This document shows, in pieces, positions 1 through 64,000 of a stretch of 64,000 nt of DNA (position 1 is its first letter; the number at the start of each line of letters is the position of its first letter). The notes under the pieces were generated by a model. The model was not told the origin of the DNA, did not search any database, and saw nothing but the letters and a program-made list of their open reading frames with translations. The stretch is from the NCBI GenBank assembly GCA_038891615.1, contig JAWADY010000003.1, forward strand, positions 70,977 through 134,976, written 5' to 3'. A program made the position numbers and the translations under genes. This DNA is from Candidatus Woesearchaeota archaeon. Lineage in GTDB: Archaea > Nanobdellota > Nanobdellia > Woesearchaeales > ARS49.

Positions 1-609
1 TTAAAGTCCCATGGCTACAAAAATTTAATTGTTATTAATGATGGAAGCACTGACAGAACTGCTGAGATTGCAAAGGAGGCAGGGGCAATTGTTTTGGAGC
101 ATGTGGTAAACCGTGGACAAGGGGCCGCTCTAAGAACAGGGATTGATTTCGCGCTAGCGCATGGGGCTGATATTATAGTAACCTTTGATGCTGATGGGCA
201 ACACGATCCTTCTGACATTCCATCCCTCATTGCTCCTATTGCGAGTGGAAAAGCAGATATCTCTCTTGGTTCAAGGTTCCTTGGCAAGAAGTCAAATGTT
301 TCATTTGCAAAAAAGCTCGTGTTGAAAGCAGGCGCTGTTTTTTTAATGGCTATGTATGGCGTAAGATTGACTGATAGTCACAATGGTTTGCGCGCAATGT
401 CTGCAAGAGCTGCTAAAGCACTTGAGCTATGTTCTGACAAAATGGAACATGCTTCAGAGATAATCGAAAAAATTGCCACAAAAAAACTTCGTTATGTCGA
501 AGTTCCAGTAACTATAAAGTACACCTCTTATGCGCTAGCAGATGGCCAAAGCCCTCTTGCAGCCATTAAGATAGCATTTAGGATGCTTGTCAACAAACTA
601 CTAAGGTGA
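1..609 (+). CDS. GT2 polyprenol-phosphate glycosyltransferase (DPM1-like), 5'-partial
   Basis: Frame open from base 1 (…IVINDGSTD…); NRGQGAAL, TFDADGQH and LTDSHNGLRA motifs. Confidence 0.9.
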   Translation, partial: LKSHGYKNLIVINDGSTDRTAEIAKEAGAIVLEHVVNRGQGAALRTGIDFALAHGADIIVTFDADGQHDPSDIPSLIAPIASGKADISLGSRFLGKKSNVSFAKKLVLKAGAVFLMAMYGVRLTDSHNGLRAMSARAAKALELCSDKMEHASEIIEKIATKKLRYVEVPVTIKYTSYALADGQSPLAAIKIAFRMLVNKLLR

Positions 610-616
610 CTAAGCA

Positions 617-964
617 ATGGAAATAGTACCAATTCAGATTGTCATCATTCTGTTTGCTCTATTCGCTTTCAGTAGGGCTGTGCTAAGGCTAAAGGATAAA
701 GCTATTACAGTCGGCGAATTTATTTTTTGGAGCGCACTGTGGGGTTTTGTTATCATCCTAGCCGCGCATCCGGCTGTTGGCTCCATTTTTTCTGAAACTT
801 TTGGTGTGCGAAGAACTGTCGATTTCGTAATCTATGTTAGCCTACTTCTTTTATTTTATCTGATTTTTAGGATATATGTCAAGACCGAAAGACTTGAGCA
901 AGCCATAACAAAGCTGACAAGGGTGCTTGCATTAGAAAAAGCTGAACAAAAAAGGTTAAAATGA
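617..964 (+). CDS. DUF2304-like small membrane protein
   Basis: 3 TM segments and a C-terminal 'ITKLTRVLAL' tail; typical neighbour of DPM1-like GT2 genes. Confidence 0.75.
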   Translation: MEIVPIQIVIILFALFAFSRAVLRLKDKAITVGEFIFWSALWGFVIILAAHPAVGSIFSETFGVRRTVDFVIYVSLLLLFYLIFRIYVKTERLEQAITKLTRVLALEKAEQKRLK

Positions 965-2115
965 AAATCCTTCTTGTTAGCGAGTATTTCCCAAAGTCCG
1001 AAGATTGTGAAGTGCGGGGAGGCGCAGAAGCGCGTTGCTTTTTCATAGCAAAAGAACTGGCCAAGAGGCACAGCGTGACTGTTCTAACCTCTTGGGAAAA
1101 CGGAACTCCACGCGAGAGCTCCTTTGCAGGAATTCGCGTACTTAGGTGCGGCAAGCAACGCAGTTATTCCCAAACAGGTTCTTTTCTTGCACGCATAAGC
1201 TTTGCCCTTGAAGCAATAAGGATTGGCAAAAAGATGAAAGCAGAAATTGTTGACGCTCAGAATTTTATAAGCTATCTTCCAGCCTATTCAATTGCAAGGT
1301 CGATCGGAGCAAAGGCTGTTGCAACCTACCATGATGTCTGGGTTGGCAGATGGATAAGTAATGTTGGTCTTGTTGATGGAGTGTTGGGCGAGTTTTGGGA
1401 AAGACTGACCCTTTCAAAGCATTGGGACCATTTCATTGCAAACAGCAACTTCACAAAAACGAATCTCATCCGCGCAGGTATTCCCCCAAGCAAGATTTCG
1501 GTTGTTCATAATGGTGTAGACCTCTCACTTCATAGCAAAGTTAGAACGAGAAAGTCACCCAGCCCAACAATATCCTGTGTTGCCAGACTTGTGTCTTACA
1601 AAAGGATAGATGACTTGATTAAGGCGATTGCGCTTTTGAAAAAGGACTTTCCCAACCTAAGATGTGAAATAGTTGGCGCTGGTCCAGAAGAAGCAAAGTT
1701 AAAAAAATTAGTAAGTCAGCTTGGACTTGAAAGCAGCATTGATTTTCTTGGCACACTACCAAGCTACAAAGAAGTGCTTTCTGTCATAAAACGCTCACAC
1801 ATTCTCTGCCTTCCATCTGTTGTGGAAGGCTTCGGAATTGTGATTGTTGATGCAATAGCTTGTGGAGTACCCTATGTTGCAGCAGCCATACCACCAATAC
1901 TCGAAGTTACAGAAAATGGCAAGGCTGGGCTTCTTTTCAACCCAGCTGATCATAAGGACTTAGCACGAAAAATGAAGTCTCTGCTACTTAATAAAACGCT
2001 TTATGCAAGAAAAGTTGCTGAATCTGCCGCTCTTGCAAAGAAATACGATTGGAAAACGCTTGCAAGAGAGGTTAAATCTGTCTACGCAACAATCTTAGAA
2101 AGAAAACATTTTTAA
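961..2115 (+). CDS. GT4 glycosyltransferase
   Basis: N-terminal GGAE motif; EGFGIVIVDA (E-x7-D variant of E-x7-E). Confidence 0.9.
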   Translation: MKILLVSEYFPKSEDCEVRGGAEARCFFIAKELAKRHSVTVLTSWENGTPRESSFAGIRVLRCGKQRSYSQTGSFLARISFALEAIRIGKKMKAEIVDAQNFISYLPAYSIARSIGAKAVATYHDVWVGRWISNVGLVDGVLGEFWERLTLSKHWDHFIANSNFTKTNLIRAGIPPSKISVVHNGVDLSLHSKVRTRKSPSPTISCVARLVSYKRIDDLIKAIALLKKDFPNLRCEIVGAGPEEAKLKKLVSQLGLESSIDFLGTLPSYKEVLSVIKRSHILCLPSVVEGFGIVIVDAIACGVPYVAAAIPPILEVTENGKAGLLFNPADHKDLARKMKSLLLNKTLYARKVAESAALAKKYDWKTLAREVKSVYATILERKHF

Positions 2116-2151
2116 GCGTTGAGCAGCTTTTAGCGCTGGGGGTTCCTATCG

Positions 2152-5055
2152 ATGGGTTTAGACGACTCAAAAAACGAAGGAGATGAACTTGAACTAGACC
2201 TTAGAAATATTTTTTCTTTTTTCAAAAGCAAGCGGTCTGAGCCTAAAGAAAGCACTGTTGAAGAACATAAAAATCCTCCAACAACTCAATCTGGCTCTCA
2301 TGATTCAGAAGAGTTTTCCCTAAATCTTAGTGCAGCAGCACTTTTTTTGAAAAGGCATTACCTCTGGCTGCTTCTTCTTGTGCCAATATTTCTGAGCATC
2401 TACTTTAGAATGACTCCTGCAAGCTTGCCAATAACAGAGGAATGGGCCAAAAATAATGTTCACAATTTCATAAAGCAGGACCTCTTGAACTTTGTCAACC
2501 AAAACTATCCAAACCTTCCAATAACTAACAAGAACAGATTGATTGAAGAAGAGTTTTCAAAGGCAATTAAGCAAGATTTTTACCAGGTTAAGACAGGGCA
2601 ATATCAAGGGCAAAGCTTTAGAATAGCTGATCAGATAAAACAAAATGCCGAATTACTAAAGGAATTCTGGCAGTATGAGAGCAATGGAAAGAAATTTGTA
2701 TACATGCCAGACATAGACCCTTACACTTATTTGCGATACGCCAGAAATCTGCTTGAGAAAGGTCATGTTGGTGATGAGATAAGGAATGGTTTGGATTGGG
2801 ACAATCACATGATTGCCCCTCTTGGTGCCGGTGTTGATAAAACAGGCCATCCTTATGTTCTCCTTGCACTTTACAAGATAATTAAAATTTTTAAACCATC
2901 TGCAGACTTGATGAATGCAGCAACATATTTCCCAATCATATTCTCAACAATCTCGGTAATTCCTGCATTTTTCATTGGCAGAAAACTTGCAGGAAATGTT
3001 GGAGGTCTTTTTGCTTCTACAATGCTCGCGATACATCCAGCATTTCTAAACAGGACAACATGGGGTCATTCAGATACTGATGCATATGTTATTTTCTTTG
3101 CCTTATTTATTAGCTGGCTTTTTCTGGAAGCACTCGAAGTCAAAAAGCTGTCCAAAAAATTGGCCCTTTCTACAGGCGCGGGTGTATTAACAGGCCTATT
3201 TACTTATTTTTGGGGAGGGTGGTGGCATATTTTAGATTTTATGCTAGCCACCGCAGGTATTTATTTCTTTTATTTACTTTTCATAAACTTAAAAGCAAAC
3301 AACATCAAAAACATAGAATCTTATAAAATCCTGTTAATTGTTATAACATTTATTTTAGCAGCAATTTTTATAGGTTCAATTTTCATTGGATTTAAAGGAG
3401 TACTTTCCGCGCCGCTCGGGCCTTTTAGGTTTATGCGAATAAAAGAAGCTACAAAGTTATCTCTCTGGCCAAATGTTTATACCACAGTTGCAGAACTCAA
3501 CGAAGCCTCTTTTTCTCAGATTGTCAATGTAATTGGAGGAAAATTTCTTTTTGTACTTATTCTGGCAGGAATTGCACTTGCAGCTCTAAAACGAGATGGA
3601 CAAGGCAAACTTGATCCTAAATATCTCATTCTTTTGCTTATATGGTTTGTTGCAACAATCTATGCAAGTACAAAAGGAATAAGATTTACAATGTTAATCG
3701 TGCCTCCCCTTTCGATAGCTTTTGGAACATTTATAGGCAAAGCTTTTGAATATGCAAACGGCTTTTGTGAAAGGAGCTTACACCTTAGTAAAAAAGTAGT
3801 TGCACCAGTGCTTTTGCTTTTGTTCGCTATTGCACTCTTTAGTCCTGCAAAGGCATGGTACCAAAGCACCATAAATGACATTCCAATAGTGAACGATGCG
3901 TGGTGGAACACTCTAACAAAAATAAGGCAAGAATCCCAGCCAAATGCGATAATAAACTCTTGGTGGGACTTTGGTCACCATTTCAAATACATTGCAGATA
4001 GAGCTGTAACATTTGATGGCGCAAGCCAGAACAAGCCCATGGCTCATTGGATTGGGAAGGTGTTGTTGACCGGGAATGAAGAAGAAGCAATTGGAATTCT
4101 TAGGATGCTTGATTGTGGCAGCAACAGCGCATTCAAAGAGCTTGACAAAAAGATAAATGATGCTTCAAAAACAGTTAAGCTTCTCTACGAGCTTGTTGTG
4201 CTTGATAAAAGCGGTGCTGAAAAACTGCTTAAAGAAAATGGGCTCTTAAAAGATGAAATTCAAAATGTTTTAAGATACACCCATTGTGAGCCACCCGAAG
4301 ACTACTTTATAACTTCAGACGATATGATAAGCAAAGCTGGTGTTTGGGCTCATTTTGGAAGCTGGAATTTTGATCGCGCTGATTTATGGCTGTCACGCAA
4401 TGAGCCAAAAGAAAAATTTGTGCAAAAGGCGGTAAAAGACAACAATTACTCACAAGAAGAAGCCTTGAGATTGTACACCGAGCTTCAAGGAATAAAAACA
4501 GAACGTGAGGGTAATAGTTGGATCGCGCCATGGCCAAACTATGCTTCTGGTCTAGCAAGCTGCAGTCAAAAAAAGAACATCGTTGAGTGTAACAATGGAA
4601 TAACCATTAACCTTGAAAACTATAGCGCAACAATCCCAACAAATAATGGCATAATCCAGCCATCATCAGTTGTTTATGTTGAAGGTCCTGATGTTGTTGA
4701 AAAAAAGTTTAATACAAGTAATGACCTTTCACTGTCATTAATTCCTGTTGAGGGCGGTTATCAAGTAATTCTGATGCAGAAGGAGCTTGGGCTATCGATG
4801 TTCAACAGGCTGTACTTCTTCAGAGGTCATGGATTAAGGCATTTCAAGCTCTTTGACGCGCAGAGACAGTTAAGCGGTGGATGGATTTATACTTGGAAGG
4901 TTGATTGGGATGGTGGTGACAAGAACGAAGTTTATGTTTCTGAAAAGCAGAACAAAACTACTGAAGTTATAAAAGTTGAAGATGAACAAGAATCAACCAA
5001 TAAAAGCTCAACAAATGGAGCTGAAAATGTAACATCCACTGTATTGGTCGAATAA
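2152..5055 (+). CDS. aglB: Oligosaccharyltransferase AglB/STT3
   Basis: DIDPYTY, DTD, TVAE and the signature WWDFG motif; multi-TM N-terminal half. Confidence 0.95.
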   Translation: MGLDDSKNEGDELELDLRNIFSFFKSKRSEPKESTVEEHKNPPTTQSGSHDSEEFSLNLSAAALFLKRHYLWLLLLVPIFLSIYFRMTPASLPITEEWAKNNVHNFIKQDLLNFVNQNYPNLPITNKNRLIEEEFSKAIKQDFYQVKTGQYQGQSFRIADQIKQNAELLKEFWQYESNGKKFVYMPDIDPYTYLRYARNLLEKGHVGDEIRNGLDWDNHMIAPLGAGVDKTGHPYVLLALYKIIKIFKPSADLMNAATYFPIIFSTISVIPAFFIGRKLAGNVGGLFASTMLAIHPAFLNRTTWGHSDTDAYVIFFALFISWLFLEALEVKKLSKKLALSTGAGVLTGLFTYFWGGWWHILDFMLATAGIYFFYLLFINLKANNIKNIESYKILLIVITFILAAIFIGSIFIGFKGVLSAPLGPFRFMRIKEATKLSLWPNVYTTVAELNEASFSQIVNVIGGKFLFVLILAGIALAALKRDGQGKLDPKYLILLLIWFVATIYASTKGIRFTMLIVPPLSIAFGTFIGKAFEYANGFCERSLHLSKKVVAPVLLLLFAIALFSPAKAWYQSTINDIPIVNDAWWNTLTKIRQESQPNAIINSWWDFGHHFKYIADRAVTFDGASQNKPMAHWIGKVLLTGNEEEAIGILRMLDCGSNSAFKELDKKINDASKTVKLLYELVVLDKSGAEKLLKENGLLKDEIQNVLRYTHCEPPEDYFITSDDMISKAGVWAHFGSWNFDRADLWLSRNEPKEKFVQKAVKDNNYSQEEALRLYTELQGIKTEREGNSWIAPWPNYASGLASCSQKKNIVECNNGITINLENYSATIPTNNGIIQPSSVVYVEGPDVVEKKFNTSNDLSLSLIPVEGGYQVILMQKELGLSMFNRLYFFRGHGLRHFKLFDAQRQLSGGWIYTWKVDWDGGDKNEVYVSEKQNKTTEVIKVEDEQESTNKSSTNGAENVTSTVLVE

Positions 5056-5086
5056 AATACATGTATGAAAAGAATTTGTTTGTAAA

Positions 5087-6025
5087 ATGGTCAAGCCAAG
5101 GATTTCGATTGTAATGCCTGCACACAACGAAAGAGCCAACATTCCCCTACTCTATGCTGAGTTAAAGTCGGTCCTCGATAAAATTGGCAAACCGTGGGAA
5201 ATTATCTTAGTTGATGATGGAAGCAATGACGGAACCTTTTTTGAGGCAAAAGCTATAAATTTAAAAGACAAAAGGTTTAGGGTTGTTCGCTTCAGGAAAA
5301 ATTTCGGCCAAACAGCTGCTCTTGATGCAGGGTTTAAAGCTGCAAAAGGAGAAATAATTATCTCATTAGACGCTGATCTTCAAGACGATCCTTCAGAGAT
5401 ACCAAAATTCCTACAAAAACTTGATGAAGGTTGGGATGTTGTTTGTGGATGGAGATTCAAAAGGCACGACAGCATATCAAAGCGCCTTTTCTCAAGGCTT
5501 GCAAATCTTTTGCGAAGAATCTTTCTTGGTCCTGGAGTTCACGATGCTGGTTGTACTTTTAGGGCATACAGATCTGAAGCCTTAAAGAATTTAGCCCTTT
5601 TTGGAGAAATGCATCGCTATTTACCTTATTTATTGATGTGGAAGGGGTTTAAAGTTACAGAAATAAAAATTAACCACAGACCTCGAAGGTTTGGAAAGAC
5701 AAAGTATGGTTTAACAAGGCTTCCTAAGGGAATAATTGACATGTTCATTATGAAATTTTGGATGAATTACAGTGCAAGACCAGGGCATCTTTTCGGAGGG
5801 CTTGGTTTTTTTCTTGGCTTGATTGGTCTACTAATTGGTGGCTGGCTCGTCACAGAGAAGGCGCTTTTTGGCTCACAGCTTGCAAATAGACCGCTGCTTC
5901 TTCTTTCTGTTCTTCTTGTTGTGCTTGGGGCTCAGTTCTTCTTATTTGGAGTTCTGGCAGACATATTGGTAAAAATTTATTATAAAAACTTGACACCTTA
6001 TGAAATTGAGAAGGTGCTCAAATAA
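5087..6025 (+). CDS. GT2 polyprenol-phosphate glycosyltransferase (ArnC/GtrB-like) with C-terminal TMs
   Basis: DDGS, RKNFGQTAAL, DADLQDDP, GEMHRYLP motifs; two C-terminal TM helices. Confidence 0.9.
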   Translation: MVKPRISIVMPAHNERANIPLLYAELKSVLDKIGKPWEIILVDDGSNDGTFFEAKAINLKDKRFRVVRFRKNFGQTAALDAGFKAAKGEIIISLDADLQDDPSEIPKFLQKLDEGWDVVCGWRFKRHDSISKRLFSRLANLLRRIFLGPGVHDAGCTFRAYRSEALKNLALFGEMHRYLPYLLMWKGFKVTEIKINHRPRRFGKTKYGLTRLPKGIIDMFIMKFWMNYSARPGHLFGGLGFFLGLIGLLIGGWLVTEKALFGSQLANRPLLLLSVLLVVLGAQFFLFGVLADILVKIYYKNLTPYEIEKVLK

Positions 6026-6110
6026 GTGAGTCAAAAAATTTTTCTCTCCAACAGCCCTTTTCTATTTGAAAAGGATTGTGATTGTTTTTGGTACGAAAAG
6101 GCATTTTTCG

Positions 6111-6896
6111 CTACTTTTTGATTGCTTTTACCATCACTCCTCCTTTTTTTGTAAAAGGACATAGCGCATCAAGCTGCATAATTGAATATATCGCAAAGAA
6201 CGAAAGTTGTGCCAAAAAACTTGAGTCATACATCTCTTCTCTTGCTTTGCTAATCCTTTTGGCACCCAGAATTGCATAAAATACCTCATTTACAAGCCTG
6301 GAAAAGAAGCCATAGTATTCTATGTGCTTTGTCACTTCAAAACCATTTCTTTCAAGCAGAGCCTTTAGTTCTGGATAGCTGTAGCCAGCGCTCTTGTGGC
6401 CGATTGCCTTGAGATGTTCACTAAAGCTTATTCCAGTCAAAGACTTTGTAAGATAGTAAGGAGTTGGAACAGAGACTATAAATATTCCTCTTCTTTTAAG
6501 CACCCTTCTGATTTCACTAATTACCTTTTGGCTGTCATCCACGTGTTCGAGGACATCAAGACAGATAACTTGTGAAAATGATGAATCCTTGAAGGGTATT
6601 TTCTCTGCGTTAGCAAGAACAAATTTTATGTTTAATCCACACGCTTGGGCTGCTTTTTTTGCATATTCTAAACTTCTTTTGTTTGTGTCAAGCCCAACAA
6701 CCTCAATTCCAAGTTTTGCTAGTTCTCTGCAAAATGCACCCTCGCCACAGCCAACGTCAAGCGTTTTGCTTTTCTTTTCAACCAATTTAAAGAAATGTTT
6801 TGCCCTCAGTCGACCGCTTGGATGCGGCAGCCCAACTATTTTAAACAAAAAATCTTTTAGCTTGTTCTTTTGTGGAAAATAACCAAATGCCACCAT
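6111..6896 (-). CDS. Class I SAM-dependent methyltransferase
   Basis: LDVGCGEG, IPFKDSSF and DVLEHV motifs. Confidence 0.85.
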   Translation of the reverse strand: MVAFGYFPQKNKLKDFLFKIVGLPHPSGRLRAKHFFKLVEKKSKTLDVGCGEGAFCRELAKLGIEVVGLDTNKRSLEYAKKAAQACGLNIKFVLANAEKIPFKDSSFSQVICLDVLEHVDDSQKVISEIRRVLKRRGIFIVSVPTPYYLTKSLTGISFSEHLKAIGHKSAGYSYPELKALLERNGFEVTKHIEYYGFFSRLVNEVFYAILGAKRISKAREEMYDSSFLAQLSFFAIYSIMQLDALCPFTKKGGVMVKAIKK

Positions 6897-8564
6897 TTAT
6901 TCAAAATTTATATACCAAATGATTACTTTTCCTCGCGTTAGTTCATATTCCTTTCTGTTAGGTTGCCTGTTTTTGAGCATATCATTCAGCAGACTTTCGT
7001 TAAAGCTTCCTCCTTTCTTCATTAGGAAATAAAGAGGAACATTTCCTTGTTGAGTTTGCTGAAATGCTAGTTGCGCCAAACCATAGCTCTCTTTTATCTT
7101 ATCCCACAACTCGCTTTTTTGCATTATTGAAAATCCCCACTGATAAATAAACAACCATCTTGCTCCATTTGCTTCTTTATCCGCAAGCTCTTGTGCATCT
7201 TTTGGCAGCTTGAATCCTTTTCTGTCAGCATACCACATCAAACCGTAACCTTGACCGCTTGAGTGCATTATTTTGTCACCAGGCTTTGAATGCTCGTTTA
7301 TGTAACTTCCTGCAACGTCAAGACCAAGAAACTGAGTATCAAACAAACGGTTCTTCGCAGTCACTTCGCCTTCAACAATTCCAAACCCAAAATAAAGTAG
7401 TCCTGCAAGCGCAATAATTCCAACTGCTTTGAGGAACTTTATTTTGAAAAGGCTTGTTATGCTCGATGTTATCCCTATAATTGCCATAGACTCGAGAAGC
7501 ACAAAAACTGGTGAAGCTGGAAATTGATGATATGCGTGCCCTTCGAGGTATTTTGCGCTTATTATAAGCCAAGGGATTATGCTCAATACAAAACCAAAAA
7601 GGAATTTGTTTCCATCACTTTTGTTTTTCAGATAAAAAAATATGAGAAAGAGCAAACCCATTCCTGCGAGCAAAACTCCGAACATTGTGTAGTTGTCGCG
7701 CAAATAGGCTATTATTGGCTTCCACCATTCTGAATTAAGCAAAAGCGATGGTTTCATTCCTTCTGGAACAATAGGTACACCTAGAGCCTTTCCTAAGGCT
7801 TTGTTGTAAATGAGCCACGCAGGAATAAGTAAGAGCACGAGTCCTCCAACTAAGAACTGTTTCCAATACTGCTTTTCAACAAACCTTTTGTAAGGAAACA
7901 TGACAAGCATTGGGAAAATAATTGTAAAGTGGTCGTATCTAGATACGAATCCAATTGTAAAAGTGCTTGTTGTAAGCAACATGTTTTTCATGTTTGGATT
8001 TTCTTTCCAACAAAGGAAAAAATATCCTGATACAAGCATAAAGAACATCGCGTAAGGCTCCAACTGCACTTGCCTTCCAAAGAAAACGAACAAAGGCAAA
8101 GTGGCTGTAATAAAAGCAGCAACGAGAGCAAAATCCTCGCGTTTGAAAAGCCTTCTAACAAGCACATACATTACGACAATTGTTGCCACACTGAAAAGTA
8201 CACTAGAGAGCCTTGCAACCCTAAGGCTTTGTCCAAAAATTTTGAATAGGCCTGCCACTACAATTGAAGTTAGCGGGAATGAATCTGGATGTTCGCCATA
8301 TTTTCCTTCAGTTCCTTGGTAATAATCGTATTCCGGGACAAAAATGCCGTGCTTGAAGAACCCATCTCTTGCAAAATTCCTGGCTTCGGTCAGATAATGT
8401 GTTTCCTTCCAGTTATGATAGCCGATGACAGGATAATCAATGTGATAGCTTCTAAGGTAAAAGCCAAATATGATTATTAAACAGAGAAGAATCAAGTTCC
8501 ACCGCCTCTTTAGAAAATTGGACGCAACACTATATTGTGGTTCAATTGCACGCCCTTCTTCCAT
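6897..8564 (-). CDS. GT-C glycosyltransferase (ArnT/PMT-like)
   Basis: Multi-TM protein; early loop 'WKETHYL' and 'FGQSLRVARLSS' typical of GT39/GT83; start codon uncertain (8564 or 8585). Confidence 0.75.
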   Translation of the reverse strand: MEEGRAIEPQYSVASNFLKRRWNLILLCLIIIFGFYLRSYHIDYPVIGYHNWKETHYLTEARNFARDGFFKHGIFVPEYDYYQGTEGKYGEHPDSFPLTSIVVAGLFKIFGQSLRVARLSSVLFSVATIVVMYVLVRRLFKREDFALVAAFITATLPLFVFFGRQVQLEPYAMFFMLVSGYFFLCWKENPNMKNMLLTTSTFTIGFVSRYDHFTIIFPMLVMFPYKRFVEKQYWKQFLVGGLVLLLIPAWLIYNKALGKALGVPIVPEGMKPSLLLNSEWWKPIIAYLRDNYTMFGVLLAGMGLLFLIFFYLKNKSDGNKFLFGFVLSIIPWLIISAKYLEGHAYHQFPASPVFVLLESMAIIGITSSITSLFKIKFLKAVGIIALAGLLYFGFGIVEGEVTAKNRLFDTQFLGLDVAGSYINEHSKPGDKIMHSSGQGYGLMWYADRKGFKLPKDAQELADKEANGARWLFIYQWGFSIMQKSELWDKIKESYGLAQLAFQQTQQGNVPLYFLMKKGGSFNESLLNDMLKNRQPNRKEYELTRGKVIIWYINFE

Positions 8565-8617
8565 GCAAAAGACTTGAAGCATCATATTTATAAACTTTCT
8601 TAGGGTTACAAAAATGA

Positions 8618-9340
8618 ATGGCTAAAAAAAAGAACATTTGGCTTTCGGTTATAATTCCTGCTTATAACGAAGAAAAAAGAATTGGCAATACACTAAAGAG
8701 GATTAGTAGTTTCTTAGATAAAAAGAAGTTTAGCTATGAAATATTGGTTGTTAATGATGGTAGCAGTGACAAGACACTAGATGTTGCTTGCAGGTTCAAA
8801 AATGTCAAGGTAATAAGTTACGATAAGAATAGAGGTAAAGGCTATGCTGTAAGAAAAGGAATGCTGGCTGCAAGGGGCGACTTGCTTTTGTTCTCAGATG
8901 CAGACCTCTCTACGCCAATAGAAGAGCTTGACAGATTTTTGAGGTTTATTGATGCTTATGACATCGTGATCGCTTCGAGGGCTTTGAAAGGTGCTAATAT
9001 AAAACTGCGCCAACCATTTTATAGGGAATTTATTGGCAAGCTGTTTAATGCTCTTGTTCAGTTGCTTGTCTTACGTGGAATCAAAGATACGCAATGCGGA
9101 TTCAAGCTTTTCACAAGGTCTGCCGCAAAGAAAATATTCTCAAAGCAATGCATTAATGGATTTGGTTTTGATGTCGAGGTGTTGTATCTTGCAAGGAAAT
9201 ATAACCTCAAGATAAAGGAACTTCCTGTAACCTGGGTAAACTCTGCTGATAGCAAAGTAAGGCTTGTTCGTGATGCGATTAGGATGTTGCGCGATATGCT
9301 ACAAATAAAACTCAACGATATGTGGGGGAAATACAATTAA
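8618..9340 (+). CDS. Dolichyl-phosphate beta-glucosyltransferase (ALG5-like GT2)
   Basis: IPAYNEE, NRGKGYAVRKG, DADLSTP, DTQCGFKLF and FDVE motifs. Confidence 0.88.
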   Translation: MAKKKNIWLSVIIPAYNEEKRIGNTLKRISSFLDKKKFSYEILVVNDGSSDKTLDVACRFKNVKVISYDKNRGKGYAVRKGMLAARGDLLLFSDADLSTPIEELDRFLRFIDAYDIVIASRALKGANIKLRQPFYREFIGKLFNALVQLLVLRGIKDTQCGFKLFTRSAAKKIFSKQCINGFGFDVEVLYLARKYNLKIKELPVTWVNSADSKVRLVRDAIRMLRDMLQIKLNDMWGKYN

Positions 9341-9341
9341 A

Positions 9342-10973
9342 ATGAAGCTAAAGATTGAATGGTTTGTTTTTGCTTTTTTTATTCTTGCAGTTGTTTTTTA
9401 TCTAGGCCTTGATAAGCTGCCATTGAGCCACCCAGGTAACATAAAAGCGGCAGATCCATTCTACCATACACTTATGGTCGATGTTATTCTTGAAACAAAA
9501 CAATGGAAATACTATCCTTACTATATCTCGTATGGGCAGGAACGCGCAATTAATCAGCAACCACCACTACTTTACATGTTGTCAGCGGCAATTTCATCAG
9601 TAACCAACTTACCGAGCTGGACAGTCATTTATTTTTTTGTTTGCCTTGCAGCTGCGATTTGTGTTGTTTTGGTCTATTTGATAACAAAAGAGATTTTCTC
9701 TAACTCGAGCATTGCATTGATTGCATCAGCATTTGCACTCTTGCCGTTACCAATCAGGGTTTGGCTTTATGGGATTTATATTGGCTTTTGGATTCAGGTC
9801 GTCGCATTTGTTTTTGTTCTTGCTTTTTTCTGGCTTTTCATAAAGTGGCTAAAGGAAAACAAAAATTGGCAACTTTTTGGAATGTCAATAAGTACGGCAG
9901 CAGTCATGCTAAGCCATCCACAGGACCTTCTTCTTTTAGCGCTTCCTTCTCTTTTTATCATATATAGAATATTCAAGCTGCATGGATTTAAAGAAAAAGT
10001 TACAAATGTGCTAAGCTTTGTCATTCCTTCTGGACTCACTTTTTCTATACTTTTGCCTTGGTTCCTTTATGTCTGGAGCAGTGGTGGCGGTGGCTATAAG
10101 CCCGGATTTTATGGAATCCGTGACATGTTTCCAAAAAGCTATCTGGGTGGTTTAACGACCCCACACATATCCTTTCTTCCTGTGGGAGTACTAGTGCTTT
10201 TTGTAATAGGAGGGTTGCTTTTGCTGTTAAACTTCAAAAAGCAAAAGCTTTGGATAGGCTTAACTGCACACTACTTTTTTATGACATACTTTTTGCCTTA
10301 TTTCCTTTACAGTCCGTATTATCTTGGACGTGCGAGAGCACTTGCAATATTTTTTGTATTTCCAACTGTTGCTTATGCAATTTATTATGGCATTGCGATG
10401 CTGTCAAACAAGTTAAGAATAAGCAGCTTGCTCATCACGATTCCTGTCTGCATTTTAGTCATTGCCCTTGGTTTCCTTCAATACGGCGAGTTAACAGAAG
10501 CCTTGAGATATGAACACATAACAAAAGAGAAATGGGGTGCTTATAAATGGATTCAGCAGAACACTCCAAAAAACGCAACGATTTTTGTATTAGAAGGGGG
10601 ATACCAGGCAAACGCAGTGATGATGAAAAGGAAAGCAGCAATTGTCGAGCTCGAAGAGTTTGTTTCTAAGATGCAAGAATATATAAATAATAACACCTTT
10701 CCTTTAACTTATAAGTTTTCCTGGGCAGCAGATACGCTTTGGGATTTTCCTGCGATGGCGGTTTCTCCTTTTAAGTTTGTAAAATGGGAAAAGGAGACGA
10801 TACGCAAAGGAGGGTTTGCAAACATTTTAGATTTTGACTACATTTTTCTTCATGGCTGGAACATAGATATCGAGCAGTTAAATAAAAAAATTATAGAAAA
10901 ATTAAGCGAGCACAATTATACGCAGGTTTATAATAAAGGAGGGATAATTATACTAGGTAAACATGGCGCTTAA
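9342..10973 (+). CDS. Multi-TM membrane protein, probable GT-C fold glycosyltransferase
   Basis: 'ADPFYH' first loop, QPPL, ~12 TMs and a C-terminal 'WIQQNTPKNA' soluble domain as in STT3/GT-C relatives. Confidence 0.6.
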   Translation: MKLKIEWFVFAFFILAVVFYLGLDKLPLSHPGNIKAADPFYHTLMVDVILETKQWKYYPYYISYGQERAINQQPPLLYMLSAAISSVTNLPSWTVIYFFVCLAAAICVVLVYLITKEIFSNSSIALIASAFALLPLPIRVWLYGIYIGFWIQVVAFVFVLAFFWLFIKWLKENKNWQLFGMSISTAAVMLSHPQDLLLLALPSLFIIYRIFKLHGFKEKVTNVLSFVIPSGLTFSILLPWFLYVWSSGGGGYKPGFYGIRDMFPKSYLGGLTTPHISFLPVGVLVLFVIGGLLLLLNFKKQKLWIGLTAHYFFMTYFLPYFLYSPYYLGRARALAIFFVFPTVAYAIYYGIAMLSNKLRISSLLITIPVCILVIALGFLQYGELTEALRYEHITKEKWGAYKWIQQNTPKNATIFVLEGGYQANAVMMKRKAAIVELEEFVSKMQEYINNNTFPLTYKFSWAADTLWDFPAMAVSPFKFVKWEKETIRKGGFANILDFDYIFLHGWNIDIEQLNKKIIEKLSEHNYTQVYNKGGIIILGKHGA

Positions 10974-11316
10974 GCTTTCTGGACTAACGGAACAAATAAG
11001 GCTAGTTTTAGCAGAAATAGTTTTAATTTTTATTGCAGGGCTTGTTTACATGAATTTCTTTGCTGCGGTTAAGTTGGCTTTTGCATTTACATTTCTGTTT
11101 TCTCTTCCAATGGCATTGTTGATTACGCTACTTAAAGGTCTTAATTTTATTGAAAAATTTGTTTTAGCAAATCTTTTTGGAGCTGCTATTTTAGGAATAA
11201 TCTATTTTCTTTTTGATGTTATTTTTAATATTCCACTCACTACATTTGTTTTTATAGGCACATCTGTTGTCTTCATTGCAGCATCAATACTTCTTTATGC
11301 AATAAAAAAGTCATAA
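10963..11316 (+). CDS. Small 4-TM membrane protein
   Basis: Hydrophobic ORF overlapping the upstream stop. Confidence 0.65.
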   Translation: MALKLSGLTEQIRLVLAEIVLIFIAGLVYMNFFAAVKLAFAFTFLFSLPMALLITLLKGLNFIEKFVLANLFGAAILGIIYFLFDVIFNIPLTTFVFIGTSVVFIAASILLYAIKKS

Positions 11317-11355
11317 TTCACAACCTTTATAAAAATTCCATTGCCAGCTTGTTGA

Positions 11356-12636
11356 ATGCAAAAATTGAAAGTATTGCTTGTGGCAGAGCACTTCTGGCCT
11401 ACGGTTGTTGGGGGTGGTGAGATAAGCTCTTTTTTGCTAGCTAAAGGATTAACCAAAAAGGGAATTGATGTTAGCGTGCTAACTTCGCGTTCAAACGAAG
11501 AGAAAAAAATAGAAGTTATTGGTAATGTAAAAATTTACAGGGTTGTTAAAAGTGGAAACACAAACACCCTTGCTGGAAACCTCACAAGATTATCTTTCAA
11601 AGCCGAACTTGATAAGGCTCTCGAACACCATCTTTCAAGAAACGAAATTGATATCGTTCACGCTATGAGTGCAATGTGCATCCCCTCTGTCGCAAAATTG
11701 CAAAGCGTCACAAAAATTTGTCATGTAAACAGTCCGGTTGCGTTCTGTCCGAAAGGAAATCTAATAAGATACAGTAAAGAATGCCAATTAAAATGTACTC
11801 CATCTTATTTTCTGCCATGCCTCATGACTTCTGAAGAAATTGGTAGGATGAAAAACATGGTGTGGATCAGATTCAATCCAATAGTTTGGAAAATAATTTG
11901 GGATAGATGGAAAGCAATACGTAATGCGCTACCAAAATTTGATCATTATACTCCAATCTCAACTTTCATGCGCGATTGGCTACTTTGTTATGGCATAAGC
12001 AGTGAAAAAATAACAGTGCTACCAAACATCGTTGAAATAGAAAGATTCTCAAATTTAAAGCAAATGAAAAACAAAGTCCCAAAGATACTCTATATAGGAG
12101 CCTATCTCAGATCAAAAGGGGTGCATGTGCTCCTTCAGGCTTTGAAAAATATCCAACTTCATTATGAGGCAAGTTTTTATGGAAGTGGAAACTTGAAAGA
12201 ATGGATGCAGAATTTTGTTGAAGAGAATAAAATGCCAGTGAGAATAAATAATGAATGTGATTATTCAGATTTGCCACGGGTTTATTCAGAACACGACATT
12301 GTTGTCTTTCCGTCACTTGTGCCTGAAGGTCTTGGAAGAGTCGCACTTGAGGCTGCAGCCGCTGGAAAGGCTATTGTTGCTTCAAGGGTTGGCGGGATTG
12401 TTGATGTTGTTGAAAATGGTAAAACAGGACTGCTTGTTGAAGCAGGAAATGTTGAAGAGTTAAGTCGAGCAATTAACCTTTTACTCTCAAACAAATCGCT
12501 TTGCGCAAAATTTGGAAAGGCTGGACTTGCAAAGGCAAAGCGTGAATATTCAGAAAAAGCAGTTGTTGGCAAAGCAATTAAAATTTATAAAAAGGTTAAA
12601 AATGAAAGTCTTAATGCTAGGAATATACGACTTTGA
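11356..12636 (+). CDS. GT4 glycosyltransferase
   Basis: GGGE and EGLGRVALEA motifs. Confidence 0.9.
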   Translation: MQKLKVLLVAEHFWPTVVGGGEISSFLLAKGLTKKGIDVSVLTSRSNEEKKIEVIGNVKIYRVVKSGNTNTLAGNLTRLSFKAELDKALEHHLSRNEIDIVHAMSAMCIPSVAKLQSVTKICHVNSPVAFCPKGNLIRYSKECQLKCTPSYFLPCLMTSEEIGRMKNMVWIRFNPIVWKIIWDRWKAIRNALPKFDHYTPISTFMRDWLLCYGISSEKITVLPNIVEIERFSNLKQMKNKVPKILYIGAYLRSKGVHVLLQALKNIQLHYEASFYGSGNLKEWMQNFVEENKMPVRINNECDYSDLPRVYSEHDIVVFPSLVPEGLGRVALEAAAAGKAIVASRVGGIVDVVENGKTGLLVEAGNVEELSRAINLLLSNKSLCAKFGKAGLAKAKREYSEKAVVGKAIKIYKKVKNESLNARNIRL

Positions 12637-13654
12637 AAAATACCCAAGAGGTAGAGTGCTCTATAAAGGGCTAAAGAAAAATGGTATCTTAGTGGACCTT
12701 TTTCTTCCAAAAGGTCCTGGTTTATTAAAATATGCAAAAATAGCAAGGCGAATTTTAAGCATTGACTATGATTACCTACTTGTTACTGGAAAAATCTCCT
12801 TGATGATTGCTGTTCTCCTCAAGCCAATTCACAGAAAACCTATTATTTTTGATGCCTTTATTTCTGATTACGACACACTGGTTATTGATAGAAAACTTGT
12901 TAGAAAAGGTTCGATAAAAGCACAATTTCTCTGGTGGGGAGACAAATTGAGTTGCACACTTGCTGACCTAGTAATACTAGACACGCAGGAACACATTGAT
13001 TATTTTGTCAGCGAGTTTGGTCTGCCAAAGGAAAAATTCAAAGCCATTTTGATTGGTGCAGATGATGACATCTTTGTACCAATGAAAAGAATGCAAAAAA
13101 GCAAAAAGTTTGTTGTTCTTTTCCATGGAACATTCATTCCACTTCAAGGAATCGAGCACATAATAAAAGCTGCAAAACTTCTTGAAAAAGATGAGGATAT
13201 CCTTTTTGAGCTTGTCGGTGATGGACAAACCTTCTCAGCAGCAAGAGCATTGGCAAATGAATTAAAGGTAAAAAATGTTGTTTTTAGAGGAATGATGCAA
13301 ATCCAAGAAATCCCAAAAAGAATTTCAAATGCAGATGTTTGTTTAGGAATTTTTGGAACAACTCCAAAAGCATATAGGGTCATTCCGAATAAGTTTTACG
13401 AAGCAATCGCGATGGGAAAGCCAGTTATAACTGCAGACACGCCAGCAATTCGTAGGATTTTTAAGAATGGTGAAAACTGTCTGCTGTGTGAGGCTGGAAG
13501 TGCACATTCCCTTGCCAAAGCAGTGGTTTTGCTTAAAAAAAATCCTTTATTAAGAAAAAAGATTGCAAACGCAGCCATAGCAAAATTTAAAAAAGAATGT
13601 AGTCCAAAAGTCATTGGACAAAACTTAATAAATTGTATTAAGGAGATGATTTAA
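12602..13654 (+). CDS. GT4 glycosyltransferase
   Basis: MKVLMLG start; IPNKFYEAIAMGKPVIT motif. Confidence 0.85.
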   Translation: MKVLMLGIYDFEKYPRGRVLYKGLKKNGILVDLFLPKGPGLLKYAKIARRILSIDYDYLLVTGKISLMIAVLLKPIHRKPIIFDAFISDYDTLVIDRKLVRKGSIKAQFLWWGDKLSCTLADLVILDTQEHIDYFVSEFGLPKEKFKAILIGADDDIFVPMKRMQKSKKFVVLFHGTFIPLQGIEHIIKAAKLLEKDEDILFELVGDGQTFSAARALANELKVKNVVFRGMMQIQEIPKRISNADVCLGIFGTTPKAYRVIPNKFYEAIAMGKPVITADTPAIRRIFKNGENCLLCEAGSAHSLAKAVVLLKKNPLLRKKIANAAIAKFKKECSPKVIGQNLINCIKEMI

Positions 13655-14770
13655 ATTAGATATAAAGTTTTAGTTATAGGCGGGGCAGGATTTATAGGCT
13701 CTTTTCTTGTCGACGAATTAATAAAGCAAGGCCATGATGTGACGATTTTTGATAACCTCGAACCACAAGTTCATAATGGAAAAATTCCATCCTATTTAAA
13801 TAAAGAAGCAAAGTTTATTCAAGGTGATGTAAAAGATTATGAGGCGTTAAAAAAAGCTGTGACGGATATGGATGTAATTTTTCACCAGGCAGCTTCTGTT
13901 GGTGTAGGCCAGAGCATGTATCAAATAAAAAAATATGTTGAAAACAATTCGCTTGGTACTGCAAACCTTCTTGACATTTTGGTAAATGCAAAGCATTCTG
14001 TAAAAAAACTTTTAGTTGCGTCATCAATGTCAATTTATGGGGAGGGGAGCTATTTGTGTGAAAATTGCGGAAATGTGAATCCAACTCTGAGGACTTCAGA
14101 ACAACTTGCAAACAAAGATTGGGAATTGCATTGCCCAAGATGTTCATCAATCTTAAAAGCAATTCCAACAACTGAAAGAAAACCTTTGGAGTGTAATAGC
14201 ATTTATGCTATAACAAAAAGGGACCAAGAAGAAATGGTTTTAAACATTGGAAAAGCTTACGGGATACCAACTGTTGCATTGAGATACTTTAATGTTTTTG
14301 GACCAAGACAAAGCTTGAGCAATCCGTATACTGGTGTTATGGCAATATTCTTAAGCAGAATAAAAAATGATAGACCTCCATTAATTTTTGAGGATGGAAA
14401 ACAAAGTAGAGATTTTGTGTCGGTGCATGACATTGTTCAAGCAAATATTCTTGCAATGAAACAAAGGGCAGCTGATTTTAATGTTTTTAATGTTGGGACT
14501 GGGAATCCTGTAACAATTAAGGATGTCGCTGAAAAGCTAATTGCCCTTTGTGGCAAAAAATTAGTTCCAGAAATAACCCAGTTATTTAGGAAAGGAGATA
14601 TTAGGCACTGTTTTGCCGATATTACCAAAATAAAAGAAAAACTTGGGTTTGAGCCAAAGACAAATTTAGAAAATGGGCTGGTTGAGCTCGTCCAATGGTC
14701 GGCAGATGTTGAAGCAGAAGACAAAGTTGGTCAAGCAACGGCAGAATTAAAGACAAAAGGGCTTATTTGA
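13655..14770 (+). CDS. NAD-dependent nucleotide-sugar epimerase/dehydratase (extended SDR); apparent ATT start
   Basis: In-frame KVLVIGGAGFIGS lies upstream of the ORF-track GTG; YAITK catalytic motif; RYFNVFGPRQ. Confidence 0.85.
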   Translation: MRYKVLVIGGAGFIGSFLVDELIKQGHDVTIFDNLEPQVHNGKIPSYLNKEAKFIQGDVKDYEALKKAVTDMDVIFHQAASVGVGQSMYQIKKYVENNSLGTANLLDILVNAKHSVKKLLVASSMSIYGEGSYLCENCGNVNPTLRTSEQLANKDWELHCPRCSSILKAIPTTERKPLECNSIYAITKRDQEEMVLNIGKAYGIPTVALRYFNVFGPRQSLSNPYTGVMAIFLSRIKNDRPPLIFEDGKQSRDFVSVHDIVQANILAMKQRAADFNVFNVGTGNPVTIKDVAEKLIALCGKKLVPEITQLFRKGDIRHCFADITKIKEKLGFEPKTNLENGLVELVQWSADVEAEDKVGQATAELKTKGLI

Positions 14771-14906
14771 ACAAATTGCAAGAGGGCTGCATTTGAGATT
14801 CTTAAAACAGATTATCTTTAAGAAGAACAAACGATTAAAATCATGATGCGAAGTCTTGAGCTTTTTAATTCACAAACTTTAAAAATAAAATGATGATGTT
14901 TTTTTT

Positions 14907-15881
14907 ATGAAGGTTTTAATCGTCGATAACAATGGGTGTTCTTTTCCAGATATTGGTTACCAAATTAAGCACACATTGGAAAAAGCAAGCCATGAAACAA
15001 GAACATTTAACTATCGCTTTTTAAAATTAAACAAATTTTTTTTAACAAATAGATTGTTAAACACTTTACTTATTAAATTTGCTCGTATTTGGCGTCCAGA
15101 TCTGCTTTTGGTGATTAAAGGTGAGTCCCTTATTCCTGGAACGATATCAAAAATATCCGGCGAATCAATCACAACAGCAGCTTGGAATCCTGATGAGCCT
15201 TTTGGAGCTGTTCTCCCATTTAATAGAATTCGTAATCTCACTGAATATGATTACTATTTCATTTATGATGAAAGATATGCTAAGCAGTTAAAAGAAATTA
15301 ATCCAAATTCTTATTATCTTCCTTTCGGGCCAGATGTTGATGTTCATAGGGAGCAGATTCCTCTTTGGATGAGGAGCTATAAATATGATATTTCTTTTGT
15401 AGGGACAGCTTATTCAAACAGGCAATATTTGCTTGAACAAATATCAAAAAAGCATTCTAGCCTTGCGATTTATGGTCATGGTTGGTCGCAAGCAAGCAAA
15501 CAGCTCAAAAAATTTGTAAACAAAAAAGTTCCAATGGGGCCTGCTCTTGCTTATGTTTTTAACGAGTCAAAGATAAACCTGAATATTTATGGTCCTTCAC
15601 AAAAGTTTGTAGTCCCAAATCCAAGAACTTTCGAGATTCCTGCTAGCAGAAATTTTCAGCTAGCAACTTACCATAAATCCATAACACGCCATTTTAAACC
15701 CGGCAAAGAGATTGTTTTATATCGAAATGAAGATGAACTTTTTGAACTCATTGATTGGTATCTTGACAATGATGAAGAAAGAGAAAAAGTTGCCCAGGCA
15801 GGCTATGATAGGGTTTTGAAAGAGCACACAATGAGGCATCGCTTACAAAGGATGTTTAAAATAATGAACATGAAATTGTGA
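14907..15881 (+). CDS. CgeB-like glycosyltransferase (GT-B fold)
   Basis: DISFVGT, SKINLN, NPRTFEI and EHTMRHR motifs. Confidence 0.8.
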   Translation: MKVLIVDNNGCSFPDIGYQIKHTLEKASHETRTFNYRFLKLNKFFLTNRLLNTLLIKFARIWRPDLLLVIKGESLIPGTISKISGESITTAAWNPDEPFGAVLPFNRIRNLTEYDYYFIYDERYAKQLKEINPNSYYLPFGPDVDVHREQIPLWMRSYKYDISFVGTAYSNRQYLLEQISKKHSSLAIYGHGWSQASKQLKKFVNKKVPMGPALAYVFNESKINLNIYGPSQKFVVPNPRTFEIPASRNFQLATYHKSITRHFKPGKEIVLYRNEDELFELIDWYLDNDEEREKVAQAGYDRVLKEHTMRHRLQRMFKIMNMKL

Positions 15882-16975
15882 ACATGCGAATTGCCATTTT
15901 GGTGGACTCGCTCCTTCAGAAAGGTGGAGTGGAAAGAGTGCTTTTACAGCAGCTTATGGCTTTTAAAGGTCATACTGTTGATATAATTGCTGGTAGATAT
16001 GATTCTCAGTCAACATTTAAAGAATTTCAATCTGCGAATATTTTTTCTTTAATAAAAAACAAAGAGCCAGGTCCAATGGCTAGGTTGCAATTAGAGCTTG
16101 CATTTCAAAAACTTCGTTTAAAGGGATACGATCTGTATATCCTTCATGGAGGTTCATCACTGAGAGCTGCAAGAGCCCATCGACCAAATATTTGGTATTG
16201 TCATGCGCCTATGCGTTGGGTTTACGACCTCTTTGGTGAAGAACTTTCAAAAAGAAAAGGTATAAACAAAATATTTTATTCTCTTGCCTGCAAATGGCTT
16301 CGCACAAGGGATTTACAATCAATCAAAAATATAGACATAATCATTTCTAACTCCAAATTCACGGCTGCGCGAGTCAAGCAGTACTTTCAAAGAGATTCTT
16401 TTGTTATTTATCCAGCTGTCGACATCGAAAAGTTTAGGTGGCGAAAAAACAAAGGCTATTATCTTTCAACAGCGAGACTTGATCCCATAAAAAGGGTTCA
16501 TTTAGCTGTCCAAGCTTTTCAACGTATGCCAGAGAAGAGGCTCATAGTCATGAGTCATGGCAGAGAAGAGGAAAGAATCAAAAAAATGTGTTTGGGCTAT
16601 CCGAACATAACTTTTTTAGGTGAGCAGGACGAGACAGAAATGAGAAAATTACTCAGTCAGTCAATTGCTACGCTTTATCTTTCCCACAAAGAAGATTTTG
16701 GGATAACACCAGTCGAAAGCTTGGCTGCCGGTAAGCCGTGTATAGTCTCGAATGAAGGAGGCCTTACCGAAACAATAATTGATAAAAAAACTGGTTTGTT
16801 GATTGAGCCTACTCAAATAGAAAATATTATTCGAGCTGTTAATTGGCTAACTCCTGAACGTGCTGAATGCATGCGTGCACTTTGTCAAAGACGCGCAAAA
16901 TTATTTTCTCTAAAAACTTTTATCAAAAAAATGAAAGCAGTGGTTTCTAGACTCACAAACGTCGAAGAAATTTGA
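15878..16975 (+). CDS. GT4 glycosyltransferase (WbaZ-like)
   Basis: GGVERV, YCHAPMR and EDFGITPVES motifs. Confidence 0.88.
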   Translation: MNMRIAILVDSLLQKGGVERVLLQQLMAFKGHTVDIIAGRYDSQSTFKEFQSANIFSLIKNKEPGPMARLQLELAFQKLRLKGYDLYILHGGSSLRAARAHRPNIWYCHAPMRWVYDLFGEELSKRKGINKIFYSLACKWLRTRDLQSIKNIDIIISNSKFTAARVKQYFQRDSFVIYPAVDIEKFRWRKNKGYYLSTARLDPIKRVHLAVQAFQRMPEKRLIVMSHGREEERIKKMCLGYPNITFLGEQDETEMRKLLSQSIATLYLSHKEDFGITPVESLAAGKPCIVSNEGGLTETIIDKKTGLLIEPTQIENIIRAVNWLTPERAECMRALCQRRAKLFSLKTFIKKMKAVVSRLTNVEEI

Positions 16976-17047
16976 AAGGTATAACACAAATAAATATAAA
17001 TTTAAATGACTTCATGAAATCCAAGCAAATGCCTCCTCTAAAAGGAC

Positions 17048-18259
17048 TTAAATGGATTTGTTTCTCTCAAGTAAGTTGATGTGTATTTGGCTGTCTTTTT
17101 CATTTTCGTATATTTTTTCAATAAAATATAACAGTTTTTTTGCATAGATTGAGTAATCAAGCGTTCTTGCTCTTGCAAATGCTTTTTCTGCCATTTGCTT
17201 TCTAATAGAAGGATTTTTCAGCAGATATTCAATGCATTCCCTTAACTCTTTTGTGTCGCCCCTTCTAAATATCAGTCCTTCTTTGCCATGCCTGATATAC
17301 TCTTCTATGCCTTCGATGTCGCTTGTTACTATTGGGGTGCCTGCGGCCATGGCTTCGAGTAGAGCATTTGGGAATCCTTCGTGAAGGGAGCAGGAGACGA
17401 ATATGTCTGCTGTCTTATAGTAATCTTTCATCCTGCTCCAAGGGACTCGGCCAACTGAAATTATTCTTTCTTTACACCATTCTGGGACATTCCATTCAAA
17501 TTTATCTCCAACATGAATCAGCTTAAGCTCCTTAAATTTTGCAAAAAGCTCTGGTAAAATTTGTTCAAGGTAAATAACTCCTTTTCTGATTCTTTCTTTG
17601 TTACCTGCAGAAACAAATAATAATTTTATTCCTTTGATTGGTAATTTTTTGTTTTGTTGCAACTCATTAAACTTAACGCCAGAACATGGCACAAAGAAAG
17701 GAGCAAGAATCTTACCATAATTAGCAAATATCAGTTTTTGTGTTTTTCGCGAAGGGAAAAGAAATGCTGCAGCGTTTTTCACACATAGTGCTTCTAGTCG
17801 TGCCTGGATTATTGCGTAGTGAATTTTTCGCGCAAATCGTGAGACTAATGAAGAATAGTTTTTTGCAATTTTCATATTTCGTAAAAAAACTTGCGCAGGC
17901 TGATTTATTCGCAAAACATATCTTTGCTTCAATACGCCCAACGCTCCAAGAGCATTTGCAATGATTATGTCTCCCGCAAGAGCAGGATTTTTTTTGAAGT
18001 ATCTGCTTACATGCCAGCCGAGAATTATATAGCTTAGGTTCTGGCCTATAAAAGGAATTTTTGGAGCAAAACAATCAAAACGATATATTTCTGCATAATG
18101 CTTTTTTTCAAATGAAGGCACTTTTTTAGAAGTTCTTCCACATAGAATTATAACCTTGTATCCTTTTTTTGATGCATATTTTGCAAACTCTTCAAAGAAG
18201 CCAGCGTATGAACCGCTATTTTCATTAAATACCTTGCATATTAAATATATTTTTTTCAT
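17048..18259 (-). CDS. GT4 glycosyltransferase
   Basis: EGFPNALLEAMAAGTP motif; start placed at MKKIYLI. Confidence 0.85.
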   Translation of the reverse strand: MKKIYLICKVFNENSGSYAGFFEEFAKYASKKGYKVIILCGRTSKKVPSFEKKHYAEIYRFDCFAPKIPFIGQNLSYIILGWHVSRYFKKNPALAGDIIIANALGALGVLKQRYVLRINQPAQVFLRNMKIAKNYSSLVSRFARKIHYAIIQARLEALCVKNAAAFLFPSRKTQKLIFANYGKILAPFFVPCSGVKFNELQQNKKLPIKGIKLLFVSAGNKERIRKGVIYLEQILPELFAKFKELKLIHVGDKFEWNVPEWCKERIISVGRVPWSRMKDYYKTADIFVSCSLHEGFPNALLEAMAAGTPIVTSDIEGIEEYIRHGKEGLIFRRGDTKELRECIEYLLKNPSIRKQMAEKAFARARTLDYSIYAKKLLYFIEKIYENEKDSQIHINLLERNKSI

Positions 18260-18266
18260 AGTTAAC

Positions 18267-18902
18267 TTATATTTTATCTTTTTCCGCAAGAGCCCAAATC
18301 TTGTCACCCGCAGGATTATAGCACCATTTTTTTAATTTGAAGCCATTCTCAGAGAATATCTTTTCTAAGCTTTTTATTGTGTAATACCACTGGTAGACTG
18401 GAGCGCCGTTTAATCTTCGCCAAAGGTTTTTAATCAAAAATATTGAGAGCCATTTTGGCGATTGCCAATCAAGCCTAGGTACAAAACACAGTATCTTTCC
18501 TTTAGGTTTTAAAACCCTTCGCGCTTCGTGCAAGATTTTGTTTTGTTCATCTAGTGTAAAATGCTCAAGGGTTCCAATGTCGAGCCATGCATCAAAATAT
18601 TCTGGAGGATATTTTGTATCCCTTATGTCTCTTTTTTCAATAGTCATTCTAAGTTCTTTTTTAGCTTTCTTTATCATTTTCTCATCTGTATCAAACCCTC
18701 TTACTTTTGTGTAGCCGCTATCTTTCAGAACTTTTAAAATCCTGCCGAAGCTTGCTCCTGCTTCAACAATTTTTGCATTTTTTGGAATAAACTTTTTGAT
18801 AAATGGTAGCAATGCAGTCTTTGCGTCTTCAATCCATTCTGTTGTTGATTTTTGGCTAAAGTGATCTGCCCAGGAGTGCATTTTATATTGCTTGAGCATC
18901 AT
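18267..18902 (-). CDS. Class I SAM-dependent methyltransferase
   Basis: VEAGASFG, GTLEHF and RVLKPKG motifs. Confidence 0.8.
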   Translation of the reverse strand: MMLKQYKMHSWADHFSQKSTTEWIEDAKTALLPFIKKFIPKNAKIVEAGASFGRILKVLKDSGYTKVRGFDTDEKMIKKAKKELRMTIEKRDIRDTKYPPEYFDAWLDIGTLEHFTLDEQNKILHEARRVLKPKGKILCFVPRLDWQSPKWLSIFLIKNLWRRLNGAPVYQWYYTIKSLEKIFSENGFKLKKWCYNPAGDKIWALAEKDKI

Positions 18903-18903
18903 T

Positions 18904-20382
18904 TTAAATAGCAGACTTTATGATGTTTTTAATCTCTTTTAAACTTGTTGTTTTTAGTGTTATGAGAAACAAAAGGTAAATGAGTGAAGCTACTACTATT
19001 GTGATTGGTATTTCAATAAGTACATTGATAATAAGTAATTTTTTTAGCACAAATAATGTACCTACAAATGCTGCACTTGCAACAATAACTTTGGCATAAT
19101 CAAAAAGTGGAATTTTATTTTCAACAAACCTGTTTAGTATTGTCGTTGAAAGTGCCGCGTTGATAAGTCCTGTTGTTAGTGCAGTGATGGATGCTCCAAC
19201 TATGCCAAGAAGAGGAATAAGCAGTAGGTTCAGCAAAACACTAAGAGCCGCAATTGAAAGACTTATTGCAGTCTGGATTTTTGGCTTGTTTATTGCTAGC
19301 AAAAGTCTTCCATTTATTAAAGCAATGCTCCCAAATATTGTACCAACAGACAGTAGGCGCACAGGAATTGCTGCAGGCAAATACTTTTCGCCAAAGAAGA
19401 GATTGATTATTACTTCTGGGAATGCAAATAGTGAAAGCGCAAGAGGCGACAAGATGATAAAAGTCCATTTTTGAAGTTTTGTTATGCTTTCTCTGAGCCT
19501 TTTGTCAGCAAGTGCATAGAGTTCAGAAGCCATAGGCAGAATAACTGGCGAGACGGCTTTTCCTATATATCCAATTAGGTTTGCTATTGGTATAGCAACA
19601 TTGTAATAGCCCACGTCCGATAATGGCCTAAAGTATGTTAATATGATTGTGTCAGCATATCCTAGAATAGCACTTCCCATAAGTCCGACAATCACTGTCA
19701 AACCAAAATATAGCAGTTTTTTAAATAAGTGCCAGTCAAATGATGCTGGAATGACAAAGAATTTTGGAAATGTTTTAAGAAGAAAAATCATAAAGACAAC
19801 TGGCACGAGTGCGAAGGAGATCAAATTGGCATAGGCTGGAGCCATGGTCTTTAAACCAAGTCTAAAAAATAAATAGGTTGTAACAAAAATAGCTGCATTT
19901 CCGAATAAGTCAATAAGTGCTGACAAAACAGGCTTCTTAAAGCTAACAAACAGAGCCGCAAAAAATGTCTCAAAAGTTGAAAGAAGAAATGAAATTGCAA
20001 GAACAATGATAATTCCTGCTGCGGCTTCGTTTTTGAAATAATTCTTGCCTAACCAGTTAGATAAGATAATTGCTACAGTTGTGAAAAGGCTAAGAATTAA
20101 TGCTTGCACAAGAAAGAGATATACAAGCGAATTTTTTGCACTTTTAAAGTCGCCTTTTGTTCTGAATTCAGCAACATATCTTGAAACTGAAACATTTAAT
20201 CCAAGTGCTTTGAAGCCCATGAAAAAGCTGAGAAATGAGAAGACTGCAAAAAAAAGCCCATACTCTGATGGACTCAGATTTCTTGCTAGCAAGATTCTGA
20301 ATAGATAACCGACAAATGCGGACGCAATAAGGATGATAAAAACTAACCAAGTTCCCCGCACAAAATATCTCGTGTAATTCAT
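18904..20382 (-). CDS. Wzx/AglR-type oligosaccharide flippase (MOP superfamily)
   Basis: LARNLSPSEYG, DTIIL…VGYYNVA and LIPLLGIVGA; about 14 TMs. Confidence 0.88.
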   Translation of the reverse strand: MNYTRYFVRGTWLVFIILIASAFVGYLFRILLARNLSPSEYGLFFAVFSFLSFFMGFKALGLNVSVSRYVAEFRTKGDFKSAKNSLVYLFLVQALILSLFTTVAIILSNWLGKNYFKNEAAAGIIIVLAISFLLSTFETFFAALFVSFKKPVLSALIDLFGNAAIFVTTYLFFRLGLKTMAPAYANLISFALVPVVFMIFLLKTFPKFFVIPASFDWHLFKKLLYFGLTVIVGLMGSAILGYADTIILTYFRPLSDVGYYNVAIPIANLIGYIGKAVSPVILPMASELYALADKRLRESITKLQKWTFIILSPLALSLFAFPEVIINLFFGEKYLPAAIPVRLLSVGTIFGSIALINGRLLLAINKPKIQTAISLSIAALSVLLNLLLIPLLGIVGASITALTTGLINAALSTTILNRFVENKIPLFDYAKVIVASAAFVGTLFVLKKLLIINVLIEIPITIVVASLIYLLFLITLKTTSLKEIKNIIKSAI

Positions 20383-20580
20383 GCCGACCCTATACAGAAG
20401 AGCCCATTATAAAGCTTGTGAACTCTATAACTAATGTAACTATAGCAGTCTTTCTCAAGCCATTAAAGCTCATCTAATTTTCCACATTGTAGCTGTCTTC
20501 AGCAATTTCTTAGGCCGTTGCTCTTAGCCTTATAACAATAATTAATATCAGCTAACATAACTTTTTAGTTCTCATGCAGT

Positions 20581-21209
20581 TCATAATTTTCGCATAATTG
20601 CTATGATGGATTCTCCGAATAGAAAATGGAAAATTTTATTAATCTTATCACTTAGATATGTCCTTAACAGAGGAATCCAAGCGCCTTCTGTTGTTAGTTC
20701 TTCGATATTAAATCCATACCATTTTGAAAGCAATTTTATTTCGTTTAATGTAACTTGATTTATGTGCTCTTCAGGTGCACCAGCCTTTGCAGACAATGGA
20801 AATCTCCTAAATTTCCCATAGAGCAAGAAATATATGCGCTCATATAGCGATTGTAGATTTGGTGTACTCAAGAAAAAAATCCTCCTTTTTTCAACATTTT
20901 ATGCACATCTCTAAAAAGTTTGTGAGGATTTTCAATGTGCTCTATGATTTCTGTGCAAATAACAACATCAAACTTGTTTCTAAAGCGTGGAACATCTTTG
21001 TTTATGTCAAATTCGATAAACTTTATTCTTTTTTCAACAATGCGCGGCTTTACAACATCCATTGCGCAAACATTAAAGCCGTACTTTAGCGCTATTTTTG
21101 TGTGGCGAAAAGTGGGTCCACAACCTAAATCCAAAAGTAAACCTCCCCCAATTCTTTTACAAAAATTCTCAACATGTTCCATAATTTTTAAATCGGTATG
21201 TGAGGTCAT
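20581..21209 (-). pseudogene. SAM-dependent methyltransferase split by a frameshift in a T7 run
   Basis: 5' part LDLGCG…EIIEHIENP…LKKGGFF continues as LSTPN in the -1 frame; one extra T restores GGFFFLSTPN. Confidence 0.75.
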
Positions 21210-21296
21210 GCGAACCTACCCCTCATCTGTCAAGACTGCTGTTTTTTGCTTCGAAAGCAAAAGAAGATTTAAATAGTTTGTGATTTACACGGGCTT

Positions 21297-21581
21297 ATGC
21301 CAAAAGAAGGCAAGAACTTTGAGAAAGAAAGTTTTGGTTTTGCGGCATACGCAATTTTGTTATCATTGCTTTTAATCCTTATGCTCCTTCACCTTTTTAG
21401 GCTTTATCCAATCGTTGTTGACAAGTTTACTTTTTATATCATAAGCCTTGTTTTTGTTCTCTTGCTGTTGCCAATTGTTCGCTACATAAAGTTTTTTGGT
21501 CTTGTTGAGGTTAGGAAGGAGATTGAAGAATTGAGGCGCCAGCTTTTGACTGTAAAAGCGCTTGCATCAAGGGCAAGATAA
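21297..21581 (+). CDS. Small 2-TM membrane protein
   Basis: TATA-like TTTAAATA about 25 nt upstream; two TMs followed by a charged helix. Confidence 0.6.
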   Translation: MPKEGKNFEKESFGFAAYAILLSLLLILMLLHLFRLYPIVVDKFTFYIISLVFVLLLLPIVRYIKFFGLVEVRKEIEELRRQLLTVKALASRAR

Positions 21582-21588
21582 ATCTTTT

Positions 21589-22566
21589 TTATTGACTTTT
21601 TGCGCGTTTAGCAAGATACCACTCAACAAACCTTGTCATTCCTTCTTCAATTGTTGTTCTTGGCTCCCAGCCAAGAATTGCCTTTGCTTTTGAGATATCA
21701 GCATGCGTGATTGGAACATCTGCTCGTTGTTCTGGAAGTTTTTGTATGATTGCTTTTTTTCCAACAAGTTTTTCAATAAGCGAAACAAATTGGTTTAACT
21801 CCACAGGTTTGTTATTGCCAAGATTAATTATTTCGAAGGCAAAGCGCTTCTCGGTCGCTGCGAGGATTCCTGAAATAATATCGTCAATAAAAGTATAATC
21901 GCGCTTTGATGTCCCGTCACCATAAATCTCTATTGTTGCTTCCTTTAAAATCTTTTCAGTAAACTTATACGGCGCCATGTCTGGCCGTCCACGTGGGCCA
22001 TAAACAGTGAAGAGCCTTAAGCAGGCAATTGAGAGGCCATAAAGATTGTGGTATGTTCTACACATTAACTCCGCAGAGAGCTTTGTTGCGGCATACGGTG
22101 ATGCTGGTTCATTCAATGGCTCCTTTTCTGAAAATGGAAGATGACTATTTTTGCCATAGACGGACGAAGAAGAGGCAAAAATAAACCTTTTCACACCGAA
22201 TTTCCTTGAGCATTCAAGTAGATTTGTTGTTCCGCCAACATTCACTTCGGCATATAGCTTTGGATTCTCAATCGAGGCACGAACTCCGGCTCTAGCAGCA
22301 AGGTGTATAACTAGTTCAAAATTATGAGTAGCAAATATTTGGTCAAGGGGAGCTCTTATATCGGCTTTGTAAAATGTGAAAGTCTTTTTCTTTTTTAGTT
22401 CTAATATGTTTTCGCATTTGAAAGCTGGGTTATAGTAATCATTTAGGTCATCGATGCAAACAACATCATCCCCTCTTGCTAGTAACTTCTCGCAAAGATG
22501 ACTTCCAATGAAGCCAGCTCCACCAGTAACTAGAACGCGGCTCACTTCGCTTTCCCTTTCAACCAA
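21589..22566 (-). CDS. NAD-dependent epimerase, UDP-glucuronate 4-epimerase-like
   Basis: TGGAGFIG, HLAARAGVR, YAATK and TVYGPRGRPDMA motifs. Confidence 0.88.
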   Translation of the reverse strand: MVERESEVSRVLVTGGAGFIGSHLCEKLLARGDDVVCIDDLNDYYNPAFKCENILELKKKKTFTFYKADIRAPLDQIFATHNFELVIHLAARAGVRASIENPKLYAEVNVGGTTNLLECSRKFGVKRFIFASSSSVYGKNSHLPFSEKEPLNEPASPYAATKLSAELMCRTYHNLYGLSIACLRLFTVYGPRGRPDMAPYKFTEKILKEATIEIYGDGTSKRDYTFIDDIISGILAATEKRFAFEIINLGNNKPVELNQFVSLIEKLVGKKAIIQKLPEQRADVPITHADISKAKAILGWEPRTTIEEGMTRFVEWYLAKRAKSQ

Positions 22567-23501
22567 TCAATCGTTTTTTTCAGTCCTTCTTCAAGAGTTG
22601 TTTTTGGCTTGTAACAAAAGGCCTTTTCTGCCTTTGAGATATCTGCTTTAGACCTTCTAATCTCTCCCTGCCTTGGTTGTTCTCTTATTACTTTAAAATC
22701 CTTTCCAACAAGCTTTCCGACCAGTTTCGCAAGTTCATTAATGGTTGTTTCTTTGCCGCTACCAATGTTGAAGAGCTCAAATGGTGGTGTCTTTTTTTGA
22801 AGAACTGCACTAGCCCATCTTGCGGCCAAAATTGTTGTTCCGATGATATCGTCTATATACACAAAATCGCGGGATTGTTCACCATCGCCGTATATTATTA
22901 TTTCGCCCCTAAGCGCGCCTTCTATAAACCTTGGCACGACGGCATAACCAGCTGTGTTTTGTCCATACCCAAAGACATTGAAATAGCGGAGGCAAAGGAC
23001 AGGTAGCCCATATTCTTTGGCATAAGAAAAGGCTTGCATTTCATTAGTGGCTTTTGTTATAGCATATGGCGTAAAAGGAAAGATTTTGTGATGCTCGCAC
23101 TGTAGTGGCGCGCTGCTTTGACCATAAACAGCTGCCGAGGATGCAATGACAACCGCTTTTACCTCATTTTTTTTGGCTGCCTCAAGAACAGAAGCTGTGC
23201 CAATGATATTAGTTCTGTAGTACTCATTCCAGTCTTTCCATGAATCGAGTGCAGACTGTTTTGCGGCGTAATGCAAAATGTAATCTGCACCTTTAAACGC
23301 GTCAACGAGTTTGTCGGTATTTGTTATGTCTATTTCTTTGAAATCAATCTTTTGTGAAGAGAGCAACTGCTCGAGATTCTCTTTGGAACCATGAGCACTT
23401 AAATTATCTATTACAACTACGCTATCTTCACTTTTAGCCAGCCTTTGTGAGAGTGCGCTTCCAATAAAACCGGCTCCTCCTGTTACAACAAACCTTGCCA
23501 T
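22542..23501 (-). CDS. NAD-dependent epimerase (UDP-Glc/GlcNAc 4-epimerase-like)
   Basis: TGGAGFIG, SSAAVYG, YAITK and GDGEQSRDF motifs. Confidence 0.85.
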   Translation of the reverse strand: MARFVVTGGAGFIGSALSQRLAKSEDSVVVIDNLSAHGSKENLEQLLSSQKIDFKEIDITNTDKLVDAFKGADYILHYAAKQSALDSWKDWNEYYRTNIIGTASVLEAAKKNEVKAVVIASSAAVYGQSSAPLQCEHHKIFPFTPYAITKATNEMQAFSYAKEYGLPVLCLRYFNVFGYGQNTAGYAVVPRFIEGALRGEIIIYGDGEQSRDFVYIDDIIGTTILAARWASAVLQKKTPPFELFNIGSGKETTINELAKLVGKLVGKDFKVIREQPRQGEIRRSKADISKAEKAFCYKPKTTLEEGLKKTIDWLKGKAK

Positions 23502-24802
23502 TATTTTACTGAGACAGCTCTTCCAATTGAAAAGTATTTTATACCAAGCTGGTGCATTCTTTGAGGGTCATATATGTTCCTGCCGTCAAATATGATTGGT
23601 TGCTTTAGTTGTTTTTTTATCCTTTCTATCCTCAAATGCTTGAATTCATCCCATTCCGTTAGAATGAGCAGCGCATCTGCGTTTTCAGCAGCAGCATAAG
23701 GATTGGTGCAGTATGTGATATTTTTGAGAATCTTTTTTGCATTTTCCATTGCCTTTGGGTCATAAGCAGCTATTCCTGCACCAAGCTCCTGCAACTTGGA
23801 TATTATATCGATTGATGGTGCGAAGCGCATATCATCTGTGTTTGGTTTGAAGGCTAAGCCAAGCACACCCAATCTCTTGCCTTTCACTCCCCCAAGCTCT
23901 TTTTCTATCTTTTCAACAAAATACTTGCGCTGACTGACATTTATTTCAGATACTGCCTTCAGCAGAGATGGCGTGATGCCGTGGCGTTCAAATGTGTGAA
24001 TAAATGCATCTAAATCTTTTGGAAAACAAAAACCACCATATCCTATTCCTGCTTTCAGAAAATCGTAACCTATTCTTTTATCAGCTCCAATGCCTTTCAT
24101 AACAACTTCGATGTCAGCCCCTGCTGCTTCGCAAAGCCGCGAAACCAGGTTTGCATATGAAATTTTCATTGCCAAAAACGCATTAGAGGCATGTTTGATG
24201 AGTTCTGCGCTACGCATATCTGTATGAATGATTGGAGCATTAAAAGGCTTGTAAAGCTCTGTAAGAATGGCATCCGCCTTTTGGCTGTCAGTACCAATAA
24301 CAATTCTATCAGGATTCATTGCGTCTTTGAGCGCAGAACCCTCCCTCAAGAACTCAGGATTTACTGCAATGTCGAAGTCAGCCTTTTCTAAATATTTTTG
24401 CATGAGCTCCTTCATCCAGTCTGCTGTCATAACTGGTACTGTGCTTTTTTCAACAATAACCTTATAGCCTTTCATTGATTTTGATATCTCTTTTGCAACA
24501 TGTTCAATTGATGTAAGGTCTGGGCTGCCATCTTTTTTTGGCGGAGTGCCGACGCAAATAAAAACAACTTCAGAATCCTTTATTCCACTTGCAATATCAG
24601 TCGTAAACCTCAACCTTCCTTCTGATTTATGGGCAAGAACAAGCTCTTCTAGGCCAGGCTCGTATATCGGAATTTTTTCATTCTTTAGCAGCTCAATCTT
24701 TTTTTTATCATTATCAATACAGACGACTTGGTTTCCTTTTTCTGCAAACACAGCGCCTGTTACAAGCCCAACATATCCAGAACCAATTATGGAAAGTCTC
24801 AT
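23501..24802 (-). CDS. ugd: UDP-glucose 6-dehydrogenase
   Basis: GSGYVG, NPEFLREG, GYGGFCFPKD and LAFKPNTDD motifs. Confidence 0.93.
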   Translation of the reverse strand: MRLSIIGSGYVGLVTGAVFAEKGNQVVCIDNDKKKIELLKNEKIPIYEPGLEELVLAHKSEGRLRFTTDIASGIKDSEVVFICVGTPPKKDGSPDLTSIEHVAKEISKSMKGYKVIVEKSTVPVMTADWMKELMQKYLEKADFDIAVNPEFLREGSALKDAMNPDRIVIGTDSQKADAILTELYKPFNAPIIHTDMRSAELIKHASNAFLAMKISYANLVSRLCEAAGADIEVVMKGIGADKRIGYDFLKAGIGYGGFCFPKDLDAFIHTFERHGITPSLLKAVSEINVSQRKYFVEKIEKELGGVKGKRLGVLGLAFKPNTDDMRFAPSIDIISKLQELGAGIAAYDPKAMENAKKILKNITYCTNPYAAAENADALLILTEWDEFKHLRIERIKKQLKQPIIFDGRNIYDPQRMHQLGIKYFSIGRAVSVK

Positions 24803-24865
24803 GAAGGCTGTTAAAGGTAATCTCTTTATAAAAATTTTGCTACTTCAGAATAGCATCTTGTTATA

Positions 24866-24878
24866 GAAAAATTTATAA
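24866..24878 (+). promoter_or_regulatory. BRE/TATA promoter of the 5S rRNA gene
   Basis: GAAAAA-TTTATAA about 25 nt upstream of the 5S 5' end. Confidence 0.6.
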
Positions 24879-24902
24879 GGAAAAGCGGATGAAAAATTAA
24901 TA

Positions 24903-25010
24903 GGACGGCCATAGGGGCTGGGTTCTACCCGTTCCCATTCGAACACGGCAGTCAAACCAGCCTCCGTAGCTGAGTGTACTGCGTTACGCGGGAAATCAGC
25001 TAAGCTGTCC
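24903..25010 (+). rRNA. rrf: 5S rRNA (stand-alone, about 108 nt)
   Basis: Helix I GGACGGC/GCTGTCC; GGCCATA, CCCGTTCCCATTCGAACACGG and GTGTACT…GGGAAA hallmarks. Confidence 0.9.
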
Positions 25011-25080
25011 ACTTTTACATCTTTGCTTGAAAAAGAAGTTTCTTAAAAGAGCTAAAAGTTCTAGATGAAATTTATGTTTT

Positions 25081-25434
25081 TTAGCCAGCTCCAAGCCCAA
25101 TCAGCATAGTGCCGCTAACTATCAGTCCTATACCAAGCCATTTCAAAAAGTTCATTCGCTCGTGCAAAAGAGGTATTGCAAGTAATGTTGTCCATATATA
25201 TCCTAAGGAAACAAGTGGGTAAAGGACTGAAAGCTCTCCACCCTTAAGTGCCGGTATGTAGAGCATGGTTGAAAGGGCGTAGATGGCGATTCCTCCTATC
25301 ATGTGATAATTCCTGAACTGTTTTAAGGGATTCAAGTTAAATTGCGCTGCTCCCTTTTTCAACATGATTGGGCCAAGTGAGCCAACCAGAGTTGCCAACG
25401 CAACTAGCCCTATAGACCAAAGTGAGGTTGCCAT
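25081..25434 (-). CDS. Small DMT/EamA-family 4-TM transporter (ArnE/ArnF-like)
   Basis: ALKGGELSVLYPLVSLGYIW motif; 4 TMs. Confidence 0.8.
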   Translation of the reverse strand: MATSLWSIGLVALATLVGSLGPIMLKKGAAQFNLNPLKQFRNYHMIGGIAIYALSTMLYIPALKGGELSVLYPLVSLGYIWTTLLAIPLLHERMNFLKWLGIGLIVSGTMLIGLGAG

Positions 25435-25438
25435 TATT

Positions 25439-25804
25439 CTAGCTCTTTCTCCATTTTTGTAGGGTGTTCGCGCCCATGCCAAGCGTTGTTATGCCCGCAA
25501 CAATCGCAATAATACCTGCAATCTTGGATAGCTCCAGAGTTTCACCAAAGGCAAGCCGGGAAAGAATAACAACCCAAATATAACTTGTTGCAATCATTGG
25601 ATACAAGATTGTAACCTCGCCTCCCTTCAACGCAAACAAAAATATTACCGCAGAAACGCCATATATAGAAAGCCCAATTATTAATTCCCAGTTCCAGAAA
25701 ATGAGTGGGAGCTTTTCAGCACCAGCTTTAGTGAAAAGCTGTGCAATTGATGTAAGCACAGTCATAAGCACCACTAGAACTATTGCCCAACCTTTTGTTG
25801 CCAT
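25439..25804 (-). CDS. Small DMT/EamA-family 4-TM transporter, paralog of the neighbouring gene
   Basis: ALKGGEVTILYPMIATSYIW motif. Confidence 0.8.
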   Translation of the reverse strand: MATKGWAIVLVVLMTVLTSIAQLFTKAGAEKLPLIFWNWELIIGLSIYGVSAVIFLFALKGGEVTILYPMIATSYIWVVILSRLAFGETLELSKIAGIIAIVAGITTLGMGANTLQKWRKS

Positions 25805-25810
25805 GTGCAG

Positions 25811-27427
25811 TTACTCACCTAACAACACTTGCATTATTGCAGCAAATGCAGGCCTTGCAATTAATACACCAAAGCTTGTTGCTGCGATTGTTGTTATTGC
25901 AAATCCCTTTAGCAATCCAGCGCCTGCAAAGAGTAGTGGAATCATTGCAACAAATAGTGTTGAATAAGATGCAAAGATTATTGAAAATGAGCGCTTAATC
26001 TTTTCTTTTATGCTTAAATACTCTGCTGCGCCTTTTCTCTGACTTTCATCTGCGATTATAACAAGTGCATCAACACCAGTTCCTATTGCGATTATTATGC
26101 CAGCTATTGCTGCAAGGTCAATGTTCCAGCCAACAAGTGCTGCAAAACCAAGAATGAGCAAAAGTTCACTAATCAGAATCAAGCCCATTGGAATTGCTAT
26201 CAAAAGATTTCTATAGTGTGCCATGACAACCACACAGACAGCCAAGATTGCGAGCAGGCCAACAAAAATTGCATTTTTTACAAAGCCTTCTCCTAAAACT
26301 GCTGAGATTGTGTCTGTCTTCACTATTTCAAGCTTAACCGGCAGAGACCCTGTGATAAGGATTGTTTGCAGCTTCTTCATATTGTTTAGGGCATCCCTCA
26401 CAGCTTCTTCTTGGCTTACTCCGCTTCCTGGGCCAGAGATTGCAATATCAGTAATCACCCTACCTTTTAGCTCAGCAGCGATGTTAAGGGTATCCACAAG
26501 AGTGTCATCCAGATAAAGGTCAAGTTGTTTTTCAAGGAAGCGCTCTCCGCCTTTTGTTATAATAGGAATTCCGCTTGTTATGTTTGCATGCCTCGCAGCT
26601 GCCTCTGGGCTAAGTGATATGGAAAAACGGAAACCACAGACCCAGCCCCCTTCGATTCTTCCACAGCCTTTTGTTGGGTCAAGGCCTGAGCAGTCCGCTG
26701 TCCTGCATACATATGTTATGTCGCGACCTCCAACAAAGACTGTCTCATTACCAATCTTCGCCTCAAACTTTCCTTGTTTTGCGAGAAGGTCTTTGACCTC
26801 TTCTTCGGTGACTCCTGCGATTTCAACAACGACAAACTGCTTGCCTGTTCCCCCAAGTGTTTTTGGTAGGTCTGATGCTGCCCTTACACTTACATCTGTT
26901 AAGCCAAAAACGTTCAGGCGTTCTTTCATCCCCTCTATGAGAATGTCAAACTCGTTTTGGTCTAGAAGCCGTTCTGGCTGCAGCACAACCCTTGTTCCTC
27001 CCTGAAGCTCAAGCCCTTTTCTTATGTTGCTTTTTGGTGCTGGAAAGACCCTCAAGCCAAGCTCTTCTGCAACAACGCTGCTCTCATTATCAATGAGCTT
27101 TGGTTTTGTGACAAGCTTATATGTCGCCTTGGTTGTTTGAACAGTGATGCTCTCATTAGCTTTTAGTTTTTGAACAAACTTCTCATAATCATTAACATCT
27201 TTTATTCTTATGCCATTCATCCATAGTATCCGCTCACGAGACATTAACGGCTTTGAAGGGTCAGGGCTTGGAATGCCAGCAAGAGCTGCGGAACTATTTC
27301 TAGCAATTGCACGTATTGCAACCCCATCTGCCCATGGACTCGGTTTTATGGCAATGATTGCAAATATCAGAAACAAAAGCAAAATGATGACCCGCCAATT
27401 TGTTAAAATCTTTTTAAGCTTGGACAT
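25811..27427 (-). CDS. secD: Protein translocase subunit SecD
   Basis: GLELQGG, RLNVFGL, GSLPV and IGTGVD motifs. Confidence 0.9.
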   Translation of the reverse strand: MSKLKKILTNWRVIILLLFLIFAIIAIKPSPWADGVAIRAIARNSSAALAGIPSPDPSKPLMSRERILWMNGIRIKDVNDYEKFVQKLKANESITVQTTKATYKLVTKPKLIDNESSVVAEELGLRVFPAPKSNIRKGLELQGGTRVVLQPERLLDQNEFDILIEGMKERLNVFGLTDVSVRAASDLPKTLGGTGKQFVVVEIAGVTEEEVKDLLAKQGKFEAKIGNETVFVGGRDITYVCRTADCSGLDPTKGCGRIEGGWVCGFRFSISLSPEAAARHANITSGIPIITKGGERFLEKQLDLYLDDTLVDTLNIAAELKGRVITDIAISGPGSGVSQEEAVRDALNNMKKLQTILITGSLPVKLEIVKTDTISAVLGEGFVKNAIFVGLLAILAVCVVVMAHYRNLLIAIPMGLILISELLLILGFAALVGWNIDLAAIAGIIIAIGTGVDALVIIADESQRKGAAEYLSIKEKIKRSFSIIFASYSTLFVAMIPLLFAGAGLLKGFAITTIAATSFGVLIARPAFAAIMQVLLGE

Positions 27428-28331
27428 TTTTTCTCTCCTTTAGTTCAAGATAAAGTCTTAGAAGCCCGACATTCTGTATCCATGTATATATCATGTCAAC
27501 AAGCAGTCCTATGAGTGTTATCAGCATTATCTGCCGCACGGTATCTGCTGTGATGAAAATGAGCCCAACAAGGATTGCTGCAAGTGTGGTTGTAGTCATA
27601 GTTAGCCCAGTGCGTATTGCCGAATAAATTCTTTCCATCACGCTCCCTTCCTTCCTCCGCAGAACGTTTGTGCTAAGAAGCATATCTGTATCAATTGAAT
27701 AACCAATGAGCATAAGGAAAGCAGCAACACCAGCTGTTGTTAGCTTTATCCCGGTAAGATTAAAAACAGCCAATGTAACAATGATATCACATATCACACA
27801 ATAGATTGCGATGACGCTTGGCACAAAGCTCCTGAAAAAAAGGAAAACAACAATAGCCATCAACAGGAACGCACCAAGGACTGCTCTTAGTGCAATCTTA
27901 AAGAAGCTTTGCCCAAGCAACGAGCCTGTGAGTTCCATAGAATATTCTTCTCTTTTTAGTCCTAACTTTTCAAGTATTCCGACCATTTGCTGGGTTTGAA
28001 CACCAGCCGCCTCAAGAATAATCTGCTCTTTTCCAAGGAGCCTTAGTGAAACCTCACTGCTCTTGTCCAGCTCTTTTTTCAACAGGCTCTCAAGTTTTTC
28101 TTTGGATATCTTTTCAGCAGGAATCGTTACAACAAGTCCACCTTTTAGGCTTATCCCTTTGTTGACAAAATCGCCTGTTTTTGCAGACTGATAAGCAATT
28201 TGAGCTATGGAAAGAACAAGAAGAAAAATTGGAATTAGCAGTAGTTTTTTGTAATGGTCTTCATAGAGCTTTTTTAGAAAAGGCTTGACTGGTCTCTCGA
28301 GTGCTTCTTTTGAAGACTGCTGCATTTTCAT
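27414..28331 (-). CDS. secF: Protein translocase subunit SecF
   Basis: GISLKGG and LMLIGYSIDTD motifs; overlaps secD. Confidence 0.9.
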   Translation of the reverse strand: MKMQQSSKEALERPVKPFLKKLYEDHYKKLLLIPIFLLVLSIAQIAYQSAKTGDFVNKGISLKGGLVVTIPAEKISKEKLESLLKKELDKSSEVSLRLLGKEQIILEAAGVQTQQMVGILEKLGLKREEYSMELTGSLLGQSFFKIALRAVLGAFLLMAIVVFLFFRSFVPSVIAIYCVICDIIVTLAVFNLTGIKLTTAGVAAFLMLIGYSIDTDMLLSTNVLRRKEGSVMERIYSAIRTGLTMTTTTLAAILVGLIFITADTVRQIMLITLIGLLVDMIYTWIQNVGLLRLYLELKERKNVQA

Positions 28332-28411
28332 CAAAACCCCAAACAGCAAAAAAGAACAGCTTTTATAAAGCTTTTGAGAAAAGGTGAATTGACAACAAGC
28401 ACCAAATAAAG

Positions 28412-29011
28412 CTAGAACACTGCTTTGACAAGCCCTGACCAGAACTTCCAGCCATCAAATGGTGGGATTGGCAGCATGTTAAAAACTAACAGCAAAATGT
28501 TTATTTGCATTGTTAGATAGAGCACAAGCATAGTAGTTCTGAGGCTTTTTGGTGGAAGCTTGCGCCTAGCAAGATATTTCATGGCGACCTTTTTCTTCAA
28601 ACTGCCAAACATAAGCCAAGCTAGTAATCCAAGAACTCCATTTACTGCTGGCCCTGAGCCTGCTATGAGCGCTTGTTGTAGTGATGATAATTGGAGAGTG
28701 CTTGATATGCTCACATAGCCTGGTATAAAAAAGATGAACTTTGAACCAAGAAGCCTAAGGCCAATTCCTAGTGCTAGAAAAGGATACGCTGCGTGAAAAG
28801 TTGCGTTTAAGCCATAGCTAACTGCCACAAACTTGTGCAGCAACTCGTGAAGAATTAGCGCTGGAGCAGTAACCACACATGCTATCCAAAAAGCCTTGAA
28901 ATCAAAACCCTTAACAGGTCTGAGCCTGAATGCGCTTATTGCAGGCATGAATATGTAGCCAACAGCCGCTGTCATCGCCACAATGTCGAGAAGCTCGCGA
29001 ATAGCTATCAT
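28412..29011 (-). CDS. Site-2 protease (M50 family)
   Basis: HELLH zinc motif, GPAVN and FNMLPIPPFDG. Confidence 0.9.
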   Translation of the reverse strand: MIAIRELLDIVAMTAAVGYIFMPAISAFRLRPVKGFDFKAFWIACVVTAPALILHELLHKFVAVSYGLNATFHAAYPFLALGIGLRLLGSKFIFFIPGYVSISSTLQLSSLQQALIAGSGPAVNGVLGLLAWLMFGSLKKKVAMKYLARRKLPPKSLRTTMLVLYLTMQINILLLVFNMLPIPPFDGWKFWSGLVKAVF

Positions 29012-29078
29012 CTCTGTTTACACAAAAATAGGTTTTTTATAAATCTGCCGTTTGCAGAGAAGGCTGATGAGTGAGCTA

Positions 29079-30035
29079 TTAACTGAGCAGATAGTCCTTA
29101 ATTTTTCTTTCTATGAAGAAAAGAGCCTTACCAAAGTTTTCTAAAGAAATACTCCTAAACTCGCTAGCAATTGATGCATCCGCGGCATGAGCATGCCCTC
29201 CACCACCAAAGAGCCTTGCTAAGGCTTTCATGTTTATAGCACAACCAGCCTTACGCCTAAAAGTCAAACCTCCATCTTTATAGACCACTACCGCAACATC
29301 TATGTTTGGAGAGTCAAGAATTGCCTGCGTAGCGTCGCCAGGGCTAAGGCTTTTGTCCGCGAGTCCAAAAGCAAAGTTTTTGTTCAAATAGCTCTTCACA
29401 ACAATGGTGTTTTTGAGTTGAGTTAGTAAATGAGCCTTTCTTTTTAGGTACTCAGCCCTAAATTCTTCAAATTCCTGACACCAGAAGATTCCTTTAGAGA
29501 GTGCATCAACAAGTTGCCTTTTATCAAAATTTGCAGCAATAATGTCCGCGAGCTTTACTGCACGCTGGTCACGCCTTTGCCAAAGGCTTATGTCTGAAGC
29601 AATCGACATAAGTGCACTTGCCACAAGGTCATTTGGAAGGAATCTGTTGTAGGCAAACTCTGTAGCACAAATAAGCCCTTCCTTTCCATCTTTTGCTGAA
29701 AGTGCGTCAAAAATTTTTACAAACCTCTTCATAACAGTGGTTGTGTGTTCAGAACATGGTTGCCAGCTTGACCAATAAACAATTCTGTTGCGCTTGGTGA
29801 GCTTTACAAGCTTTTCCTCTATACTAGAAATTTTCTCTGGGCTAAAGCCGAGAACAAAAAAGAGGCAATTCTCCAGCATTGCCATTTGGTCGAGGACTGA
29901 GTTGTAGTTGACGTAGTTAAAAAATCCACCCAGCTTTGGCTCTTCGCCCCTCAACCTGCCATAGCGAAGAACGATGGCTGCTGCACAAATCCCATCAAGT
30001 TCTTCACTGGCATAAATCACCCACCTCTGGCTCAT
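29079..30035 (-). CDS. DHH/DHHA1-family protein with degenerate catalytic motifs
   Basis: C-terminal FGGGGHAHAA; motif I reads EELDG; no DHH triad. Confidence 0.65.
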   Translation of the reverse strand: MSQRWVIYASEELDGICAAAIVLRYGRLRGEEPKLGGFFNYVNYNSVLDQMAMLENCLFFVLGFSPEKISSIEEKLVKLTKRNRIVYWSSWQPCSEHTTTVMKRFVKIFDALSAKDGKEGLICATEFAYNRFLPNDLVASALMSIASDISLWQRRDQRAVKLADIIAANFDKRQLVDALSKGIFWCQEFEEFRAEYLKRKAHLLTQLKNTIVVKSYLNKNFAFGLADKSLSPGDATQAILDSPNIDVAVVVYKDGGLTFRRKAGCAINMKALARLFGGGGHAHAADASIASEFRSISLENFGKALFFIERKIKDYLLS

Positions 30036-30089
30036 GGCTTATAGGTGGTTTGTGTTTTATTTAAATTTGTCGTCGAATTCGACTTTTGG

Positions 30090-30779
30090 CTATGACATTA
30101 TCCCATACCACTTATAGAGAAGCCTGTCAACAGCCTTGACAAGTTCTAGTTGTCTGCCCTGAACGATTACGCATCTGCCATTAAATACCACTTCAGGCTT
30201 TTCGGACTCACGAATATAAATTACTGCAGTTGCTGCCCTACCTCTTTTATTTGCTTCCTCACAGGTTATTATTGTTCTGTTTGTGCAAGGCCCTGTTACG
30301 TTCTTTGTGCAAGCGGCTTCAAGATTAACCCCAAGAACTTGCGCGAGGCTTATGCTCAGTTCTGCTGCTCCAAGCGCGACATAGGTAAGATTTTCAGTGT
30401 CAGGGTCGAAGGTTATAAATGTGACATTTGCTTCATTAAATGCCTCATCAAGACTGCCGGTTATGCTGACATTTTCCACTTCGTAAGGATTGAATCTGAA
30501 GGGGATTGTATAAAGCTCCTTGCCGTACTGCCATTGAGTAAACCAACTGCCAGCGCTCTTGATAAAATCAAACTGATTATACCTTACCATCTCAATTGGC
30601 TGTTTGGCTGGAAGGAGCTTTAAAACAACAACTATGCCAACAAAAGCCACAACGACAGCTGCGATAAGCAAGACAAAAAGTTTTTGTCTAGAGTCCTCTT
30701 TCTTATGCCCTTCGCTGCTTTTGTCCAAGCTTTTTTGAGCTTGAAGCCCTGGCTCTTTTTTTTCTTCAATGCTTGGCAT
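30090..30779 (-). CDS. Membrane-anchored hypothetical protein (paralog of 30786-31355)
   Basis: Single N-terminal TM, YNxFxF motif, Cys pairs and C-terminal DRLLY. Confidence 0.7.
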   Translation of the reverse strand: MPSIEEKKEPGLQAQKSLDKSSEGHKKEDSRQKLFVLLIAAVVVAFVGIVVVLKLLPAKQPIEMVRYNQFDFIKSAGSWFTQWQYGKELYTIPFRFNPYEVENVSITGSLDEAFNEANVTFITFDPDTENLTYVALGAAELSISLAQVLGVNLEAACTKNVTGPCTNRTIITCEEANKRGRAATAVIYIRESEKPEVVFNGRCVIVQGRQLELVKAVDRLLYKWYGIMS

Positions 30780-30785
30780 TGGTAT

Positions 30786-31355
30786 TCATCTCATTATTCC
30801 TGTTAGTCCATAAACAAGTCTTTCTGCCTGCATAATAATCTCTTGTTCGTTCTGGGCCGAGAGCTTAAGACAGTTCTCGCTGAAATCTGCCCCCTCGCTT
30901 CCTTCAGAAATAAGAACTAATGGTGAAAGGGCTGTTGCATTTCTACAATCAAGCTGAAGTAGGTATCCTGTACTATTTGTTAGGCCCTTTTGGACAAATA
31001 TGCCAAGTTCTGAAAGTGCCTTTTCAAGATAAAACTGTGCTTGGGCCATCCCTTCAACAAGACTTGAATTTGGCTCATAGCTTATTGAAATAACTCTTGA
31101 ATTTTTTAAAGCAGCTATTGCATCAGCTGGAAGGCTTACCGATTCAAGCGCTGTTGGAAGATAGTTGAAGTACAATAGCTTGCCGTCAACCTTTACCTTA
31201 TAGCCTTGTGCTGTCTGAACAAATCTATAGCCGTTGTATTCAAAGCTGCCAGAGCTGCTTTGACCAATAATGAAACCTGCTGTGCTCAATATCATTACTG
31301 CTGCTATGAAGATTGCAATCATCGTTTTCCGCTTTTTTTCCCTTTTGTCTTGCAT
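30786..31355 (-). CDS. Membrane-anchored hypothetical protein
   Basis: N-terminal TM 'MILSTAGF', YNGYRF and C-terminal ERLVY; SD-like GGGTGA upstream. Confidence 0.7.
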   Translation of the reverse strand: MQDKREKKRKTMIAIFIAAVMILSTAGFIIGQSSSGSFEYNGYRFVQTAQGYKVKVDGKLLYFNYLPTALESVSLPADAIAALKNSRVISISYEPNSSLVEGMAQAQFYLEKALSELGIFVQKGLTNSTGYLLQLDCRNATALSPLVLISEGSEGADFSENCLKLSAQNEQEIIMQAERLVYGLTGIMR

Positions 31356-31374
31356 CCTTCACCCTTATGCTAAA

Positions 31375-31471
31375 AGCCCCGGGGGAGAGTTGCACTCCCG
31401 ACCTTCTGCTTACGAGGCAGACGCATTAGCCAACCTCATTCTTTGGTTTCTAGCTGCTGTGCTACCGGGGC
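31375..31471 (-). tRNA. tRNA-Thr(CGU) with a 24-nt intron at position 22/23 (31426-31449)
   Basis: Acceptor GCCCCGG/CCGGGGC; anticodon arm TCTGC-CT CGT AA-GCAGA; full bulge-helix-bulge around the intron. Confidence 0.88.
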
Positions 31472-31480
31472 AGGACAACC

Positions 31481-31639
31481 CTATTTTATTTGTTCCAAAA
31501 TCTTTTCTTTTGTGCGGAACCGTTTTTGACAAGCAAAACAGATAATGTGCTGCTTTCCTTTTTCATCCTTTATGTATGTGCCAATAGGTTTTTTTAGGAA
31601 GGTTTCTTGAACTTGCTCTTTGCATATTTCGCATTTCAT
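31481..31639 (-). CDS. Small zinc-finger protein (52 aa)
   Basis: MKCEIC…ICFACQ (two CxxC); TTTATAAA about 25 nt upstream. Confidence 0.7.
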   Translation of the reverse strand: MKCEICKEQVQETFLKKPIGTYIKDEKGKQHIICFACQKRFRTKEKILEQIK

Positions 31640-31704
31640 CGATGAAAGGCTGGCGTCAAGATTTATAAAGTTTGCCAGGTAGCTTTGTTTAACTTTTAGC
31701 AAAA

Positions 31705-33459
31705 ATGCCGAAGATAGCAATTGTTCACAAGGATAGGTGCAACCCACAAGGCTGTGGAGGATATCTTTGCATAAGGGTTTGTCCTGTCAACAGGATGGGC
31801 AAAGAGCATATAACAATAGACCCTTTTGACAAAAAGATAAGAATAAATCCAGAGCTCACCGGTTTTGGCTGCGCGATTGAGGCAAACAGATGTCCATTTT
31901 CTGCCATAGAACTGATAAATCTTCCAGAAGAGCTTGCACAACAGCCAATACACCAATATGGCTTAAATGGCTTTCACCTCTTCAGGCTGCCAATGCCTGT
32001 TTTTGGAAAAGTACTAGGAATCATTGGTCAAAATGGGATTGGCAAGTCAAGCTGTCTAAGGATTCTTGCAGGCATTCTTCAGCCAAACCTCGGCAAAGAA
32101 AAGGCATCTCTTGCTCAACTCTTGGAACATTTCAAAGGAACAGAAGCGCAGCCTTTTTTTCAGGCGCTTGCTGAGAAGAAGATAACCGCAAGCTTCAAGC
32201 CACAACAGGTTGACCTTATTCCAAAGCAATTCAAAGGAAAGCTTATCGACTTTCTTAAGAAATTTGACCAAAAAGGGCAGATGCATGAAGTTGTAGAAAA
32301 GCTTGGTCTAACACCCTTGCTAGAACGCCAGATGGATGTTCTTTCAGGCGGTGAGCTTCAAAGAGCAGCGATTGCGGCAGCGAGTCTGAAAGCTGCAAAC
32401 CTCTATCTTTTTGATGAGCCAACAAATTTTTTGGACATAAAAGAAAGGCTTGTTGTAGCTAACTTTATCAGTAGTCTTGCAACTCCTAGTGCTGTTGTTG
32501 TCGCTGATCACGACCTTCTCATTCTTGATAGCATGGTTCAACTCGTTCACATACTTTATGGCAAAGCGGCCTGCTACGGTCTCGTCTCACATCCGATGGC
32601 TGTTAGAACCGGCATCAATACCTATCTCTCAGGATACATCAGGGAAGAAAAAATGAAATTCAGACAGTCAGAAATTCGCTTTGAGACAAAACCTCCTGTT
32701 GTAAAGCGTGAAGGAGAAGAAATAACTTCATGGGCAGGCTTATCAAAAAAGCTCGGCGAATTTGTACTAAAAACTGGCCAAGGAAAAATTTTTTGCAAAG
32801 AGGTTATTGGTGTTGTTGGCGAGAATGGAATAGGAAAAACAACATTCGCAAAAATACTTGCAGGGCAACTTGAGCCGGATTCTGGAGAGTTGCACAAAAA
32901 GGTCACAATAGGCTACAAGCCACAGTATCTTGAAACAAATTCAGAAGAACTTGTTGGAAGCATTTTGGAGGAAGCTGTTGTAAAGTACGAGAATGAGCTA
33001 ATAAAACCTCTTGAGCTTAAATGGTTGCTTGGAAAACCACTTAACGAGCTTTCTGGTGGAGAGCTGCAAAGAGTAGCAATAGCACACTGCCTGAGCCATG
33101 AGGCTAAGCTTTATCTACTCGACGAACCTTCTGCGTACCTTGATGTTGAGCAAAGGCTTGCTGTTGCGCGATTGATTAGGGATGTTGCGGAAAAGCGCGA
33201 ATGCGCAATTCTTGTCATAGATCACGACTTAATGTTTATTGATTATGTTTCAAATAGGCTTATGGTTTTTAATGGCAATCCTGGCATTTCTGGTCTTGCA
33301 GAAGGTCCTTTTGATATGGAGAACGGAATGAATGCATTTCTAAGTTCTGTTGGGATAACAATAAGGCGAGATTTAGAAAGTAAAAGGCCAAGAATAAACA
33401 AGCCTGGAAGCAGGCTCGATAGAGAACAAAAAGCTTCTGGAAAATATTATTATTCCTGA
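31705..33459 (+). CDS. rli: ABCE1/RLI ribosome-recycling ATPase
   Basis: N-terminal Fe-S domain; two NBDs (GQNGIGKS, GENGIGKT, LSGGELQR x2); RPRINK tail. Confidence 0.95.
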   Translation: MPKIAIVHKDRCNPQGCGGYLCIRVCPVNRMGKEHITIDPFDKKIRINPELTGFGCAIEANRCPFSAIELINLPEELAQQPIHQYGLNGFHLFRLPMPVFGKVLGIIGQNGIGKSSCLRILAGILQPNLGKEKASLAQLLEHFKGTEAQPFFQALAEKKITASFKPQQVDLIPKQFKGKLIDFLKKFDQKGQMHEVVEKLGLTPLLERQMDVLSGGELQRAAIAAASLKAANLYLFDEPTNFLDIKERLVVANFISSLATPSAVVVADHDLLILDSMVQLVHILYGKAACYGLVSHPMAVRTGINTYLSGYIREEKMKFRQSEIRFETKPPVVKREGEEITSWAGLSKKLGEFVLKTGQGKIFCKEVIGVVGENGIGKTTFAKILAGQLEPDSGELHKKVTIGYKPQYLETNSEELVGSILEEAVVKYENELIKPLELKWLLGKPLNELSGGELQRVAIAHCLSHEAKLYLLDEPSAYLDVEQRLAVARLIRDVAEKRECAILVIDHDLMFIDYVSNRLMVFNGNPGISGLAEGPFDMENGMNAFLSSVGITIRRDLESKRPRINKPGSRLDREQKASGKYYYS

Positions 33460-33462
33460 AAA

Positions 33463-34047
33463 TTAGGCTCTTCCTCTGCTTTCACCTTTCACCACACCAG
33501 CCGCAATGAGATGAGCGACACGTAATGGTTCAGGAATGAAGGAACGAGTACAAGTTCTCTTAATGAGGGCAACAGCCTGTTCTAAGTCGATTCCAACAGC
33601 TTGGATGTAAATCTTGCCAATCTTCTTAGGCTTTGGAAGCTTCTCAATCAGAGCAATTTTGTCTTCCATGCCTATTTTCTTCAGAACAGAATATATTCTC
33701 TTAAAATTTGGATAGTCGCGGACAGCCACTATTACCGGAATTCCTGTAAGCTTATGCAGTCTTGGGATGTCAACTATGTTAAATCCACCAACACTTATCC
33801 CGTGAAGAAATATTGCCCTTAATTGAGCTTTGAACTTCGACTTGTTTATCATCTCTGCAATTTTCTTTGTTGAGTTTCTGCCATCAACCCTTGCCCTTGT
33901 GCTTAACACACCATCCATCGCAAGCCCGCCTCGAAAAACAGTGCCAACTATCAAAACATTTTTGTCTTTGAACTTGTCAAATGGTCCATCATCAATGCCT
34001 ATGGTGCGGACCTCCTCTTTTACCACAATTGGGCTCTTTCTTGGCAC
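33463..34047 (-). CDS. DUF99/UPF0215 endonuclease V-like protein
   Basis: IGIDDGPF, GGFNIVD and IPEPLRVAHLIA motifs; start uncertain. Confidence 0.85.
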   Translation of the reverse strand: MPRKSPIVVKEEVRTIGIDDGPFDKFKDKNVLIVGTVFRGGLAMDGVLSTRARVDGRNSTKKIAEMINKSKFKAQLRAIFLHGISVGGFNIVDIPRLHKLTGIPVIVAVRDYPNFKRIYSVLKKIGMEDKIALIEKLPKPKKIGKIYIQAVGIDLEQAVALIKRTCTRSFIPEPLRVAHLIAAGVVKGESRGRA

Positions 34048-34099
34048 AGCCTTCCCTTGTCGACAAAGATTTATAAATCTGATGGCAAGAACTTTCTCT

Positions 34100-34720
34100 A
34101 TGAAACTCTTGACATGTTCTGACATTCACGGTTCACTCCCTGCGCTGAAGCGCCTTGAGGCCGTTGCAAAAAAAGAAAAGCCTGACTTTCTTTTGGTAGC
34201 AGGCGATATGACAATTTTTGAGCAGGATATTGAACAGGTTATAGAAAAGCTTGAGCAGATGCCTGCTAGGGTTCTTCTTGTGCATGGCAATCATGAGTCG
34301 GAAGAAATTGTAGCAGCGTTAGTCAAGCGTGGCAGCAACATTAGCTTTTTGCACAAAAGAATTTTTGAGTCAGATATAGGTGATTGGCTTTTTACAGGCT
34401 ATGGAGGTGGAGGTTTTGCGCTTTTTGATAAGTCACTAGAACGCTGGGGAGAGAAAGCAGCTCGCGAAGCAGAATCAAATAGGAAAAGGCTAATTTTTCT
34501 TTCGCACCAACCACCTTATGGCACAAGGCTTGACATTGTATATGGTAGACATGTTGGAAGCAAATCCTTAACTAACTTCATAAAGCTTCATCAACCAGCA
34601 CTTGTCGTTTCAGGACACATACATGAATGCTTTGGTGCTAGGCAAAGGCTTGGTAAAAGCCTGCTAGTCAGTCCAGGTCCAGAAGGGTTGCTGGTTGAGT
34701 TTAAACAAAAAGAGGGCTAG
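34100..34720 (+). CDS. Calcineurin-like metallophosphoesterase
   Basis: DIHG, GD, GNHE, HQPP and GHIHE motifs. Confidence 0.9.
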   Translation: MKLLTCSDIHGSLPALKRLEAVAKKEKPDFLLVAGDMTIFEQDIEQVIEKLEQMPARVLLVHGNHESEEIVAALVKRGSNISFLHKRIFESDIGDWLFTGYGGGGFALFDKSLERWGEKAAREAESNRKRLIFLSHQPPYGTRLDIVYGRHVGSKSLTNFIKLHQPALVVSGHIHECFGARQRLGKSLLVSPGPEGLLVEFKQKEG

Positions 34721-36037
34721 ATGTCGATTAAATCAAATCAAAATCAGCGAGCCATTCTTATTAATGGAGTACTCTGGGCAATATATGATAGCTTTACTTC
34801 TGTATTTCTAGCGGCTTTTGCACTTGCGCTTGGTGCTAACAATACCGTCGTCGGAATCCTCGGTAGCCTTCCATTTGTTGCGCTTGTTCTTGCAGAAATC
34901 CCTGGAGCAAAACTTGTTGAGTTTCTACCACGCAAGGTGATATATGTCATCTTTTCATCATTTTCAAGAGCTTCGTGGTTGTTGCTCCTTCTCGTGCCTT
35001 ATCTCTTCAAGAGCAACCCGATTGCCTTTGTGTCAGTTTTTTATTTTGTGGGAAAATTCTTTGAATGGTTGACTGACCCTTCTTGGACCTCTTTGGTTGC
35101 TGATATTGTACCAACAAAAATACGGGGCGAATTTTTTGGGCTAAGGCAAGCTGGCATTGCTTTTGCAGGCATGATCGCACTCGTACTCGGCGGGCTTTAT
35201 CTTGACATCTTCCCAAAAGGCAGATTCATAGGATTTTCATCGCTTTTCGCTGTTGGGCTTGTATTTGGACTTGCATCTGTTGTTGCGTTTTCCAGAGTTC
35301 GTGAACCAACCTATCGCGACCATGACCATCACAAGTTAAAAGACTTTTTCTCGCTTAAAGGAGAGCTAAGGAAATTTATGCTTATCATGGCACTGTTTAA
35401 TTTTGCAGTTTTTCTTGCCTCCCCACTTTTCACAGTCTACATGCTAAGAAATCTTGGCATGAGTTACACCTTCTATGCGGCTGCAGCCGCTCTATCTACG
35501 CTTGTAAAAATATTGAGCTATAAGAGGCTTGGCAGGATTGCAGATAGGTATGGCAACAAACCAGTTGCATTCCTTTCAATGTTTGGAACAGCTCTTGTGC
35601 CTTTGTCATTCATTTTCATAACCCCCACTAACAGGTGGTTGGTGGTTCCAGCACAAATACTTTCTGGCATTGTTTGGGCAGGTATGGATATAACCTCCTT
35701 CACACTTTTGCTTGAATTAACATCTGCAAAAAGACGTGCAGTGGAGGTTGCGGAATTCCAGATTATAACAACCTTGCCAATCATTGCGGCTTCTATCTTA
35801 GGCGGTTGGATTGCTGATAATCTTGTGTTTGTACTTTCAGGCATACCCCTTGTCTTTGCACTTGCGTTTCTTCTTAGGCTCATAAGCGCACTTTGCCTTC
35901 TCAAAGTTTCTGCAGTAGCACAAAAGAAGTCAGGGACGATAGTGGAAGTGCTCAAGGAAATAGCAATAGACCCGATAAAGGGGCTTCAGAACAGGCTATA
36001 TGTTTTTTCAAAAAGAATTGTTAGGCTTACTGTTTGA
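34721..36037 (+). CDS. MFS transporter
   Basis: 12 TMs; GRIADRYGNK MFS motif. Confidence 0.85.
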   Translation: MSIKSNQNQRAILINGVLWAIYDSFTSVFLAAFALALGANNTVVGILGSLPFVALVLAEIPGAKLVEFLPRKVIYVIFSSFSRASWLLLLLVPYLFKSNPIAFVSVFYFVGKFFEWLTDPSWTSLVADIVPTKIRGEFFGLRQAGIAFAGMIALVLGGLYLDIFPKGRFIGFSSLFAVGLVFGLASVVAFSRVREPTYRDHDHHKLKDFFSLKGELRKFMLIMALFNFAVFLASPLFTVYMLRNLGMSYTFYAAAAALSTLVKILSYKRLGRIADRYGNKPVAFLSMFGTALVPLSFIFITPTNRWLVVPAQILSGIVWAGMDITSFTLLLELTSAKRRAVEVAEFQIITTLPIIAASILGGWIADNLVFVLSGIPLVFALAFLLRLISALCLLKVSAVAQKKSGTIVEVLKEIAIDPIKGLQNRLYVFSKRIVRLTV

Positions 36038-36086
36038 TTTTTGCGCGATGCAAAGTTATATAAACTGAAAACGATTGGCCAGAGCA

Positions 36087-36578
36087 ATGGAACCAAAGAG
36101 TGCGCTTTCTAGGCTTGAGGCGAGTCCTCAACTCAGAAACTGGAGACAGGCACACACAGATAGCTTCTTGGTGCATGCATTTGTCATGCTTGATGAAGCA
36201 AACAAGGACATTGTGCAATTCGGTTTTTTTGACCCTAAAAAGGGCTCAATAACAACCTTTATGGTCACGCCAGAAGAGATTTACCTCCTTCCAGAATCAG
36301 AGATTCTTAAAACAGGTTCGTCGATTCTTCCTTTGAAGATGTCTGAAGTGCGGCTTGATGCAAAAAAGGTGATATCCTTAGCAGAAGAATATCTAAAGCG
36401 TCATCACCCGAGAGAGCAACCAATCAAGAGTTTCTACATTTTGCAGCGCCTTGATATTGGTTGTGTTTTCAATATAACTTATGTGACTGCTTCATTTAAG
36501 ATTCTAAATATAAAGATGTCTGCCAGCACTGGAAAAATTCTTAGGCATTCTTTCGAGTCGCTAGTCGATTTAGGCTAG
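36087..36578 (+). CDS. Hypothetical protein (PepSY-like C-terminus)
   Basis: TTATATA promoter upstream; C-terminal 'IKMSASTGKIL'. Confidence 0.6.
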   Translation: MEPKSALSRLEASPQLRNWRQAHTDSFLVHAFVMLDEANKDIVQFGFFDPKKGSITTFMVTPEEIYLLPESEILKTGSSILPLKMSEVRLDAKKVISLAEEYLKRHHPREQPIKSFYILQRLDIGCVFNITYVTASFKILNIKMSASTGKILRHSFESLVDLG

Positions 36579-36734
36579 CTATTTTTGGAGCAATTGATTG
36601 GTAACAACACAACTTTTTTGTAATATATTTTTTACATCAATAGTGTTTAAATATTGGTTCTCATTTTTGCAAACAGGTTTTTGAGCAAAACTCATAACCA
36701 AAAAGAGGGTAAAAAAGAGGTGATTCCTCTCAAT

Positions 36735-36872
36735 ATGAAAACAAAGATGATAAAGTCGCAAAACAGAAACAGACCACAAAGACCTTCTATAAGTTATGAT
36801 GTCATTAGGCACAACTCAACTCTTGACAACTTCCTGGTATTTGAAGAAGAGGAAGAGGAGCTCGCTGGATAG
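36735..36872 (+). CDS. Small protein (45 aa) with basic N-terminus and poly-Glu tail
   Basis: SD-like GAGGTGAT upstream of ATG; below the ORF-track size cut-off when started here. Confidence 0.45.
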   Translation: MKTKMIKSQNRNRPQRPSISYDVIRHNSTLDNFLVFEEEEEELAG

Positions 36873-36941
36873 TTTTCCACTTCTTAAGAGGGGCAAAAGA
36901 TTTAAAGGTGCTTTTTGGGGTGGTATTTCTGAGGTAGTTGG

Positions 36942-37682
36942 ATGCTAAACATCGAAGACTGTTGCACCCTCATTAATGAAGGTCTAGCGCATAACGAAAT
37001 GATTGTCATTGGTTGCAGATGCACTGTGAGATACTCTGGAAGGGCTGAAAGCACGCTAGCTGAGGGAGATAGGGTTGTTATAATAAAAAGAGACAAAACC
37101 TTGCTTATACATCAGCCTACTGGAAGTTTAGCAGTTAATTACATGAAACCAGGAAGCAGTCATAAGGCTTTTCTCGAGAAAGGCGTTCTTTTTATTAAAT
37201 CTAAAAATCTTGCTTCAAAGGAGTGGATTGACATTGTCATTACCAAAGTTTATTTTCTTAACTCTGCCCCTCTAGAAGATTGTCAGTCAATCCTTCTTTC
37301 AGGCACTGAAGAAGATATGGTAGACATGATCCTTGCAAATCCAGAAATCATCGAGGCTGGTTTCAAGCCAGTTGCTAAGGAGGAGCAAACAAAATACGGT
37401 TTCATCGACCTTCTTGGGACAGATAAGAATGGTCAGCTTACTGTTGTTGAGTGTAAGCGCTATTGTGCAGACCCAGCAGCAGTAACCCAGCTTAGGCGTT
37501 ATGTTGAAAAGGTCATGTCAAGCAAAGGGCTAAAAAGGGTTCGTGGAATACTTGCAGCTCCAAAAATAACTGCAAATGCTCTGCAAATGTTGCTTGATTG
37601 GGGTTTTGAGTTCAGAAAGGTGACCCCTCCAAAGTATTTTGAAGAGTTTGATACTGCACAGTCAAGGCTTGAACGCTTTTAA
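36942..37682 (+). CDS. nucS: Endonuclease NucS/EndoMS
   Basis: YSGRAESTL, GFIDLLG…VVECKR and QLRRYV motifs. Confidence 0.93.
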   Translation: MLNIEDCCTLINEGLAHNEMIVIGCRCTVRYSGRAESTLAEGDRVVIIKRDKTLLIHQPTGSLAVNYMKPGSSHKAFLEKGVLFIKSKNLASKEWIDIVITKVYFLNSAPLEDCQSILLSGTEEDMVDMILANPEIIEAGFKPVAKEEQTKYGFIDLLGTDKNGQLTVVECKRYCADPAAVTQLRRYVEKVMSSKGLKRVRGILAAPKITANALQMLLDWGFEFRKVTPPKYFEEFDTAQSRLERF

Positions 37683-37726
37683 GCAACTCTTGAGCTACAA
37701 AGCAATTTCTTTTACTTTTTATTTTC

Positions 37727-37972
37727 TTATATCTCAAAAACATTCCAGTTGCTGAACCTGCTTGCTGGGAATGCGGATTGGCTGCTGATTGCAATCTCTT
37801 TGTCAAAGTCGAGCACAATCCAGCCCGCATCGACATAATGTTGCCTTTGTGCAAGCTGGAAAAGCCTATCTGCTTGTGCTGGTTTGTCCAACAGCAAGAG
37901 AACATTTTTGTAATGTGTGGAAAAGAAAATAACCACGCCGTCCTTTATCAGCAGAACATTCACATTCGACAT
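37727..37972 (-). CDS. Hypothetical protein
   Basis: Plausible 81-aa globular ORF filling an intergenic gap. Confidence 0.5.
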   Translation of the reverse strand: MSNVNVLLIKDGVVIFFSTHYKNVLLLLDKPAQADRLFQLAQRQHYVDAGWIVLDFDKEIAISSQSAFPASRFSNWNVFEI

Positions 37973-38153
37973 TGCACTTGCATTATTTTAAAAGTAAAAA
38001 AGCCCTTTGCATAAAAATCTGTGAATTCTGCAGAACAGATGACTGACTTTCAGCAAATCCGGATTTTTTATGCGAGCTGGTAGCTCCAGCAACAATTTTT
38101 ACATTGCTGCCAAAAATCTGGTGAAGCATGTCTTTTCGCTTTTTTAGTCATCA

Positions 38154-38474
38154 TTACTTGTACTCCCGCCAAACATGTTTGCATCTGGTGCACTTATAAA
38201 ACCTTGTTGCAGGTTCGTCAGCTGCTCTTGTTTGAACTTCCCATGCATATGCTTGCATGTTGCCGCATTTTGGGCATCGCGCTTCAATAGCGCTTCCTAT
38301 CTCTAACTCTTTTTCAACAACCTCGAGCTCGCGTTCTTGCTTCCCAGCCTTTCTGAGAATGACATCTGCAGCTCCTGCTGCCATCTTGTGACCGCAGCTT
38401 CGGCACACAAGATATGTCTCTCCAGCAGCAGTCTGTGGAAACATCAATGAGCCACACTTTGGACAAAATCTCAT
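38154..38474 (-). CDS. tfs: Transcription factor S (TFS/RpoM)
   Basis: Two zinc ribbons and the QTRAADEP acidic hairpin. Confidence 0.93.
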   Translation of the reverse strand: MRFCPKCGSLMFPQTAAGETYLVCRSCGHKMAAGAADVILRKAGKQERELEVVEKELEIGSAIEARCPKCGNMQAYAWEVQTRAADEPATRFYKCTRCKHVWREYK

Positions 38475-38492
38475 TTGAAACCTCTTCAGGAA

Positions 38493-39119
38493 TTACCCTA
38501 CAAATGCTCTTGCGATTGAAATGAAGCCAATCTTTATCCATCCAAGCAGAGGAATTCTCGCAACAGCCTTTCCTAGCACTTTGTTTTCTGGAAGGGCTTT
38601 TTCATATTCTGCATTTCTTGGATTATGGTCGCCTTTTGTAACAAACCTCCTGCTGCCATCAGCAAGTTCTTCTATTTTTACAACCCTGTGAATTATCGGA
38701 TCAGCCCTGCTGTCTATTTTGAAAACAATAACTTCACCAACCTTAATCTTTTTTGGACTGTAAACTATCATAAGGTCTCCTCTATTAAAGCCATTTGAAA
38801 ATGGAAACCTAACAAATTCTTCTTTTTCTATGCCTATCCTTTCATACCACTCGCGCTGTGTGCAAAAAGCACCATTGCATTGTGCTGTTTGAGAGTTCCA
38901 CCACTCATCAAATCTTCCATCGTGCTCCATTGAGCCTGAAACAACAGCTACAATCGGATAAGCTGTTCCAAGGCTCCAACCAAGCACTGGATAAAAGACG
39001 AATTTTATTAGTACAAACGCCAGAACAAAGTCAGCAAGCCAGCTAAGAGGGTGGTTGCTGTGCCATAAGAATCTCCAAACCTTTTTGCATGAGTCCTTTA
39101 AATTCTGTAGCATGACCAT
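38493..39119 (-). CDS. sec11: Signal peptidase I (Sec11-type)
   Basis: VVSGSMEH, PIIHRV and TKGDHN motifs. Confidence 0.9.
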   Translation of the reverse strand: MVMLQNLKDSCKKVWRFLWHSNHPLSWLADFVLAFVLIKFVFYPVLGWSLGTAYPIVAVVSGSMEHDGRFDEWWNSQTAQCNGAFCTQREWYERIGIEKEEFVRFPFSNGFNRGDLMIVYSPKKIKVGEVIVFKIDSRADPIIHRVVKIEELADGSRRFVTKGDHNPRNAEYEKALPENKVLGKAVARIPLLGWIKIGFISIARAFVG

Positions 39120-39211
39120 TTTTTGAAGGCTATTTGAGGTGGTTAAAAAGCTTGCTATTCAGTTAAACCAAAAAGCGGCACATTTATAATCTTGCATAAC
39201 ACATAAAAGTT

Positions 39212-39676
39212 ATGGATATAGAGACAAAAACTGGCCAGAAACCAGCAAGCTATTTTGAGGGGATTCTCCAGCTGAGAAATCCAACACCTGAGCTCATTGA
39301 TTGGGTAAAGAAACGTATCACGAGTGATGCCAAAGCAAAAATCGCGAAGATAGTACCCTTGGCTGATGGTGTTGACTTTTATTTGAGTTCACAGCGCTAT
39401 CTCAGGGCTCTTGGGAGACTCCTCAGACAGCGATTTTTTGGAGAGTTGAAGACGAGCAGAAAGCTGTTTAGCATTAGTCCAACAGGCAAAAGGCTTTATA
39501 GAGTAAATGTTCTTTTTAGGTTTTTTAATGTGAAGAAAGGAGATGTGCTCAAGATTGGCGAAGAAGAGTTTGAAGTCATTGGGCTTGACAATCAGGTCAG
39601 GCTAAAAAACATACGGACTGGTAAGAAGATTCGAAAGACAATTGAATTCATAGCCAGATATCTCAAAGCGATTTAA
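39212..39676 (+). CDS. Short NMD3-related protein
   Basis: YFEGILQLR, GVDFYLSS and LYRVNVLFR motifs. Confidence 0.7.
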   Translation: MDIETKTGQKPASYFEGILQLRNPTPELIDWVKKRITSDAKAKIAKIVPLADGVDFYLSSQRYLRALGRLLRQRFFGELKTSRKLFSISPTGKRLYRVNVLFRFFNVKKGDVLKIGEEEFEVIGLDNQVRLKNIRTGKKIRKTIEFIARYLKAI

Positions 39677-40158
39677 ACAATCCTTGCAAGGACTTTTTTA
39701 ATAGCTACTTTTTTCTTTACAACCTCTTCTGCAACCTTTTCTAAGAGTTCTGGCCTTTTTGCAAGCTTGGAAAACCTGCCAACCCTTTCAAGAAGTCCAC
39801 GTACTCTTTTAAAGGCAAGAACGGCAGATGCAAGGGCATCCACCTCGTGAGCATTCATAGGCCTGCTGTTGCGGTACCCTTTAACCAACCGTCCTTTTGC
39901 TCGTGCTGTGAGATTGCGCTCTGGGCTAATGATGGTTGCAGAATATTTTGCTGCAAAAGCCTCGATAAGCCCAGGAACTTTTTTTCTGTCACAGCCGACA
40001 ATAAGTGCCTTGCCATGCCTTTCTGTTTCACGAACAAGACCATTAACCTCGAGATGTTTTTTTGAACCAAGGCATACAAGCCTACCTGAAATATCAAGCA
40101 GTGCAAACCCAACAGTTGTTCCAGGATCGATGCCTACAATAAGTAGCTTGTCAGCCAT
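39673..40158 (-). CDS. DUF460 RNase H-fold protein (short form)
   Basis: IVGIDPGTTVG and NAHEVDALASA motifs. Confidence 0.8.
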   Translation of the reverse strand: MADKLLIVGIDPGTTVGFALLDISGRLVCLGSKKHLEVNGLVRETERHGKALIVGCDRKKVPGLIEAFAAKYSATIISPERNLTARAKGRLVKGYRNSRPMNAHEVDALASAVLAFKRVRGLLERVGRFSKLAKRPELLEKVAEEVVKKKVAIKKVLARIV

Positions 40159-40167
40159 GCAATCTGC

Positions 40168-40893
40168 TCACTTGTTCTTTAGCACTATTACATTTGCCCG
40201 ACCTTTCTTTATTTTTGTGATTTGGCCTTTATTCTCAAGTTCTGTTATTGCAAGTGAAATCTTTGCTTCTGAAAAAGGTATTGCCTTTCTTATCTCTTTC
40301 TGCGTGGTTCGTCCACCTTCTTTTCTTACAAACTCAAGAATTTGTTCTGGCAAATCTTTTTCTTTTGTCGCTGGAACAGCCTTTACTGCAGCTTCAGCTA
40401 TTGTTTCAGCAGTGCTTTTTTTGCTCTTTCTCAGGCTTTTTCTCAACAAAAGGTAAGCGCCTACAAAAAAAGCAATTGCAATGAGAAGGTAAAGCGGCCA
40501 TCGGCTTGTTTGTTCTTCGAAAGGTGTAAGTGCAATTGTGAAGTTCGAACCTGCCAGCTCTTCTTCTAATTCAAAGCTTGGCATGAGAATGAGGTCAATA
40601 ATATAAACACCATCAAGACTAACCACGATTGTTTCGTTTGCAATCAACCCTTCTTTTGGATGTCTGGCTATAATAGCATACTTTCCTGGCCGAACATCGA
40701 ATGAATAGCTTCCATTTTTTGCAACAATGAGCTGATTCGGAGTTGTATTTATTTCAACAACTGCATCCAAAACTGGTTCTAAAGAGTAATCATAAAGCTT
40801 TCCAGTGATTGTTGCAGAGAAAACAGGCACTGCAAGAGCTGCGAAAAGGATAATCATTACAATCAGTGTTCTGACTGCTTGAAAAGTTCCCAC
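40168..40893 (-). CDS. Membrane-anchored wHTH regulator (COG2512-like) with an extracellular beta domain
   Basis: Signal peptide, carboxypeptidase-regulatory-like domain, TM, then GGRTTQKEIR…SEAKISL…LE…KKGRAN. Confidence 0.75.
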   Translation of the reverse strand: MGTFQAVRTLIVMIILFAALAVPVFSATITGKLYDYSLEPVLDAVVEINTTPNQLIVAKNGSYSFDVRPGKYAIIARHPKEGLIANETIVVSLDGVYIIDLILMPSFELEEELAGSNFTIALTPFEEQTSRWPLYLLIAIAFFVGAYLLLRKSLRKSKKSTAETIAEAAVKAVPATKEKDLPEQILEFVRKEGGRTTQKEIRKAIPFSEAKISLAITELENKGQITKIKKGRANVIVLKNK

Positions 40894-41069
40894 AACTTGG
40901 GTTTATTTTTGTAATTTAAAAAGCTTGCTAAAGTCTTATGCGCAAAAATTCCTGCTCAATAAAGCTTCTAATGGCACATTTTTACCGGCGTTGTAAAGAA
41001 TATTTAAATAGTTCAAATTCAAAACATACTAAGGTTTCAAAATCAAATTGGAAAGCAGGAGGTGCCAAA

Positions 41070-42284
41070 ATGATGTTTAAAACGCTTGCAGTTATTTTTG
41101 CTATTGCTACATTAGTCATTGGATTGCCAGCTGTTGTTTTTGCACACGAGGGGGAAAATGATGATAGTTCTGGTCCTGGCGAAGAAATTCGTGTCATAGC
41201 AAAAGAGGAGAGGGTTGTTGCAAGCGCAAGTAGAACAGCTATACAGGCTGCGGTAGCTGAGCGCAAGGAAGCAGAGAAATCCTTTAAAGAAGCCCTTTCT
41301 CTACTCAAAGCAGGCAGGGCAAATACGTCTAAAGAGGCTTTTAAAGAAGCTATAGAAAAGATAAAAGCAGAGCGCGAAGCCTCGAAAGAAAAATTCAAGG
41401 AAGCTATCGAGGCCGCAAAAGCCAAGCGTGCCGAAGCCAGAGAGCTTCTGAAACAGGCAAGGGAGCAAGCAAAGTCTGACTTCGACAGCTCCAAGAGCGC
41501 CCTTGATGAACTTAAAGATGACCTAAAAGGCTGCAGAGGAAATCAGAGCGATGTCTGCAATTTGGTAAGGCAGCATGCAAAAATACAATCAAGAGAGTTT
41601 CTCCTGAGTGCAGCAGACAGGATTGTGATAGCACTCGAGCAGGCAAAGGAACGTGTTGCAGCATCATCAATTCCTGAAGATGAAAAAACTTTGGTGATAA
41701 GCCTTCTTGATGCAAGGATTTCTGTTGTCAAAGAAGCTTCTAAAAAAGCAGAAGCACTCACAGAAAACAGCACACCTGAAGAGGTTCGTGAGGCTGCAAA
41801 AGCAATTCGTGAGGCTGCAAAAGCAGCTTTTGTAAGCCTAAATAGCGGAACAGGCAGGCTAATGAATGAAAAAATTCATGGAGTACTAGTAAGGTCTGAA
41901 CAGCTAAAGCAAAAGCTGGAAGACAGAATATCAAAGCTAAAAGAACGTGGCTTTGATGTTTCTACAATCGAAGACCTTAAGGCAAACTTTGATGCCAAAC
42001 TTGCAGAAGCCCGCACAAACTACGAAAGCGCTGTAGAAAAGCTCAAGAACGCTTTGGTTCCAGGAGCAACAGATGAAACAATGAAGGCGGCAAATGCCGC
42101 ACTTAAGGCTGCCCAAAAGGCGCTTCAAGATGCGCACCAAATTCTAAAAGATATTGTTGCCAAAATAAGAGAAAGAGAGGAGCAAGCGCCACTTAAAGCC
42201 TCACAGAAGGAACTTGAAGATACGAACCAAACTCTAAAACCACGACATGATGTAGCTACCAGCCCAATAAGATCAATGAGATAG
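41070..42284 (+). CDS. Secreted all-helical Ala/Glu/Lys-rich protein
   Basis: SD GGAGGTG; signal peptide; long coiled-coil helices. Confidence 0.75.
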   Translation: MMFKTLAVIFAIATLVIGLPAVVFAHEGENDDSSGPGEEIRVIAKEERVVASASRTAIQAAVAERKEAEKSFKEALSLLKAGRANTSKEAFKEAIEKIKAEREASKEKFKEAIEAAKAKRAEARELLKQAREQAKSDFDSSKSALDELKDDLKGCRGNQSDVCNLVRQHAKIQSREFLLSAADRIVIALEQAKERVAASSIPEDEKTLVISLLDARISVVKEASKKAEALTENSTPEEVREAAKAIREAAKAAFVSLNSGTGRLMNEKIHGVLVRSEQLKQKLEDRISKLKERGFDVSTIEDLKANFDAKLAEARTNYESAVEKLKNALVPGATDETMKAANAALKAAQKALQDAHQILKDIVAKIREREEQAPLKASQKELEDTNQTLKPRHDVATSPIRSMR

Positions 42285-42421
42285 ACAAAGAAGCAAAAAG
42301 CCCAGAGAATAAAACCTGACTAATTTTTATTTTATTTTTTAAGTTGTATAGAAAAAAGTTTATATACAACCTTCATTTTTCCAATAAAAAGTCCTACTTT
42401 AAGAACTATTGAGGTGAGCTA

Positions 42422-42676
42422 ATGAAAAAAGTTGTGTTCGTCTTACTTGTTCTTTTATCTGTGATTTTTTTGGTCATTGCTGGTTGCAAGCCAAAGGTGC
42501 CAACAGCGCCTCTTCCTGCTGCTCAACCTCCAACCCTTGAGCCAACACCTGAAGGTGCCCAAGAGCTTGAACAAGACATAAATGCCATTGCTTCTGTTGA
42601 GCAAGAAATCTCTCCTACTGAGTTAGAAAAGCTCGAACAAGATATTGCCTCGATTGAGCAGTTTGAGACTGGATAA
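42422..42676 (+). CDS. Small lipoprotein
   Basis: SD GAGGTGA; lipobox IAGC; Pro-rich linker; repeated 'LEQDIxxIxxxE'. Confidence 0.7.
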   Translation: MKKVVFVLLVLLSVIFLVIAGCKPKVPTAPLPAAQPPTLEPTPEGAQELEQDINAIASVEQEISPTELEKLEQDIASIEQFETG

Positions 42677-42723
42677 ATGACTTTTAAATCAAGCTTTTAT
42701 TTGCGCTTTGGCTCAACCAGCCT

Positions 42724-43827
42724 ATGCCAAAAATACAAATAGATGGGAGCTATGGCGAAGGCGGTGGTCAAATAGTCAGAACAGCTCTTGCACTTTCTGC
42801 ACTGACCAAAAAACCCTTTGAAGTAACAAACATCAGGAGTGGTAGGAAAGAAAAGGGATTAAAAAGCCAGCATCTTTACGCAATAAGGGCTTTTGAGCAG
42901 CTTTGCAATGCAAAAACAGAAGGCGCATTCCTTGCTTCTCAAAGGCTTTTTTTTGAACCAGGAGAGCTTGTCTCAAAGGATATAAAAATCGACATTGGCA
43001 CAGCTGGTTCTGTAACACTTGTGCTTCAGGCGCTCATGCTTCCATGCCTTTTTACAGAAAAAGCCATAAACATTAAACTAAGAGGCGGCACTGATGTTGC
43101 TTGGAGTCCTTCAAGTGATTATTTTAAGTATGTCGTTTTGCCACAGCTTTGCAGGTTTTCCAAAGAACTCGATATGAAGATTGTAAGAAGAGGCTATTAT
43201 CCAAAAGGTGGTGGGCTTGTTGAATTTTACATAAAACCAAGATGGCATGTTTCTGATTATGATTCTTTTGAAGACTTTCTTACTGAGCTTGCCACTTCCT
43301 GCCCTGCCATAAAGCTCGTTGAACGAGGAGGGCTTAAACGCATTATTGGGCTTTCACATGCTGCAGAAGGACTTGCAAAGGCACGTGTTGCCGAAAGACA
43401 GGCAGAAGCCGCAGCAGCCGTACTAAATCATTGCTTTCAAGGTATTAAAACAGACATAGACATCCAGTATTGCCCTTCAACCTCAATGGGCTCTGGAATA
43501 ACGCTTTGGGCAATCTTTTCAACAAAAGATAAGCAAAACCCAATCTGCCTCGGAGCAGATGCTCTTGGAGAGCGTGGCAAGCGTGCAGAAGCCGTTGGCG
43601 AAGAAGCCGCACAAGCCTTAACGGCTGAAATAAACTCACAAGCTGCTGTTGACAAACATCTTGCTGATACCCTCATTCCTTATATGCCTCTTGTAAGGCC
43701 TAGCAGGATTAAGACTTCACAGCTTACTTCGCATACAATAACCAACATTTATGTCGTAGAGCAATTTCTTGGCAAGGCTTTTGAAATAGATGAAAAGAAT
43801 AAAGAAATATGGACTATGATGCAATAG
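42724..43827 (+). CDS. rtcA: RNA 3'-terminal phosphate cyclase
   Basis: DGSYGEGGGQIVRT, RRGYYPKGGG and DKHLAD motifs. Confidence 0.93.
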   Translation: MPKIQIDGSYGEGGGQIVRTALALSALTKKPFEVTNIRSGRKEKGLKSQHLYAIRAFEQLCNAKTEGAFLASQRLFFEPGELVSKDIKIDIGTAGSVTLVLQALMLPCLFTEKAINIKLRGGTDVAWSPSSDYFKYVVLPQLCRFSKELDMKIVRRGYYPKGGGLVEFYIKPRWHVSDYDSFEDFLTELATSCPAIKLVERGGLKRIIGLSHAAEGLAKARVAERQAEAAAAVLNHCFQGIKTDIDIQYCPSTSMGSGITLWAIFSTKDKQNPICLGADALGERGKRAEAVGEEAAQALTAEINSQAAVDKHLADTLIPYMPLVRPSRIKTSQLTSHTITNIYVVEQFLGKAFEIDEKNKEIWTMMQ

Positions 43828-43903
43828 CTTGGCTGATACCACTTGCAGCGTGAGCTTAGATAAGCCCTTTTTTAAGCAAAAGAACCTTCACGATTTCTGT
43901 GGG

Positions 43904-45850
43904 CTAAGTTAGTTCTGCAAGTTTCAGGTTTGTCCTGAGTTCGGATAGCTCATAGTCCAGCCTCTTTCTTTGGATTCCTTTGGTAGCAGCTTGAATCAGT
44001 TCAAGTTTCTCTATGTTTTTTGAAGCACTTTCAAAGTCCTTTGTCGAGATTAGGTCGCGAGTTTCTTCGACAAGCCTTGTTATCTCTTCCTCACTCACTG
44101 CTGGTGGCAGTGCACCGATTGCAACAGCTGCTTCCATCGCCTTTAACTCAGGCCTTTTGCCTAAAGCCTTGAGCAGCCTTTTTTCTTTCAAAATTTCACG
44201 CTGAAGTTCGTCACGTTCAGCTTTTAGCTTTGAGATATCTTGCTTTAGGGCTTTTATCGCAGCTAGGCGCTCCTGTTGGGCTTCAACCTTCTTTTTCAGA
44301 ACTTCCGCTTTTTTGACAGTTGAGGCTGCAAAGCCTTCCATTCTTTTTACCTCTTTTTCCCGTTCTGCAAGCTTTTTCTCCTCTTTTTTGAAAATCTCTG
44401 TTGCGTGCTCAAGCTCTTTTACCTTTTTGGCAAGCTCATCTTCTTGTTTTTTTAGTTTCGCTCGATCAGATTCAAGCTTTCTGATGGATGTGAGAAGTTC
44501 ATCTTCTTTTTGTGAGAGTATGGCAGCATCTTGCTCGATGATTGCAAGAACTTTTTCTTTTTCGCGTCTTGCTTCTGAACGCAGCTTGCTAATCTCTGCC
44601 TTTCGCTCTTCCCAGGAGCTCAGCAGTTCTGCTAGCTCATTCTTCTTTAACTGGAATTCATTATAAAATGCTTCCTTTTCCTTAAGCAATGTTTCTTCGG
44701 CCTGCTTTAACTGCTCTTCTCGGAGGGCAGCATCCAGTTGTCTATGTACTATTTCCTTTTCTTTTTCATTCAAGCTCTTTTCCTTATCTTCAAGCTTAGC
44801 CTTTAGTCCTAGCAGCTCGGCTTCCTTCTCATCAAGCTGTTTCCGTGCTTTTGCAAGTTCAGCTTCTCTTGAAAGAATTTCCTGCTGTAGCGAATTGAGG
44901 TGTGCAAGCTTTGTCTCCACTTCTGCTATCTTAGCAGCACTTTCCTTTTCAAGCTCATGCCTGCGCCTTTTCAGTTCAGCTGTTAAACTCCTTTGCCTTT
45001 CTGCAAACAGCCTTCTCTTTTCTTCAAGTGCTTTTTCTGCTGCAGCTTTTTCAGCAGCCAGCGCTTGCCTTTTTAACTCAAGTCTTTGCAACATCCGCTT
45101 TTCTTTTTTCTCTAGCTCTTCAATTGCAATTTTTCTTTCTGCGGCAAAGGCATGCTTTTTTAGGTCTAGTCTTTTGAGTGTTTCTTTTTCTTTTTTTGCC
45201 AGTTCCTCTTCAAACGCCTTTCTTTCTGCGGCAAGTTTTTCTTCAAACGCTTTTCTTTCTACAGCAAATGCCTGCCTTTCTAGGTCTAGTCTTTTGAGTG
45301 TTTCTTTTTCTTTTTTTGCCAGCTCTTCTTCAAACGCCTTTCTTTTTGCGGCAAGTTGTTCTTCGAGCTCCTTTTCTTTTACAATAACCTCTTTTTCGAG
45401 CTTTCTTTTGCGCCTTTCTATTTCAGCAGTAAGCAAGCTCACAAGGCGTTTCTTCCTTAGAATGCTCTCCTCCAACTCTTTGTTCTTTTTCGAAAGAAAT
45501 TCAGCATCTTTTATCGCAGCACTCAACCGCTTTTCTGCTTCTGATTTTAGCTGTTCTGCATCCTTGAATAATTGCTCTTTTTTTGCAAGTTCTTTTGCTT
45601 TTTGACTGATTGCCTGCTCAAGACGTTCAAGCTTGGTTGACCATTCCTTTAGCCTTTTAGCCTCTTCTTTGAGCTCCTTTTCCTTTTTTTCTAACTGAAT
45701 TTCTTTGTGGGAAAAAAGTTCGCTCAGTTGCCTTTCCTTTTTTGAAAGCTCAGCATCCCGTTCTGCAAGAACTCGCGCCTTTGCTCTTAACTCCTCATTT
45801 GTCAGTGCTAAAAGATTCAGAGATTTTGGACGAGAGATTTTTATAACCAT
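43904..45850 (-). CDS. Long coiled-coil protein
   Basis: 648 aa of K/E/L/A-rich heptad and hendecad pattern; no ATPase motif. Confidence 0.8.
   Translation of the reverse strand: MVIKISRPKSLNLLALTNEELRAKARVLAERDAELSKKERQLSELFSHKEIQLEKKEKELKEEAKRLKEWSTKLERLEQAISQKAKELAKKEQLFKDAEQLKSEAEKRLSAAIKDAEFLSKKNKELEESILRKKRLVSLLTAEIERRKRKLEKEVIVKEKELEEQLAAKRKAFEEELAKKEKETLKRLDLERQAFAVERKAFEEKLAAERKAFEEELAKKEKETLKRLDLKKHAFAAERKIAIEELEKKEKRMLQRLELKRQALAAEKAAAEKALEEKRRLFAERQRSLTAELKRRRHELEKESAAKIAEVETKLAHLNSLQQEILSREAELAKARKQLDEKEAELLGLKAKLEDKEKSLNEKEKEIVHRQLDAALREEQLKQAEETLLKEKEAFYNEFQLKKNELAELLSSWEERKAEISKLRSEARREKEKVLAIIEQDAAILSQKEDELLTSIRKLESDRAKLKKQEDELAKKVKELEHATEIFKKEEKKLAEREKEVKRMEGFAASTVKKAEVLKKKVEAQQERLAAIKALKQDISKLKAERDELQREILKEKRLLKALGKRPELKAMEAAVAIGALPPAVSEEEITRLVEETRDLISTKDFESASKNIEKLELIQAATKGIQRKRLDYELSELRTNLKLAELT
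45131..45364. repeat. Tandem duplication with 120-bp period inside the coiled-coil gene
   Basis: TAGGTCTAGTCTTTTGAGTG at 45161 and 45281; peptide RKAFEEELAKKEKETLKRLDL occurs twice. Confidence 0.85.
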
Positions 45851-45951
45851 TTTCTAGCAGTAGCCAAAACAATTTATATAACTTTGTTATTCCTCTAAAA
45901 TGAGGAAATCAAGACGCAAGCTTTTTAAACACAACCGTGGGAAAGCCTTCC

Positions 45952-46116
45952 ATGGCATTAACTTGTGTCTCTTGCAAATCTCCAATCGTGAATCAAACAG
46001 GCTCTGTTAGGTTTCTTTGTCCAGCCTGTGGCAAGTACGAGATAATCCGCTGCCGGCACTGCAGAGTGCTTGGGGCAAAATACGGCTGTGTTTGCGGCTT
46101 TGAGGGTCCTAATTAG
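45952..46116 (+). CDS. Zn-ribbon small protein (DUF1610/HVO_2753-like, 54 aa)
   Basis: MALTCVSC…FLCPACG…IIRCRHCR…YGCVCGFEGPN; sits upstream of EF-1beta; absent from the ORF track. Confidence 0.88.
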   Translation: MALTCVSCKSPIVNQTGSVRFLCPACGKYEIIRCRHCRVLGAKYGCVCGFEGPN

Positions 46117-46122
46117 GAAATC

Positions 46123-46398
46123 ATGGGAAGGGTTATAATAACTCTAAAAATAATGCCATCCGACCTTTCTGTCAACCTTGATGAGGTCTCGGCGCAAGCA
46201 GAAAGGATGATAAGTGAATTTGGAGGAGCCGTTGGTAAGCGCGAGATTGAACCCGTTGCTTTTGGTCTTAAAGCCATAAAAATTATTTTTATTCTTGATG
46301 AGAAAGTTGGTGGGACTGATGTGCTTGAGCAGAAAATAAGCTCAATTCCAGGAGTAGAATCTGTTAATGTTGTGGATGTAAGGCGCGCGATTGGATAA
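46123..46398 (+). CDS. ef1b: Elongation factor 1-beta
   Basis: LKIMP and EPVAFGLKA motifs. Confidence 0.92.
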   Translation: MGRVIITLKIMPSDLSVNLDEVSAQAERMISEFGGAVGKREIEPVAFGLKAIKIIFILDEKVGGTDVLEQKISSIPGVESVNVVDVRRAIG

Positions 46399-46404
46399 TG
46401 ACGG

Positions 46405-47541
46405 TCATAGAGATGCAAGGAGGTTTTTGAGTTTGTCAATTGGAATGTTGCTTCTTAAGCCATCCGGACTAAAATGACTTCTTGCAACATCAAAACCAGA
46501 AAGATATATTTTTTCCATTATACGCTGTTGCTTTGGCACTTTTATTCTCATCTTTGAGCAAATTTTGTTGATTGAGTAAAAGGTTGGAACAGACAGCTTG
46601 GCTTCTCCGGCAATAAGAGCCAAAAGCTTTTGAGTCTGAGCGCTTTCATATGTTGTTGAAGCCATTTTTTCTGCGAGCGGAGCCTCCCACAATTGACCAT
46701 CCCACATTGGACCTGCTACTGTCATTTCCTTATGGCAAAACTCACACTTGCCGATATTCTCATCAGCCATTTTTCTGTTCATGCAGCCCTCACAGTAGAG
46801 AAGCAGCTTATGGTTTTTAAGGCTCTTGTCCACCAATCTCTTGCCTTTTGATGCTTTGAGATAAAGCCTCAAATAATGTGCCGTTGAATGACAGAATATG
46901 GGAACAAGAGCCTTTTCATATTGTGCTCCAATTAATTGTGCCTTTCTTGCCAAAATCCTCAAGCCAACCTCGTGCATGAGCTCGTTGTGTAATGGCTTTG
47001 CCCAATATTTTCTAATACAAGCTGTGAAGGCTGTTCCTGCAAGAGCTGCAACATCAGTGGCGGTAATGGCGAGGATGCCATTTCTAGATAGCTTCTTTAT
47101 TGCAGCATCGAGAAATGGGTTCGGGCTTCCAAAGGGATCTATATCTATGTAATCAAAGCCATCGCCTTCAAGCAAAAAGGCGCTTGCATCCATTGAGGTA
47201 AAGCTAACCAAAGACTTTGGAATTTTATTTAGACTAAAATTCCTTTTTGCTAGTTCTGTTGCTTTTTTGTTTGCGTCGTTTACTGCAATGTGCAACACTG
47301 AGCCTTCAAGCTCAAGAGCAAAGCGAACAGCCCTAACGCCTGTTCCTGCAAGCGGGTCCGCGATTTTCAGTTTTTTTCTGCCTAATGCCCTCACCAAAGC
47401 AATTGCAACATCCCTATTCAAGGACATTACAGGGTTGTAAAAGACCTCGAGCTTGCGTCTTGGCACAAGCTGTAAGGCTTCTTTTGGCACAAGAATACGA
47501 GCTTTTCCTTCATACGCTATAACAAATCTACTTTGTGGCAT
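46405..47541 (-). CDS. trm1: tRNA (guanine-26) N2,N2-dimethyltransferase
   Basis: VFYNPVMSLNRD, DIDPFGSP and TATD motifs. Confidence 0.93.
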   Translation of the reverse strand: MPQSRFVIAYEGKARILVPKEALQLVPRRKLEVFYNPVMSLNRDVAIALVRALGRKKLKIADPLAGTGVRAVRFALELEGSVLHIAVNDANKKATELAKRNFSLNKIPKSLVSFTSMDASAFLLEGDGFDYIDIDPFGSPNPFLDAAIKKLSRNGILAITATDVAALAGTAFTACIRKYWAKPLHNELMHEVGLRILARKAQLIGAQYEKALVPIFCHSTAHYLRLYLKASKGKRLVDKSLKNHKLLLYCEGCMNRKMADENIGKCEFCHKEMTVAGPMWDGQLWEAPLAEKMASTTYESAQTQKLLALIAGEAKLSVPTFYSINKICSKMRIKVPKQQRIMEKIYLSGFDVARSHFSPDGLRSNIPIDKLKNLLASL

Positions 47542-47929
47542 GCCTTTTTGCGTGTTTTGCAGCGCAGCTCTCGCTGCAGAAGAAGTAAAGCTCACCTTCT
47601 ATTTCTCGTTCAACAACCTCTCCCCGTTGGCCAAGGGGTTTTCCACAGTGTTCGCAAACACCGCTATGCCCTCTCCCAGATGCGCCTTCTGCAAAAGCCT
47701 CCTCAAATTCAGAGATTTCTTCACCTTCAATCAGCTCTTCTCTCCCTTCTTCTGTGTAAACATCAGGCTGTCTCTCTCCTACATGCATTTCAATTTCAAG
47801 CTCTTCTGGGCTCTCTTCGTGCTCTTCCGGCTCATCGAGCAATGCCTCATGAGAATGACTTTTCCCAGTCTCAATCCCTTCTTTTTGTAGACTGCCCTCA
47901 AAAATGGATTTTTTCTTTCGTGCAGGCAT
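47528..47929 (-). CDS. Acidic protein with C-terminal TRASH/YHS-type metal-binding motif
   Basis: Glu-rich body; CEHCG…YFFCSESC. Confidence 0.65.
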   Translation of the reverse strand: MPARKKKSIFEGSLQKEGIETGKSHSHEALLDEPEEHEESPEELEIEMHVGERQPDVYTEEGREELIEGEEISEFEEAFAEGASGRGHSGVCEHCGKPLGQRGEVVEREIEGELYFFCSESCAAKHAKRHATK

Positions 47930-47964
47930 GGTTAGGCAATCTATGATTACCTTTATAAATCTTG

Positions 47965-49872
47965 TCACATTTCAACGCGAAATTTTGAATTGAAGCTTTG
48001 CTGTTTAAAGAAGGCTTCAATCTCTTTTTCAACATCATTAATATCTTTCACTTCATTCACCAACCAGTCTTTTGGTAGATATCTGCCATACCTATCATTT
48101 CCCCACCGCTCATCTAAGAATATGTGTACAGCATAATCACTCTCACTCCGAATACACCTTCCTACATTCTGCATACTCTTAGTGATTGCTGGGATGATGT
48201 ATCCATATTCATTTCCTTTTTGTAGACTCTTAAATTTTTCTTTATAATATTTAATCAGCTCATTTGTTTTAAGAGAAGGTTTTGCAAGGGGTATGCCAAC
48301 AACAATGGCGCCCTTAAGAGTGCTTGGGAGATCTATTCCCTCGCCAAAGCTTCCAGCAGAATTTGCCAAAAGAATGCCATTGTCATTTCTCACTAGTTCG
48401 TCGAGAATTTTTTCTTTTTTTTCGTAGGGCATGTTTTGTGATTCAACAAATAGTATTTTATCATCAATCTTTTTCTCAAGCAAGCTCTTGACCTGGTTCA
48501 TGACCTCATAGCTTGGGAAAAAAAGGGCAGTATTGCCTGGAATAGCATTGATTATTCTTTTACAGATTTCTGCAATTGCTTCATATTGCTCATTGTTTCG
48601 CTTCTCATAATTTGTGCTGGTTTTCAGAAGAGCAATGTACCTTCTCTTTTCGGGTGGGAAGCTGCTTGGGAATTCGCAAAGCTGAGTGTCTTCAGGAAAT
48701 CCGAAGATTTCCTTGTACATGTATGTTGGCAACAATGTTCCTGACATGAGAATTGTCGAATGGGTTTGTGAAATTATTTCTTTCGTTATTAAACTCGGGT
48801 CTAGGCAGCCATACTCAAGTTCAAAATGAGTTTCTTTTCTAGCTGGTAATTTTGATAGAATGCGATAGTGTCCTTCATCCGGCCCACGCCACGCTTCGAG
48901 GAATCTTCCAACTGCACCAATTGCACTTGTTCTTTTTTTCTTGCGAACATGCTCTCCTATCGATTGCAGATAAATGCATATATTATCATAGCTCATATTG
49001 CCATAGCTTCCTCCCCCTACCAAGTTAACAAACTGTTCTTTTGGTACAATGCTCTCAGGCTCGTCTCCTTTGGCAAGCTGCTTAATGGCCTCGCTTATTT
49101 TATTTATGTAGGGAAGTGCATCGTTAAAGCTTTCTTCTGCTTCATTTGCAGCCCTTTTAAGGATTGTTGAAGAAAGGACATTCCTGGAGAGTGTCCTGAC
49201 CCTTTCTGCAAGATTGTGGCCCTCGTCAATAACAAGCAGTATGTCTTCAAGTTTTTTTCCAGTTTTACTTGTGAAAGCCTCTCTTATCGGTTTGTTGAAT
49301 ATGTAATAATAATCTGCTACTATTACCAAAGATTTTGATGCAAGCTCCATTGCAATCTCATAAGGACAACTTTCAATTGCTTTTCCTTCTTCAACTATCT
49401 CCTGAGCATTGCTTGGAGAAGCCAAAAGTCTTTTTAGAAGAATGTCCTGTTTTGGAGAGCCATCTTTTGCATTTTTATAGAACATACAGGCATCTTCATT
49501 TATTAAAGAACTGCAGAACTCGTAAAACTCTGTAGTTGAGAGTTTTTCTACATCTTGCAAACACATTGTCATTTTACCTCTCAATGGCGCGACTGAAAAA
49601 GCTCTTCCAAATTTTTTGTTTATTTCTTCAACCGTTCGCAAAACAATTTCTTGCTGGGTGTGCCTCGAAGTAAGAAAGACGATTGTCTTGTTGTTCTCAA
49701 GAGCATACCTCAAGCCAGGTGCAAGCACACAAATTGTTTTTCCCAAACCTGTCGGCGCATGAACAATGAGTTTACCTTTTTTTGTGAAAGCATTGTACAC
49801 AGCGTCCATAAATTCTTCTTGGTTAAGCCGTTTTTTTTCATAAGGAAAAAAATACTTTTCCATTTTAGTCAT
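47965..49872 (-). CDS. xpd: XPD/Rad3/DinG-family Fe-S DNA helicase
   Basis: APTGLGKT, four Fe-S Cys, DEGHNL, SGT, GEGID and QNVGRCIR motifs. Confidence 0.88.
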   Translation of the reverse strand: MTKMEKYFFPYEKKRLNQEEFMDAVYNAFTKKGKLIVHAPTGLGKTICVLAPGLRYALENNKTIVFLTSRHTQQEIVLRTVEEINKKFGRAFSVAPLRGKMTMCLQDVEKLSTTEFYEFCSSLINEDACMFYKNAKDGSPKQDILLKRLLASPSNAQEIVEEGKAIESCPYEIAMELASKSLVIVADYYYIFNKPIREAFTSKTGKKLEDILLVIDEGHNLAERVRTLSRNVLSSTILKRAANEAEESFNDALPYINKISEAIKQLAKGDEPESIVPKEQFVNLVGGGSYGNMSYDNICIYLQSIGEHVRKKKRTSAIGAVGRFLEAWRGPDEGHYRILSKLPARKETHFELEYGCLDPSLITKEIISQTHSTILMSGTLLPTYMYKEIFGFPEDTQLCEFPSSFPPEKRRYIALLKTSTNYEKRNNEQYEAIAEICKRIINAIPGNTALFFPSYEVMNQVKSLLEKKIDDKILFVESQNMPYEKKEKILDELVRNDNGILLANSAGSFGEGIDLPSTLKGAIVVGIPLAKPSLKTNELIKYYKEKFKSLQKGNEYGYIIPAITKSMQNVGRCIRSESDYAVHIFLDERWGNDRYGRYLPKDWLVNEVKDINDVEKEIEAFFKQQSFNSKFRVEM

Positions 49873-50096
49873 CAAGCAGCTCATCTACCTTTTGAACATG
49901 CATTTTGAATTGCCAAACTTTATAAAATCTCGCTTTTTATTAGTTGTGCCAAAAGGAAACATATTCAACAAATGTCAAGCACACTCTCATTAAGATAACA
50001 AAGTAGAAATTGAGAATTCCTCTTGAACTACCAATAACGAAAGTTTTAAATATCTCTCACAACATATGGGTTGAAAGACAATAATGGGGTGGTTGT

Positions 50097-50369
50097 GTGA
50101 AAACAAAAGATATTTTTAAGGTTTTTTTGCGCGAAAAACCCGTGATGATGCTCGTTCACCTAAAAAATGCAAAGTCAGAAATTTATGCTTCCTCTCTTGC
50201 AAAACAAATAGATTGCACATATTCGCATGTAGTAAAGATTCTGCAGCAGATGGAAAAAGATAATTTGGTTAATTGTGAAAAGCAAGGAAGGCTAAAGTTA
50301 CTTACTCTAACAAAAAAAGGTGTTGAGCTCGCTAATTACATAGACAATATTCGTGCTCTTCTTGTTTGA
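50097..50369 (+). CDS. Winged-helix transcriptional regulator (MarR-like)
   Basis: YASSLAKQIDCTYSHVVKIL helix-turn-helix; KQGR wing and LTKKG. Confidence 0.8.
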   Translation: MKTKDIFKVFLREKPVMMLVHLKNAKSEIYASSLAKQIDCTYSHVVKILQQMEKDNLVNCEKQGRLKLLTLTKKGVELANYIDNIRALLV

Positions 50370-50371
50370 CC

Positions 50372-50827
50372 CTATTCTGCAAGAAGCGCTATACGCTCCG
50401 CGTCATACTTCCAGTCTGAAGGAAGCTTTCCAATTCTTTTGTAATACTTTGCAAGGCGGAAAATTTTGGATTCTGTCAGCATCAAACCGCGCTTCGCATG
50501 CATGTCATGCTTGTGCTTTTCCAGATGTTTTTTCACCAGAACAGCTTTTTTCATAAGCGCTACAAGGTCGTCTGGAATCTGTGGCGCAAAACCTTTCTCT
50601 TTCAAGAACTCTCCAATCCTCTTACCAGTTACTGCCTTAAAGTCAGGAATTCCATAGCTGTCCCGCAAAATAAGTCCAATTCTTGAAGCATTATTCCCTT
50701 CCTTTGCTAGTTTTGCGGCTATCAGCTCGACTTCTGCAGGCTTAAACCTTAGCCAAACTGGTTTTGTCCTTTTGCCAGGTTTTCTTGAGCCCGATCTACC
50801 GTGGGCCCTTGAATGCATCTTTGCCAT
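50372..50827 (-). CDS. rps15: Ribosomal protein uS15 (S15P/S13e)
   Basis: MAKMHSR, LRDSYGIP and ESKIFRLAKYYK motifs. Confidence 0.95.
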   Translation of the reverse strand: MAKMHSRAHGRSGSRKPGKRTKPVWLRFKPAEVELIAAKLAKEGNNASRIGLILRDSYGIPDFKAVTGKRIGEFLKEKGFAPQIPDDLVALMKKAVLVKKHLEKHKHDMHAKRGLMLTESKIFRLAKYYKRIGKLPSDWKYDAERIALLAE

Positions 50828-50870
50828 TCATACTTCTCCTTTTGCAACTCATAAAATGTTTATGTGTTTG

Positions 50871-50933
50871 ATTCGAGAAGATGAGAATGTCCTCTCCAGC
50901 ATGGTCAAGTGACCACCTGACCATCTCTCGAAT
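50871..50933 (-). promoter_or_regulatory. Putative three-way-junction leader of rps15
   Basis: ATTCGAGA/TCTCGAAT closes ATGGTCAGGTG/CACTTGACCAT and GAGAG/TTCTC; lies between the TATA box and the SD. Confidence 0.55.
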
Positions 50934-51014
50934 TTAAAATTATTCTTTGCTCCTATTTATAAATCTTACGAACGGATTTGTTTGGCGCTTATTTGTCCCA
51001 CCAAAGCGCACTGG

Positions 51015-51473
51015 CTAAAAGAGAAACGGCGTTAGCTTGAGCAGAAGCAAACCAATAACTGCCCCATACGCCCAACCAACTATTATATCAGACCAGTAAT
51101 GTTTGCGCAACCAAATCCTTGTCACTCCAACAGCTATTACTCCTCCTGCTATCAACAAATTTGCAAGAATGTTTTGCAGCAGGGCAGCAACCAAAATTCC
51201 AAGGACAACTGAACGAGCAGAGTGCACAGAAGGGAACGATGCCGCGTCAATCCTCTCAAACAAGTTTGTGTAGACCCTTTTTTCTGGCCTTTTTCTAAAC
51301 CAAAAGGTGCTTGTTATAGCCTTGGCTGCATAAACAGCCACAAGTCCAAGCAGTAGTTGTGAAAAAACAATCCACTTCCCTGCAACCGCAAACAGCGCAG
51401 TAATCATTAAATAAATCGGTAGTCCTCCAAGTGCCGTTGTGTCGCTAATTAATTCTTCAAGCCATTGCTTCAT
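51015..51473 (-). CDS. PAP2-family membrane phosphatase
   Basis: RKRP, SFPSVH and TRIWLRKHYWSD motifs; ATG 3 nt after the tRNA-Gln 3' end. Confidence 0.85.
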   Translation of the reverse strand: MKQWLEELISDTTALGGLPIYLMITALFAVAGKWIVFSQLLLGLVAVYAAKAITSTFWFRKRPEKRVYTNLFERIDAASFPSVHSARSVVLGILVAALLQNILANLLIAGGVIAVGVTRIWLRKHYWSDIIVGWAYGAVIGLLLLKLTPFLF

Positions 51474-51476
51474 GTA

Positions 51477-51582
51477 TAGCCCCGGGCAGATTCGAACTGC
51501 CGTCAACTGGGCCAGAGCCAGTTATGCTTGACCGTTATGCATGACTGCCAAAAATTGGCAGTACATTCTACACCACGGGGCT
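51477..51582 (-). tRNA. tRNA-Gln(CUG) with a 33-nt intron at position 15/16 (51535-51567)
   Basis: A1-U72 acceptor AGCCCCG/CGGGGCT; anticodon loop CT CTG GC; intron removal restores GTGTAG-CGGTCAAGCAT. Confidence 0.9.
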
Positions 51583-51629
51583 GTAGAGGTGCTTTTTTGG
51601 AAAATTTATAAACGTATCGTTCTCAAGCT

Positions 51630-52691
51630 TTAACCACCTAATTGCTTCTTTTGCACAAGATTTGAAAGAGATACCCCAATGAGCCTTATCAATTCGTTGC
51701 CCTGAAGAAACGGCTCTAGAAGTTTAAGTGCGGTTGCTTTTATGAGTGCTTTTGACTCGGTTGCTTTGTCAAGAGTCCTTGACGCAGTATGCGTTTCAAA
51801 CCACGCATAGCGCACCTTTACTGTTATTGTCCTGCACAAAAAGCCAAGCTCAACAAGCTGTTGATGAACCTCATCAACAATCTGCTCAAGTGCAGGAAGA
51901 AGCACCTTTTTGTCATTTGTGTTTTTCTCAAAAGTTAACTGCTTTCCAATAGATTTTATTGGATAAAACTCAACAATCTCGCGCTCATCAATTCCACGAG
52001 CCATAAGATAAAGGACTTTTCCAAAAACGCCAAAAAGCTCTACAAGCACTTCCAGCGGGGCTTTTCTAAGCTGTTTTACAGTCTTGTAGCCAAGCTGATG
52101 CAGAATCGCCCTTGTTTTAGGACCAACGCCATACAGAACATCAACATCCATATCATCAATAAACTCAAGAACCCTTGATGGCTGTACAACCGTTAGCCCA
52201 TCAGGTTTCTTTGAATCAGAAGCTATTTTTGCTATGAGCTTATTTGGCCCGATGCCAATAGAGCAGCTAAGCTTTTCTTTCTCAAGAATTTCTTTTTTTA
52301 TTTTTTTAGCAAGCTCCTCTGCTTTGGAATAGCTCCCAACACTGCTTACATCAAGATAAGCCTCGTCAATTGATGTCTGCTCAAACTTATCTGCATATTT
52401 TCGAAGGATCTTCATTATCTTTTCAGAAACAGAAACATAAAGCTCCATGCGAACAGGCAGAAAAACACACTCAGGACACTTTCTCCAGGCAATAGAGATT
52501 GGTTGGCCAGAATGTATGCCAAAACTCCTTGCTTCGTAGTTGGCAGTGCTAACAACTCCTCTTCCTTTGCCACCCTTAGGGTCTGCACCAACAACTACTG
52601 GCTTTCCTTTTAGTTCTGGCTGCTCTCGCTCTTCGACAGCAGCATAGAAATAGTCCATGTCAACATGCATGATTATTCTTTCTTTTGGCAT
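51630..52691 (-). CDS. dinB: DNA polymerase IV (Y family)
   Basis: HVDMDYFYAAVE, STANYEAR, SIDEAYLD and KPDG motifs; true start at MPKE (52691). Confidence 0.95.
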   Translation of the reverse strand: MPKERIIMHVDMDYFYAAVEEREQPELKGKPVVVGADPKGGKGRGVVSTANYEARSFGIHSGQPISIAWRKCPECVFLPVRMELYVSVSEKIMKILRKYADKFEQTSIDEAYLDVSSVGSYSKAEELAKKIKKEILEKEKLSCSIGIGPNKLIAKIASDSKKPDGLTVVQPSRVLEFIDDMDVDVLYGVGPKTRAILHQLGYKTVKQLRKAPLEVLVELFGVFGKVLYLMARGIDEREIVEFYPIKSIGKQLTFEKNTNDKKVLLPALEQIVDEVHQQLVELGFLCRTITVKVRYAWFETHTASRTLDKATESKALIKATALKLLEPFLQGNELIRLIGVSLSNLVQKKQLGG

Positions 52692-52696
52692 AAAAA

Positions 52697-52796
52697 TAGC
52701 CCCGCCCGGATTCGAACCGAGGTCCGCGGGTCCAAAGCCCGCTATCCTTGACCATTGTCCACGCAAGCATTTGAGCGCGTTCTAGACGACGGGGCT
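52697..52796 (-). tRNA. tRNA-Gln(UUG) with a 27-nt intron at position 15/16 (52755-52781)
   Basis: A1-U72 acceptor; anticodon loop CT TTG GA; BHB with central helix GTCT/GGAC. Confidence 0.9.
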
Positions 52797-52870
52797 GTAC
52801 TAACAGAATCTTTTATGCTTTTAAAACATTTCGTAGCAAAATTTATATATGCCGGGGTAAAAATTATTGT

Positions 52871-53206
52871 ATGCTTGTGAAAATTTTGATTTCATTGTCA
52901 GTTCTTTCAATTCTTTTCCTAGCTGCTTGTTCTGGCTCGCGAGAGGTTTCACAACACCCTCAAGAAAGGGCTATCAATGAGCCTCTCAAAGCAAAAATCA
53001 CCGTTGAAAGCTGTTCTGATTCCGATGGAGGAAAAGAGCCTAGTGTGCAAGGCTTGGTAAGGGCAACGCTTGCAGATGGAACATCTCTTGAGGCAAAAGA
53101 TGAGTGCTTGCTGGGTCTTTTAGTTGAGAACTACTGTGATGGCAGCAAGCCTGCAAATGTTAACATCAGATGTCAGAATAATTGCAGCAATGGGAGATGC
53201 CTTTAA
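52871..53206 (+). CDS. Cys-rich lipoprotein (CxDSDGG motif)
   Basis: Lipobox LAAC; CSDSDGG…DEC…ENYC…CQNNCSNGRC. Confidence 0.75.
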   Translation: MLVKILISLSVLSILFLAACSGSREVSQHPQERAINEPLKAKITVESCSDSDGGKEPSVQGLVRATLADGTSLEAKDECLLGLLVENYCDGSKPANVNIRCQNNCSNGRCL

Positions 53207-53297
53207 AGCCTTGAATAAGTTTTTGGCTTTTTCTTGAGAAGTGCTTTCTCGTCATGAAAGCTATAAACCCAGCAAGCAGATGAATGCCTACACTAGC

Positions 53298-54059
53298 TCA
53301 AACCAGAAACCTCTTGAGTGCTTCTTCTTCCACGAAGTGAAGTTTTGATGGCACGATGAGACAATGTGGCGGTTTTCCAAAATCTTGTTTTAAAAGTTCC
53401 TTTGCCTTACCGACTTTGATCTTCTGGTCCTCGCTTCCAAGCCTGCTACAGCCAATGCAGAGAGTGTCTGCAGTAAAGACCTTTTCATTTCTCAAGAGCT
53501 CAATCTTTTGCAAAAGGGCTATTGCATCAGCAATTGTCACAAAACGATTTTCATCTGGCTTGAGGTCGAGAAGGAAAAGTGTGTGCGCTGAAATGGACTG
53601 GTTTTGCTTTAATATCTCGTAAGGCGTTTCTGGCAAATATCCCTTTTCTGGAAATGGAATGCTTGCTGTTTTCCCAAACTTGTAAAGCTGAAGGCCGGTT
53701 TCTGCAACTGCTGTAAACACAGAAGCGCTATGGATAACCTTTACTTCTATTCCTTGTTTTAGTGCTCTGAGCACAAGGTCTATGTGCGTTGTTGCCGCGA
53801 AAGGGTCTCCAACAACAAGGAGTGCATTGTTGGCATCTTTTGCGCCCTTAAAAAGGCTTTCTTCAGGCTTTTGCTCAACAAGTTCGCGGCTTGCAAGTTG
53901 AATTTTCTTTCCAATTAGCTTTTCAAGAGCTGAAAGTTCAAAAAGCAGCGGGCTTGTGTAGGCATCAAGCCAGATTTTGTTGCTGTTCCTTGCAGCGTCA
54001 AGACCTTTTAGGCTTATGTCATCTTTTCCAAGGCCAATGCCTATCAGATAAAGCACCAT
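53298..54059 (-). CDS. dph5: Diphthine synthase
   Basis: LYLIGIGL, VGDPFAATTH, GLQLYKFG and HTLFLLD motifs. Confidence 0.93.
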   Translation of the reverse strand: MVLYLIGIGLGKDDISLKGLDAARNSNKIWLDAYTSPLLFELSALEKLIGKKIQLASRELVEQKPEESLFKGAKDANNALLVVGDPFAATTHIDLVLRALKQGIEVKVIHSASVFTAVAETGLQLYKFGKTASIPFPEKGYLPETPYEILKQNQSISAHTLFLLDLKPDENRFVTIADAIALLQKIELLRNEKVFTADTLCIGCSRLGSEDQKIKVGKAKELLKQDFGKPPHCLIVPSKLHFVEEEALKRFLV

Positions 54060-54111
54060 TTAGAAAAGGGTGGCTGGCTTGCTTAAAAAATTTTGCTGGA
54101 AGGTTGTTAAA

Positions 54112-54144
54112 AATAAAAAAGAAAACCCCTCCTAAGTGGAGGGG
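54112..54144 (-). terminator. Hairpin plus U-tract downstream of ftsZ
   Basis: CCCCTCC-ACTTA-GGAGGGG followed by TTTTCTTTTTTATTTTT on the minus strand. Confidence 0.65.
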
Positions 54145-54236
54145 CACTTTCCTCGCCTTCATTAAAATTTTGGGGGTGGTAATGAAGGCAAGAGAACACA
54201 CCTCTCTTTTGACCAAAGGGGGTGAGTATTACCTCA
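54145..54236 (-). ncRNA. Putative structured 3'-UTR element or sRNA downstream of ftsZ
   Basis: Two further hairpins, one with a ~16-bp stem and loop CCACCCCCAAAATTT. Confidence 0.35.
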
Positions 54237-54238
54237 TT

Positions 54239-55285
54239 TTAGTGAATAAGCTCTATGCCGAGCTCTTCTCCAATTACTTTGCTAGCTGATGCTTTTGCGC
54301 TATATTCCTTGCCAACAATCCATGGGCTCTTAACGCCTGTTATTATTGTCATAACCATAATCTTTCCTTTCATGCTCTCGTCGACCCTTGCTCCCCAGAT
54401 TACATTTGCGTCTTCGTCAAGGCTTTGTGTGACAAGCTCTCCAACCTTGTTAATCTCCTCTAGCGTCATGTCAGGCCCACCAACAACATGTATGAGAGCT
54501 CCTGTCGCGCCTTCATAATTTATTTCAAGCAATGGGTTCTCAAGTGCTCCCTTAACTGCTTCCTCAACCCTGTTTGTTGTGTCTGAGGTTCCAACCCCGA
54601 TTGCTGCAACTCCACCATTTGTCATTATTGCTCTCACATCAGCAAAGTCTAGATTCACAAGCGAAGGTATTGCTATTGTCTCGACAATTCCCTTTATCAT
54701 TGTCGCGATAAGCTCGTTTGCAACAGCAAAGGCTTGTTGAATTGGCAGGTTTCCAGCTATCTGAACAAGTCTATTGTTGTCGATAACTATGACTGTGTCT
54801 GAAACCTTTCTCAGCTGCTCAAGCCCAAACTCTGCTTTGTCGACCCTTGCGCGTTCAATTTTGAATGGCATTGTGACAGTTCCAATAACTATGGCACCCA
54901 TGTCCTTTGCAAGTTGTGCAATGATAGGTGCAGAACCAGTTCCAGTGCCACCTCCTTCTCCTGCGCAGACAAAAACCATGTCAGCATCCTTCAGAGCGGC
55001 CTTCAGGTCGTTCAGGCTTTCTTGGGCAGCGTCAGCGCCTTTTTGCGGAAAGCCTCCTGCGCCTAGTCCTTTTGTTACATCTTTTCCAATTAGTATTTTT
55101 TTATCAGCCTCTGATATTTTTAGGTGCTGAAGGTCTGTGTTACAGGCAATTATTTCGGCTCCTTTTATGCCACGCTTGTACAACCAGGTGACCATATTAT
55201 TGCCAGCCCCACCTGTGCCAACAATTTTTATGCTTGCAGGCTTTACCTCTATTTCGTTTATTGTAACATCTTTTGACCCATCCAT
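54239..55285 (-). CDS. ftsZ: Cell division protein FtsZ
   Basis: GTGGAGNN, GEGGGTGTG and NLDFAD motifs. Confidence 0.96.
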   Translation of the reverse strand: MDGSKDVTINEIEVKPASIKIVGTGGAGNNMVTWLYKRGIKGAEIIACNTDLQHLKISEADKKILIGKDVTKGLGAGGFPQKGADAAQESLNDLKAALKDADMVFVCAGEGGGTGTGSAPIIAQLAKDMGAIVIGTVTMPFKIERARVDKAEFGLEQLRKVSDTVIVIDNNRLVQIAGNLPIQQAFAVANELIATMIKGIVETIAIPSLVNLDFADVRAIMTNGGVAAIGVGTSDTTNRVEEAVKGALENPLLEINYEGATGALIHVVGGPDMTLEEINKVGELVTQSLDEDANVIWGARVDESMKGKIMVMTIITGVKSPWIVGKEYSAKASASKVIGEELGIELIH

Positions 55286-55323
55286 TTTTTCATCCCCCTT
55301 TTACCCCGTTTTTATTAAGCCCC

Positions 55324-55484
55324 CGCCGAAAAGTTTAAATAGTGGAAGCTTTTTCTTAGCCTTAGAAGAAAAAGCCGTTAAAACTGCGCCAACAGTTTTA
55401 ATGCTTAGAAAATAAGTCTAACTATCCAAACGCCAAATACACGCCAAACATTTTAACACGAGTTCGCCAAAACTCGGTGTTAAA
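55324..55484 (-). promoter_or_regulatory. Putative structured ftsZ leader with repeated TTGGCG motifs
   Basis: Two stems with identical TTGGCG loops, two unpaired copies and a third hairpin; BRE/TATA (AAAATGCTTATAAAT) at about 55511-55525. Confidence 0.55.
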
Positions 55485-55570
55485 TTAATTCTTTTATTTA
55501 ATTAGAAACTATTTATAAGCATTTTTATTCTCTATTGTCTATTTTGAAGAATATATTTTCTTTTACCAAA

Positions 55571-56194
55571 TCATCTTTTGAACTTCTCTAAGAACTTTTT
55601 TGCCTTTACGAGGGCTTGCTTCACATATTCTGAATATTCTCCAGTTATTTCAGCCTCGCTTCTTGCGGTGTTCCCCCACTTTTCAAAATAGGTAAGTTTC
55701 TCAATGCTGTATTTTGCTGGTTGGCTTGGGCTTTCATCAGGATAACCAAGGGTCAGTACAGCATATGGAATAGCATTCTCAGGCATCGAAACAGCCTTTT
55801 TTAGCATTTTTTCGTCAAATGCTCCAACCCAACACATTCCAAGTTCAAGTGCGGTTGCCGCAATAAACATGTTTTCTGCAGCAGCAGCACAGTCCTGAAT
55901 GATGTAAAGCTGTTCCCCTCTTTCTGAATAAAACCTTCCAACTTTCTTTGGTTCACCACAAACGATTATGTGGACAGGAGCTGCGGCCATCCACCATTGC
56001 TGCGAACAAGCTTCTGCAATTTCCCTCCGTTTGTCAGGATCAAGCACAATGATGAACTTCCAAGCTTGTAGGTTGCCTGCACAAGGAGCTAGGCTTCCTG
56101 CCTCAAGAATCTTTGACAGCTTATCCCATTCAACAGGTATAGAAAGATACTTTCTGATAGAACGCCTCTTTTTTATTGCCTCAAGCGCGTCCAT
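55571..56194 (-). CDS. Nitroreductase-family protein
   Basis: RRSIRKY, APCAGNLQAW, LGMCWVG and LGYP motifs. Confidence 0.9.
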   Translation of the reverse strand: MDALEAIKKRRSIRKYLSIPVEWDKLSKILEAGSLAPCAGNLQAWKFIIVLDPDKRREIAEACSQQWWMAAAPVHIIVCGEPKKVGRFYSERGEQLYIIQDCAAAAENMFIAATALELGMCWVGAFDEKMLKKAVSMPENAIPYAVLTLGYPDESPSQPAKYSIEKLTYFEKWGNTARSEAEITGEYSEYVKQALVKAKKFLEKFKR

Positions 56195-56305
56195 ATGAAA
56201 GCAAAAAAGAAAGCAATATTTAAAGCTATCTCGTTTAATATAGCGTGAAATAGAGAAATGCTTTTATATTAGTATTAGAGATGAGCATTCAAAGGGTGGG
56301 ATTGA

Positions 56306-56755
56306 ATGGGACAGTTGGATTCTATTCTAAATCAAGTAATTGAGAACTCTAACAAATATGTTGTCATTGGAATATCATCAAAAATTAATTCTTTGTACAC
56401 GGCAGTAATCAAAGAAAATTTTAAGGCTGCAAAAGAGGTTTATGAAGAGCTTAAGTCTCAGCGCATTTATGACATTGTTTGCTTGCTCGAGCCTAAACTT
56501 TCATCAGTATTTTCTTCTAAAATAAAAGCGTATGGCCCGCTTTTTAGAAATACCTTTGTTGATGAGTTTAGAGCGCTCTCAAGTGCCCAAGAAAAGCTGT
56601 ACATAGAGCAATTAGAAGTTGGTAATCCTTCCCAGCTCCAAGCAATAAAAGCAATCGAACAGTTTTTAAAGCGACCGTGGGAGCCTAAAAAAACTATAAA
56701 CTACAAATCCTCTATAAGCGCCTATCAAAGGCCACTTTTTGCACACTCTGGATGA
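56306..56755 (+). CDS. Hypothetical protein
   Basis: TTTTATAT promoter, SD-like GGGTGGG and a 149-aa ORF. Confidence 0.55.
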   Translation: MGQLDSILNQVIENSNKYVVIGISSKINSLYTAVIKENFKAAKEVYEELKSQRIYDIVCLLEPKLSSVFSSKIKAYGPLFRNTFVDEFRALSSAQEKLYIEQLEVGNPSQLQAIKAIEQFLKRPWEPKKTINYKSSISAYQRPLFAHSG

Positions 56756-56839
56756 GCAATAAAACTTAATGCTGTTTTCAAAAGGTACAATTGGCTCTTC
56801 TTCTGACTTCTCAAAATTTGGTTATTAGAAACTATGAAA

Positions 56840-56912
56840 CGCCCCCGCGAGGATTTGAACCCCGGTCTCAGGCTCCGCAAGCCCGCATACTATCCAACTA
56901 TACTACGGGGGC
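56840..56912 (-). tRNA. tRNA-Arg(GCG), no intron
   Basis: GCCCCCG/CGGGGGC acceptor; anticodon loop TT GCG GA; T-loop TTCAAAT. Confidence 0.93.
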
Positions 56913-56963
56913 ATGTTAATAATTTCCATTCACTGGCTTTTTTAAATGTTTTCGGCATTTTAT

Positions 56964-57666
56964 TTAGCACTCCTTTGTGCACTCTGATTCGCAGCTTGGA
57001 AGCGTTGAATTGCAAATAGCCTCGATGAGGTCTTCAAACATAACCAGTTGCTCATCAAAAAGCACTGGCTCTTTAAGCTTAACGCTCTCGCCTTCGAGCT
57101 CAAGGGTAGCGCTCTTTGTAGTACCACCCCTTACCGAAGGTTTTAAAAGAATGTTTTCGCCCACCAAAACAATTGCTTCTGCAAGCACAAAGTTGACTGC
57201 GACAAAAGTTGTTTCTCCTTGCACCGGCTCAAAATCACCAAAAATATTGCCTTGAACTTGGAATATGAAAACTTTTTAGAGTTCCATTAATCAGAATGTT
57301 TCTACTTTCCTTAACTTCCAACCTTATGTTGTCATAATTTGTAGGGCTAAGAGGTGATTGTGACAATTGAAAGAATATTCCTTGCCTTAGCAAGGTCAAA
57401 TATGTGCCTTCCTTCAAACACCTTTTGCCATTCTCCTTTTTTATTCCCTACTCAAACCCGCTCTATTGTCAGATTTAAGCTAGAGATAAAACTAGCATTT
57501 ATTTGACTGTCCCTTATTGCCAGCGCAAAACTCCAATTTGTCTTTGGAAAGGTGATTTTTTGTTGATGTTTTCATAAAACAGAGATTGGTTTTCCAAAGG
57601 CTTTGGCATATAGCTGAGAAGAAACAAAGATATGCTTAAAGTCAAAAGCAGTAGCGCTCTTTTCAT
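56964..57666 (-). pseudogene. Decayed DUF4382-like exported protein gene
   Basis: Signal peptide MKRALLLL…, then segments ALAIRD…SLNLTIERV*V…EWQKV…FDL, NYDNIRLEV…INGT…IPSS and GETTFVAVNF…ILLKPSV in different frames. Confidence 0.65.
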
Positions 57667-57672
57667 CTTCGA

Positions 57673-57800
57673 TGGCCCTGGTGAGATTTGAACTCACGAC
57701 CTCTCGATTTATGAAATTCGCAGTTCGCTCATTGCACTTACGCATTGGCTGAACTGGAATTTATCAGTCGAGTGCACCAACCAGGCTATGCTACAGGGCC
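57673..57800 (-). tRNA. tRNA-Ile(GAU) with a 53-nt intron at canonical 37/38 (57709-57761)
   Basis: GGCCCTG/CAGGGCC acceptor; CTCGA-CT GAT A|A-TCGAG after intron removal. Confidence 0.9.
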
Positions 57801-57847
57801 ATCTGTTTGTAAAAAGCAACCTTTTATAAAATTATCTGGAGCATGAA

Positions 57848-57919
57848 CGCCCCTGGCCAGAATCGAACTGGCGACCTTGCGGTTAACAGCCGCACGCTCC
57901 ACCGCTAAGCTACAGGGGC
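57848..57919 (-). tRNA. tRNA-Asn(GUU), no intron
   Basis: GCCCCTG/CAGGGGC acceptor; anticodon loop CT GTT AA. Confidence 0.93.
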
Positions 57920-57962
57920 TTAGGGGGATAACTTTTTATATTCTTTAAAAACATTTCTCTGC

Positions 57963-58295
57963 ATGGACATAAGATATGAACTTGAGCTTGAAAGGGCAGT
58001 TGAGGAGATAAAGAAGAGTGATGCAAGATTAGTATGCATACAGCTTCCTGATGGCTTAAAGCCAATTGCGAGCGAGATAGCAAAAAGACTTGAAAAAGAA
58101 ACAGGTGCAAAAATCCTAATTTGGCTTGGAAGCTGTTTTGGTGCTTGTGATACACCAATTGCTCCTGTTGCTTCTTCTGGAGTGGACCTTCTTATACAGT
58201 GGGGCCACAGTCCTTGGGTTCACGCAAGTTGCCAAAAAGGACTTGAAGAGTGGCAAAGAAAGGGCATACCAGGCATTGCCAAGTTAAAGAGTTGA
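57963..58295 (+). CDS. dph2: Diphthamide synthesis Dph2, N-terminal domain only (110 aa)
   Basis: IQLPDGLK, SCFGACD and IQWGHS motifs. Confidence 0.8.
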   Translation: MDIRYELELERAVEEIKKSDARLVCIQLPDGLKPIASEIAKRLEKETGAKILIWLGSCFGACDTPIAPVASSGVDLLIQWGHSPWVHASCQKGLEEWQRKGIPGIAKLKS

Positions 58296-58309
58296 TTTAA
58301 GGAAAAGGA

Positions 58310-58726
58310 TTGAGAATGACAAGTTCAGGCTTGCTTGTTCACATCATATTGTCAGTACTTGCATTATCTGGAATTTTTACAGGATACTTACTTGGAAGCC
58401 TAACGCGCGAGGAATTGCCTTCTGGGCAAAGATACTTTAAGTTGCTTCAATCCTTTCTCCTTGCAACAATTCTGTTCATTTTACTAAAAAGCTCTGGACT
58501 AGCTTGGATTGCATCAGTAGCAAGTGCAGCTGCATTACTTTTACTTTCAATTTTCTTTGTTTTGCCACTGTCAGCTGTTTATGCCTTCTTCATTATTGCG
58601 CTTTATACAGCTTACAAGCTTGGAATTTTTTTAGAGCTTGTGTTCCTTACCTTCCTTTATGGTTTACCGGCAGGAAGCCTCCTTTTTTTGCAAAAAGGTA
58701 AAAAACTTTTGAAAAGTTTTAAATAG
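58310..58726 (+). CDS. Membrane protein
   Basis: Hydrophobic multi-TM ORF; FLYGLPAGS. Confidence 0.65.
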   Translation: MRMTSSGLLVHIILSVLALSGIFTGYLLGSLTREELPSGQRYFKLLQSFLLATILFILLKSSGLAWIASVASAAALLLLSIFFVLPLSAVYAFFIIALYTAYKLGIFLELVFLTFLYGLPAGSLLFLQKGKKLLKSFK

Positions 58727-58759
58727 TGTTACACAAACAACCTACTAAAAAGAGGTTGT

Positions 58760-59071
58760 ATGGCTCTAGGAATTTACGATTGGATTTATGGAATAGCGCA
58801 GCTGGCTGCAGCATTTCTCGCAATTGTTTCTGGTTTTCTAGCCTTGAGCATGCTTAATGTTTCACAGCAAAAGAAAATTCTTAAAGGATGGAGATGGCTA
58901 ATCTTTGCCATAATATTTTTTGTGGCGATTGAATTTGTCGGAGCACTCAAAACCTTTGGCATATATCATGCCGCGCCCTGGCTAACCCATGTTTTTGCAG
59001 GAGTTGTTGTTATTTTTTTGATTGCTGCCCTTGCAACTGAGAGCCACATCAAAGCGGGGTGTACAAAATGA
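58760..59071 (+). CDS. 3-TM membrane protein
   Basis: TATA and SD GAGG upstream; three TMs. Confidence 0.7.
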   Translation: MALGIYDWIYGIAQLAAAFLAIVSGFLALSMLNVSQQKKILKGWRWLIFAIIFFVAIEFVGALKTFGIYHAAPWLTHVFAGVVVIFLIAALATESHIKAGCTK

Positions 59072-59373
59072 GCCTTGCACTTCAGCTCGCAGCAGTTGCG
59101 CCCTACTACAACCTTGCCTTTGCTGCAATCGCGCTTATTATGTTCATAAGGTTGTTTTTAACTCCAACAAGAAACAAAAAGTTCTACATCCAACCATGGA
59201 GGCTGATATTTTTTGCGTTTTTAGTTTATCTAGCTGAGCAAACACTAACAATATTGCGACTTAGCGGAATTGTGAGTGTTCCTATTCACGTAAACGGCTT
59301 TTTCGAACTGCTCATAATCTCTGTCTTCATTTATGCCCTACTGCTACAGAAAGAAAGAATATCTAGGCTTTAA
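59068..59373 (+). CDS. 3-TM membrane protein, probable paralog of the upstream gene
   Basis: ATGA start/stop overlap; shared WRxxxFAxxxxxxxE pattern. Confidence 0.7.
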   Translation: MSLALQLAAVAPYYNLAFAAIALIMFIRLFLTPTRNKKFYIQPWRLIFFAFLVYLAEQTLTILRLSGIVSVPIHVNGFFELLIISVFIYALLLQKERISRL

Positions 59374-62300
59374 AGTGCAAGTTCTTTTTTTGCAGCCCTA
59401 ATCACTGTATTGACATTTGCGTACTCGCCATGCTCGTGCATCCAGTCCTCAAGGGCAAGTTTTATGAGCTTTTCAGAATAGCCAAGTCTTAGATAGCTCT
59501 TTGCTACTTCTTTAAGCCTTGTGCTGACCGACTTTGGCGGAATGAGGGTTGTGATGGCTGTTATCAAAACAACAAGTCCAAGCAGGATGTATGCTGGAAT
59601 AAGTGTTTCTTTAAACAGCGCATAGTGATAAGCCATTATTCCAGCCGCAATAAGTGCTCCTGCATAAATCATAACATCCCATAGTCGCTTTGCAGTCTTT
59701 TTAAACTCGTAAATCAGAAGTGCTTTTATGAGTAGTGCAAGCACTAGTAGGAAAACAAGCGAATGTGCAGCAACAGGTAGGGCTGTTCTTAATGGCAGTG
59801 CAGGCCTTGGAGGTAGTGGTGGTATGATTACCTCTTTTGGTGGTAATGGAACAGGTGGTGGCACAACCTCTGGAGGAACCGGAGCAGGGACTGGAAGCTT
59901 TACTACAAAGCTCCTTATTGGACTTGCTGCTCTGTTGCCTGCAACATCCTCTGCAAAGACCCTGAAGTTGTGGCTGCCTTCTTTAAGGTGGGTTAGTGTG
60001 TAGGTCCACCTGCCTTCTCTGAGCACCATTGGGTAGCTCTTGCCATCAAATTCTAGCAGGACAGACTTTATTGCTGACTCATCACTTACAAGAATGCTAA
60101 TTGTGGCTTCACTCACATTCGTTACTGAGCCATCTGGTGGGGTTGGAGTGATGAAGGTAATGTTTGGCGGTGTCCTATCTGGAATGATTGGTACACCAAC
60201 CCTTCTCGGACCTCCAGCTGATGGTGCAGATGGCGCTGCTGGAGGACTTCCAAATGGCGCAAATGTGCTGAAGCCTGTTATATTGGCAAATACGATGTTG
60301 GCTGTTGTGTCAACAGCACTTCCTGAAACTAAGTTCCATTCGCTGCCATTGTGTCTGAAAAGCGCGAGGCTTGATTCTTCAATTCCTGCACTGCTGATTT
60401 CCGTGTCTGAATAGCTTATGTTTAGCCACAGGCTGCTTGTTGCGCTGTTGTTTGTTGCATTTATGTACTTACTTATGTTCTTGAGACTGGTTGGGTCAGA
60501 AGGAGCTTGAGATGGTGCGATTCCTTTTAGCGCAACATCTTTTGCAACAAAGCTTATCACATTTTGCAGGCTTGTTATGTTTGTACCAATGTTGTTTCCA
60601 GAACCACTGACTGCGAAAAAGTCCCACAGGGTGTTGTTTTGCAGAGTGCTGTTGCGGATTATGTTGTTGCTTGAGGCATTCAGCAACAGGCCTGTTTGTG
60701 TGTTGTTTTCTATTCTGAGATTTGAAAGGATTGAGCTGTAGGTGTTGAAAAGTTTAATGCCAAAGATGTTGTTTGCAAATACGCTGTTGGCAATTCTTAT
60801 GTTTGCAGGGTCTGCAAAAAGTCCTGTTTCTGAGTTTGTGAGTGTCAAGCCATCAATGACAACCTCACCACTCCCTGCATCTATCTTTATTGCTGTTGAA
60901 AAGTTTGTGATAGAACCATTGCTTATGGTTATGTTTGTTCCGTTCACTTCAATTGCGGTTTCAGCATTTCCACCAATGAGGCTAAAGTTGTTAAGTTCTA
61001 CTTGCACATTGCTTCCACGCACAACGAGGCAGCTCGAGCTTGTTGTCAAGTTTGATGAAAGGCTGCTGTTCACATTTTCTAAGAGTCCTCCACAAGCTAT
61101 GCTTGCAACATTCTCAGTCACATTCATGCCAATTATTATTGCATTTGTCAAGCTGGAGTTTATAACAATGGCATTGTTTATTGTTGAATTGATTAGTATT
61201 GAGTTCTGAATTGTAGAATTGCTGATTATGTTTCCATCGCCGAGCGTAACATTTTGCCCAATGTTTGTGTTGTTCGCAAGTATGTTTTCGTCTCCAATGT
61301 TTGAATTGTTTCCTATTGTTGTGTTTGTGAGTATCTGATTGTTATTCCCAATGGTGCTGTTGTTTCCTATGTTTGTGTTGTTTCCGATTGTGTTATTCTG
61401 ACCAATCTGGACGTTGTTTCCTATTGTGTTGTTGTTTTGTATTGTGTTGTTTTGGCCTATGTTTGTGTTGTTAGCTATGTCGTTGTTGTTTCCTATGATT
61501 GTGTTGTCTCCGATGGTGTTGTTGTTTTGGATTATGTTGTTGTTTCCTATGTCTGTGTTGTTTCCTATGATGTTGTTGTTTTCTATGGTGTTATTGTTTC
61601 CGATGTCTGTGTTGTCTCCGATGGTGTTGTTATTTCCTATGTCTGTGTTGTTTCCAACAGTATTGTTTGAGCCGATGCTCGTACCATTTCCAATTGTTGT
61701 GTTGCTACCAAATGTGCTTGTGTTGCTGAATGTAACAACTATACTTGTGCTTGCACTGTTGTTGGCAATGTCAAATGCTGTGGCAAGCAATGTGTAACTG
61801 CCACTCTCATTCGGCAGCCAGGTTATGTTCCAAATCACGCTTTCGTTTGGGGTAGGTGGTGTTGTGGTTGCGTTTCCGAGCAGGCTTCCGTTTACAAACA
61901 CTTGAACAAGGTTTATTGCTACGCCGTTAGAAGCAGTTCCAGTAATATTGAAAGGCACATCAGCACTGTCAAGCGCCTGGTTTGGTATTGGACTGGTGAT
62001 TGTGATGTTCAGGTTGATGGTTGCGAACCATGTTTCAAAGCTCGAGCTGTAGTTCTCATTCCCAGGATTGACGGCTGTGTAGTTATAGGTTCCTGCTGCT
62101 AGTACGGTGGTATTTGTTGCTGGGTTTCCTGATGCTATTAGTGTGCCATTTCTGTATAGGTTTACGATTAGTGTGCTTGTGTTTGCTGTTGCGTTTATAG
62201 GAGTTGGGTAAGTAATTGTTATGTTGGCTCTGTTACCATTCAGCCTTAGTTCTGTAAGCGTTGCTGCCTGGGTTATTGTCAGTATTGCTTCTTGTGGTGC

Positions 62301-64000
62301 TGGAGCAGTAAAGTTCTGAGTCTCGCTAGCTGTGCAGGTGTAGTTATAGCTCCCAGCAGCTAGTACATTTATGTCTGGGTTGCTTACTAAGGTTCCGTTC
62401 CTGAACAGCTGTGGGATTGCTTGTGGTGTGCTTGCTGTGCAGCTGGCATTAGTTGTTGTGCCATAAGTAACGCTTGAGCTTGGTTGTAGGTTTATGTTGA
62501 GTGTTGGTGTGGCTTTGTTTACTGTGTAGAGGAATGTTGCTGTGCTGTTGGTGTTGTCGCTTGTGTCGTTGGCATGGCTTTTCCAGTAATAGTTACCAGC
62601 TGCTAGTGGGCCGTAGTTGTAGAAGTATTCTCTGTTTGTGGTGTTACCAGTGAAGCCTGTGGGGCTATAGTTTGCAGCAACACCTGTGAAGTTGTGCTCA
62701 AAAAGGACTGTGCTTAGGCCTGTGTTGTCTGTCCAGGTAATGTTGAATTGGTATGTTTGTGTTGGTGAGTAGGTTGCCGGGCTTGTTGGGAAGGTCTTGT
62801 TGTTTGACCAGCCTGGTGCTTGGGTGTCTGGAGCTGTTGTTATTGTGAGGAAGTGCGTTTCAAAGCTCGAGGTGTAGTTTTCTGTGCCGTTGAATACTGC
62901 TGTTATGTTGTAGGTGCCTATTGTTGTGTAGTTCTTTAGTACTTGTAGTGGTGAGTTTCCGCTGCTTAGCAGTGTTCCGTTTTCGAATAAGTCTATTAGT
63001 CCACTTGCGGGGGTGATGAGTTTTGCTGTTATGTTGACTATTGAGCCGTTTGCGGCTGTTATGTTCACATCATTCCCATTAAGTAATAGGTTTACCTCGC
63101 TCGCTGCTTTGTTAATTGTCAGTATTGCTTCTTGCGGCGCTGGAGCAGTAAAGTTCTGAGTCTCGCTAGCTGTGCATGTGTAGTTATAGCTCCCAGCAGC
63201 CAGTACATTTATGTCTGGATTGCTTACTAAGGTTCCGTTCCTGAACAGCTGTGGGATTACTTGTGGTGTGCTGGCTGTGCAGCTAGCATTAGTTGTTGTG
63301 CCATAAGTAACGCTTGAGCTTGGTTGTAGGTTTATGTTGAGTGTTGGTGTGGCTTTGTTTACTGTGTATAAGAATGTTGCGGTGCTGTTGGTGTTGTCGC
63401 TTGTGTCGTTGGCATGGCTTTTCCAGTAATAGTTACCAGCTGCTAGTGGGCCGTAGTTGTAGAAGTATTCTCTGTTTGTGGTGTTACCAGTGAAGCCTGT
63501 GGGGCTATAGTTTGCAGCAACACCTGTGAAGTTGTGCTCAAAAAGGACTGTGCTTAGGCCTGTGTTGTCTGTCCAGGTAATGTTAAATTGGTATGTTTGT
63601 GTTGGTGAGTAGGTTGCCGGGCTTGTGGGGAAGGTCTTATTATTAGACCAGCCAGGTGCTTGGGTGTCTGGTGGTGTTGTCGCTGTGAAGTTTGTGGTTG
63701 TGGTTGTGTTCGTGTTACCGCTCGTATCATTAGCAAAATAAGTAATGTTGTAGAGCCCTGCTAGGCTTGGTATTGTGTAGGTGTTGTTGTACTTGTCTCC
63801 TGTTGCTGGTGCGAGGCTGAGTTGTTGCAGTGTTCCGTTTGGCAAGGTAATATTAGCATATACTTTGTCGACTGCTACGTTGTCAGTAGCGTTTACGGCT
63901 ACTTCTATGGTGGTTCCAATGCCAAATTCGCTGTTTGGTTCTGGTTTGGGGTCGAAAACGCTTGGTGGGGTGGTGTCTGGGGTTGCTCCGAACACTCCAT
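59370..64000 (-). CDS. Very large surface glycoprotein (>1540 aa, 5'-partial)
   Basis: Frame open at the window edge; Ig-like DTxPP modules, IGNNNT hexapeptides, NosD-like beta-helix, Pro linker, 3 C-terminal TMs; many NxS/T sequons. Confidence 0.88.
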   Translation of the reverse strand, partial: GVFGATPDTTPPSVFDPKPEPNSEFGIGTTIEVAVNATDNVAVDKVYANITLPNGTLQQLSLAPATGDKYNNTYTIPSLAGLYNITYFANDTSGNTNTTTTTNFTATTPPDTQAPGWSNNKTFPTSPATYSPTQTYQFNITWTDNTGLSTVLFEHNFTGVAANYSPTGFTGNTTNREYFYNYGPLAAGNYYWKSHANDTSDNTNSTATFLYTVNKATPTLNINLQPSSSVTYGTTTNASCTASTPQVIPQLFRNGTLVSNPDINVLAAGSYNYTCTASETQNFTAPAPQEAILTINKAASEVNLLLNGNDVNITAANGSIVNITAKLITPASGLIDLFENGTLLSSGNSPLQVLKNYTTIGTYNITAVFNGTENYTSSFETHFLTITTAPDTQAPGWSNNKTFPTSPATYSPTQTYQFNITWTDNTGLSTVLFEHNFTGVAANYSPTGFTGNTTNREYFYNYGPLAAGNYYWKSHANDTSDNTNSTATFLYTVNKATPTLNINLQPSSSVTYGTTTNASCTASTPQAIPQLFRNGTLVSNPDINVLAAGSYNYTCTASETQNFTAPAPQEAILTITQAATLTELRLNGNRANITITYPTPINATANTSTLIVNLYRNGTLIASGNPATNTTVLAAGTYNYTAVNPGNENYSSSFETWFATINLNITITSPIPNQALDSADVPFNITGTASNGVAINLVQVFVNGSLLGNATTTPPTPNESVIWNITWLPNESGSYTLLATAFDIANNSASTSIVVTFSNTSTFGSNTTIGNGTSIGSNNTVGNNTDIGNNNTIGDNTDIGNNNTIENNNIIGNNTDIGNNNIIQNNNTIGDNTIIGNNNDIANNTNIGQNNTIQNNNTIGNNVQIGQNNTIGNNTNIGNNSTIGNNNQILTNTTIGNNSNIGDENILANNTNIGQNVTLGDGNIISNSTIQNSILINSTINNAIVINSSLTNAIIIGMNVTENVASIACGGLLENVNSSLSSNLTTSSSCLVVRGSNVQVELNNFSLIGGNAETAIEVNGTNITISNGSITNFSTAIKIDAGSGEVVIDGLTLTNSETGLFADPANIRIANSVFANNIFGIKLFNTYSSILSNLRIENNTQTGLLLNASSNNIIRNSTLQNNTLWDFFAVSGSGNNIGTNITSLQNVISFVAKDVALKGIAPSQAPSDPTSLKNISKYINATNNSATSSLWLNISYSDTEISSAGIEESSLALFRHNGSEWNLVSGSAVDTTANIVFANITGFSTFAPFGSPPAAPSAPSAGGPRRVGVPIIPDRTPPNITFITPTPPDGSVTNVSEATISILVSDESAIKSVLLEFDGKSYPMVLREGRWTYTLTHLKEGSHNFRVFAEDVAGNRAASPIRSFVVKLPVPAPVPPEVVPPPVPLPPKEVIIPPLPPRPALPLRTALPVAAHSLVFLLVLALLIKALLIYEFKKTAKRLWDVMIYAGALIAAGIMAYHYALFKETLIPAYILLGLVVLITAITTLIPPKSVSTRLKEVAKSYLRLGYSEKLIKLALEDWMHEHGEYANVNTVIRAAKKELAL
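61225..61716 (-). repeat. 18-bp-period hexapeptide repeat (IGNNNT/IGNNTD)
   Basis: More than 20 consecutive [IVL]-G-x-N-x-x units. Confidence 0.85.
62276..63671. repeat. Direct repeat of about 556 bp (62276-62831 and 63116-63671)
   Basis: Offset 840 bp; 17 mismatches counted by eye, one amino-acid change. Confidence 0.92.

Follow-up and report, generated by a model that had tools for sequence, protein, structure and literature searches.

Hairpins with a shared UUGGCG loop between convergent promoter-like boxes upstream of ftsZ: a candidate sense/antisense RNA module in Woesearchaeales-type archaea

The region upstream of ftsZ in a Candidatus Woesearchaeota archaeon contains different stems that display one hexaloop, UUGGCG, and two spaced promoter-like boxes on opposite strands. 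The hairpins are conserved among relatives, covary in their stems and are linked to ftsZ. On balance, the sequence favors reading the region as a sense/antisense RNA control module for ftsZ.

The ftsZ locus

The DNA analysed, here called the window, is a stretch of 64,000 nt (GCA_038891615.1, contig JAWADY010000003.1, positions 70,977-134,976) from a genome of 661 kb that is 97.9% complete. Positions below are those of the window. On inspection of the sequence, every element that a first-pass annotation of this DNA had named was found on the minus strand where it had been placed. The features of the locus, including those predicted on the plus strand, are as follows.

54239..55285, minus strand: ftsZ coding sequence, paralogue A, 348 amino acids, the presumed regulated gene (from the open reading frame listing; 75-84% identity to the FtsZ of relatives)
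55294..55298, minus strand: ftsZ Shine-Dalgarno sequence GGGGG; relatives have the same aaaGGGGGGat ahead of the ATG
55326..55345, plus strand: predicted antisense promoter Pas, BRE CGAAAAG and TATA TTTAAATA (55334-55341), 14.3 bits with the genome-derived matrix
55364..55367, plus strand: AGAA box (TTCT on the minus strand), the predicted antisense +1, 30 nt past the start of the Pas TATA, from its conserved spacing
55364..55505, plus strand: predicted cis-antisense RNA of about 130-140 nt with CGCCAA loops; its probable extent is taken from T-runs, TTCTTTTATTT at 55489-55499 and a further T5 at 55522-55526
55375-55348, minus strand: third hairpin, GCTTTTTCTT/AAGAAAAAGC, 10 bp, local to this genome and straddling the antisense +1 box (sequence, fold)
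55401-55378, minus strand: promoter-distal hairpin, TTAAAACTG, TTGGCG, CAGTTTTAA, 9-bp stem, loop UUGGCG at 55392-55387 (sequence, fold)
55436-55431 and 55447-55442, minus strand: two TTGGCG copies, 11 nt apart, without flush hairpins in this genome
55451-55422, minus strand: upstream open reading frame (uORF) of 9 codons, MFGVYLAFG
55484-55452, minus strand: hairpin H1, TTTAACAC(C)GAGTT, TTGGCG, AACTCGTGTTAAA, 13 bp and one bulged C, loop UUGGCG at 55470-55465 (sequence, fold)
55508..55527, minus strand: predicted sense promoter P1, BRE AAAAA and TATA CTTATAAA (55519-55512), 10.5 bits with the genome-derived matrix
55571..56194, minus strand: nitroreductase-family gene, upstream of and co-directional with ftsZ (Pfam PF00881, E = 6.4e-30)

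The hexamer TTGGCG is not enriched in the window, where 25 matches on both strands compare with 25.6 expected. The four copies upstream of ftsZ nevertheless form the sole cluster of at least three (gaps of at most 100 nt) among the 295 occurrences in the genome. Two of the four cap perfect stems, and no other copy in the genome has flush pairing over at least 6 bp; a search for TTGGCG-loop hairpins elsewhere in the genome, as suggested in the first-pass annotation, found no further one of that stem length. The arrangement is real and far from chance.

Two of the named elements exist in this genome but are not shared with relatives. The third hairpin is present at 55375-55348, but its structure is unconserved: RNAalifold found no consensus pairs in a MAFFT alignment of 49 sequences covering the TTCT-to-ATG-proximal part, and the corresponding segment of relatives has a mean fold z of -0.36. 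The idea of a conserved third hairpin was therefore dropped. The uORF exists likewise but is unconserved, given that an ATG uORF of at least 6 codons is missing from the array in 28 of 50 related loci. None of the array uORFs in these 50 loci has a Shine-Dalgarno sequence, and their peptides are unrelated to one another.

Distribution and covariation of the hairpins

In most Woesearchaeales-type relatives, and in further orders of the class as well, the arrangement precedes one of the ftsZ paralogues. When a covariance model of the hairpin was run on 41 genomes, 27 of the 32 matches at E of at most 0.1 lay directly upstream of an ftsZ, and the other five were singletons inside open reading frames; the top match in the genome described here (25.9 bits) is the promoter-distal hairpin. 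One UUGG-type hexamer is repeated at least twice in 75 of 86 order-level loci, and repeated loop motifs were recognized by eye in 13 of 20 upstream regions of ftsZ from other orders. A search of 37 genomes for the two-copy pattern was too noisy to be informative, with matches mostly in coding sequence. In a tree of FtsZ proteins the element occurs in the paralogue-A clade, which includes the gene of the window, and at no member of the paralogue-B clade, and it is present regardless of the upstream neighbor. Paralogue B is almost confined to genomes of this family, and pairing with the C-rich loop of its ftsZ leader was for that reason rejected as a general partner for the element.

Alignment of related ftsZ upstream regions had been proposed as a check on the claim that different stems show one hexaloop, and it bears the claim out: the loop is conserved, and the stems covary. 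The upstream regions of 66 loci gave 185 TTGGCG copies, or 181 distinct 30-mers. A flush stem of at least 4 bp is present in 117 of these 181, whereas 500 partner shuffles average 14.2, with a maximum of 24. Among 150 loop-anchored sequences, 74.7% of cells pair, as against 40.4% in shuffles, of which none in 500 reached the observed value, and 36-47% with slid partners. The covariation score of the same sequences is 0.757 against 0.19, and all eight pairs vary on both sides. H1 itself is kept in relatives with compensatory changes, such as GAGTT/AACTC versus GTGT/ACAC in locus L010, and the middle copies, which lack flush hairpins here, are often inside hairpins or larger loops in relatives. 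The best pairing register is that of a hexaloop rather than a 7-nt loop.

Each locus carries two to six copies on the same strand. All but two of the roughly 200 motif copies tabulated in upstream regions lie on one strand, and CGCCAA occurs only twice in the same regions. The spacing between copies varies among relatives. Within a genome the loops are identical, and between lineages all copies change hexamer together, to give TTGGCG, TTGGTT, TGGACA, TTGGGC and others. T-box-like pairing of UGGNN with tRNA 3' ends and mimicry of a D-arm or anticodon loop were rejected, given the hexaloop register and the different tRNAs that the lineage variants would need.

These observations bear on two readings in which loop recognition by RNA plays no part. 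In the first, the copies would act in DNA, either as repeated operators for a regulator of the ftsZ promoter or as a cruciform-forming repeat. The direct-repeat copies do lie near promoters, the distance from the TTCT box to a TATA-like box is fixed (25-28 nt in 38 of 44 loci), and a winged-helix gene adjoins 16 loci on their upstream side. Covarying stems with only the loops conserved are, however, the opposite of what is expected of a protein that reads the duplex, the spacing between copies is not kept, and the fixed distance is accounted for by that between TATA and start site of an opposite-strand promoter. The winged-helix gene was not found in this genome and was rejected as a regulator of the array. 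The phased DNA-level element put forward in the first-pass annotation thus fits poorly with the stems and with the strand bias of the copies, and we regard a DNA-level role as very improbable.

In the second reading, the hairpins would passively stabilize the 5' end of the mRNA or stop read-through from the upstream gene, with loops that nothing recognizes. The position of H1, about 5 nt past the predicted sense transcription start, would suit such a role. Conservation of the loop sequence across orders of the class while the stems drift argues against it, as does the varying upstream neighbor, and a scan for sigma-70 promoters and intrinsic terminators, a scan that does not cover archaeal signals, found nothing at the locus. 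There is little chance that a passive structure is the explanation.

The sense promoter and the ftsZ leader

Promoters were scored with a matrix learnt from 256 Shine-Dalgarno-led open reading frames of this genome, which was applied also to other genera. The BRE/TATA that the first-pass annotation had pointed out is a canonical promoter by this measure. P1 is the sole sense-strand match to exceed 5 bits in the stretch from the upstream gene to the ftsZ ATG. Of 49 related loci, 47 have it at 8 bits or more, 39 of these with P1 placed 40-54 nt ahead of the first copy. A proximal sense promoter of at least 8 bits is present in only 2 of 50 related loci. Weak TATA-like boxes (4-7 bits) nearer the ATG in some relatives could be a second sense promoter. 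The predicted sense start lies at about 55489-55493, for a predicted ftsZ leader of roughly 200-205 nt.

An antisense promoter within the leader

The TTCGGCG at 55330-55324 on the minus strand, previously listed as a variant of the loop motif, is better read as the BRE of Pas, a putative opposite-strand promoter inside the leader that the first-pass annotation overlooked. A conserved TATA-like box here was at first taken for a second sense promoter, a reading rejected by the genome's own promoter matrix: scored in the sense direction, the Pas box reaches -1.5 bits here, with a median of 1.1 in relatives and at least 8 in 3 of 49. Scored on the plus strand, the median of relatives is 11.7 bits, and 43 of 50 loci reach at least 8. 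Of these 43, 36 have the AGAA box 30-31 nt from the TATA start. A promoter of the Pas type together with AGAA is present in 66 of 86 loci and missing from 20; the test applied to the opposite strand finds such a pair in 12 of 86. The combination extends to lineages with TGGACA, TTGGCT or TTGGTT loops.

The predicted transcript has no evident coding role. Among the 66 loci that have a Pas-type promoter, the closest gene upstream points the same way as ftsZ in 40, and in 30 of the 66 that co-directional neighbor belongs to the PF00881 family. An antisense transcript from such a locus therefore has no gene to express, and in the window no protein-coding gene is served by the predicted transcript at 55364..55505, the upstream gene being on the minus strand.

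The antisense strand appears to behave as a folded RNA. On the plus strand the hairpin at 55378-55401 becomes the first hairpin of the antisense RNA, with the loop CGCCAA. The antisense fold in this genome has a free energy of -27.2 kcal/mol and a z of -3.83, which none of 200 shuffles reached. Over 50 loci the mean z is -2.73 for the antisense and -1.0 for the sense strand, with the antisense strand better in 46, though part of this asymmetry is compositional, the sense strand being G+U-rich, with shuffles that fold well. By raw minimum free energy the two strands hardly differ, at -7.13 versus -7.04 per hairpin, and the antisense comes out more stable in only 23 of 50 whole regions; raw energies were therefore set aside as a means to tell the strands apart. 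Past the last antisense hairpin, 43 of 49 relatives have a T-run of at least four, as compared to 27 of 50 on the other strand.

Mismatches in the stems lean the same way. A.C mismatches outnumber G.U pairs by 31 to 10 when two flanking Watson-Crick pairs are required on either side, and by 55 to 19 when one flank suffices. An A.C mismatch on the sense strand is a G.U pair on the antisense strand, and such mismatches are frequent at pairs 4-5. The excess is partly inherited among related loci, and it could also reflect interior loops in the upper stem, as in plasmid systems. The ten G.U pairs that do occur on the sense strand count against the module. In the sense RNA, a stem that would bracket the Pas box is weakly suggested by a mean best helix of 6.8 bp versus 5.57 in permutations, with no RNAalifold pairs.

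The antisense promoter, its +1 box and T-runs, the better fold statistics of the antisense strand and the A.C/G.U bias would all be seen as well if the plus strand simply encoded a free-standing small RNA with CGCCAA loops, directed at a protein or at a target other than the ftsZ leader, in which case adjacency to ftsZ would reflect shared regulation or transcriptional interference only. The sense promoter makes this hard to sustain: P1 is canonical and has no nearer alternative, such that the sense complement is very probably made too. A target in trans is also hard to find, given that the genome has no other UUGGCG-loop hairpin and that the matches away from ftsZ in relatives are only the five singletons within open reading frames. 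The conserved motif on the sense strand, moreover, fits the consensus YUNR, typical of target loops. A free-standing small RNA is accordingly a quite unlikely explanation.

Searches for a protein that reads the loops

The first-pass annotation had compared the leader to multivalent protein-binding RNAs such as CsrB, and in CsrB/RsmZ (GGA loops), Smaug recognition elements (CNGG loops) and the ANTAR dual hexaloops one loop motif is indeed displayed on unrelated stems, as here. On these models, and on that of iron-responsive elements, only the sense RNA would matter, and an RNA-binding protein would read the UUGGCG hexaloops multivalently to control the fate of the ftsZ mRNA. Identical loops within each genome and joint switches of the hexamer are what a co-evolving reader protein would lead one to expect, the strict placement of copies on one strand agrees with it, and P1 puts the hairpins in the leader.

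No positive evidence for a CsrB-like RNA was obtained. The loops are UUGGCG, without the GGA of Csr/Rsm RNAs. A search for CsrA (PF02599) gave no match at E of at most 0.1 in the genome, although control genomes did match; the best ANTAR (PF03861) match was 15.5 bits, below the cut-off of 27.3 bits; and no PUF protein was found in the 97.9%-complete genome. Searches with SAM_1 and SAM_2 (PF00536, PF07647) gave no match here and none in the control genomes either, and so carry little weight. Nor was a conserved neighboring gene for a loop-reading protein found, the winged-helix gene of the 16 loci being absent from the search results for this genome. Beyond the missing cognate proteins, the ftsZ element differs from the CsrB, Smaug and ANTAR systems in its conserved opposite-strand promoter, and a protein-binding leader would explain neither that promoter, with its 30-31-nt AGAA spacing, nor the bias of A.C over G.U in the stems. 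We consider such a leader unlikely, and the presence of Pas within the leader makes a sense/antisense pair with kissing loops a better account than CsrB-like reading.

The earlier statement that no such element is known for DPANN ftsZ holds for Rfam and for the literature searched. Rfam gave no meaningful match on either strand of the window at E up to 10, and 10 related loci searched at E up to 1 returned only tRNAs and chance matches.

Comparison with known antisense systems

Antisense RNAs and their targets often recognize each other through U-turn loops of consensus YUNR, reportedly described by Franch et al. in 1999. UUGG fits this consensus, as do the loops UUGGUG, UUGGCU, UUGGUU, UUGGUC, UUGGUA, UUGGAA, UUGGGC, UUGGGU, CUGGAC and UUGAGC; the loop UCGGCU of lineage L120 does not. 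The conserved YUNR loop is UUGGCG in the I-complex and FII plasmids, and in the ftsZ leader the loop UUGGCG is carried on variable stems. The sequence 5'-rUUGGCG-3' is reportedly named as a target loop in the title of a 1998 paper by Asano et al. In a published account of antisense control in plasmids R1, ColIb-P9 and pMU720, UUGGCG is the hexaloop of the target hairpin, and the recognition hairpin needs an interior loop near its top (PMC3753616). Inc and repZ are described as forming a kissing complex.

The resemblance extends to the layout. Inc RNA/repZ of ColIb-P9, CopA/CopT of R1 and RNAI/repA of pMU720 each employ a short structured antisense RNA from a convergent promoter inside the regulated leader, as is predicted here from Pas (14.3 bits) and P1 (10.5 bits). 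Recognition by the plasmid countertranscripts begins loop to loop, as is proposed for the ftsZ element, and their target loop is the same 5'-UUGGCG-3'. Upper stems in the plasmids have mismatches or bulges, and here H1 has its bulged C and A.C mismatches occur at pairs 4-5.

The differences are also clear. The ftsZ element belongs to an archaeal chromosome, has BRE/TATA promoters and precedes a division gene rather than a replication initiator. It has two to four recognition hairpins with identical loops, rather than one or two, and no leader peptide, given that the uORFs are unconserved. The sense ftsZ leader offers no CGCCAA partner for a pseudoknot of the ColIb-P9 kind, the Shine-Dalgarno sequence lies outside the overlap of the two RNAs, and RNase III was not found in the genome. 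Common descent with the plasmid systems is unlikely, and the likeness is one of mechanism.

We know of no conservation of the E. coli antisense RNA StfZ beyond enterobacteria. StfZ is, according to the abstract of its description, a cis-antisense RNA to ftsZ mRNA proposed to set the level of FtsZ (PMC9628754). Like the RNA predicted here, it is cis-encoded and arises from just upstream of ftsZ; it differs in being bacterial and located at the ftsA-ftsZ junction, and its abstract mentions neither a multi-hairpin array nor a UUGGCG loop.

A proposed sense/antisense mechanism

In the proposed module, two convergent archaeal promoters would flank a block of two to four hairpins. From P1, on the minus strand, the ftsZ mRNA would begin some 205 nt ahead of the ATG, which would place the hairpins, with their 5'-UUGGCG-3' loops, at the 5' end of the leader. 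From Pas, on the plus strand and roughly 40-60 nt ahead of the same ATG, transcription would run the opposite way, beginning at the AGAA box, to give an RNA of about 130 nt that would be fully complementary to the leader hairpin block, would display 5'-CGCCAA-3' loops and would end at the T-runs just past H1. First contact between the two RNAs would be a loop-loop kissing of UUGGCG with CGCCAA. Pairing, together with collisions of the convergent polymerases, might then set the amount of translatable ftsZ mRNA, an effect that would be negative by analogy. We infer that both RNAs are made and pair with each other, and also how, and in which direction, they act on ftsZ.

The two RNAs are predicted to overlap by a median of 139 nt. 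Their overlap ends about 80 nt before the ATG here (median 114 nt in relatives), and the Shine-Dalgarno sequence is therefore outside it, which counts against the module, as does the failure to find RNase III in the genome. A cis-encoded partner is complementary to any loop sequence, and so no trans factor needs to co-evolve when the hexamer changes. Cis-antisense pairing alone, however, leaves unexplained why all loops of a genome share one hexamer and why they switch jointly between lineages, which hints at an additional constraint such as a protein or cross-kissing.

Implications for FtsZ control in DPANN archaea

To our knowledge, little has been described of how archaea control FtsZ levels, and most DPANN archaea have not been cultured. 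The element would be a conserved, sequence-defined regulatory element at the central division gene, present in most of one order and in further orders of the class. Its testable features are a start site on each strand, a small RNA near 130 nt in length, and loop mutants that can be matched by compensatory changes. For annotators, it would mean a new gene for a non-coding RNA and a lengthy ftsZ leader in these genomes.

If the proposal is correct, the UUGGCG kissing loop of enterobacterial plasmids would also be used in archaeal chromosomes, as a convergent reinvention of, or a very old shared solution to, six-base RNA-RNA loop recognition in another domain. Identical loops might allow any-to-any kissing or reading by a still unknown chaperone, and the output of division protein would respond with a threshold to promoter balance or gene dosage. 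It is quite possible, though short of probable, that Nanoarchaeia, including Woesearchaeales-type DPANN, may run their main FtsZ by a chromosomal countertranscript system like those with which plasmids count their copies, in which an antisense RNA with multiple CGCCAA loops would titrate the leader via UUGGCG kissing.

Locus and repeat array

The ftsZ gene of the window is separated at its start from a nitroreductase-family gene by a 285-nt spacer on the minus strand, in which two conserved predicted promoters face each other.

54239-55285, minus strand: ftsZ (FtsZ-A, paralogue A), open reading frame
55326-55345, plus strand: Pas, predicted opposite-strand promoter (TATA-like box plus 'TTTCG'), 14.3 bits
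55364-55505, plus strand: predicted antisense RNA, -27.2 kcal/mol, z = -3.83
55527-55508, minus strand: P1, predicted sense promoter (BRE/TATA), 10.5 bits by a genome-trained matrix
55571-56194, minus strand: nitroreductase-family gene (Pfam PF00881)
56839-56913 and 57848-57919, minus strand: tRNA-Arg(GCG) and tRNA-Asn(GTT), upstream of the nitroreductase gene

All elements that a first-pass annotation had listed were found in the minus-strand sequence where it had placed them. Four same-strand copies of TTGGCG occur within 84 nt upstream of ftsZ. The hexamer is not over-represented across the window (25 matches, 25.6 expected), and among its 295 occurrences in the 661-kb source genome the ftsZ cluster is the only group of at least three with gaps of at most 100 nt. 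The genome's only two copies with a flush stem of at least 6 bp both lie in this cluster.

The order nitroreductase-family gene, ftsZ, diphthine-synthase-like methylase (PF00590; window 53298-56194) is widely kept among the related loci L001-L110, with the nitroreductase gene upstream in 38 and the methylase downstream in 31. FtsZ-A of this genome begins MDGSKDVTINEIEVK (window 55240-55285, minus strand) and lacks the MDFIVENALK-like N-terminal extension present in most relatives. The 'GFEPR' ORFs of a mechanical ORF list are translations of the two tRNA genes.

Distribution among relatives

FtsZ loci were gathered from 60 related genomes and 80 public contigs, the latter entered as Woesearchaeota, Nanoarchaeota or Nanoarchaeia. 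In most of them the 500 nt ahead of ftsZ contain 2-6 copies of TTGGCG, and the tabulated upstream regions hold about 200 copies against only 2 in reverse complement. In a FastTree phylogeny of 105 FtsZ proteins (7 duplicates removed), array-bearing loci fall in the paralogue-A clade; the paralogue-B clade, including the second ftsZ of this genome, is without TTGGCG copies. Paralogue-A sub-clades that lack TTGGCG show the same architecture with TGGACA, TTGGCT, TTGGTT, TTGGTC, TTGGTA, TTGGTG, TTGGAA or TTGGGT as the hexamer. In other orders of the class, inspected by reading, 13 of 20 ftsZ upstream regions have repeated loop motifs (TTGGCG, TTGGGC, TTGGCT, TCGGCT, TTGAGCG or TTGGGR). Some A-clade loci, such as L044, L075, L082 and L100, contain no recognisable element.

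A covariance model of the hairpin was used to search 41 genomes and gave 32 matches at E <=0.1. Twenty-five are no more than about 300 nt ahead of a catalogued ftsZ, and 2 more are contig-end arrays running into an ftsZ start; 3 of these 27 come from genomes marked unpublished (G009, G024). The remaining 5 are lone hairpins within ORFs, a number close to the chance expectation for this cut-off. The array stays with ftsZ while its upstream neighbour changes among nitroreductase, winged-helix and diphthine-synthase-like genes on either strand.

In 16 loci of one relative group, a gene of about 180 aa, encoded on the same strand as ftsZ, lies directly 5' of the array (e.g. L083:158-775, L075:92-766). 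Its product has an N-terminal winged helix that weakly matches FUR, IclR and TrmB, while the C-terminal half is uncharacterised; tblastn (E <=0.01) found no homologue in this genome.

The second ftsZ (paralogue B; contig C1:110269-111294 of the source genome, minus strand, outside the window) is 77% identical to paralogue A and has a different kind of conserved leader. Its own long hairpin, with arms aggctctc/gagagcct (also in L026, L081, L088 and L095), bears a large C-rich loop with a conserved ccaccccccaaac-like stretch; the 6 loci of this type have neither TTGGCG copies nor an antisense-promoter signature.

Hairpins and predicted convergent promoters

Sequences were anchored on the hexamer alone, so the alignment was fitted to no structure. 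A flush stem of at least 4 bp is present in 117 of 181 distinct 30-mers; when partners were shuffled 500 times, the count averaged 14.2 and never exceeded 24. For pair counting, 150 of 178 distinct 26-mers were used: 74.7% of cells are paired, compared with 40.4% in shuffles (none of 500 reaching the observed value) and 36-47% with slid partners. The stems covary, with a score of 0.757 against 0.19 and variation on both sides of all 8 pairs. About a third of copies, including the two middle ones of this genome, are unpaired or in larger loops.

Promoters were scored with a BRE+TATA matrix trained on 256 Shine-Dalgarno-led ORFs of this genome (104 sites, consensus cRAAAAgnTTTATAaA) and applied to relatives too; in this genome the TATA mostly starts 45-65 nt ahead of Shine-Dalgarno-led start codons. 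P1, which the first-pass annotation had named as a BRE/TATA, is canonical by this matrix; from the upstream gene to the ftsZ ATG, no other sense-strand site exceeds 5 bits. Among related loci, P1 reaches 8 bits in 47 of 49 (median 13.2), in 39 of those 47 standing 40-54 nt ahead of the first copy. Just 2 of 50 loci have a sense promoter of at least 8 bits nearer ftsZ.

Two sequence-conserved boxes at fixed spacing follow the last hairpin in the sense direction: TTCT, a median 23 nt past the last loop in relatives, and 25-28 nt beyond it, in 38 of 44 loci, the TATA-like box ATATAAAcATTTcG. RNAalifold gives the region 0 pairs and no consensus structure. As a second sense promoter the TATA-like box was ruled out (median 1.1 bits). 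On the opposite strand it forms Pas, to which the TTCGGCG once taken for a loop-motif variant belongs. Pas has a median of 11.7 bits in relatives, and 43 of 50 loci reach 8 bits; in 36 of these 43, AGAA (the complement of TTCT) lies 30-31 nt past the TATA start, where a Pas transcript would begin. Of the 86 order-level loci in the A clade, variant-loop loci included, 66 have promoter and AGAA together, compared with 10 of 20 loci of other orders and 0 of 6 paralogue-B loci; the mirror-image control is positive in 12 of 86.

AGAA also occurs near the predicted start from P1, and may be a lineage-typical initiator. In the sense RNA the flanks of the Pas box can pair, in this genome AAGCTTCC with GGGGGCTT (window 55317-55351, minus strand); in 50 related loci the best such helices average 6.8 bp, and permutations give 5.57 bp. 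Here the helix and the local third hairpin are mutually exclusive, because the 5' arm of the former overlaps the 3' arm of the latter.

Predicted sense and antisense RNAs

A.C and C.A mismatches in the sense stems become G.U pairs on the opposite strand. With two Watson-Crick pairs on each flank they outnumber G.U by 31 to 10 (27 vs 10 loci), and with one by 55 to 19, an excess partly inherited among related loci. The sense leader of this genome folds with z = -1.04. Over 50 loci the mean z is -2.73 for antisense and -1.0 for sense, a difference that partly reflects composition, the raw fold energies of the strands being about equal. Behind the last antisense hairpin, 43 of 49 loci have a T-run of at least 4 (26 of 49 one of at least 5), compared with 27 of 50 and 7 of 50 on the other strand. 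The mismatch bias, the antisense fold and the T-runs can be read as signs of a folded opposite-strand RNA.

The two convergent promoters, whose predicted starts are a median 139 nt apart, would give ftsZ a long leader and, from the other strand, a small RNA of full complementarity. The mRNA hairpins would display UUGGCG and the antisense hairpins CGCCAA. The predicted overlap stops before the ftsZ Shine-Dalgarno sequence. The first-pass proposal of post-transcriptional control is right in kind, while the CsrB-like protein sponge that it took as its parallel appears less likely than an antisense pair: searches of this genome for CsrA, ANTAR, PUF and SAM-domain proteins found none, the SAM profiles being silent in control genomes too. 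Whatever change the loop undergoes, a partner encoded in cis remains complementary, so that no trans factor need co-evolve between lineages; cis-antisense pairing alone does not account for identical loops within a genome. The most likely mechanism is judged, at slightly better than even confidence, to be a pair of sense and antisense RNAs and not a protein sponge, with both transcripts predicted from sequence. The 9-codon uORF is present as annotated, but no conserved uORF runs through the array in related loci. No pseudoknot partner was found in the leader, and no RNase III in this genome.

UUGG fits the YUNR U-turn consensus, a type of loop that Franch et al. 1999 reportedly treats. Asano et al. 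1998 name a UUGGCG target loop in their title. The predicted leader and small RNA, here read from sequence alone, share the layout of plasmid countertranscript control. According to PMC3753616, UUGGCG is the target-hairpin loop in R1, ColIb-P9 and pMU720, the hexamer also carried by the ftsZ leader hairpins; an Inc-repZ kissing complex is described in PMC7491321. For this gene, the closest parallel in function is StfZ of E. coli, an ftsZ antisense RNA. Rfam gave no match for the element in the window or related loci. In keeping with the first-pass remark that none was known for DPANN ftsZ, no description appeared in open-access papers and preprints on the motif, DPANN structured RNAs, archaeal ftsZ leaders or ftsZ antisense RNAs. 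The sense/antisense pair may act on ftsZ through transcriptional interference, by removing a hairpin that protects the 5' end, or by attenuation.
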